DNA of 63,937 nt, filler included, from Guillardia theta CCMP2712 (taxonomy: Eukaryota > Protista > Cryptophyta): assembly GCF_000315625.1 (NCBI RefSeq). It is 5 parts of 5 records of this genome, joined end to end, with 100 filler letters (N's around TTAATTAATTAA, not from the genome) between each part and the next. Parts side by side here need not be neighbours in the genome. Positions count along the whole stretch, not along the records: positions 61,244 to 63,937 come from NW_005434077.1; 4 more parts are not named here. The stretch is one strand, 5' to 3'. The notes under the pieces are model-generated. The model did no database searches. It was not told the DNA's origin and was given only the letters and a program-made list of their open reading frames with translations. Below, piece by piece: positions 1-63,937 of this stretch. Position 1 is the stretch's first letter, and each line of letters starts with the position of its first letter. The translations under genes and the position numbers were made by a program.

Positions 1-636
1 CTATAGAAAAGATCGGTCACGTTGCATGCCTGCCAACCATGATGCCCAAGTTTTCTTGCAGCGTTCTTTGGGTTCCAAGACCATTGAAGATGTCTTCCAC
101 TGCTGCTTCAGCTCTTTCGATCACACTGTGAGATTTGCCTCCCTTAGACTGCCTGTGAGGCGAGTGACTGTGGCCATGGAGCTCAAAACTATGTTTGTGA
201 TCTCTCTGATCCTTGGATTCACTTCGTCTTTGGAAGGAGATAAAACAATCCTTTCCACTATCAGATGCAACTGTGCACCCGTTGTAGATGTTGACAACCC
301 AGTCATCCGCGTTGGGATGGCTACAAGAGCAAGATAGAGCCTTCAAAAAATCATGTCATTCATCAACGACAGTGAAGGGTGTGATGTTTTTCGATACAGG
401 TGTTTCCAATCACAACCCAGTCTCCACAAACAATGGCACTCACGCACTCACTCACGCACGCACGCACGCACGCACGCACGCACGAATGGAGGGGGGAGGG
501 AGGCCTCAAGTTGGAGTTGAAGGGTGCATGTGAAAGAAAAGGAAGGGAATGGGGAAAGGGGAAGGGACGGGTAGGGATAGAAAGGGACAGTTGGAGCAGG
601 ATAGTTCAAGCAGAACAGTTTGGTTCTAACTGCACC

Positions 637-1074
637 TGAAATGATGGTTTGCTTCGTCTCGTCGTCATACCCGACGCGGAATGTGGGATCCTCGCGGGTG
701 AAACGATTGAGCGCCTGAAGAGAAATCAACCAGAGCAAGGCTCGAGAGGGATGAGATAGTGAGTGAGTGAGTTAGCGAGCGAGCGAGCGAGCGAGCAAGG
801 AGGAGGAGAGTGAAGGAGGAGGAGAGTGGGAGCAGGAGGAGCAGGAGGAGCAGGACTGTCTGGGGGGGTCGTGGATGTCCAGACACCTTGGAGAACTTGT
901 CAAGCTGCGTCTTCTGCTTGGGTTGGATCGAGAGCGACATCACAGCATCCGGCACGTGCATGGAAGTCATGGAGGCCTTGATGGAGCCGTCGGTGAATGA
1001 GTCGCCGGTGGCGCACTCGATGCCAAAGAGAGCGACGATCTCTCCTGCACGAACATGGTCACTTCCATGCTGCT

Positions 1075-1128
<54 letters not shown>

Positions 1129-4100
1129 GGTGGTGGTGGTGATGATGATGCAGATGCAGATGCAGATGCAGATGCAGATGCAGATGCAGATGCAGATGCT
1201 GTTTCTGCTTATCCTCCATGTTCACATGTCTTCTACTCTCTCCCACTTATCGGTCTAGCTCGCACTCACCAGCCTTGGCCGTGTCGATATCCTCCATCTC
1301 GTTGGAGTGCATTCGCACAATACTGTGGAGACATGAGAGGAGGATGGAGAGCATCTCAAAGGAGGAAGGGGCTGGAAAGCAAGGAGAGCGCGGGAGATAT
1401 CGGCGGAAGGAGGGAGAGGGGAGGGGGGGAAGGAGGACGAGCAGGAGGAGGAGCAGGAGGAGCAGGACCTACCGTGGAACCTTAATCTTCTTGTTGGCAT
1501 TCACATGCAAAATATTGTCTCCCTTAGAGAAGGTTCCTGGCAAGTAAGTGAGGAGCAAGTGAAGCAGGACAACAGTAGAATTGAGAAACATGACATATTG
1601 AAAGTGAGGAAAGTTGGCAAGGAGCAAACGAGTAGTGAAGAGGAGCGAAGAGGAGAAGGAAACAATGATGGTGGTGGTGCAGGTGGTGGGGGAAGAGGAG
1701 GACCATGAAGAAGTTGCAGTACCCTGATAAATCCTCAAGTAGGTCAGCTGGCCAAAGGGACTCTCTTGCAGCTTGAAGGCTAAGGCAAGAAGGGGCTCCT
1801 TGCTAGAGATCTTGACCTTTAAAACCAAACATCATGACTTGGAGGGAGGAAAGGAGGAGGTGAGAGAAAGCAAAGGGGAAGGTGAATGAAAAGGATGAGG
1901 GGGAGAAGAGAACGGGAAAAACAAAAGGAAAAGAAATGCGCAGAGGAATTGATGATGGAAAGGAGGAGCAGAGTGAAGTGAGAGGAGAGGATGAGAGGGG
2001 AGGAGGTCTAGAAGTCAAGACATTAAAGGATGGAGGGTAGAAAAGGTCAAGAGACAATAGAGGGAGGGAAGGAGTGCAGTAAGGCGGCACAGAAAGGCGG
2101 GGGTACTCAGAGAGAGGCAGAGATGAACGGCAGAAGGAAGGGGGGGGGGGGGCAGGGGGAACGAGGACAGAAAGCCAGACCTCGAAAGGTTCTTCTCCCT
2201 TAGAGATATCAAGCGCCGTGTTCTTCACCTGCGCATCTGCTTCAGCCCGCCCACTCTCAGGTCTGACTGTTGATCTCCATCTTTACCTCTGTGGGATTGG
2301 GAAGGTATTGGAGGACCCCATCGAGCAAGAGCTGGACTCCCTTGTTCTTGAACGCAGTTCCCATCATCACTGATTTGTGAGTCAGTCGTAGTAAAAACAA
2401 GGTGAGGAGTTATGACTAAAAGAAAGACAGGGCAAGGCAAGGCAAGGCAAGGCACTCTGTGTGACCTGGCACAAACTGCAGGCTGAGAGTCGCTCGTCTG
2501 ATCGCAGTTTTAAGTTCCTGTTGGCATGTCAGCCCCACCGGAGGGTCTCAGATCAGCTCAGACTCGCTAACCTCTATCGTCGGCTCCTCGTCTACGAGGA
2601 ATTTCTCGGAGAGAGCTTCGTCGACATTGGCAACGTTTTCAATCAGCTGTTGTGGGAAAAGATGAGCGACTAGAAGGGAGAGTAGAGAGAGGAGAGAGCG
2701 AGGGAGAAGGTGGTTGGGGGGTGATGATGAAAGTACAGGAGAGGGGATGAGGCGAGCGGACAAGAGAACGAGGAACGAAGAACAGAGTAGAGGGGGAGGG
2801 AGGGGGGGTCAACGAGGAGAGATGGCAGGAAGTAGGGAGAGATGGAGGCACCTCTTGTCTCTTCTCTTTACACTGCTGCATCACACTTGCGGGGATATCG
2901 AACCACTCAACCTTCTCTCCAAAATCCCCGACAAATCTGGCTGCCTTCATCTCAACAAGGTCGACGATGCCCTGCACCAGTTCAGATGACAGAGAGTGAG
3001 GGAGGAACCCAGCTCTACCTCGATCTTGTCTTCCAGCCCAATGGGGACTTGAAGAGCAGCGGCGTTGAGATTCAGCTTGTCTCGGATCTGCAACCTACAT
3101 CACGATCGTCTTCTAGCAGCCTCCTTTGGCTTCCTCCTCCCTGGCCCCTCCTGCTCCTCCTGCTCTACTAACCCTCCTCCTCTACCACCTGCTTGATCAC
3201 AGACCATGGGTTGGACCCTGCTCGGTCAAGTTTGTTGATGAACGCAATCCTGGGAACTCCATAGCGCTTCATCTGCCTGCAGAAGACAATTTGCTGTAAG
3301 AAAAATGAAGAGGGGAACGGGTGATAATGGCGAAGCGGGGATGAAAGAAGGGATGGAGGGAAGAAGTGAGAGATAGAAGGAGGAAAGTGGAAGAGGCGTC
3401 GAGGAGAGTGGGGAGTGACGAAATTGTTGAAACAGAGAAGAAGGAAGGGAGCGTGTGCCTGTCGACAGTGTTCGTTTGGCTCTGAACTCCTCCAACAGCA
3501 CCTAAGAATGAGGTAGTGAGAAACAGAGCGAGAGGGATAGGGGCAGGGGGATAGAGAGGGAGGGAGGGAGAGGAGGGAGATAGGAGGATCTTGGGAGGGG
3601 ATCGAACTTACAGAGGACGAGAACTGCTCCATCCAAAACTCTGAGAGCTCTTTCAACCTAAATAAATCAATAAGAACAAAAGGGAGGACGAGGTTGGGAC
3701 AGTTCAGGGGCACGGAGATAGAGAGCACGAGCAAAGAAAAATGCGGAAAGAAGCACGATCGAAGAGAAAGGGCGGAGGGGAGAGGAACGGAACGATGGAT
3801 TGAGTCGATTTGATGTGGACCAATCATGTCGCCCACCTCGATGGTGAAGTCAACGTGTCCCGGGGTGTCGATGATGTTGATCTCGTGATCTTTCCATCGA
3901 CAGAAGGTCGCTGCCTGTCCACCTGGTCACCTCCAAGGGCCCGCGGCACCCTGTCGTACCGATTGGATCGTGATGCCTTTCTCTCGCTCCAGGTCCATGC
4001 TGTCCATCTTCGCACCCACCCCATCCTTCCCGCGAACCTGAGACAGCAGCACAGCTCAGCTTCAGCATGGCACCACTCCCGCTCGCCATGGGACCTCGTG

Positions 4101-4453
4101 GATTGCTGAGATTCGTCCAGTATAGAACAAGATTCGCTCTGTCAGAGTCGTCTTGCCGGAATCAATGTGTGCGGAGATCCCGATGTTCCTCATGGTCTGC
4201 AGGCAAGTCAGGCTGTCGACAAGAGGATCCGTCCTGCTCTTACACTCAGATATTCTTCAGAAAAGTGAACCTTGTTCGCATGGAAATTTCTTGAGGGGAA
4301 TGTCTGCACGAATCTTCAAGAGGAGAACGACAGAACAGGGCTCGGAGAAACCTTCAAGGGGGCCGAGCTTACTTTCTGCTGCAGCAAACAACAAGATGAC
4401 ATATCCATGCGAGCTATGCGCGTGAGATTCCTGCTAGCTGACCTCCACATCAT
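637..4453 (-). CDS. GFM1: Mitochondrial elongation factor G (EF-G1), multi-exon; 3' part not found in window
   Basis: Spliced minus-strand exons read [16 protein letters not shown] (presequence-like), [27 protein letters not shown] (G1), [16 protein letters not shown] (G2), [12 protein letters not shown] (G3), [15 protein letters not shown] (G4), [62 protein letters not shown] introns. Confidence 0.95.
1068..1199. repeat. Compound microsatellite (TGC)n/(GAT)n/(GCAGAT)n in an EF-G intron
   Basis: Directly visible. It generates the spurious poly-M/H/D ORFs. Confidence 0.95.
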
Positions 4454-5947
4454 CGTATCCGACGATGGCACGCTGAGACTGACAAACAACAAATCAATTC
4501 AGTCTTTGTTCGAGTATTGTAATGTTGCGCGTGCAAGCAGGATCAAGACGTAATCAACGACAGCATCTCTTCAATGTTTTCTGATATCAGTCTCTCCCTC
4601 CAGCAGCGTTTGGCTGGCTCAGCCTTTTCATCCCATACTAGCTGTCCTCCTTACCTCCCTCCCGATCTACAACGATGGTCCAGATTCCAACTCGTCCACA
4701 GTCTGCACATTATCCCCTCTCCACCGCCCTCCTCCTCCTTCCCCAGTGCTCTGTCTCGCTCCTCCCCATCCTCCTGNNNNNNNNNNNNNNNNNNNNNNNN
4801 NNNNNNNNNNNNNNNNNNNNNNNNNNNNNNNNNNNNNNNNNNNNNNNNNNNNNNNNNNNNNNNNNNNNNNNNNNNNTTTTCCCCGGGGTTTTTTTTGGTC
4901 TCTTCCCTTCTCTTCGGGCCTTCCCGCCCTTCCCCCCCCCCCCCCCCCCTTGCCCGACAAGTTCCTCGGAACTCCTGCCATGCTCCCTTTCTTTTTTCAT
5001 CGTTTTCACTCAATATTGGTAATCCTTATTAACTAAAGATAAATGGTACACATTGAGAATTAATAATATTTGACTGAATAATTTTCTCATAGTTTTGTGT
5101 ATATTTATTATAAATCTCGTTACATCCGTTCACCCCTCCAGTAGTATGTTTTAGTTATTGCCTTTGGGCTTTACACGTGTCCCTCCTGGTATTTTTTTTT
5201 ATCTCCTCCTTCCCCCAGTTTTTAAAAGTATTCTTTACCGCCCGCCCACCCGTTTTTCATTACCCCCTCCAAACCCATGAAAGGACCCACCCCGTTCCAA
5301 AGGAGTGGTCGTGGTCCGCCCAATCGACCGTCCTACCCCCGTCTATGGGTCGCGCCATGCACGCAAGCAGTTGTACAAGCTACACCGTATTATCCAACTC
5401 CTCCTCCTCCTCTTCTTCCTCATCCCCTGTCTTCGAATATCGATCTCAACGCCTTTGCTGCTGTTTCAACTGCTCCTCTCCATTCTCAGCGTGAGGTCCC
5501 TGGGTCTTATCTCATTAACCTGCGAGCACCAACCAGCACGTGCTGTAGCCCGTGACAAAAGAGGGTCATTCGAACGTGCGCTCTCTTGTGGTCTTGTACT
5601 GTAAGCTTCAAACTGTCGATATATCTTCCTTTATGCTGTGTCGTTGGATCTTGAAATAGCTTGAACGCAATCAAGATACATTGCTTCAATTTGTACTTTC
5701 AAGGGGCAATAGTGCGGCTGGTTGCTTTTGTCTGCCAAGTTTGCCGTGTTTGAATCGTTTGTATCATCGACGCAACAAGCAAGTCCGACTTGGATTCTTT
5801 TCCATAAGACATAAAGGTCATCGGACGAGGTCTGTGAAACTTTAGAAATCTGTAATCAATTTTGTACATTCGACTGTATTGTTTTGTTATCTACATTGGT
5901 GAAACCTCTTGTCCACGTTCACCGAAATTGAAATTATAGTTAAAATC

Positions 5948-6707
5948 ATGTCAAATACTGGAGATATTGCGGAAGGGATGTCTTTCGTGGATTTCATTGC
6001 CATGAGCAACAAGGATGCTGAATCTCAGGAGGCCCTGTTTGACGTCATTGTCAACGTGTTAGAAAAGGAAGTGGCATTCAATGATGAGAAGCTGGTGATG
6101 CTTGTTTGCTTGAATGTTTTCGAGATTACCCGCTGACTTTGATGGTCATGGCAGAACGGTAAGCCATCCAAGGTCACAGTCTTCCATGGTCATAGGCCAC
6201 CCAACATCTCAGTGAAGGCCTATCTCGAGCGCATCAAGACGTTTGGTGGATGCAGCACATGCTGTTTTGTCCTTGGTCTTCTCTACTTAGAGCGTCTTGC
6301 AAGCTCTGATGCTACCTACCTGCTGAACTCATACAACATGCATCGTTTGGTCCTCACTGCTGTCATGGTAGCCACCAAGTTCGTCGACGATTTCTACTTC
6401 TCCAACAGCTACTGGTCGAAGGTGATGCATGAGACTTGGCTTCTTGTTCAAGGTAATTCCATGACGTTGTACTATTCAGGTCGGTGGCATTCAGAATGAT
6501 GAACTGAATGGGCTCGAACTGGAGTTTCTCTTCCTTAGTGGCTTCAGTTTGCACGTCAGACGGTGCGAGTACGATGAAGCTGTCCTTCAGCTGCAGCAAA
6601 GATGCCATGGAGACGACTCGCAGAGTGTCGAAGAGAAATTTGACATGATGAGGATCAATGCAGACGTCACGGTTTCTACCGCAAAGCCTATCGCAGCTCT
6701 GTCTTGA
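5948..6707 (+). CDS. PHO80/U-type (P-type) cyclin, 3 exons
   Basis: VTVFHGHRPPNISVKAYLERIKTFGGCSTCCFVLGLLYLERL, NMHRLVLTAVMVATKFVDDFYFSNSYWSK|VGGIQNDELNGLELEFLF. Introns at about 6095-6154 and 6422-6479, stop TGA 6705-6707. Confidence 0.93.
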
Positions 6708-7377
6708 GGGTATGGAACACAATTCCCGCTGAAGCGCTGAGCGTTTGGAAGTCTGATTCAAGTTGCTATGGACCTTCGTTGTTCAATGCTATGCCAAGCA
6801 TCATTCGATTCATGCGCCGATTAGATTTGCTCAAGCATCCAGCCCTCTGCCGCGTCAATGAGTCATCAGTGGCGGTGATAGCCTCGGATCAGTGTAGCCG
6901 TACGGTAGTAGTGTGACCATCATACAGTGGCCTAGGCCGGGAACTTCGAACTCTGCACTGTCGCGACCTTTCGAGTCGCCGGGTAGTGGGCCTGGGCGGT
7001 TTAATCTAGGCACTCCTGGCCGCAGTATCACTGAATCTGCTCGCTCATAAAAGTTGCTTGAACTTGCCACTCAAGAGCCCGGATTCAATTCTGAGTAGCC
7101 TGATCTCAAGGTTCAGTCTCGGAGGGCACAATGACAGTGTGACCTGCGGGCAGAGCCTCCTCCGGCCGCCGCCTGAGGCTCAGCCGACTCCTCGGACATC
7201 CGTGACGGTACCGTCACGGGCGGCCCGGCGAGTACCCGGCCGTACGGTCACTCGGCGGCTGCGCGCATCACGATCATGAACGGTGTGAGCCTCACTTCAA
7301 GTCAGTACACAAGCCTGGCAGTCGGCTCGAGCTGCCGGACCCAGATGATGAGTTCCACTGCAGCGACGTCCCTTCCT

Positions 7378-8029
7378 TCACGAGCTGCTCAACCACCTGC
7401 AACTGAGCGTTGACTTCACCTTTGGGAGCGGCAACCCCGAAGCTCTGCTGTCTTCCTGGACCTCCTGCTTCACGCTAGTCTCAAGCTTGTCCTCGCTCTC
7501 TTCGAATATGCACTCTTCGTAGACTGCGGGCAAACATGCCTTCTGAAGTAGTGCAGACGAGGAGAGATGGAGTGCACCTAGCCTAGTAGCAAGCAACTCA
7601 TATTCTTCACAAACCATCACATCGCTCACCATGGTCTTCGTCCTTGCGGGCTTCTGAGTTCCCTTCCCGCATGCTGATCGACGAGACCTTCCAGCCCTCG
7701 AGCTCGATGGCGTCCAACCAGTGCACGTGCAGGATGTTCCACAGGTCCAACAAGTCTAAGCGTGGAGAGTGGGAGAGGTTGAATCGTCTGGACAACACAA
7801 ACGTGAGCCACTCACATTGCGATCACTGATCTTACAAGATGCTGACAACAATCGGCGACTGAATCTGCTTCCTCTCGATCTCGATGTCCTTCTCCAGGAA
7901 TCGCTTCAGACACTGTGTCGTCGTGGAGGAAAGGAGGTCGAGGGTTCGAGCATCCACAGGCCCGAAGAAGAGCAGCTCGAGGAGGGAAGGAGGCGAACGA
8001 AGCAGCACTCTCAGCGCTGCATGCGGCAT
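7378..8029 (-). CDS. Hypothetical protein (probably 3 exons)
   Basis: Three consecutive minus-strand ORF segments joined by plausible short GT-AG introns. No recognisable motif. Confidence 0.4.
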
Positions 8030-8664
8030 GACGTCTACTCTACACCGCGAGCTCCTTGCTCCCGCACTGCATGGCGTGAAGATGCGTATGAGGTGTATCG
8101 TGAAACATCACGCCATTTCTACGAGTCTAGATTGAAAGGGGTAGGGGTATTCTTTCACAGCCACTACCGGTGCGATTTCCAGCGAGGGGATGGGGCAAGT
8201 GAAGACGAGGGGTAGGAGGGAGTGACGGGGGAGGTGACATAAATCTTGAGACGACGAGCAGTAGGAGCAAGGGTGCAGGAAGATCCTGAGTGTCCACAGA
8301 GGACAGCACTGCCATGATTGACCTCGTCACAGTCCCAGAGCTCCCGGTCGCCGGATTGCAGGTGCAAGTTTCCGCTGCTGCTCTTGGGCTGAGAGCGGCC
8401 AGCGGTACAGGCACGAGTTGGAGAGGAGACGAGGAGGAGTGGCAGCTGGGATAAGGAAGGGAGGAAGGATGAGGCAGGGAGGATGAGCTTCATCATCATC
8501 ACAACCACCACCACCGTCGTCGTCATCTTCCCCTCCTCCTCCATCATATCGATCTCGCTCTCTGTTAACTTCATCACTCTTTTCATCATCACCTTCATCA
8601 GCAGCTTCTCCATCATCGCCTTCGCCTCCCTCTTGTCTCCATGCCCCAACAGTTGCTCTGGCAG

Positions 8665-8911
8665 GCGTGCGAGGTGGTGGGAGCGGGGAAGATCTTGTTA
8701 AACTGCATCGACCAGGATGGGCAGGTGAGAAGCCTTCTGCTGTTCTTGACTCTCCTCTCCATCTCCTCCGCTTCTTTCTGCCTCTCGCTCTTGCCTCACC
8801 TGTCTCCATCATCACCATCACCATCACCATCACCACCACCACTACAACCACCACCGCCACAACCACCACGCTGCTGGCATCTTGCATAGGAGAGAAGTCG
8901 GCATCAACGAG
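8665..8911 (+). pseudogene. Orphan exons of imidazole-glycerol-phosphate synthase (HisF cyclase domain of HisHF/His7)
   Basis: Exon 8665-8724 (cag|...|gtgag) encodes ACEVVGAGKILLNCIDQDGQ, matching the family motif ACExLGAGEILLNCIDxDG. Mini-exon at about 8891-8911 encodes REVGINE, resembling the C-terminal FHRxEVxI segment. The rest of the gene is absent. Confidence 0.7.
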
Positions 8912-8923
8912 GTCCTGTCTTCC

Positions 8924-9044
8924 CCCAGCATGCTGACGAACAAGACAGGTCAGGGCTGTCCCAGCATGCCGGCTGCTGACGAACAAGACAGGTCAAGGCT
9001 GTCCCAGCATGCCGGCTGCTGACGAACAAGACAGGTCAGGGCTG
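8924..9044. repeat. 43-bp tandem repeat, about 2.8 copies
   Basis: GTCCCAGCATGCCGGCTGCTGACGAACAAGACAGGTCARGGCT at 8958-9000 and 9001-9043, plus a shorter upstream copy. Confidence 0.9.
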
Positions 9045-9507
9045 CTGTCTCCTCGGGGGGGGATCCCGGGCCGAACATGATGGAGTGAGAGGGATCACAC
9101 TATCATCCTTGGATACAGCAGAACAAGGTTTTGCGTGTTTCTTACTGATCTTATTGAACCAAAAAGAAAAGGGAGGAGGGAAAAGAGGGAGGGAGGGAGG
9201 GAGGGCGGAGAAATATAGGTACAGATGTAACTATACACGATAGGCGTACAGTCATCATTATGAGGTTCCCGTGACTCCTCAACGACCTTGGTTCCTCCTT
9301 GCATTACCGCTCATCCATGGTGTTTCAGGAGGAAACAGGCTCGAGCTTGGAAGCAGCCAATGTCAGCTCTTCCTCAACGCAGCATCCCTGCACAGTGCTC
9401 ATGTAGAAAGGCGGTGAAAGTGTTACTTCGATAGGACATGGTCTAGGAACGGTGCTACTAGTGCTTTACAGGGGTATGAGGGATCGAACAATTTCGAGTC
9501 CCATCTC

Positions 9508-12500
9508 CTAGACTTGCTCCTGCATGTTGGCAAGAAGGTCCAAGCGGTCGCTGCTGCCTTGAAGCCCTTTGGCACCTGCCCAAGTGTGAGGGAGAGCTGA
9601 GTGAGGAGGAGGACGACGAGGACGAGGCGAGCGAGCCCAGGAGGGGAAAGGTGAGCAAAGTGGGAAATGGGCGAGAGAAGAGGGAGGGAGATGGAGAAGG
9701 GGTGGAGAAGGGGATGAGGGAGAGAAGAGGGAGGGAAATGGAGATGGGGTGGAGAAGGGGATGAGGGAGGGAAGAGGGAGGAGCTCACAGTCCTCCTCGC
9801 TGATGGAGTGTCTTGCAATCCTATCCTGCGCTGCTCGAGCTGTTGCGTTCCAGTCCTTGCGGAGGAGAACGAATCCAACACCCAGTACCTATTCAAATGA
9901 GCAGCTACAAGGCAGGGAAGTAGAAGGAGAGGAGAGGTAGCAGGAGACGAAGCAGGAGAGGGGAAGGGACTTGGAGGAGCGAGAGAGGGAGCAGGAGACG
10001 AAGCACGGAAGGGAGCAGTAGAGACCAAGCATGAGATGGAAAGTGAAGGGGAAAGGGAAGAGAAGCAGAGATGAAACAAGAGACCTGCGTGGCTGAGCCG
10101 AACGCAAGGCCGATCCACATGCCATGCAACCCCAAGCCCTCCTTGAAGGTGAGGAGGATACCCTAGTAAAAGGTGAGCAGGGAATGGGTGGGGAGTAGGG
10201 AAATACCGCAGGCAGGGCGATGACGTAGTATGAAAGGATGTTGAAGAGAAAGCCAATATGCTGTTTACCGCACCTGCTCCATCTCACGAAGACGAAGAGA
10301 AGGTGGTGGAGGAGGAATGTGGTTGGTGGAGGAGGAGGAGAATGTGGTTGGGGGTGCAGGAGGAGGAGGAATGTGGTTGGAGGAGGAGGAGGAGGAGGAA
10401 TGTGGTTGGAGGAGGAGGAGGAGGAGGAGGAATGTGGTTGGTGGTGCAGGAGGAGAATGTGGTTGGTGGTGCAGGAGGAGGAGGAATGTGGTTGGAGGAG
10501 GAGGAGGAGGAGGAATGTGGTTGGAGGAGGAGGAGGAGGAGGAATGTGGTTGGTGGTGGAGGAGTAGGAATGTGGTTGGAGGAGGAGGAGGAGGAATGTG
10601 GTTGGTGGAGAAGTCAACAGGGGAATGAACAAGAAGGACAAAAGGTCAACAGACCCTCTGAGAATGCCACCAAGAACGCCACAGAGCGAGTCAAGAATGA
10701 GAAAGGAGGCCTTGAGAAAGCACGAGTTAGCACGAGTTATAGAGGAGGGGGAGTAAGGGGACCAGGAGGGGAGAGAATGAAGCGGTACCTGGATGGGAAT
10801 GACCGACGCGATTAGTTGCCAAACTTCTTCATCACACGAGAAACTCTTCGCCTGGCGCATGAGTTGAGCTGGAGCAAATCAAGGGAAGAGGTCTGACCCA
10901 CTGCTCGCGGAAAACGAAGAGGACGACGCTGAGCAGGCCGGAGATCAGGCAGCAGATGGCTACGGTGACAAGGCTGGAGACTGGAAGAAGGGTCATGCAC
11001 TCTCGTGAGGAGATTGGAGAGTGAGCAGTTGAGGGAGGGGGAATAAGCATACGCTTTGCCAGAGCGGCGTCGTGAGCTCCTGCATGCTCATCAGTCCCTT
11101 CCCTCCTATTGCTCCTGCTCCTCCTGCTCCTCCTATACATACCCAATGCGTTCCCCACACGTGCACTGACAGCAGCTGAAAGTCCAAGAGAAACCTGAGA
11201 CAGCAGAAGGCTCAGCTAGAAGATTACTCAGTGAAAGTAGCGTGGAATGAAGTACAATGGGAGGAGGGGAAGAATAGGACGAGAGGAGGAGAAGAGAAAG
11301 ACAAGATCATAGGGGAAAGAGAACAACACGCAGGATTGAAGGATAAGGAGGGGATTGGAGACTGAACCATGAAGGAGAGCTCGGTCGTGTTGAACATGAT
11401 GGTCTGAGCTGCGATCACCGTCGTACCGAGTTGAGCAGCACCCAGGGTGACGATCTCGAAGCACCACCACTCCAAGCAGATCATCCCCACTGCAGGGGCA
11501 AAGTGAGATTCGCGGAGAGAACGAAATGAGATGACAAGGCAGAGATGTCGAAGAGAGAAGGAGAAGGGAGCAGAGGCGAGGGGAGCAAGGGAGAATGGAT
11601 GTGTTGTGGAAGAACGCGAGCAGGGATCATGGAGGAAAGGAAGAGCGAGAAGCAAAGAAGGGAAGGAGGAGAGAAGTAGGAGGAGAGAAAGATAACAAGG
11701 AGCAAAGAAGGGAAGGAGCAGAGAAGTACAAGGAGAGCAGTAGAAGTACAAGGAGAGAAAGATAACAAGGAGCGAGACCTCCTGACAGAGCGAGCTTGAG
11801 AAATTCATCAAGGTGCAAGAGGCACTCGCGATCCCACCCATGCCATGTCGGTTTGTGAAGGCCGTGCACCTTGCAAGCAGCGAGGACGATGAGGAGGGAG
11901 ACGTAGTAGGCAAGGGAGAGAGAGAGCGCTGCCGATGCCACTCCTAGCCCCAGAACGTCCTTTGTCACCAGCAGCCAGCACCCCACCAGGTGAACGACGT
12001 TAGCGGCGAGGGAAGCGTACACGAAGGGCTTCATGATCCCTTGCGCTTGGAGGTACTTCCGAAGAGCCTCGAGGACGCCCATGGAAGGCAGCCCGATGAG
12101 CATAAAGCGGCAGAACCTTCCTGCTAGACGCGCCACCTCCCACTCCACTCCCAAGAGCTGAAGAATATCGGGAGCGGACCACCACAAGAAGGCGATAGGG
12201 ATGGAGGCAGCGGCAAGGACCAACATGGCTCGCTGAAGGGCGAGAGAAACTTGACGAGGCTGCTGGGCTCCATGGAAATGAGCAGCGAGAGTCTCAAGCG
12301 CGGAGGACAGCCCCATCAGCAGCGAGGTTCCTGTAACATTGACGTACATGGACCCTAGTCCCAATCCCGCCAGCGCTGCCGGTCCCTTTTCCCTTGCTGC
12401 TAAGAAGATGGTGAAGCTGAGGCCCATCTGAAGGGCGAGAGACCCGATTACAGGAGCTCCAAGCTTCACAACCTCCGCCCCCTCCATCACCAAAGCCTCG

Positions 12501-12607
12501 CTCCCTGGCTGTCGACATTGACTGCACTCAGTGAAAGCATTCGCATGTTCTTTACGCGACTTGAGCTCGCGCTCGTCGCTTACGCTCTCCTGGTCCTCTT
12601 CGTGCAT
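9508..12607 (-). CDS. MATE family (multidrug and toxic compound extrusion) transporter, multi-exon
   Basis: LAGLGLGSMYVNVTGTSLLMGLSSALETLAAHFHGA, LRKYLQAQGI, MICLEWWCFEIVTLGAAQLG, VSLGLSAAVSARVGNALG, GLHGMWIGLAFG. Inferred stop TAG 9510-9508. Confidence 0.93.
10300..10610. repeat. Intronic minisatellite (GGA)n-ATGTGGTTGG, about 12 units
   Basis: GGAATGTGGTTGG recurs, separated by variable GGA runs. Confidence 0.9.
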
Positions 12608-13679
12608 GTCGGATGTCTCGCCCAACAGTCGGATTCTGTTGTAGTAAACCCGGAGGTAACTTTGCCGGGGGGGGTCTGATCGGCACAGGGGTAGTTGGTT
12701 AGAGACGAAAGAGGGGTACTTTGACTAGGAAAAGGGTGGGTAGGTACTGGGGTCTTAGGGATGGGCTACCCTACTAGTCATTTCACCTCAACGTGCGGCT
12801 GGTATCGTACCCAGTGAGCCCTGGCTCGGGGGCATGTCAGGATCGGACCGGGTGCTCGTGACTAGCTGATAACTAGTCACATGCCAGCACTGATCACGGG
12901 ATCCCCCGGGATCATGACTGGCACCGGGCCCGGCCGGCGGCGGCGGCGCGCCGCCGCCCGGCCGGGCGGCCTGGCCCCGCAGGCCGCCAGTGGGTGCCTG
13001 ACGGAGCGGCACAAGTTTGTTAGACTTATACTTTGCCAAAGTCACGCAGATATCACATCGACCTTAGTTGTAACAAGACAGTTTTTGCTCGGCCTCAAGA
13101 CCGAGTTTAATGCACACAATACCAGAATTGACCGAGGAGCACATGAGAGATAGTCACGGAGTCACGCCCGTGTATCATCGCGGCTGGACTCCTGATATGA
13201 AACTCAGCAAGCATCCAGACATGAGAGGACCTCTGCCCCGGGCCCCGGGCCGCCGCGCCGGGCTGATTCGGCCCGGGGGCCGCCCTGACACTCCGGGGGG
13301 ACTCCCAGTCCAGGCCGCCGGGATCGGATCGGCCCCAGCCTCGGAGCTAGCAGTTGGCGGCCGCTGAGGATTAGCCGGAGGCTCACCTAGTAGGTTTGGT
13401 TCTCGCTGTCACGTGTCACTGATTTTCTCTTTTCGGTCTACTAGCCGGAATGTCAGGGTCACTGTCCGATCAAGCCTGCCATCCTCGACCGTGTCTCCTG
13501 ATTGTACGCCGAGGCGCGGCCCGCCGGGGGCCAGGACGTGAAACGCCGACGGACCCCGGTAAACCGTTTCGGAAAGTTCAACGTATGAGGCCCGCCCGGC
13601 CGGGCCGGGCACGGTAGTATGATGATTGCGGCGGCTCAGTGAGGGCCCCGAGTCCTCTCAGTTCATCATGCTAATAACC

Positions 13680-16600
13680 GTCAATCATTGAACCGTTTAT
13701 TATGGGTAGGAGGTTTCTTCCGGATCATATTATTATGTATCCGATTTTCGGGTTGTACCAGAATTTATGAAAGTTTATAGTTCGCAATAAATTTCCCATA
13801 AAATTTGCGCAATGGCTTCAGAAGAGGATGAAAGACGGTGCTGTGAGCGATTCTGAGTAGATGAGAGCATTCTTTTCCTCTTTACATCATAGCTAGCCAT
13901 ATGACAATGGATGTATGATGTACACAATGATCTTGAACTACAATCTCACGATTCAACGATGCAATCCGTCTTGTTCTCTGCACCAGGTCGCTACAGACTG
14001 CCAGGTCCGTCGTTGCCTCCCTTCTTTCCTCGGTAGTTTCAAGCATTCCACGCACTGCTTGAAGATTTCCTTGGTTTCCTCCATGGTTGCGTTCTCCTTA
14101 TACACTCCTTTCTCCTGTGCACATTGGTCTATTTTGCCCATCAGATACCTGAAGTCACTCAAACGTTTCCTTGCATTCTGGTCGGCAAAATCACTCGGTT
14201 CCAGGGTTTTGAATGGTGGATACCCTTTTTCTGCATTTCCTTGCATCCACCACTCGTAAGCCACATCAACGAACATCTTTGGCCATAAAAAATCTTCTGG
14301 CAGAAGGCGAATGCGTCGACCCCAGTTGTATCCGTTCACCTGCAATGCTCCACTCTGCTCAACTTGTGCAGGCTGTCTTGGACTGCTTTGACAGTCTGCC
14401 CTCCCATTCACCTGTCTCATCAGGACCTCTAACATATCCTCCATATGACGAAATCGAGTTGTCATCTCTTCCACTTTTTGAAGCACAATTGGCATCATCA
14501 TCCCTCCGCCGATATTTCCAACACAGTGACTCTGCTCCATGTTGCCATTGTTCACTGAGTTTGATGCAATCAGACTGATGTCTGTTTGCGTATCACGCGT
14601 TTCTACCTCCTTCCTGCTAGCTTCAAGCCCTTTCATGCCTCTGAGGATTGTTACATGCGCTGGAATGCCTGTACACCGTCTGCCATCGCCCTCGATTGTC
14701 ACCATTTTCTTCATTCGTTGAAGAATTCCTTGTTGCGTGAACAGGCAAGTAGCCAACAAAGCATGTTCCTTCGGGAGTGTCTTCATCAAAAATTCAGAAT
14801 GATACACAACAGAAGCCACAGCGTATTCTGCAACAAGATACAGTTTGGTTGTAATTCCAGGGAACATCTCTGAGATGTAAGACGATACAAATGCTCTTTC
14901 ATCCCCATCAGACCAGCGAAAGTAGGGGGGCAACGTGGCAAACTCTGCCTTGTCCAGGGGCAGGCCCGTCGCTGTCCTTCCCACATACTGGTCGCCTATC
15001 GCGCGGTCAAGTCGTTGCCCTTCCATGTCACCTCAGAGAAGAGAATTACCTGCAGCCTCAAGTCTCATGTATGTGTCTTGCACAGGTCCCATCTTCCAGC
15101 CAATTCTGCGCTACGGCTCAGAATCCAGTGATGGATATTGTTTGTCACCTATTACTCAGAGGAACATATCTTGGACCATCTGGACTTCCACCGGAACAAT
15201 AAGTAGCGGATCCTTTGCACAACATCAGTCATTGGATCCGAGTGGATACCAAACCATGTACAGTACCTTTTCTTACACTGTGTGACCCGATATTTTGTAT
15301 GTCTATTCCCAGGAATTTGAAGGCATCTTTCAGATTTTCGTTGTTGCGGAACCTGTGATGATTTTGCTGAAACGTCGACTGATTATGCCCGGAATAGCTT
15401 TCATTTCAATATCGTTCATTCCAAAGCACACCAGTAATGCCTGCGTTCACCGGAAGTAATATCAATTCTTAGCGATGTGTACAAACAAATCTTCACTTAC
15501 CAAGGGCCAGCAAGGGGCAGATGTCTGGATTTAAAGGATTGGCGTAAATGTGTTTCCCATCCCGTGGTCGATCTCCTTCCTGATCATTCTTTTGATGAAT
15601 GATGTAAATTTTGAGCGCATCCTCGAAGAATTCCATATGGTTGTACAGGATTTTGATTCCATTGTTTGCTCTGCAAATGAGATTCCAGCATATGATGAGC
15701 ATAGTCCTGAAAAAAATCCATTCTGTGCCTGTTTGCTTCAAACTGAAATTCCCTAACATTTTGTATCCTTCGAATGATAATGGGTCCTTCCCACTACTCA
15801 CTTTAACATCTTTCGTCTCCGATGCACCCTTAGCAACTGTTCGTTTCACGCCTTTGAAATCCTTCTTCAACGAATTGCTAAGTTCGGAAGGCATTTCGAA
15901 TCCGTAGTGACGATAAAGATCAAACAGACCAGATCTGTGTCCTGACAAAGTGCTAAATGCATACGCACNNNNNNNNNNNNNNNNNNNNNNNNNNNNNNNN
16001 NNNNNNNNNNNNNNNNNNNNNNNNNNNNNNNNNNNNNNNNNNNNNNNNNNNNNNNNNNNNNNNNNNNNGCTCAAGCCATGTAATGAAAGCTGTGGATGTA
16101 AATCTACACTTTGGATCGGTTGATTCCTTATTTTCAAAGTCGATGGGTTTGATTTCACGACGCGTTAGGATATCATGCAGCAGATCTTTATCGGGAACGT
16201 AGTGCAAGTTCATGATATTCTGTCTTTCCATGAGCTCCCTGAACTCCTTGGTGAGAACTTCTTTTCTGTTGACATAGAGCCATTGCAAAAGACGTATCAT
16301 GGAGCTGGTATACATCTTCCTGCTCTTCTTCGATATCGTATTCTCGCGGATAGCTTCCACTGATGCTTCGAGCGCTGCTTCGTCTTGTACGCGTAAGTTG
16401 TCCCACAGAGCAGACTCAGCTTCTGTAGAAGAACGTTTTCTCTTTGGTCGTGCATTGTTGGGTCTTGCAGCAGCAGTGGGATTTTGAAACATCGAGCTTG
16501 GTCCCTCCATCCCATCATCTAATTGTGACGTGCAAGATGACACTGACATGCCATCTCCTTCCGATTCGTCAATTGCTATCGCTGACTGCACATCATCGCT

Positions 16601-17000
16601 GGGAGGAGGCGGCGATTGACAACCACAAAATCCAGGATCCTCACTTCGAAAACTGGCACATACTGCATGAAAGTTGCCACCACATTTCCGGCACTTATGT
16701 CCAGTCCCAGTCGCAGGGTTGCATGGAGCTCCCTGTATTCGACATTCGCGTCCAAACAGGCATTCTCCGCTAGTTTCCGCCATTTCGTACTTTTTGTTGT
16801 ACCGGGATCAAAGACTTTTGGCCGTACAATATTGGTACAAAATAAAAACATAAAAGATTTGTTATCAAATAGATATCGACCAGAATTCACTCAAAAACTA
16901 TTTATTGGTACTAATATTGGGTACTATAGTTGAAGCGGACATCGGTCCATATCAAATCTCAAAGTAAATACACCCGATGCAATGTATATTTTGTACCCCA
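13680..17000 (-). mobile_element. Crypton-type tyrosine-recombinase DNA transposon (boundaries approximate)
   Basis: AT-richer island carrying a single spliced tyrosine-recombinase gene. No RT, no DDE transposase, no long TIRs seen. Ends are estimated from composition only. Confidence 0.8.
13953..16783 (-). CDS. Crypton tyrosine recombinase with N-terminal Cys/His-rich finger; spliced, locally frameshifted, spans an N gap
   Basis: CWNLICRANN (catalytic R), HQKNDQEGDRPRDGKHIYANPLNPDICPLLALG (K), IGSHSVRKG (HxxR), RIGWKMGPVQDTYMRLEAAGDQYVGR (W and catalytic Y). Introns 15500-15441, 15266-15213, 15148-15106, 15049-14996. C-terminal LLPEDFLWPK...WWMQGNAEKGYPPFK domain. Confidence 0.88.
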
Positions 17001-18306
17001 TCATTTGTACTCTCCTGAACTTGACCGGTACTCTCTTAGATCTCTCAAATAAATTTTGAACTTCTGACTCATCCGGATTAATATCCCCGTCTGACAATAA
17101 ACTATTATAAGACCTACAATAAAAATCCGGATGGTTACTGAGAATTATGATTTCAAAGTTTCAGTGGCTGCTCTACGGGAATCCGCCCCTTTATTAAAAC
17201 CCATTTATAGCATGAGTTGAACAAATTATTTTTGAAGATCATGTCTAACTTCCATAAGAATTTCACAATTGTTGAATAAATATTGAATTTACAAAACACA
17301 ATTCGAGGTATTTATGCAGATTAGCATGAGCAGGAAGGTGATGCGGGAAAATCCCCCTTTTGTTACGCCAAACATCCCCAATGCAACTCTGCAGAAACCA
17401 ATTGTGAAATTTGAAATAAATAGATGTTGGTATGAAATATTTTCAAATATTTCGTGAGATCCCCTCATCCCCCATGCTATCGGAGCTTTAGAAGGGGGTG
17501 TAGTCCAGGGGTAGGGTGAAGGGGTCATGGAGATTTGATGAGGGGTACACTAAAAATTCATGACGGGTTCCAAAACAACCACGCCACGTTTTTAGGGGTC
17601 CATGAGCACAATAGCCAACCATGCCACTGCCTTATGGCTGAGTGTTGCCCATACCCTTCATGATCCAATATCATAATTATGATATCTGTGAGCATCGAAT
17701 GACAAGATGAGCTTGTTACTATCTCGGCCCAAAAAAATTCTAGAGTCTAACGCAGAGGTTGGGTATGGGTAGTAGTGGGGTGGGGTGATTTCAGTGCTGT
17801 CATGCCTGGGTACGAGAAAATGTTGATCGGTGGGGTGGGCGATATCTTGGACCCATTTGAACGCTTATATATGTTCTTGTAGGGGTGGGTAATCGTAATG
17901 GACGGGTAGGAGTACATGGAGTGTTATGACAAGACGGGGTGTTTGAAGTATGATGGGGAGGTGGGGGTAGGGAGAATTTTTCATCAATTGACGGTGGGGT
18001 AGGGCCAATTCAAGATGGGTGAGAATTGTAAAAGGGGGTGGGTGATCCTGAAAGACTAGAAATGAGGGGGTTGTGTACAAGTATCAGGGATAAAAGGGGG
18101 GTGGGAGGATTCTTTTTTAGCTGAGGGGGTTGGTTTGACCTACAATGGGGGGTAGGGTGGGGATGAGTAAAAGAGGGGGACGGCGGAAAAGGGTGGGTAG
18201 TCATTGGAGAAACTGGGAAGGAAAGTTCGAGGGTGGCTGTTGGGGGTGGCATGTGCGGGGTATCAATTGAGGACAGGGTGGGTGGGGTCCCCAACACCGA
18301 GGAACG

Positions 18307-19883
18307 ATGGCAGCGCGATGGGTAGCGATGATGGCGCTGCTGCCAGCAGCCTGCGCACTCCATGCGCAAACCCCAGGATCCAGCTTGCGCTCCTCCCTCC
18401 CCATGCAGAAGCTCTCGCTCTCATCTGAGAGCGCTATCCTTCGCGGCCCCTCCAAGGCTGTTTCCGAGGGAACCCAGTCCGGTGCTGTGGAGCACTTGCG
18501 TGGAGGAGCCGGAAAGGGCCCCCTGTCCTACATGTGGAACGAGACTGTTGAGCTCGCCATCTACTTTGCTCTCTGGTACTGGGGCAACACCTACTGTAAG
18601 TTTGATCATCATGTGTGGAGGAAGCTGTGGGGGCGGGCGTCGGGGGGCATATAGCTGTTTCCTAGGTTGCCAACATATGGCTTGTTATGTGTCTCTGTGA
18701 GTTTTGTAGATTTGGCTGAGATTTCGCCATGAGAGAGATGTTGGGAGGGGGGTGGGAGGAGAGTGAGGAGGGCATGAAGATGGTGCAGCACGAGTCGGGT
18801 GGGTTCTGTGGGTGTTGACCGTTGGTCCGCAGACAACATCTACAACAAGAAGGCCATGAATCTCCTGGGAGGATCCAAGGGAGGACTCGTGTGGACCGTC
18901 TCCTCCGCTCAGCTCTTCGTCGGCATCCTCTGGGTCATCCCCCTCTGGATCCTCGGCATCCGCACCTCCCCCAAGATGACTGCTGAGAACTGGAAGCAGA
19001 TGGCTCCCATCGGCCTGTGGGCTGCTGGTGCCCACGGAGGCTCCGTCATCTCCCTCGGAGCTGCTGCTGTCAGCTTCGCGCAGATCCTCAAGGCCTGCGA
19101 GCCTGTCTTCTCCGCCGCCAACGAGGCTATCCTCCTTGGCAAGGTCCAGGCCTGGCCCGTGTACGCTGCTCTCCTCCCCATCATCGGAGGTGTTGCTCTT
19201 GCCTCGGTGAAGGAGCTCTCGTTCTCCTGGCTCTCCGTGATCTCTGCCATGATCGCCAACCAGTGCGCTGCCCTCAAGGGAGTTCAGGGCAAGGACATCA
19301 TGAAGCAGCCGTGGGTCAAGGCCATGGGCCCCGCCAACCAGTACGGTGTCGTCAACATGCTCGCGTTCTTGTGGACTCTCCCCATTGTGTTTGCTGTGGA
19401 GGGACCTAAGGCCATGGAGTCGTGGGAGAACGCCATGAGGAAGGGATCGAAGAAGGAGGACGTGCTGAAGAACGTTGTGTTCTCTGGCCTCACCTTCTAC
19501 CTCTACAACGAAGTCTCCTTCCTCTGCCTCGGCAAGGTCACTCCCATCACCCACTCCGTCGCCAACACCCTCAAGCGCGTCGTCGTGCTCGTCGTTTCCT
19601 GCATCGTCTTCAACGTGAGTGTGCTTGCAGTATCTGGATTTCCTCGCTCTTGCTGTTGTTGCTACCTCGTGTACTTGTCTCTGCTCTCTTCCTCGTCTTC
19701 CCCTTTTTCCTCTCCCCATCCACTTGCTTGCTTGTGCGCATTTCCTCATGGTTGTGATGCTGTTGACTGACTGGTTCTCTGCAGACCCCCGTGAGCAGGG
19801 AGAGCATCATTGGCTCCACCATTGCCATCCTCGGTACTCTTCTCTACTCCCTCGCCAAGCAGAAGTTCGGTGGAGGACACTAA
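18307..19883 (+). CDS. Plastid triose-phosphate/phosphate translocator (TPT) with bipartite targeting leader, 3 exons
   Basis: Exons 18307-18595, 18833-19614, 19785-19883. YFALWYWGNTYYNIYNKK, SFAQILKACEPVFSA, YLYNEVSFLCLGKVTPITHSVANTLKRVVVLVVS, IIGSTIAILGTLLYS. Confidence 0.96.
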
Positions 19884-20145
19884 GCAGCTTGCGAGTAGAA
19901 GCTTGATGTGTGAGCGAGATAATAAAGGATAGCGTGTGAGACTTGTCTTCCTTTCTACCTCGATCGGACACGTACTAATCGTTAGCTCGCCCTCGTACCT
20001 GCGTGGTTGTCACGCTCCCGCCCCTTCAGCATTCTCCTTCACGTCCTCCCTCCTTTCATCTCTTGTCCTTCCTCCTTCCATTACTGCAATCTCACACCAT
20101 CTCGATGCTTGTTCTCCTTCCCTTGTCTTGTGCTGGCTGGTTTAT

Positions 20146-21635
20146 TAAACTACATTCACCTCCTGCTGGTGCCTTTCTAGCCGCCTCCTCCTCTCGGCGA
20201 TCCGAGCTGAGCGCATCGACTCTCTGCCTGCTGATCGAGTTAGCTCCTGCTCCTAAAGCACGATACGAGAATGCGAGAGGAAGGAGGGCGGAGGAAGGAC
20301 GATGGACGAGGAAGGAGCAGGAAGGAAAAACGTCAAAAGAGGATTCATACCAGCGTCCTGCCTCGTTCTGGACTCCCTCGCAGGCTCCAAGCTCTCGAGA
20401 GTAGTCAAGATCGTCTGCAAGAATCTCAACAGGCGCTCCTCGCATCCTCATCCTAACCCTCCTCCTCCTCCTCCTGCTCCTGCTCCTGCTCCTGCTCCTC
20501 CTGCTCCTCCTCCTCCTGCTCCTCCTCCTACTTCTCTCNNNNNNNNNNNNNNNNNNNNNNNNNNNNNNNNNNNNNNNNNNNNTTAATTAATTAANNNNNN
20601 NNNNNNNNNNNNNNNNNNNNNNNNNNNNNNNNNNNNNNCCCTCCCTCCCTCCCTCCCTCCCTCCCTACCTCCCTCCCTCCCTCCCTCCCTCCCTCCCTCC
20701 CTCCCTCCCTCCCTCCCTGCTTCTCACCCCCTCCAGCGAGTGCTGCAAGTGCGTCTCGTCCAACAGCGGCTCTTCTAGTGACGCCATCGCTTGTCCTGCC
20801 TTCACCCTCTCGTCCTCTCGTCCTCCTCCTCCTCCTCCCTCCCCTGTCGCTCTACGTCAGCTCTCCTCCTCGCCTTCTCCTCGCCTCTCTACCTGCCGCT
20901 GCCTCCGCCATGGCCTGTTGCTTGCATATTCCCAGCACCTGCGTCAAGCCATTTACACCCTTCCCACTGTCGCGTCTGTGTCTTCTTCCTCCTTCTCTCC
21001 CTCTCTCTCCGTCTTCTCTTCCCCTCTCTCACCTTCCTTGACACCTCCTCGAACCTCCTTCCTGCCGCTTCAAACCGCCTCCCGATGCTCTCCAGTTCCG
21101 CTCGCTCCCCTCGGTCCAGGTTTCGGTCGCTCAGTCGCTTCTTCAGCCACTGTCCTGTCCTCTGCGCGATCGCCTGCCCCTTCTCCGCCAGCGCCTCTGC
21201 TTTCTTCAGCTGTGCCTGCTCCTCTGTCAGACCTCCTGCCGCCTCCCACCCCTCTCCCTCCTCTCGTCCCGCCCGCATCAGTTTAGAGAGGTTTGAGGAC
21301 TGATCACGCGCACGAGGCTTCGGCAGGGCTGCCATGCTCTCTCCTCGGCATCGGACTCCAGCCGCACATCTAGACCCATCAGGCATGGGGTCGAGCCAGC
21401 AGGACAGGACGCTGAGAGACAAGGAGCAGCCAAGACAGCGGGCGAGGGCAAGGGATGCTATAAACAAATCGAAGAGGAACAAGGGAGGGAGAGGGAGCGG
21501 GAGAGGGAGCGGGAGAGGAGGAGGAAGAAGACGCAGACCGACAGTGGGCTGGGGGGGCTGAGGAGCGACGAGCGAGGCCTCGAGCTCCTTCGCCGCAGCC
21601 TCGAGCTCCTCCGTCCCCTCCGTTCCTCGCGCCAT
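20146..21635 (-). CDS. Hypothetical coiled-coil protein (multi-exon, crosses an assembly linker)
   Basis: ATG 21635 (MARGTEGTEELEAAAKELEASL), E/R/K-rich helical exon, splice-like junctions. The part beyond the linker may be a separate gene. Confidence 0.45.
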
Positions 21636-21646
21636 CTTGTAGCTGC

Positions 21647-21797
21647 TTGACTATAGGGGCGGTGTGGTGAGATAAAACGGTTGACTATAAAGCTATCTAC
21701 TTTGGATAAGTAATATTGACTACAAATATTGCATGCCCCGTTGAAGTTGACTATAAGAATGTTCGCAGAGGGGGACCTTAATAAGACTTATAGTCAA
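21647..21797. promoter_or_regulatory. Periodic TTGACTATAA motif cluster between divergent genes
   Basis: Copies start at 21647, 21681, 21716 (variant) and 21747, with an inverted copy at 21787-21797. Confidence 0.5.
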
Positions 21798-21875
21798 AAT
21801 GGCACAAAATTTTGTGGTCAAAAGGAGACGGAGAGGGAAATGTTGCGATGTAGATAGTGACGATAAGTGACGAGC

Positions 21876-22598
21876 ATGCTTCTTGATGATGGAGGTGCGT
21901 TCTGTTCGATGAGTCAAGATCCCTAAGGAGGAGGAGGAGGAGGAGGAGGAGGAGGAGCGGGAACGAAGAAGAGGACGAGAACGAGGATAAGAACATTACA
22001 ACGAGTTGCGAAAGTATACAATACCAAACATGTCCACAAAACGATCCTTTTGGGAACCTTGCTCGACATTGATTCTGCCGTAACGAGGAGAATTGCACTG
22101 GGAATGCGGGAGCAGGGAGGCATCGTCGCTGACCTCTTTCTTGTCTTACCTGCATCACTGTTCTCTCAACCTGTCACCATCTTCGCGTGTTTCTATCCCT
22201 GGGCACTGATGTTAGTGGAACCTTCCTTCCTGTGGCTTTCCCTGTGCGTCCTCCCCTTCACCCTCCTTGCTCTGGTGCTGCTTGCTCTGGGGGCCAAGTT
22301 TCGTGAAGGCTCGGCCCCTCACCTCGCCATCACTCTCATCGGCGACGGCCTCTTGATTCCCGTCGGGATCGCTTCATCATTGCTGTTGCGCAGGGGATCA
22401 GAGGTCCTTTCTGTCCTCTTCATCTCAACTTTGTTCGCGCAAAGAGTCAACCAGGTCCCTCCTCCTCTATTCCGACACCTGCTGACCTGTCGCTTCTCCA
22501 GATTATCAAGAAAGCATTCGCTAGGCCACGTCCTCCAATCGAATGGCCGGACAGTTTCCAAGGGAGAGGGTGAGAGTCCTCCTCCTCCTGCCCGTTCT

Positions 22599-22639
<41 letters not shown>

Positions 22640-23143
22640 TGTCCTCGTCCTCGTCCTCCAACTTCTGCTCGGCTTGATGTTTCCTGAAGGCAATGGCTCA
22701 ACGTGAGGGCGTGGACTGTGCATGAGGGAAGACAGAACAAGGGCTGCCTGCCGCAGGACCTCGAATCCTTCCCATCCGGCGACAGCGCACAAGGAGGAGC
22801 TCTCCTATCTGCCCTGATGATCCTCGCCCCGCCTCCCTGCAAGAGTCTCCTCCTCCTAGCCATGCTGGCGGTGGCGCTGGGCAGAACGTACTTTGGGTGC
22901 CACTGGCTCCTCGACTCCATCAGCGGGCTGGTGCAGGGGATGCTCTGTTCTTCTGTCCTCCGCCTGTGCGGATTGCTGCAAGGAGATGGGAGAATCCTGT
23001 TCAATTTCGTAGGAGGAGCAATCTGTTACGTTCTCAGTGGAATAGGTGAGTGGATGTTACGTTGCAAGATACCTAGAAATGTAATGCCACTTACAGGCCA
23101 GCGAAGGTTGCTGATGAAGAAAGAGAGAGAGAAAGAGTCATGA
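21876..23143 (+). CDS. PAP2/lipid-phosphate phosphatase family membrane protein
   Basis: Motif 1 IIKKAFARPRP (exon at about 22502-22569), motif 2 SFPSGDS, motif 3 GRTYFGCHWLLDSISG, several hydrophobic segments. Start codon uncertain. Confidence 0.85.
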
Positions 23144-23289
23144 CGGGGCTCAAAGACGGCGGGGGAGAATTGTGCACATGCAAGCAATGCCATCGAAAGG
23201 AATTTCAACTTCATTAATGGAATAATTTTCTTCAATTAATAACATTCACATGCCTCATGCATTCAGTTCTCTTCATCACATTGCAAGCT

Positions 23290-24183
23290 CTACACAGCAA
23301 TCTCCTGCACGCGCATCATGGCAGGAGCCCATGTCGGGCTTCCATTCATTTCCCTAAGGCCAGCGTCCACCGGCCCGTGCTCAGGATGCGGATAGCAGGC
23401 GCTCTGCCTGGAGATCGGACCTCTCACGTTCCTCCTCTCCGAGCTGTCCATCAACTTCAACATGCGAGACTGCGACCTTGTCTTGACCGCAGGTACCTGT
23501 TCCTCCTCGTACGGGAGGTGGGAGAACTCCGACCACAGGTGAGGCTGGAGGTTGTCCTTCAGCATGTCCCCGCTACTGCGATCCTTGTCGGAGCAGTTCA
23601 GGTGGAAGCAAGTGGCTGGTCGCCGCGACTCCGGTCTGTGCGCGTTGAACTGTGCGATCCACGAGAGGGCATCTGCGCTAATGGCCCTTCCAACTTCCTC
23701 TCCATCCTTGCCGTTGTCTCTCGAGACGTCCTCTGTCCTGTTGGAGGATGGCTTGCGCTTCATGTACCGTGGGTTCGCCTGTCCTGGGTACTCAGGGCCA
23801 GCCGGTCCTGAGGGGCTGCTATCATCCAGTTGGCTCAATCCCCTCCTCTTGCTCTTCTTCGGAGCGGCACGCTGGTCATTCTTGCTCAGGCTGCGCCACG
23901 ACGAGCCTTCGAAGGATGCCTTCAGCTGAGGAACCACGTCGTGTCGATCTCTCAGTTCCATCGGGTGAGTGCTCCTTCCAATTCTGGCCAGAGTTCTTTG
24001 CTGCAGCGCTCCTAGCGACATGCTGCTGCCCTGGCCCAAGTTCAAATTTTCTCTGCTCACGTTGGACATTCTTCCACGTCGATTATGGTGAGCTGAAGGA
24101 GTTCGAACAGGAAGCAGAGACTTCCTGTTCAAGATGAATTCTCCGGTCGAGAAGGGATCAATGGGAGCTCTGCTTTCTTTCAT
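23290..24183 (-). CDS. Hypothetical protein, 297 aa, probably single exon and disordered
   Basis: Long non-repetitive ATG-initiated ORF, convergent with the PAP2 gene. Confidence 0.6.
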   Translation of the reverse strand: MKESRAPIDPFSTGEFILNRKSLLPVRTPSAHHNRRGRMSNVSRENLNLGQGSSMSLGALQQRTLARIGRSTHPMELRDRHDVVPQLKASFEGSSWRSLSKNDQRAAPKKSKRRGLSQLDDSSPSGPAGPEYPGQANPRYMKRKPSSNRTEDVSRDNGKDGEEVGRAISADALSWIAQFNAHRPESRRPATCFHLNCSDKDRSSGDMLKDNLQPHLWSEFSHLPYEEEQVPAVKTRSQSRMLKLMDSSERRNVRGPISRQSACYPHPEHGPVDAGLREMNGSPTWAPAMMRVQEIAV

Positions 24184-26769
24184 TCTTGATGCTCTTGGGA
24201 TAAATAAATCAAATCAGTCTCTCTGGTAGTTGCGTTATTGCGTTTAGTTTTCGCTCAAAATCCGATCCAGCCTATGGCTGTTCACTTGTCCTTTGAACGT
24301 TGTCTTTACAAACAGGAGGAGACGATCCTGCAATTCATCCTTGGCTAGCTTTTTGCTTCCGAAGCCAACCCAACAGTCCTTGTTTTGCTTGCTCCGTTTT
24401 CAAGTCTTCCAGTCTATCGGCTTATCCTCTTGCTACCGTACTTCCTCCTCCTCTCCTCCTCTGAGAGCAATCGAAGTCCTCCTTCTTCTTGCCTCGCAAT
24501 CTCCTTTTTCTTCAACTCCACTTCCTCCTCCCACCTCCGGTTCACGTCTGCATGGAACAACCAACTTATCGTCAGTTTGACCACCCCCTCCGAGTCGAGT
24601 TACATTGCCCCCAAACCCATTCCTTGCCTTACCCCACCCCTATTCACACCACTGACCCACCCTCTATTTTAATGCCTGGGGGTTGTTACCCCCTGAAACG
24701 TCTACCCCACCCGTGCAGGGGGCACCAAGCAAGATCACACCCCTCATAATAATTGAAATCGCACTACTTTTTATATGTGCGCTGGTTTGTAAAATGCAGA
24801 ACACCGGTCCTGCATCACCCGCCAACGACGAGGGGTCTGCTTCCCTTTACCCCACCCCTCATTTTGACACCCCCACCCCCATTAGAACATGCTCATTTCT
24901 TCCAACACCCGTTATTTCACAGCAATTGCAGACCACCCCACCCCTCTGTCGTCTTAATGACCTCGGAGTTCCCATCCCCGTTGGGGCTGAAGCACCCACC
25001 CCTCTATTATAGAGCGTGTACCCCACCTATCCAAGAGAAAATCAAAATTTGTTCCCTACCTCACCCACCCGAATCGGAAACTTCTTCATGACCCCTCCCC
25101 TCTCCATCCTTGATTATGACCCCCTGGTCCTTCACATTCTGGACCATCACCCACCCCCTTGTTCAAATCAAGAGGAATGGTGGGTACATGAATGAAATAT
25201 ATTCTTTTCGTATTAGCCGCAGTCACTACCCCTGCTCACCGATTGCGCCCACTCCTTCCGCCACTCCTAATTCCATTGCTTCTTGGCAGTCTGTTTTACA
25301 TGACCTTATCAAAGTTGATATATTTCCCTCTTATACCGCCCAAGATAGGCCATCATCCTGATGTTCATGCGTCCTTGAGCGCCATCATGTCATTACTCTT
25401 ATCATGGGATTTGAGGCTCTTGCTGATCACAAGTTTGACTTGGGCGGAGGGTGGGTCCTACTCGTCCTGCTGTAGTAAATCGTGAGAGGTAGGGGTTAAA
25501 GTTACACGTATTTTTGGGGGTGGAATGATGGGGCAAACGCACGGACTGGTGGATGATGGGGGTGGTAGGTACTGAAAACGCTTTATAACTTAGTTTTTAG
25601 ATCTCTCGGTGATTTGATGTACCGGTGGGTGGTATTGAGAGGGCACCGTGGTGGTAGAAGCTCTTGAGGGGGTAGCTTGTTTTGGGGTGGTCCCTTTCCT
25701 TTAGGAATGGTGGGGTACGTCTGACTGAAATAGGGGGTTATCAAAGTGGAGGAAGAAGTTTGGGGGTGGTGAGATTTCAAGGTTATCAGCGAAGTGGATG
25801 AGTCGTTTCATTTAGGGGGTGGGGTAGGGGTATCTGTGGTACAAAACGTGTTTTGGGCGGGTGAAAACCCTAGGACCCCATCCCTGACAACTTGCAGCTC
25901 AATTGGACCCCTACCCCCATAGTTCATAAGAAAAAAGCGATCAAGTAGGGTCCTAATCAGTACCCTACACCCCCTAGTAGCCATATCTCCTACTCTACCC
26001 ACGACCCCTACCTACCTACCAGGCCCCTCCCTGTAGGTGACATCAAAAAAGCCGAAAATCACCCAGCAAATCTCGACCTCCACCCCCACCCCCAAAGTAA
26101 CAGAGGTCATAACCCCTTCATTTTCATTACCGCGACTCACTACTGGCATTTTTAACTTAACTTTGAAAAAAGAAGCTTCTTGCAGCATCCAAGTTAACTT
26201 GACTCAAGTCGGCAACTTGACCGGGCCGGGGGGGCCGACCCGCGGCGGGCCGCAACGTGCTACGGTGGCACCGGGCCCGGCCACCGTGACAAGAGTGAGT
26301 TCAAACTGAGGAGTAGGTCCGGCCGCCCGCGCGGCGGCAATCCGTCAAAGTTTGACTGGGGTGACCGGCCGGGCCGGCCGCCGGGCGGGCCGCCGGATCA
26401 TCGGATCGGATGACTCAGTGACTCGATGATGAATGACAGTGAGTCCGGTGACCCGGTATCGGACCACGATAATCATCGGATTGCAACGAGAGCTTGCCTG
26501 ATCGGCCGGGGCCCGGGGGCGCGGCGGATCCGACACTGATGCCCGGCCCGGTCACTGTGGCCGCACTGGCCGCCGGTGAGTGCCACTGGCGGCCGCGGGC
26601 CCGGCCCAAAAGCTTGACTCTGTCGGAGCATCCCGCGGCCCGGTCCGATCCGACTCGGAGCCTAGCCAGGAGCCCTTGAAGTCCTGACTCGCGCCGTGAC
26701 TGAAGGTTTCGGCCCAACCGTGACGGTTTACCGAAGCTGGAACTATCAATCTACCAAAGCCTCCTGGGC

Positions 26770-28903
26770 TTATCGCCCATGGAACGGCGGAAAGGTTATA
26801 GGAGTGTTGGGAGTACCGCAGGATGTGGCTGATGCTGTAAAGGATGCGGAGTGAGAAAGGGTTCACAGATGGGAAAGAGAAGGGGAAGGAAAGGGAGCCT
26901 GACGAGGGCAGGAGAAAGGTCAGGGGGAAAACTTACCAGCATTGGGGCAGTTGAAGAGAGAAACTCCTCCTCCTGGAGTCGCAGTGTAGCAGGATCGAAC
27001 CTGCCGCGGCGGGAGGTCATAAAAGGGAGGGAGGGAGGGAGGGAGGAAGGGAGGGAGGGAGATGGGATGGCGGTAGTGACCTCAAAGATCTGCAGCGATC
27101 CTTGCGCATCCGTGTTGCAGCCAAGCTCGACCTGTTATAGGAGTGAGACAATCTTGGGACCAGGATGGGGATGACAGCGGCATGATGCGACCAAGGGAGG
27201 ATGAGGCGGCGATGAGGAGGAAGGAATGATGAGACCAGGAGGAAGGGATGCAGGAGACATCTGCAGAAGCTCTTGGAGAAGAGTCTTCCTCACCTCGTAC
27301 GGGTATCCTTTCTTCATAGCCTCCTTTGCCTGAAGGATGAAAGATCAGTCCAAGAGAAGCCGGCAACAGCTCTGCGATCACTTCCGCCCACGTGGTCGTG
27401 TCCCCAGGGTTGATCCCAGCAGCAGAGAGGAACCTTGTAGAAGCAGTCAATTGAACCCTCCCCATCCTCTCCCTCCCCTCTTGCCCTTCAAGTCACCTCC
27501 CTCCTTCTCTCCTCTTGCCCTTCTCTCCCTCCCCTCCTCTCATCCTGTTTCGATGCCTCCCCCCGCCCCCCCTCCTCTCTCGTTTTCTCGCAGTCTGCTC
27601 TTCCTTTTTCTTACTTGAAGACGTCGAACTTCTCTCGCAGATCGAGGACCAGCCTGAAGTAGGCATGTTCCTTCTGTGGGGCTGTAAAGATTTTCTCCGC
27701 GCAAGTGCCATGCCGAAGCCATCTGCTCCCAGTGTTAGAGCCTGGAGGTCACATGGAGGGAGAGTCGACTCGTGCTCCCAGAAGGAAGATTGGTCGGGAG
27801 CCACAAGCGACGGCCAATACTGTTGAAAAGGATAAGCAGCAGGCCAAGATAGGCATGTAGGAAGAAGGAACAAGCATGATTGAGCGGAGAGACGACAACA
27901 GAAGAGGGGAACGGCACTGCCAAGGTGCGAACACAGCCAGGAAGCAGATGCACGACCTTCTCCAGCTCAGGAAGGAGGTCTTGAATGGCTGACATATTGA
28001 ACGGGGCATCCTGGGTAGGCGCAGTCTCATAAGACCTTCCACCCTATAGCCTTGATCCTCTCAATCTCTCAACTGCAGTCACTTACCTTGTCGCAGTATT
28101 GCGGCCATGAACCATTGAAGAACTCCGGCCACAGGCCATGCAGAAGCCATCCCTGAGTGACGGAATCATGCAGGATGGAGAGGGCGGATGAGCAGGGAAT
28201 AAGGGTGACGGATTTTAACTCTGCGGACCACGGAAGGAGAGCGACAGAGCGAGGGGAGGGGAGGGATGGGAATGAAGCAGGGGAAAGGGGAGAGCAGCAA
28301 GAGCAAGAAGAGAGGGAGAGGTGGAGGAGAAAGGATGGGCTAAGAAGTGAGAAAGGCGAGGATGGTAAATAAGCATTTGGTTTTCAAATTACCGTCGTTG
28401 GCTCAACCCTGTACAGTGCAGTTTGTCAGAATCATTGAACCCGTCACGTCGGATATTGATAGGGAGAATCATGCTGACATCATCATGATAAACACACAAT
28501 CATCATTTCTTAATACAATGATTTTGATGTGAGCAGTAGAAATGATGATGATCAAAACACAGAGTAGTAACATTGGACGTCACATTGAGAACAATCACGG
28601 GGGTAGTTCATGTACGTGAAGTCGAATCAAGATGATGTAAGAGATCAGCACGACAATTTGTTGGCAAGACATAAAAACCTTCGCTGCTTACTTTGGCCAA
28701 GTACATCCCTTCTTGGTATCGCAGAACGATCCAGGCCATTCCTGCATTTTTGACATGCTTCATTGTTTGCAAAGAGCTTCTGGTAATCTCACCTGTACAA
28801 GATGCATGTAGTCGAAACCAACGTCTCCTGCCTTCTTGGAATCCACCTCATGCCTCCTTCCCTTCTTCAGAGGGATGGCAAGGCAAGAGGACGCCAATAT
28901 CAT
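26770..28903 (-). CDS. Ribonuclease T2 family, multi-exon (5' end may extend further)
   Basis: FDYMHLVQ|EWPGSFCDTKKGCTWPK, CAS I GWLLHGLWPEFFNGSWPQYC, CAS II YWPSLVAPDQSSFWEHEWLRHGTC, LQIFEVRSCY, C-terminal CGTPNTPITFPPFHGR*. Confidence 0.93.
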
Positions 28904-30998
28904 GACGACCTGCTCGCTGTCATTCTGGAGATTCTAGGCGCGCTAGCAATGCAGTGAAACAATCATGATGTTCGAGGCAACGTATCAAACTAACACAATT
29001 GATGACAAGCTAATCAGCAATGGAGATGGAAGCAATTTCGCCCGGGATCATCAAGAAATGCCGCGGGAACGAGAAGGGCCGAAAGAGGCAAGAGGGCGCA
29101 AAATGGAGCCACTGGTACCCGGCAGATCCGCGATACAGAGAAGCGATGCGATTGAAGATAGAGGAGAATCAAGGGATTGCAACATGCATGAGATCATTCA
29201 AGACACAAGAAAGATCACGATGGCAAACGATCAACTTTTAAGGATCGATCCATAGATCGTAAACCCATCAAAAACGCTATCTGAAGGATTTTTTTTCATC
29301 TGTGCGACGTCGCCTTCCAGACTTCATCTACAAATATACTTCTCATACATGTCGTTCACCTTATCGCCATGTTTATCGTCTCCATCTGATATCCTTCTGC
29401 TTCGAATCTACCAGTTTCCTCCCTTCAGCAAACACTACTCCTCTCCTACCTCTTCCTCTCTCAATCTTCCACTTCCCATCTTCCATCTTCCACCTGTCTT
29501 GCCATGAAGACAAAGTGATGGGTCTTGATTCAACCCTCTCCCTCCTCCTCTGCTCTCCTCCCTCCCGCCTTACCAGGCATCTCGTTGCCGCCGCCATAGA
29601 CAAAACCAAGAGACGTATGAAATGCAAGTTTGTTGGGAAGAGGAACATTAGGGGGTAGGGTGATCCTTTATTGGGGTGGGGGTCCATTGATCTGTCAATG
29701 GATAGTCATAATCAGGGGTATTTGGTACTCAATAGTACGGGTAATCAAGTTTTCCCTGGGGTAACCAACTTTCAAGGAGGTGTGGATGACAATCAATCTG
29801 AGATTCCCTGCTGGGGTGGGGGTTAACAATCAGGGGTAGGACCAAACTTGGATGAGGATTTACCACGGATGGGTGGGGTTATTTCATATAGTCAATCAGG
29901 GTGAGGGTAGTGTGAATTTGTCTTTGGGTGGGTAGGGTACTTGATGGTGGAGGTACAGTCTTTAGGTGTAAGGGGCTGGTAGGGTAGATGGGGCCCATGT
30001 GAGAAATAAAAATTGGGGTCAGGGGTGGGGCAATAATTTTGAAGGGGGGTAGGGGGTATCAGACTTTTGGACAGGAGGGGGGGGGATACTTGATATGAAA
30101 GTCACTGGTAAAGCAAGGGTAGGGTAATTTTGCAAGAAATCCAAGGGTGGGGTAACCAAAGTCAGGAGTGAAAAGGGGTGGGTAGTCAGTGGTTTGAATC
30201 AAATGCGAAATGGGTAGATTGAGTCCAGTGTGTAGAAGGGAATGAGAGGAGGAGAGAAGGCCTTGACGACGATGACGACGATGTGGAGGAGGAGAAGGAG
30301 AAAATCATGATGAGATCCAAGAAGGGAACGAGAAGCTTGAGTTGGTAGACGAAGAGCAGGAATGTGAGCTGTGGTGTGATGATATGTAGACATGTGCTGG
30401 GCTAGTTGCATCCGAATCGTTGTGTTGATTGGAATTGAAGGATGCAATGGTGCGCTATGACTGATTAATGATGATGTTTGAAGAAGCTTGAAAAGACTGC
30501 GAATTGAGCTTTTGCTTGAATGTTTTATAAGTTTCACCCATGCTACTACATAGACTATTGATGGATCAAAATGGTATTCAGAAGCGATCCTATGGCAGTC
30601 AAGCGGGACGAAGGCATTCGGACATGCATGCATACCTAAAGAGAAGCATGTTGGAAGGGAGGAAATTGTTTGTTACCGAAGACGGCATGGAGGGGCCATT
30701 AGGATAACAATTTCGACCCTCAATGTTCGATCCAAGGGTCCTGGAGTGATAGCGAAGAAATCCATATCTAGACCTGCTGGCAAAGACCCTGTTTGTGGGT
30801 GATGGCCTCGATAGAGTTTTGATGAGAGGAAAGGGCACTGCCTTGCAAGATGTTGCATGTATGATTCTGACCGAACATTCATGCAGGATCCCACAAAAAC
30901 CGATCACGACGATGGCAAGCTGAAACAAGGAGCTCTGGGGTGGCAGTAGAAGAGGAGGAAGAGACATAGCGGCAAGGGATCGGAACCTCCACTCATCG

Positions 30999-32030
30999 AT
31001 GCCTCTTCCTCGCAGGAAGTGTAAGTCTCCCTACCGGCCCTCACTGAAGAGGAGGGAGAGCCAGGAGACTGAGAGCTTGAAGAAGAGCAGCAGCTCGCGT
31101 CGAGCCCACTCGCTCCGTCCCCTCAAGACTTCCCTGGTCGGGAAGCGGAAGAAGCCGGTCAGCTCCAAGGGATCGAGCACGCGAGGAAGCCTGAGGAGCA
31201 CGAGAAGTGCCGGTGCTGTGAGGAGATCATCAGGCAGGACTCCGGAGAAGTCGCGACCTGTGGCCAACAAGAAAGTTTCGAAGACGAAGCAAGCAAAGAA
31301 GGAGAAAGTGAAAGAGGAGAAATCTGAGGAGGAGGAGGAGGAGGAGGAGGAGGAGGAGGATGAAGGAGACGGTGAGGAGGAGGGGGAGGAGGAGGAGGAG
31401 GAGGAGGAGGAGCAGGCAAAGCCCAAAAAAGCTTTCTTTAGCGACTTGCCTGTGGATTCCAAGAGACGAAAGAAACAGGAAGCTGAAGACAAATTCTTCG
31501 CCCAAAGGTGCGTGACATTCTACATGTGCTTGTTCTCGTCTGACCAGCCCACAAGGTTGCAAGCACAGATCAAATCAGCAGGCAAAGGTGAAAGAGGTGA
31601 TGCTGGACATGTCGAAGCTGCAGCGCTGATTCCATCGTGCAGGGGCTCAGGGTCACAGCAAGGAGAAGGGGAAGGGGAAGGAGAAGGAGAAGGAAGAGGA
31701 AGAAAAGAAAGAGGTCGGGGCGGAGGAGCAAGACAACGAAGGAGAGAAGGAAGGGGAGCAGAAACAGGGAGGCAAGGAAGAGGAGGGGGGAAAGGGGACG
31801 GAAGAGCAGGAGAGCTCAAAAGAGGAGGCGACTCCTAAAGGAGCTACGGATCAGAACGGGAAAAAGGCAACAAGCAGCGAGCCTGTACGCTGTGCTTGGA
31901 AGGGATCGTGTAGCTGAAGTCCCTTAGCAGGACGTCGGCACTGTCAATCAGTCCAACGGCCTCAAGCCTAGTGGGAGCAACAATGAAGCGAACAAGAATG
32001 AGGGGAGTAACGAGGATGGTGAGAAAACTA
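30999..32030 (+). CDS. Hypothetical K/R- and E-rich low-complexity protein (may join the downstream gene)
   Basis: 279-aa ORF with basic and acidic tracts plus downstream exon-like segments. No domain recognised. Confidence 0.45.
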
Positions 32031-32169
32031 TGGCTGCCCCCTCCTTTCTTTTGTTTCTTATGCATCTGCTTGCTTATCTCCAATTTGCTCCTCCCCCCTC
32101 CCTCCTTCCTCCTTGTCTGCTTTCTCTTGTTCTCCTGTAAATATTCTTCACCTCGTGTCACTGCATCTT

Positions 32170-34303
32170 GCCAGATTCTCATCCCCCTGCTTCTTCGGGT
32201 CAACCCTCAAGCACTCCCGCGGCCCCGCTGCAGGGACAACCGACAGTAGTGCCCCCAGCAAAGGTGAGCTAGCTCTGCCCTGTTTGACCCACACTCGAAC
32301 TGAAGGTTTCATCCTTTCTTTGCCTTCCTCCTTCTCCTCCTCCTCCCTGGCAGCCGAAGAGAAAAAGAAAACCCAAAGCCAAGAACATCTATCAGAACAC
32401 TTTCTACTTCACTCACACGGCCGGAGTCTTCCATGCGGCGAATCCCAAGGATCAATGGGTCACTGGTGGAAGTCAAAATTACCCCAAGAATTTCAATCAG
32501 GTGACAACACTGCTCAAAAAAACTAGTGATCCTGATCGTCACGTCCTACTCCTCCGTCTCCTCCTCCCCCTCATCGACTGACCATGGCATTCTGCATTTC
32601 CACCTCTTGCTATGCTTCATGCTCCGACGTCTTATCCGTTCGTACCTCACTCTTCCTCCCCTTCCAAGGCCATCACCGATGGGTCGAGCTCGAGGTTCAC
32701 CATGATCGAAGACTCTTCCCGCCCCAAGGTCAGTCGCTCCCTCCACCTGCCTCCTCCTCACTTCTCCCCCAGGCCTCGGACACCTGGGATGGCTCGCTCG
32801 CTCTCACCGTCCCAGGAGATCAGCATGTTCCTGCTTACGCCCCCATCAAGTGGGGCAGCAAGGCGGCAAAGCAGCTCGCGGCCGACTTGGAGCAGGGAGG
32901 CAGGCAACCCCTGCTCGATCAGCACGCATGGAATTCGGTCCCCTCCGCCGCCAGCACCTCGACGACCAACCACTTGGAAGGATCGAGCACTGTCAGGAAG
33001 GCTCCCTCCCTCCAGTCCAGCTCTTCCTCAGCTGTCGAGACCAGCGCAGTTCATCCCATCTCGGTGGCATACAACAACCTGGCGGGTGCTGCTGGGGTTC
33101 AGCAGAGCTACGGCAGGGCAACGAGCTCGCTGCAACAGAACCTGCCAACGTATCCGTTCGACGCCTCTCACTCCTATCCTCTGCAGATGCACCTCTCCTC
33201 CCTCCCCCAGTTCGCGCCCTCCTGCCCGAGCCAGCAGCTCCAGCAGAGCCTCCAGCAGGAGATGCAGAAGCAGCTGCAGCAGAAGCAGCTGCAGGAGATG
33301 CAGAAGCAACTGGAACTCCAGCAGCAGCAGCAGCAGTTCGCCATGGCAGCGCACAAGGCCATGCAGCTGAACGCGCAGCCCATTTCCCTGCTCGGCGCCG
33401 CCGCTGTCAACAACTTCTTTGCCAACCCGACGAACGTGGGACAGCAGCAGCAGCAGCAGCAGCTCATGGAGAACTACCTCCTCGCCTGCCAGAGCCGATC
33501 CAACTTTCCCGCCTTGAGTGCAAACGGCCTTGGAAACGTCTCGAGCTCGTATCTTGGATCTGCAGGCCTGGCAAGCGCTGGCTGGGGTACACCTGGGGAT
33601 GTACTAGGGAAGTCGTCGAGCGACAAGAGCAGCCAAGGCCAGAGGTCCTCGGCGAGCATCACCATCCTCCCAGAGGGCAACGGCGTGCAGAATTCCCAGC
33701 TCAGCTCGGGCCAGGTTGTTGTGCTTGCTCGCATGCGTGCCAGACTGACGTCTCCTCTCAGCAGGCTTCCAGCATATCCAGCTCGCTGTTGAACCAGAGC
33801 AGCAGCCTACCCACGGTCTTGCAGCCCAAGGCCTCAAAGCCGAGGAAGGGAAGGCAGGCATCTTCTACCGCCTTGCCGAGCTCTGCCGAGTTCTCCTCGC
33901 AGCTCCTGGAGTCCAACAGCAACTCGTGGGCTGCTGCCCTTGGGGGTCAGAGCCAGTTCAACACTGTGCAGGGTACGGTCATTTCAAACTCAAACCGCTC
34001 CCAGGTGAGCCTCAGCAGGCTTTTCCAGCTGAACCCCCCCCCCCCCCCCCCCCCACATTCTCCCCACCTTCCTTCTTCTTCCCCTGACGAGCACGGCAGG
34101 CGATCTACGCTGAGATGTGGAAGGCTCATCACCCGATGCACGTGCCTGTCGCCATGGCGACGAACGCTACGTTCGTAGGGCTCACGAGAGTTCCCACAGG
34201 GAGCTCGAGCAGCAGCGGGCTGACGTCGGGGCCCCGTCCAACCTCAGCTGCCGTTCCAGCTGAAGTTGTCCACGACACCGAGAGCGATACCGAGAGCGAC
34301 TAG
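32170..34303 (+). CDS. Hypothetical Gln/Ser-rich nuclear protein, multi-exon
   Basis: NLS-like PKRKRKPKAK exon, long Q-rich exon (32773-33714), terminal exon ending HDTESDTESD*. Confidence 0.6.
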
Positions 34304-35224
34304 TAAGACTGTTGAGTGCTCGACCTCTCCGATCGTTCGCCTGTAGATGATGGTGCAGTACTTGAAGGGATTATAGTTGAAGGAGGGGAGAGGGGGAAAG
34401 AGGAGGCGGGTAGAAATTGTTCGTCGGTGAGTACGGTTGAGTTAAATCTGGTAGCGAATACGTAAGGGTTAGTACAGGAACCTTAACTGTCACCGGATGT
34501 CAAGAATTTATGAAGGTGAAAACTTTCAAAGGGCCCGTGGCCGGCAGGGCGAGGCTTAGTCGGATGCTGAGGCTACTGCACTGAGCACCGTGGCCTCCCC
34601 TGAGCGCCTCAGTGAGGCAAACTCGACCAACCGGCTCGGGGGGAGACCCTTGCCGGGTCCTCCGAAGTTCAGTGAACTTCCGAAGACAGAGATCCTGCCT
34701 ACTGCTGCCCCCGAAACTTAACTGATACCTTCACTTAACTTCGCGCAGGACCAGACCCCCGCACCCGGCTGCCCGGCCGGTCATGGTTGAACTGCAGTGC
34801 GCCCCGGGCCCGGCACGGCCCGGCCAGTGCCGTGCGCCGGGCCCTCCGGGGGCCCGGCAGGTGAGGAGGAGAGAGAGAGGGAGAGAGGGAGGGAGAGAGG
34901 GAGAGAGGGGTGGGGGGGAGGGGAGAGGAGAGAGAAGCTAGTGAGGTGGAGGGAGAAGGAGTTCGAGACTCCAGCGGCAAGCAAGGATGAGAGCGATGGC
35001 TGCTATGGAAGTGAAGGAATGGCAGGAGGCGAGCTGCTGAGACCATGGATTGCAGAGTTTCTTGAGGATGTAGATGAAGCAGCAGCGGGGGAGGTAGCAA
35101 CAAAAAGATCGAGATCAAGTGGCAGGGCAGGGGAGGATCAAGACACGTAGTTCAATCTAATGTCGCTCAACTGATTGCTGTTGTACAGGAGAAGGAGGGT
35201 TGAAGTTGCTGAATACCGTTAACA

Positions 35225-36530
35225 ATGAACGCTCACGGTATGCTCTCCTTTCTCCTTTCTCTTTCCCTTCCTCTTCCACTCTCTCTCTCGTCTTCGTCTT
35301 CGTCTTCGTCTTCCCCCTCCCCTACCTCTCCCCTCACTGACTCCCCACCCTCGTGTGACTCCCTTCCTCTCTCCTGCAGGCAACTACTCGCTCCCCTCGA
35401 CCGGGATTGGTATGGGAGGAAGCATGATGGGACAGATGCAGCAGCCGCTTCTTCAGTCAAAGGACCTCACGGAACAGGCGAAACAATGCCAGGTAGGAAG
35501 AGATGAGGGGGAAGGGGAGAGCGAGGAGGGGAGAGGGGTGAGGGGAGAGGTAGGAGGGGGGAGGGAGGAGGGGGAAGGGAGGAGGAGGAGGGAGGAGGGG
35601 GGAGGGAGGAGGAGGAGGGAGGAGGGGGGAGGAGGCAGAGGAGAGGGAGGAGGAGGGGAGAGGGGAGGGGACAAGGAGGAAGGAGGAGGGGAGATGGAGG
35701 ATCGGGGACAGAGAGACAGGTGGGAGGAGTAAAGAAAGGAGGGGCAAGAGGGGAGAGGGAGGAGGAAGGAGACAATGATAGGAATGTACACAGGAAGCCA
35801 TCGAGATGATGCTGCAGTCATATGAGGGCATCTTGCTCCAAGTACATCTTGTTGCTGCTGCTCCTTCTGTTGACCAACATGGACAGGCGCGAACTTATCC
35901 AACAGCTGCAGACTGCACATCGACGGTGAGGAGGAGGAGGGTGGAGGAAGGGAGAAGAGGAGGAGCTGGGGGGAGAGGAGGATGATCTGAACAGAAGAGT
36001 TTGAGAGGATTGGCAGACGAGCATGCAGCTGCAAGTAGAGAAGATCGCATACGCATCCGAGACGCTCCTCCAGGCACATCCTCCTCCTCCTCCTCCTCCT
36101 CCTCCTCCTCCTTGCACACATCTTCCTTGCTCGATGCCCGTACCGCCTCCATGATCATCATCTTCTCCACCACCTCCTGTCATGCGCCAACTTCTTGAGA
36201 CTTTGTTCAGACGATCAGTGCCCTGCGCGTCTCAGGCGTTGCCAACAACGTCCCTCACCTCAACGCGTGAGATGGTCTGCTGCTCGCTCGATGACGCTGA
36301 TGAAGAGAGCAGGCACATGGAGAAGCGAATCAAGGATCTCAAGGACACAGAAGTGTGTTCGATGATGATAGGAGGAGGAGGAGGAGGAGGAGGAGGAGGA
36401 GGAGGAGGAGGAGGAGGAGGAGGAGGAGGAGGAGGAGGAGGAGGAGGAGGAGGATGATGATCGGCTGCTGTCAAAATCATGGAAGAGAGTAGGTGGGTGA
36501 TGGCACCCCTACCCTGCTTTTGCAGGGATT
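35225..36530 (+). CDS. MED22: Mediator subunit Med22-like (3' end uncertain)
   Basis: Manual splicing gives LLQSKDLTEQAKQCQ|EAIEMMLQSYEGILLQ|AR...|DWQTSMQLQVEKIAYASETLLQ|TISALRVSGVANNVPHLNA|HMEKRIKDLKDTE. This follows the Med22 pattern (M.VRAANIVRAGESLMKLVSDLK...NDFPSVN), recalled from memory. Confidence 0.55.
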
Positions 36531-37795
36531 CAACAGGGGTCCCAGTACCCTCCCCCCAACGTAACCCTTCATGCTGCTGGCGGGTCCCCCTGCTCTTTCT
36601 TCTGCCCTCAAGCTTCCTCGCGGTGCTGTGCTGCATCCCAACCCGCTGCCATGCGCCGTTCCGTTCTGTCAGCGGCGGCAGTCCTCTCCCTCTCCCTCTC
36701 CCTCCTCTCTCTCACCCCTTCCAACGCTTCCACTGGCGTGTCTTCGTTCTCTTCATCCCACNNNNNNNNNNNNNNNNNNNNNNNNNNNNNNNNNNNNNNN
36801 NNNNNNNNNNNNNNNNNNNNNNNNNNNNNNNNNNNNNNNNNNNNNNNNNNNNNNNNNNNNNCCTCCACATGCCTCGTAGTCCTCGTCCTCTTCCTCTTCC
36901 TTTCCGGCGCGGCCACCATCATCATCATCATCATCATCACCTCCTCGACGACTTCTTCTTATTCTTCTTTTTTTTTTTTCATCATCATCATCACCATCAT
37001 CGTAGTTGTCACACGTCGTCGTCGTCCTCATCCTCCATGATGGTGTGGTTGTTGTTCGTCCACGACGATGACGACGACGACAACAAGAAGAACAAGATGA
37101 TGCAGAAGATCGAGGACGAAGGAGGAGGAGGAGGAGGAGGAGGAGGAGGAGGAGGAGGAGTTTGGAGGCAGGGAACTGAGATAGACTTTTCAGATTGAAA
37201 GCCAACAAGCGCTTGTCAGTCTCAGCCTTGAAATTGCAGATTTACTGCAGGTGAATTCGATGTTTGGCATTTCTCTCTTCATTGCTTTCTGTTTGCGGAG
37301 TGTTCGCAACATTTCTTTGTCCTGTTTCGCCAGATTGTGCATGAAGAAACATTCTTGTACTCAAAATGCAAGAGAAGTTTGATGTCCATGTTGCACAACG
37401 AAGGAAATGAGAAGGATGTAACATATCACAAGGGTGTGTGTGTCAAGACAAGATTCTTGTTGATACTATGTGTCACACGGTTCAGGGCATTGAGGTGACA
37501 TGGCTTATGTTTGCTTCCCTTGTCAGGAGTTGGAGCACAGTTACTACACCACACCGAGCTTCGATTGATGTTTTCAACATTTTATTTCTGTATGTTTAGC
37601 TAATCTGGTAGAAACAATAACGTCACTGTCTGAAATCTCATTTCAGTTACTGTCCTAGAGACACGTTGCTTCTTGCAACATTTTCGATTCCCTCTCCTCT
37701 CCTCTCCTCTCCTCTCCTCTCCTCTCCTCTCCTGACCTCTCCTCTCCTCTCCTCGCCCGGTGGAGGGAGGAAAAGTCAATAGCGAGCCGGCAGCT

Positions 37796-53969: not shown

Positions 53970-56460
53970 TTCCCGGTTCCTTCCCTATATTTCACCAAGG
54001 GTTGTTGCCATGGCTCCCTCCCCTCCTGCCCCTGCCTCCTTCCCCTCCGGGCCTTGCCTTCCTCCCCTCCTGGCCCCTTCCCTCCCCAGTCGCCCCACCT
54101 CTTCCCCTCCATGACCCATGCTGCGCCTGTCCTTGTCCCTACCATGAGCTGCGCCTGCCTCCTTGATGCTAGGCTTGTTTTCCTTCCCTGCCGCCTGTGC
54201 TCCATAGGTGGCTTGCCCCTGTGCCTCGCCTGCCCCCTCACCTGCCCCCATCGGACTAGGTCGACTCGCTTCCCCTTCTTGCCGTCCATAGCATGTGTTG
54301 CACCTCCAGCAGTTGCTTGATTGCTGCTGTCTTGATGCTTTCCCATTCCGTGTCTTCCACCCTTAGTACCCTGAAATTCTCATGCCATTCCCTTTCCATG
54401 ATCGATCCTTTCACTCCTGCTATGAATGTTGCTTGTTCAACTTCATGGTCAGGGAGCAGAGCTGTGATTGCTGCTCGTAGAGCGGCATATTTCTCTTCTT
54501 TTTCCTGAAATTTCTTCTTCAGGCATTCCAGGCTTGTTTGTTCGACTCCGTCATATTCCGATGTCCTTGCAAATTCAATGATGACGATGCGTTTGATGTT
54601 TGTAAAGTAGCAGCAACCGTCTGGTATCCATTGTCCTTCTTGGTGCATTAAAGTCCCCATCGCTTCCATCACGATGCGCATTGGAGTTTCCCACCATGTA
54701 GTGACCTGTAGCCTTTGTTTCCTCCAACTCTGCTGCAGTCTTACCTTGATCTTCTTCATGACTTGATTGTGTGCTTGTTGGATCATTGCTTGAAACTGCC
54801 GACATGCTAGCTGAATATGCCCCCAGGTTTCTTCTCGGTCTGGACAGTGGGGGCAGCATGATGAGTTAGTCTTCCCCCATTGAAAGAGCTTCTTCCTCGT
54901 CGGTACTGAGAAGGTGATTGCTTGAATTGCTGTTCGTGTGAATGAACCTTGGCATAATCTAAACGCCTTCCCGAGTATGTTTCTGCCCACATGTACTTCA
55001 AGCATGAATTTCTCCGTCAAGGTGAGGTCTCCCGCTCGAATCCTCGCAGTCATTGCCTGTTGTCGAATTATATAGTCCCACTTCTTCAATCTATCCATTC
55101 CTGATGTAGGATTGTCTTCTCCTGCGATGGTGAACTCCATTGCGCTGTCATAAATCGCTTTCTCCCATCCCGAGGCAAATGTTTGTTTTGCTTGTTTGGC
55201 CATCTCCTTTGCCTCTTGGATGTGTCGGTCAGATTCTTTTGCTAATTGAAGTCGGATCTTGATTCCTCTCCCCTCGAGTTTCTTCATGCAAGTGAGTAAT
55301 CGATCATGTAGGTCCTCCAGCAGTTCATCTTCGTATCGCATGGTATCAATGCGTAATGTATTCGTGATGAAGCGGTGAAAGCGGGTGGACTGATACATGA
55401 CTGTGACTTGATTTCCCCTCTTGATTTGTATCCCTTCCTCGAGGATATGTTGGAACAGTAAGCCAATTGCAATTGTTTTCGCTCGAATGATGCTGCATTT
55501 CCCATTGATTTTCATCCCTCCTCCTGATGTCGTCTCTTGTTGCTGGAGAACATACCCTATTCGCATGGATCTATTTTTTCTGCTCTGTGTGACGTCTCCT
55601 TCAATAGCTGCTGTGAAATGCCTTCCGCCTTGGTGATCGCTGCGCGGCTGGATCTGACCCCTTCGTTGGATACACATCTCCTCATACGTTGGGAGGATGT
55701 TGTCATGAAGCTGAGCTCTGAGGTATGTTGGGAATGTGTGCTTGACGAGTATCCATAGCTCCTCTAACGTTTTCATCAGGCAACGATTCCCTGTTCTCCA
55801 AAAGTTTGCTGCGTATGCTATCTGAGCGCCTTTCGGGATCCGGCTGATAATTTCGAAGCCTTCTGGTATCTCATCAATGTTATTCTTCCATCCTATCAGA
55901 ATGACATGTATTGTGTTTTGCAGGATGTGCTCGCGAAATCTCTTTTGTTTATCTATCCAAACCACCACTCGTTGCAGTTCCTTTNNNNNNNNNNNNNNNN
56001 NNNNNNNNNNNNNNNNNNNNNNNNNNNNNNNNNNNNNNNNNNNNNNNNNNNNNNNNNNNNNNNNNNNNNNNNNNNNNNNNNNNNGTGTCGGCCAGTTACG
56101 AAATGTACTGATGTCACAATCTGTGATCTCTGCTAGGTGTTGTAAAAACTCGTATGCCAATGGTTGTGTTGTTTCTTGGCGAACCTCTGATACTACCTCT
56201 TCGAGTTGTTGCCACCATGCTGTAGCTTCTGTTTCGCCGTCGTCCAACGCATTGACTATTTCCAGCAACAGATGGATACTTTGATTGCATTCTCTTCGGT
56301 TATTCCCGTCTTCTTCTTCCTTTGTTGCAGATGTGAAGGGAGCCGAGTCCAGCGACGCTTCCAACCATTCTATTGGTGGGTCCGAGGTTGTGTTTACTCC
56401 TGTGTGGGGCGGCTCAAAGCATAGCGTTGTCGCTCTCAACTGACCCCTCTGGTTTCCAAT
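53970..56460 (-). mobile_element. Non-LTR retrotransposon 3' portion (RNase H-like, CCHC finger, restriction-like endonuclease); no RT seen
   Basis: ORF 56439-54256: RNase H-like FTAAIEGD...IIRAKTIAI, CPHCPDREETWGHIQLAC, HNQV...WIPDGCCY...IVIIEFAR...KEEKY (PD-(D/E)xK REL endonuclease). Confidence 0.8.
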
Positions 56461-59400
56461 AGTTTTCTGTGGGGGTATCCTTCCACATATGTGAATAGCA
56501 AATGGCAGTTGGGGTCTGGGGTGGGTCAGACGGCTGGGAGCTGATTCAAATTGGTTGGGACCTGTTTAAGGGGGTAGGGTACTTCCTGGTAGCAAATATT
56601 TGTACCAACAGTACCAATTTTATGGTACATATAGAGTACTGTTAGGAAAACTTGTACCAAAATAGTTTATGCGGTACCTCCCCTGTTCAAACTATTATGC
56701 TTTGGACCCACCTGTTTCCCAGTGAAAGTGCCTTCTCCGATGGGGTCAAGTTTTGGACCCTACCCTGCCTCCGAACAACATAGACCACCCTTGTAGATCA
56801 GAGGGAGCTCTCAAGCCTTGTCCCTTCCCTTCCCTGGTTGCATATCCAAGGTTAGCAAGTGAATGTTACGCAGACGTGACTCATCTGCAGCAGGAGAGCT
56901 CAGACCAGGACAAGCCGAGGCAATCCCTGCAGAATCTGGTGTGAGCGCAGCAGTCTGAAAACATCTCTGTGATTGCAAACACATGTAAAGAGGGTTGATC
57001 ATCATAGATTTTAGCAGCTTGAATAAGGAGTACTCCGCACGGACCGTCCGCTAGTGGCGCTGTACGATGGATGACATTGACTCTCATGAGCAATAAGTAG
57101 GAAGTCATGAAGCATGTCACGGAGACAGCATGATCTATACTTGTTTCATAGGAATCTGCTGCAAAGAGTCGGGCTTGAGGGCGGTCTGAGCAATATGCAA
57201 GAGTATTGCCAAGGCATGTAAAGAGTTTCAAGGAATACCAGTGCATTCATCAAATGGCAGTGATGAGGTACCACATGAAGGCATGACTTGCAAATTGATT
57301 GCATGTCGTGTTCTATTTCATGACTTACAATCAAGACGCTTTTGAGCGACAAAACGATACCCCTTATAGCATTGTAAATCATATTTCATTTCCTTCACCT
57401 CGAGTCGAAGCAAGAAATTTTCAAGGTGCTGATATCTTTGTTGTGACTAGACTGACATGGTATCAGGAGCAGTTAATTGATGTTGGATCCGATTGAATCA
57501 TGCAGACGAAAATGGACATACCCTTTTGAATAAATCTTTCTTCTCGAGTCTCATACCAGAGCTTTCTTGCCTCTTTCTTTGTAACCTAACATGTACAAAG
57601 CATTGGCATTTTCTTACACAAAGTAAACTGAGCCTGACCAGCTTCTCTTATTCGCTGCATTCTCGCCCTTCCATCATCCTGATCTTTTCCTCGCTTGACA
57701 CCCTTGGGCCAATGCGAGTTGCATGCTGCGATATCATCAATTGTTTGGAACCAAGCGATAAGTGGAACAAAGCGCTCAGGTGCTATGCAGGCTGCAATGC
57801 ATCGCCGGCATTCCAACCATATGGATAAGTTTGCCAACTTTGCGCTGCTCATATTACTTGCAGCGAAAGTAATATATTCCAGATGATAAGGACAATGTAT
57901 GAGACTTGCGCAGAAGAATGTGCAAACACTTCCACACGACGGTGAGTGTGCACGATTCCACATACACAAGAATGCTGCGCAGAAGTATCTACCAATTTCT
58001 TGTCTAACCACTCTTTTGATGAATGAGCATCGACTTCTCTAACATGTTCATCAGGTCATGCAGGCTCATGGAGAAATGATGATGTTGTTAGCAACAACTT
58101 GGCTTTGTTTTATTGAAGTACGTTGAAAACATCACCTAGGCCGCTACATATTCCCATGTCCGCTTTGCAACAGTTCTAAACCACGTATCACCATAAAGTT
58201 GTACATCATTCGACTAGTCCGATAACATCTTCATGTAGAGCCTCAGTTTCAAGCTCAACGCGGTTTGGAGCGATACTGTGACTTGTTTGCCTGGTATGAT
58301 TACATGTGACATGCTCTCTTACACAATTGAAGAGTATTGTAGAAAATTCAGTCAAGTGGTGCACAGTTCAGCCTTTCTTTCTTGCTATTCATCAAACATA
58401 GTGTATCAAACAGATGTCATCGTGTGGATCGACGCAAAATAAAGATGAACTCGAAGTTCTGTCTGAAAAATGACCCTTTGCAAGTACTGATAGATCGAGA
58501 GCAAGTTCTTGATGCTGTATCATTGAGAAGTAAAATGACAGTCATAAGCCAGTGCTATACGACTCGTATCCATCAGCTTGAAATATGAACCACTGAGTTT
58601 CATTCCATGAATCATCTTTCCTCCCGCATTCAAACTGAGAAACTCAGTGATTGTCAACTCATGGGCATGGTTTCAGAGTTTGAATTTCCAGCAAGTTGAG
58701 GAAGGACAAGGCAGACAGAAGCGTCAAAGAAAGTTGAGGGTCATCAGGGAAGGTCTGACGAGAGTCTGAGACTCATGAACAGGGAAGGATAGGGATGCGC
58801 AAGTGTGGAGGGCAGGGAGATGGGGAGGAAGACACCCTCTGCTAAATGTATTTTAAAAGGTACCCATTACAGTACCAGACCAAGACCTGTACCCCCCACC
58901 CCCCTGTCGCGTCCGTTGGGTTCGAATCATTTGAAATACTACCACGCCTACCCATCAGGTTCTGGTACAAATCATTACTCCACTATACAAGCGCTATGTG
59001 ACCCTATCCAAAGACAAATAGGAACGATTGTTTACTTATCTAAGCTCTCAATTACCCCCGGTTGCCGTTGAGCGTGCAGCGCTGGAAATGGACTTTCAAA
59101 CCTTCCAATCCTTGGTTTTTTTACTCACACACAATTTTGTACTGGAAAACGCCTGGATCTGGTACAAATCCCAATTGTCAGCAAGTTCCTTGACCCGACA
59201 ACGCTATGATAGCGATGTCTCCATGAACTTTGAAAGGTATGCGCCCTGAAGTGTAGCAGAATCTTTCCCGCTGATTCTTGTCGTCCCCATAGTAAGTAGC
59301 GTCATGTTGGAGGAGCTCCCTCAAAATTTCCCGGGTAAGAGCCCTCCTATTTGTTTCCTCTCTCCCTTGGTCCGGTCTGGCAAGCTTCGTGGGTGGCAGG

Positions 59401-59589
59401 AGCTCGTGTGGTCTAGCCTCCCTTTTTCCTTTCCTTCTCTTGTTTGAGGGCTTCCCTTCCTCTCTGGCTGGCCTTCTTCTCTTCCCTGTTCCTGTCTGCT
59501 CTTGACCGAGTTTTGCCCAGATGACGTTCACTTGCAGATATCGTGCAAGGATTTCTTCTGCCTGTTCCCGTTGCTTTGGGAATGTGAAA

Positions 59590-60010
59590 CTCATCGAGAT
59601 CCAGGTAAGAGAAGCCGGCCGCCGTGGTGGGTGGGATCACCGAGAAGGCAAGGAACCTGTCTCCAATGCCGATGCTGTAAGAGTTCGATACAAACATGTT
59701 CCACTGGTTATCGGCGGTGAGGAGGGTATCCGTGCACTGGTCCGAGAGGCAGACCATCAGATCATTCACCTCCGCCGAGCGGTAGTAGAAGGAGAGCGTC
59801 CAGTTGACGTCGTAGAGCCTGCCGTAGATCCTGAGCTCGGAGAGGGCATAGTAGGAGTTGGTGCCCCCGATCACCTGCACGAACCATACATACCTCCCAA
59901 CCCGAGAGCAGGTGATATTGATCCTAACCACGCCGGTGCTGAAATAAACCTGATCCTGACACAGCTTGTTGTTGCCGTAAGCACTGCCATCGTCTTATCA
60001 GAGCTCATAG
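59590..60010 (-). pseudogene. Fragment of a galactose-binding/F-type-lectin-like domain gene
   Basis: NNKLC...INITCSRVGRYVWFVQ...YALSELRIYG resembles the GRYV...L.LxEVxVYG motif of discoidin/fucolectin folds. Truncated on both sides. Confidence 0.45.
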
Positions 60011-60015
60011 GATAG

Positions 60016-60739
60016 CGAGCCCAACACAGGAGTGGTCAACACTCGAAATGTGGACAGCACACAAGGATAGCCTCTACAACTATCCAGACGAAAGACAGTG
60101 ATTCTCTAACGGCTACTTTGGTTCAGAAGTCGGACCCCTCCGGGACGGTTTCCCTATCAAGCACCGGTGGAGCTCTCCTTTCTGGTAGAAACAAGAACAG
60201 GAGCAGCGCATGGACCAAAGGGGCCATAGCGACGGCACGAGGCAGGAAGACTCGTGCAAGCGGGGACCACTACCCCTGGGACTCCCACAGGGCTATAAAA
60301 GGATCAAGATCTTCATCTCTAGGTGGTCTGTCTTCCCTCCCTCTGTGTACCACGCATTTCCCTGTGTTGGTGTGGTTGCTGCAATAAAGCTTGATAATAC
60401 TGTCTAGCACCATCTGTGTGATCCAGCGGAGGTTCTTTGAGCATTCGCTTGGCTAGTGTGCAACCCGTAAAGCTTCGGGGTGTAACATAAATTGGTAGTG
60501 AAGTGTTGGTGCAGTGTTATCTTGCGGATTTGTGGTGACCGTGTTTCTACTTTCCCCCTTTCCCCTGCCTACCCCTGATGACACATTATACACGTCGCAC
60601 TGCTCACGCTAGCAAACAGACAGCGACCGGAGACGCACTGCTTTCTGATACGGAATGGCAGTCTGCGGCGGGTCACAGCGATACGGAGGATGTGCTCCCT
60701 CAGGAGGAAGATACCCAGCAACTGCCACAAACCTTCGGT
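60016..60739 (+). mobile_element. LTR retrotransposon 5' stub: partial LTR, primer-binding site and start of gag-like ORF
   Basis: TATAAAA 60294-60300, AATAAA 60383-60388, LTR-type end TGTAACA 60481-60487, TGGTAGTGAAG PBS-like site at 60493, ORF from ATG 60578 cut by the tandem repeat at 60740. Confidence 0.6.
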
Positions 60740-61137
60740 GGGGTCAAGGGAGGTTTTCTTCCCCCTGGGAGAAATGTCCTATGGGTTTTTGGATCTGCGA
60801 TATAAAAAAGTCTTGTCTCGGTCACGTGATGTGTCACGTGACCGGTCAGGTGAGCCTGTCAGCCGGGTCACGGCCCCTGTCAGCCGGCTGACATGTCACG
60901 GGCCTGTTGACACGGTCCGCTGACCGGTCACGGCCGCCCGGAGAGATCAGGCCCCCGGCCAATCTCCGGACACTTAGCCTCCTGGCGGGCCTCCAGGGGG
61001 TCTGAGGCGGGGCTGAAGGCTGCAGTCGGTCTACTGACGGGCCCGGCCGGCAGGATCCGTCGAGAAACAGGGGGGTCAAGGGAGGTTTTCTTCCCCCTGG
61101 GAGAAATGTCCTATGGGTTTTGGATCTGCGATATAAA
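60740..61137 (+). repeat. 332-bp tandem repeat family, about 1.2 units up to the contig end
   Basis: Near-identical to the units at 62538-63937. Confidence 0.95.
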
Positions 61138-62137
61138 GGTACCNNNNNNNNNNNNNNNNNNNNNNNNNNNNNNNNNNNNNNNNNNNNTTAATTAATTAAN
61201 NNNNNNNNNNNNNNNNNNNNNNNNNNNNNNNNNNNNNNNNNNNGGGGTTGGGGCAAGGTTTGCATTTTCTTTGAGATGTCGAAACTCTACTTATCGCAAC
61301 GGGAATGACACTGAGTATGTGTAAAGATCACATACGTTCACAGAACAGACTGACAAACAGACATACAGAAGAGACAAACAAACAAACGAACAGCAACAGA
61401 CAAACACACATACACAGAACAGACAGACAAACAGACTTACAGAAGAGACAAACAAACAAACGAACAGTTCAGGCAAATAAACAAACATACCCTTCAAATT
61501 TCAAATTATGTCCAAATATTTCGGATATGTCAAATCAGATCCTTACATTTTGTAATCAGACGCAATGGGTCGGGCACGCATGTCGCGCCAACGATGATGT
61601 TTTCCTGGGGTTGCAATACGCATAAGCTCACGATCAGCTGCGTTGTGAGGCATCGAGACCAGAAGAAATGGAGATAAAATGTCCTCCATTGAAAACATTG
61701 ACTTTCAAGATGTACCACCTTCCATTTTGCATGAACCCCTGATCTTGGAGATTCAAAGTTCCCTCCTATCTCGACCTCAGAGTTCGATTGAAGCTCAATG
61801 GACAAATAGCACCCTGGGCTTAAGGGTTCTTTTAACTCCTGGTTGTGGAATCCGCTATCATGAAGATGATCCTGCAAGAACCACAAGGATGATCTATTCC
61901 AGGTTGTTGTAAGTGTGTTTCTGCTTGGCAATCAATAGCAACGCTTAGCAGATGTGATTGTTTACACATACTCATCGTCATTCCTGTTGTGATCAGTAGA
62001 GTTTCGATTATCTTTGGTGAAAATGCAAACCTTGTTGCCAACCGTGATGATTCATTTAGGATCCTCACATCATTCTATTTGTTTGCATCTCCTTCTTTTG
62101 AAAAGTGTATCTCAGAGTGTTATGGTCTACTGTGACA

Positions 62138-62332
62138 TCCGGGCGGCCGTGACCGGTCAGCGGACCGTGTCAGCAGGCCCGTGACATGTCAGCCGGCTGA
62201 CAGGGGCCGTGACCCGGCTGACAGGCTCACCTGACCGGTCACGTGACACATCACGTGACCGAGACAAGACTTTTTTAGTTGGCAAATAAACAATCTTCAG
62301 AAACTGTTGTTATGCAAAAAAACCTCCCTTGA
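62138..62332 (-). repeat. Inverted partial copy of the 332-bp unit with a substituted internal segment
   Basis: 62138-62277 and 62319-62332 are reverse complements of unit sequence. The intervening ~40 nt is unrelated to the standard unit. Confidence 0.9.
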
Positions 62333-62537
62333 NNNNNNNNNNNNNNNNNNNNNNNNNNNNNNNNNNNNNNNNNNNNNNNNNNNNNNNNNNNNNNNNNNNN
62401 NNNNNNNNNNNNNNNNNNNNNNNNNNNNNNNNNNNNNNNNNNNNNNNNNNNNNNNNNNNNNNNNNNNNNNNNNNNNNNNNNNNNNNNNNNNNNNNNNNNN
62501 NNNNNNNNNNNNNNNNNNNNNNNNNNNNNNNNNNNNN

Positions 62538-63937
62538 CGGGTCACGGCCCCTGTCAGCCGGCTGACATGTCACGGGCCTGCTGACACGGTCCGCTGACCG
62601 GTCACGGCCGCCCGGAGAGATCAGGCCCCCGGCCAATCTCCGGACACTTAGCCTCCTGGCGGGCCTCCAGGGGGTCTGAGGCGGGGCTGAAGGCTGCAGT
62701 CGGTCTACTGACGGGCCCGGCCGGCAGGATCCGTCGAGAAACAGGGGGGTCAAGGGAGGTTTTCTTCCCCCTGGGAGAAATGTCCTATGGGTTTTTGGAT
62801 CTGCGATATAAAAAAGTCTTGTCTCGGTCACGTGATGTGTCACGTGACCGGTCAGGTGAGCCTGTCAGCCGGGTCACGGCCCCTGTCAGCCGGCTGACAT
62901 GTCACGGGCCTGCTGACACGGTCCGCTGACCGGTCACGGCCGCCCGGAGAGATCAGGCCCCCGGCCAATCTCCGGACACTTAGCCTCCTGGCGGGCCTCC
63001 AGGGGGTCTGAGGCGGGGCTGAAGGCTGCAGTCGCTCTACTGACGGGCCCGGCCGGCAGGATCCGTCACCGGCGAGAAACAGGGGGGTCAAGGGAGGTTT
63101 TCTTCCCCCTGGGAGAAATGTCCTATGGGTTTTTGGATCTGCGATATAAAAAAGTCTTGTCTCGGTCACGTGATGTGTCACGTGACCGGTCAGGTGAGCC
63201 TGTCAGCCGGGTCACGGCCCCTGTCAGCCGGCTGACATGTCACGGGCCTGCTGACACGGTCCGCTGACCGGTCACGGCCGCCCGGAGAGATCAGGCCCCC
63301 GGCCAATCTCCGGACACTTAGCCTCCTGGCGGGCCTCCAGGGGGTCTGAGGCGGGGCTGAAGGCTGCAGTCGGTCTACTGACGGGCCCGGCCGGCAGGAT
63401 CCGTCGAGAAACAGGGGGGTCAAGGGAGGTTTTCTTCCCCCTGGGAGAAATGTCCTATGGGTTTTTGGATCTGCGATATAAAAAAGTCTTGTCTCGGTCA
63501 CGTGATGTGTCACGTGACCGGTCAGGTGAGCCTGTCAGCCGGGTCACGGCCCCTGTCAGCCGGCTGACATGTCACGGGCCTGCTGACACGGTCCGCTGAC
63601 CGGTCACGGCCGCCCGGAGAGATCAGGCCCCCGGCCAATCTCCGGACACTTAGCCTCCTGGCGGGCCTCCAGGGGGTCTGAGGCGGGGCTGAAGGCTGCA
63701 GTCGCTCTACTGACGGGCCCGGCCGGCAGGATCCGTCGAGAAACAGGGGGGTCAAGGGAGGTTTTCTTCGCCCTGGGAGAAATGTCCTATGGGTTTTTGG
63801 ATCTGCGATATAAAAAAGTCTTGTCTCGGTCACGTGATGTGTCACGTGACCGGTCAGGTGAGCCTGTCAGCCGGGTCACGGCCCCTGTCAGCCGGCTGAC
63901 ATGTCACGGGCCTGCTGACACGGTCCGCTGACCGGTC
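62538..63937 (+). repeat. 332-bp palindrome-rich tandem array, about 4.2 units, running off the window
   Basis: Period 332 bp (one unit 338 bp owing to a 6-bp insertion near 63068). Units near-identical. Confidence 0.97.

What the first reader, a model, noticed from the sequence alone, without database searches (positions are those of the whole stretch)
62138..62332. Long constant repeat with an exchangeable ~40-45 nt spacer-like insert
Seen: every forward unit reads TCAAGGGAGG-TTTT-[CTTCCCCCTGGGAGAAATGTCCTATGGGTTTTTGGATCTGCGATA]-TAAAAAA-GTCTTGTCTCGG (56 nt between GAGG and GTCTTG). The inverted copy keeps both flanks but reads TCAAGGGAGG-TTTTTTT-[GCATAACAACAGTTTCTGAAGATTGTTTATTTGCCAAC]-TAAAAAA-GTCTTGTCTCGG (52 nt). 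The insert is unrelated in sequence but similar in length, is bounded by a T-run and an A-run, and both inserts can form imperfect hairpins. Point-mutation drift of a satellite does not explain a clean block swap. Inference, three options: (i) a structured ~280-nt scaffold with a variable guide/spacer segment; (ii) the joined ends of a small mobile element that captured different flanking DNA on circularisation, as tyrosine-recombinase elements with T/A-rich ends can, and was then amplified in tandem (a Crypton recombinase lies in this window, but no direct link is shown); (iii) two array subfamilies. Caveats: only two insert types are visible, and one flank is only ~14 nt before an N gap.
Basis: partly seen in the sequence, partly recalled or inferred. 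Interest (0 to 1): 0.8.

Follow-up and report, generated by a model that had tools for sequence, protein, structure and literature searches.

The report
Satellite repeat edge with trapped flank DNA
The "exchangeable spacer" is a 46-base scrap of the neighbouring non-satellite DNA caught between pieces of a very abundant 332-bp satellite repeat at the edge of an array, so this is an ordinary rearrangement scar (or an assembly chimera), not a guide or spacer system.

Summary
Four forward 332-bp units carry the same 43-nt AT-rich block. One inverted partial copy keeps both flanks but has an unrelated 38-nt block.

The interpretation does not hold. In two independent DNA runs, a contig joins window position 62123 directly to 62271, skipping the inverted satellite fragment. 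It carries the "variant insert" and then continues into non-satellite sequence after 62316. The variant insert is therefore part of the flanking dispersed repeat, which I call F, present at roughly 4-7 copies and transcribed.

The junctions look like repair scars: a 7-nt shared TTTTTTA, two unassigned A's, and a 14-nt filler with a 9-mer copied from the satellite. The inverted 133-nt fragment is 100% identical to the array. It corresponds exactly to the palindrome-rich module of the monomer (DNA fold z = -4.2).

The standard block is constant. It shows no letter variant at or above the 5% listing threshold across about 17,000 satellite contigs of one run. It is also identical in a closed 362-nt contig of another run. 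No RNA read fell on the satellite in 764 Mb of RNA-seq. Neither block folds better than shuffled sequence.

Verdict: an ordinary high-copy satellite with a junction artefact. Low interest.

The parts
61244..62123 (.). Non-satellite flank (F1): one copy of a low-copy dispersed repeat family F, about 41% GC. It contains a (ACAGACAA)n microsatellite and a roughly 90-nt inverted repeat.
   Evidence: Contigs with 0-3 differences lie at depth about 207-277 in X1 and about 5-17 in X16. Paralogous contigs with about 8% differences lie at depth 936 and 33. Composition; inverted-repeat arms.
62124..62137 (+). 14-nt filler that belongs neither to F nor to the inverted satellite. Its first 9 nt (GGTCTACTG) recur in the odd satellite units at 62702 and 63372.
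   Evidence: It is skipped by the 62123>62271 joint. The 9-mer match comes (D8); about 1-2% of random 14-mers give such a match.
62138..62270 (-). Inverted satellite fragment S_a, 133 nt and 100% identical to the forward units. It is exactly the palindrome-rich module of the monomer.
   Evidence: Alignment. Three hairpins, DNA fold z = -4.19. The fragment ends 2 nt past the base of hairpin 3.
62271..62277 (.). TTTTTTA, a 7-nt microhomology shared by the satellite (the A-run beside the block) and by F. The satellite/F junction lies somewhere inside it.
   Evidence: The contig joint lands at 62271. The satellite reads ...caagac+tttttta+tatcg in this orientation.
62278..62316 (.). F-specific part of F2.
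   Evidence: In X1 (depth 1583) and X16 (depth 55) it is contiguous with 62123 and is followed after 62316 by non-satellite sequence beginning GATTCAAGTTTGCATGAC. Eight RNA reads cover it in that form, with T>C at 62313.
62317..62332 (-). Two unassigned A's, then the satellite's A4 + cctcccttga (start of S_b). This is the end of the left contig.
   Evidence: Sequence. The alternative contigs diverge after 62316.
62333..62537 (.). Assembly gap of 205 N.
62538..63937 (+). Satellite array: 4.2 units of 332 bp (one of 338), about 65% GC. It runs off the end of the piece.
   Evidence: Summed word depth is about 0.5-1.4 million in X1 and about 9-28 thousand in X16, against flank contigs at about 240 and about 14.
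62764..62806 (+). Standard 43-nt AT-rich block, a constant part of the monomer. It also lies at 63102-63144, 63434-63476 and 63766-63808.
   Evidence: X1 shows no letter variant at or above the 5% listing threshold inside it, only a 1-nt run-length change at 62767. It is identical in X5's 362-nt contig.
62816..62948 (+). Palindrome-rich module of the monomer, with two GTCACGTGA E-box palindromes and repeated GTCAC/CTGAC motifs. It also lies at 63154-63286, 63486-63618 and 63818-63937 (cut).

Best explanation
The repeat is an ordinary, very abundant satellite DNA. It is non-coding and was not detectably transcribed in the one RNA run read. Its monomer is 332 bp and GC-rich. It consists of a 133-nt palindrome-rich module, a roughly 140-nt GC-rich stretch, and a constant AT-rich block of about 55 nt bounded by a T-run and an A-run.

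The 'variant insert' is not a second cargo of a scaffold. It is 46 nt (62271-62316) of the neighbouring dispersed repeat F. In other copies of F this stretch continues without interruption from the left flank (to 62123) into further F sequence.

At this locus, satellite sequence sits on both sides of those 46 nt. A 133-nt satellite fragment plus a 14-nt filler lies between F1 and F2, and satellite replaces F after F2.

The likely origin is inferred, not shown. It would be non-homologous or microhomology-mediated repair, or replicative template switching (MMBIR/FoSTeS-like), at the edge of a satellite array. The few A/T runs of the GC-rich monomer are the only places offering microhomology to AT-rich flank DNA. 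That explains why both breakpoints sit at the runs bounding the block. The hairpin-forming module would favour stalling and strand switching. On this reading the similar length of the two blocks is a coincidence and has no function.
For: Shown:
- Joint 62123>62271 in one contig each of X1 (depth 1583) and X16 (depth 55). Both carry T>C at 62313 and a non-satellite continuation after 62316. RNA reads show the same form.
- The TTTTTTA at 62271-62277 is common to the satellite and F.
- The 14-nt filler contains a 9-mer of the satellite, with a chance of about 1-2%.
- S_a is 100% identical to the array and coincides with the three-hairpin module, z = -4.19. It ends 2 nt after hairpin 3.
- The standard block is constant. 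Of 17,148 laid contigs in X1, none gives a letter variant at or above the 5% listing threshold in 62764-62806. Loose ends near the block carry standard-block letters. X5 holds a 362-nt contig with 0 differences. By my own knowledge of de Bruijn graphs, 362 = 332 + 30 is what a closed loop of k = 31 gives for a homogeneous tandem array.
- The satellite got 0 RNA reads out of 19.8 million records, while F did get reads.
- The two blocks are unrelated and neither folds. There is no Rfam family.
- X1 also holds other rare rearranged satellite joints and fold-back ends in the palindromic module (tables 5 and 7).

From the literature: template switching at microhomology with templated insertions is the MMBIR signature (PMC8421209).
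Against: - The window's own three junctions were not seen in the two DNA runs. At 62313 the only contig laid is the satellite-free form. Logan contigs drop rare paths next to million-fold repeats, so this proves nothing either way.
- The joints are reported with 'between: not known'. Direct abutment of 62123 and 62271 in those contigs is therefore very likely but not printed.
- The near-equal length of the two blocks (56 vs 52 nt between GAGG and GTCTTG) is left to coincidence.
- Only one instance exists, so the mechanism cannot be tested statistically.
- The organism and chromosomal location are unknown.
Confidence: 0.7

Rival explanations
1. The left contig end (62124-62332) is an artefact: a chimeric clone or read, or an assembler join. 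The real locus would be the plain F1-F2-F3 form, with no satellite there at all.
For: In X1 and X16 only the satellite-free form is laid at 62313. The satellite parts are 100% identical to the consensus. The contig stops 16 nt into the satellite at an N gap. Contigs built from this million-fold repeat even carry library adapter (Nextera-like loose ends at 62260 and 63777), which shows how easily artefacts surface here.
Against: Three junctions within 200 nt share at most 7 nt. An overlap or k-mer assembler cannot create them without real reads that span them. Microhomology plus a templated filler is what biological repair leaves, although polymerase chimeras can look alike. Missing contigs in Logan assemblies are not evidence of absence.
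Confidence: 0.15
2. The satellite core (GTCTTG...GGGAGG, about 280 nt) spreads as a unit, for instance through extrachromosomal monomer circles or rolling-circle copies. It breaks and rejoins in the AT-rich block and so captures foreign DNA there. Alternatively, a minor array subfamily carries the F2-type block.
For: Both breakpoints lie at the homopolymer runs that bound the block, and the captured piece has nearly the length of the block it replaces. A rare contig in X1 joins 62769 to 62813, skipping the block (depth 30).
Against: In other copies F2 is contiguous with F1, so the satellite pieces are the additions, not F2. The fragment next to F1 is truncated at 133 nt with a filler, which is not an element end. 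There are no target-site duplication, no terminal inverted repeats and no Helitron-type ends (sequence). The F2-type junction does not reach contig level in two deep runs. There is only one instance.
Confidence: 0.1
3. A structured RNA scaffold of about 280 nt with a variable guide or spacer segment.
For: The flanks are constant around a replaced block. The whole monomer folds somewhat better than shuffles as RNA (z = -2.6), which is expected from its DNA palindromes.
Against: The satellite got 0 RNA reads in 764 Mb of RNA-seq despite thousands of DNA copies. The block is constant across copies. The only variant is flank DNA. There is no Rfam match at or near a gathering score. No associated gene exists: the ORFs have no Pfam hit or homologue.
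Confidence: 0.02

Closest known systems
Satellite DNA with dyad symmetries (non-B-form-prone, often centromeric; Kasinathan and Henikoff 2018, PMC5889037)
   Same: Head-to-tail array with a homogeneous monomer. Summed depth is three to four orders of magnitude above the flank. It is non-coding. A 133-nt module of three strong palindromes is present.
   Different: Chromosomal location and any link to the centromere are untested. The monomer is unusually GC-rich (65%) compared with its 41% GC surroundings. No published description of this sequence was found.
Microhomology-mediated, template-switching rearrangement junctions (MMBIR/FoSTeS; PMC8421209)
   Same: Several junctions lie within 200 nt. 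There is a 7-nt microhomology, 2 untemplated or slipped bases, and a short filler with a 9-mer that occurs nearby in the satellite.
   Different: This is a single natural instance in an unknown organism. The order of events cannot be reconstructed, and an in-vitro chimera would look similar.
rDNA intergenic-spacer subrepeats of Daphnia (323-bp repeats; PMC3849761, PMC3036644)
   Same: The period is similar, the array is GC-rich with a TATA-like AT-rich motif, and the source appears to be freshwater.
   Different: The published D. pulex rDNA unit and Pokey consensus files hold none of the satellite's motifs, while a positive control was found. The closed 362-nt loop contig and the very high depth fit long arrays rather than 3-6 subrepeats per spacer.
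Repeat-spacer arrays and guide-RNA scaffolds (CRISPR-like)
   Same: Only the superficial picture of constant sequence around a replaced block of about 40 nt.
   Different: One block type makes up essentially all copies. There is no spacer diversity, no detected transcription, no associated genes, and this is a eukaryote-type satellite context.

Membership tests
Satellite DNA | Long head-to-tail arrays of one monomer | tested here: met
   4.2 units, period 332, 98% matches, running off the piece. A closed 362-nt contig in X5.
Satellite DNA | High copy number relative to unique DNA | tested here: met
   Summed word depth is about 0.5-1.4 million against about 240 for flank contigs in X1, and about 9-28 thousand against about 14 in X16. 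This gives an order of magnitude only, because the tool warns that summed depth is not a copy number.
Satellite DNA | Non-coding | tested here: met
   The ORFs on the unit have no Pfam hit or homologue and are not in the protein collection. The period is not a multiple of 3.
Centromeric satellite | Association with CENP-A or the primary constriction | not testable with these tools
   Only dyad symmetry was shown.
Guide/spacer scaffold RNA | Many different inserts between constant flanks | tested here: not met
   There is one standard block, with no letter variant at or above the 5% listing threshold among 17,148 contigs. The single other block is flank DNA. Public contig collections gave 0 hits.
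Guide/spacer scaffold RNA | Transcription of scaffold plus insert | tested here: not met
   0 reads on the satellite in 19.8 million RNA-seq records of X35. Reads over the variant block are in the satellite-free form. Small-RNA libraries were not available.
Guide/spacer scaffold RNA | Conserved RNA structure or known family | tested here: not met
   The best Rfam match scores 21.5 bits against a gathering score of 80. The blocks fold no better than shuffles.
Tyrosine-recombinase element (Crypton-like) circle junction | Linked recombinase gene and the same two ends at several unrelated sites | tested here: not met
   There is no coding capacity in the piece. Only one site is seen, and the satellite fragment next to the flank is truncated with a filler. 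The rest of the genome is not available.
Helitron/Helentron-borne tandem repeat | 5'-TC and 3'-CTRR ends, a hairpin near the 3' end, insertion between A and T (from my own knowledge of the family) | tested here: not met
   The putative ends read A6-G-TCTTG and ...GGGAGG-T4. There is no CTRR and no hairpin just upstream of GGGAGG.
Daphnia pulex rDNA IGS repeat | Sequence match to the published rDNA unit | tested here: not met
   Satellite motifs are absent from the consensus rDNA and Pokey files of PMC3849761, while the 18S control motif is present.
MMBIR/FoSTeS-type complex junction | Microhomology at breakpoints | tested here: met
   A 7-nt TTTTTTA at the S_a/F2 junction and a 1-nt overlap plus 2 extra A's at F2/S_b.
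MMBIR/FoSTeS-type complex junction | Short templated insertion from nearby sequence | tested here: inconclusive
   A 9 of 14 nt exact match to the odd satellite units. The chance is about 0.7-2.3% per random 14-mer. This is a single case.

The most novel reading that the evidence does not exclude
The AT-rich block bounded by homopolymer runs is a preferred break-and-capture site of a palindrome-rich satellite. Monomers, through template switching or extrachromosomal circles, pick up foreign DNA of about the length they lose. The locus at 62124-62332 would be such a capture caught early, before any amplification into a new monomer variant.
Probability: 0.07. Interest if true: 0.45.

Novelty: new member of a known kind. 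Interest (0 to 1): 0.13.

Why it matters
It matters little beyond clean-up. The finding removes a candidate 'guide/spacer' system from the scan. It also shows how satellite array edges with trapped flank DNA can mimic a scaffold with exchangeable cargo.

The satellite itself may be of modest use to whoever works on this genome, as a centromere or heterochromatin candidate. It is 332 bp and 65% GC, carries a three-hairpin module with paired GTCACGTGA E-box palindromes, occurs in thousands of copies, and is found in runs labelled with about ten organisms.

The junction is a tidy natural example of microhomology use at the only A/T runs of a GC-rich repeat.

Tried and rejected
- **Public contig collections.** All returned 0, so no further inserts could be tabulated that way.
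- **Daphnia rDNA IGS or Pokey origin.** I suspected this from the freshwater runs and the 323-bp IGS repeats. It is rejected because the published consensus files lack every satellite motif while the control motif is present.
- **Literature by sequence and by '332 bp satellite'.** Nothing relevant turned up.
- **Rfam at permissive E-value.** Only sub-threshold noise appeared.
- **Protein route to more copies or to the organism.** Flank and satellite ORFs have no Pfam family, no homologue and no exact entry in the collection.
- **Homology between the two blocks.** There is none.
- **Hairpins in the blocks.** They are at chance level.
- **The 29-nt continuation of the satellite-free form.** It does not occur elsewhere in the piece.
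- **Organism identity.** It could not be established because run labels are coded. Several labelled 'organisms' may simply be samples that contain DNA of one species. X5 carries the same paralogue variants as X1 and X16 at depth about 2. I therefore do not claim cross-species conservation.

Full report
**What is in the piece**

The piece 61244-63937 has three parts.
- A flank of about 41% GC (61244-62137).
- A short inverted stretch of repeat that ends at a 205-N gap (62138-62332).
- A tandem array of a 65% GC unit (62538-63937) that runs off the end.

Tandem Repeats Finder gives period 332, 4.2 copies and 98% matches. The complete units differ only in three ways: an alternating G/C (62703, 63035, 63373, 63705), a 6-nt insertion (63067-63072) and one C>G (63770).

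**The observation**

Four forward units carry T4 + 43 nt + TAAAAAA. One minus-strand copy carries T7 + 38 nt + TAAAAAA. The two blocks are unrelated, with an alignment score at the shuffle mean.

From the A-run onward, the inverted copy is 100% identical to the forward units for 133 nt. It then leaves the unit at 62138.

Neither block folds better than its shuffles (z +0.61 and +0.02).

**What the variant block is**

The only reads call allowed laid four runs on the piece: Logan contigs of two DNA runs (X1 and X16), raw RNA-seq reads of one run (X35), and contigs of a third DNA run (X5).

In X1 (depth 1583) and in X16 (depth 55), a contig joins 62123 directly to 62271. It thereby skips 62124-62270, which is the inverted satellite fragment. 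It carries C instead of T at 62313. After 62316 it runs on into non-satellite sequence (GATTCAAGTTTGCATGAC...) instead of the satellite flank.

Eight RNA reads cover 62283-62316 in this same form, with the same C and the same continuation.

They therefore belong to the flanking sequence family, which I call F. Other copies read F1 (to 62123), F2 and F3 without any satellite.

The flank contigs with 0-3 differences lie at depth about 207-277 in X1 and about 5-17 in X16. The satellite-free F1-F2-F3 contig and a paralogue with about 8% differences lie 3-7 times higher. F is thus a small dispersed repeat family, and it is transcribed.

One caveat applies. The tool labels the joint 'between: not known', so direct abutment is very likely but not printed.

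**Anatomy of the junctions**

Three junctions lie within 200 nt.
1. **Satellite fragment to F2.** In this orientation the satellite reads ...caagac TTTTTTA tatcg and F reads ...gtgttat TTTTTTA gttgg. The junction lies inside 7 shared bases (62271-62277).
2. **F2 to satellite.** F contributes up to the a at 62316. The satellite normally has four A's before cctccc, but the window has seven. Two bases are therefore unassigned.
3. **F1 to satellite fragment.** Fourteen bases (62124-62137) belong to neither side. Their first nine (GGTCTACTG) occur in the odd satellite units (family D8). A random 14-mer gives such a match in about 1-2% of trials.

**The inverted fragment and the palindromic module**

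The 133-nt fragment is exactly the part of the monomer made of three strong palindromes. As single-stranded DNA it folds at -41.7 kcal/mol against -27.6 for shuffles (z = -4.19). The rest of the unit is unremarkable (z +0.9). The fragment ends 2 nt past the base of the third hairpin.

**Proposed mechanism (inferred)**

Microhomology, slipped bases and a short templated filler are the signature of microhomology-mediated end joining or replicative template switching (MMBIR; PMC8421209).

The GC-rich monomer has A/T runs only around its AT-rich block. Joins with AT-rich flank DNA are therefore expected to fall at those runs. That removes most of the apparent coincidence that the block is what got replaced.

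The similar length of the two blocks remains a coincidence under this reading.

**Is the block a variable segment?**

It is not. X1 gave 17,148 laid satellite contigs.
- No letter variant at or above the 5% listing threshold falls inside 62764-62806. Only a 1-nt C-run change at 62767 (about 5% of depth), a rare T insertion at 62791 and an A-run change at 63811 (about 5%) are listed.
- Loose ends next to the block carry standard-block letters.
- Depth over the block is of the same order as over the rest of the unit.
- A contig that skips the block (62769>62813) has depth 30 against about 800,000.
- X5 holds a 362-nt contig with no difference from the window, standard block included. By my own knowledge of de Bruijn graphs, 362 = 332 + 30 is what a closed loop of 31-mers gives for a homogeneous tandem array without retained exits.

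**Is it an RNA?**

Of 19.8 million RNA-seq records read (764 Mb, about 6% of the run), none lay on the satellite, whereas F got reads. Rfam gives only sub-threshold noise. ORFs on the unit and in the flank have no family or homologue. Small RNAs were not tested.

**Abundance and spread**

Summed word depth over the satellite is about 0.5-1.4 million in X1 and about 9-28 thousand in X16. This is three to four orders of magnitude above the flank contigs. The tool warns that this is not a copy number, so I take it only as 'thousands of units'.

Sixteen runs labelled with about ten coded organisms from eight studies hold 70% or more of the array's sampled words. The flank is held mainly by organisms A and B.

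X5 carries the same paralogue variants as X1 and X16 at depth about 2. Some of those labels may therefore be samples that merely contain DNA of one species. I do not claim conservation across species.

**What could not be settled**

The window's own junctions were not seen in X1 or X16. At 62313 the only contig laid is the satellite-free form. Contig sets drop rare paths beside million-fold repeats, so this is not absence. It does leave room for a chimeric clone, read or contig end (rival, 0.15).

The adapter sequence found in satellite contigs of X1 shows how artefacts surface at such depth.

The left contig and the array contig are joined across N's inside a repeat with thousands of copies. 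The 'inverted copy next to a forward array' may therefore be a scaffolding choice.

**Comparison with known things**

The repeat meets the definition of satellite DNA. Its dyad-rich module resembles what has been described for many centromeric satellites (PMC5889037), but its location is untested.

The idea that it is the Daphnia rDNA spacer repeat (323 bp; PMC3849761, PMC3036644) was tested and rejected.

It has no Helitron-type ends, no terminal inverted repeats, no target duplication and no coding capacity.

No paper or public contig collection available here holds the sequence.

**Verdict**

This is a real block replacement. It is explained by trapped flank DNA at a satellite array edge, or by a chimera. 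The constant scaffold with exchangeable spacer is not supported. Interest is low.

Noticed in passing
61244-61335 and 61950-62060: An inverted repeat of about 90 nt with 82% identity flanks the microsatellite and a roughly 460-nt core. The left arm is cut by the edge of the piece, so this is a MITE-like or fold-back structure of the F family. No run gave any contig over 61244-61333.
   Followed up: partly
61340-61496: A compound microsatellite, (ACAGACAA)n/(ACAA)n, with a 25-nt higher period (TRF score 152).
   Followed up: no
61514-61693: RNA-seq reads (first mate on +) cover this flank stretch. All carry G>T and T>G at 61599/61600, as does the X16 paralogue contig, so the transcripts come from a paralogous F copy. 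A 59-nt indel form (joint 61570>61630) occurs in both X1 and X16.
   Followed up: no
62825-62850 (and each unit): Each monomer has two GTCACGTGA palindromic E-box motifs 12 nt apart, inside an 11-bp-stem hairpin. Eight or more GTCAC/GTCAG/CTGAC motifs follow at a spacing of about 10-21 nt. This could be a protein-binding array, but it was not tested.
   Followed up: no
62703, 63035, 63373, 63705: G and C alternate from unit to unit, which hints at a 664-bp dimer higher-order repeat. Unit 2 also carries a 6-nt insertion (63067-63072).
   Followed up: partly
62260 and 63777 (loose ends in run X1): Contigs of the public run end in transposase-library adapter letters next to satellite sequence. 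This is an artefact of the extreme depth and a warning for any rare junction seen in such contig sets.
   Followed up: no
G replaces T in about 13% of the summed depth in X1 (32 contigs) and in none of X16.
   Followed up: no
62283 (RNA loose end): The transcribed F copies carry an extra CAAATAAA unit before 62283 relative to the window, a small tandem duplication polymorphism within the 'variant insert' sequence.
   Followed up: no
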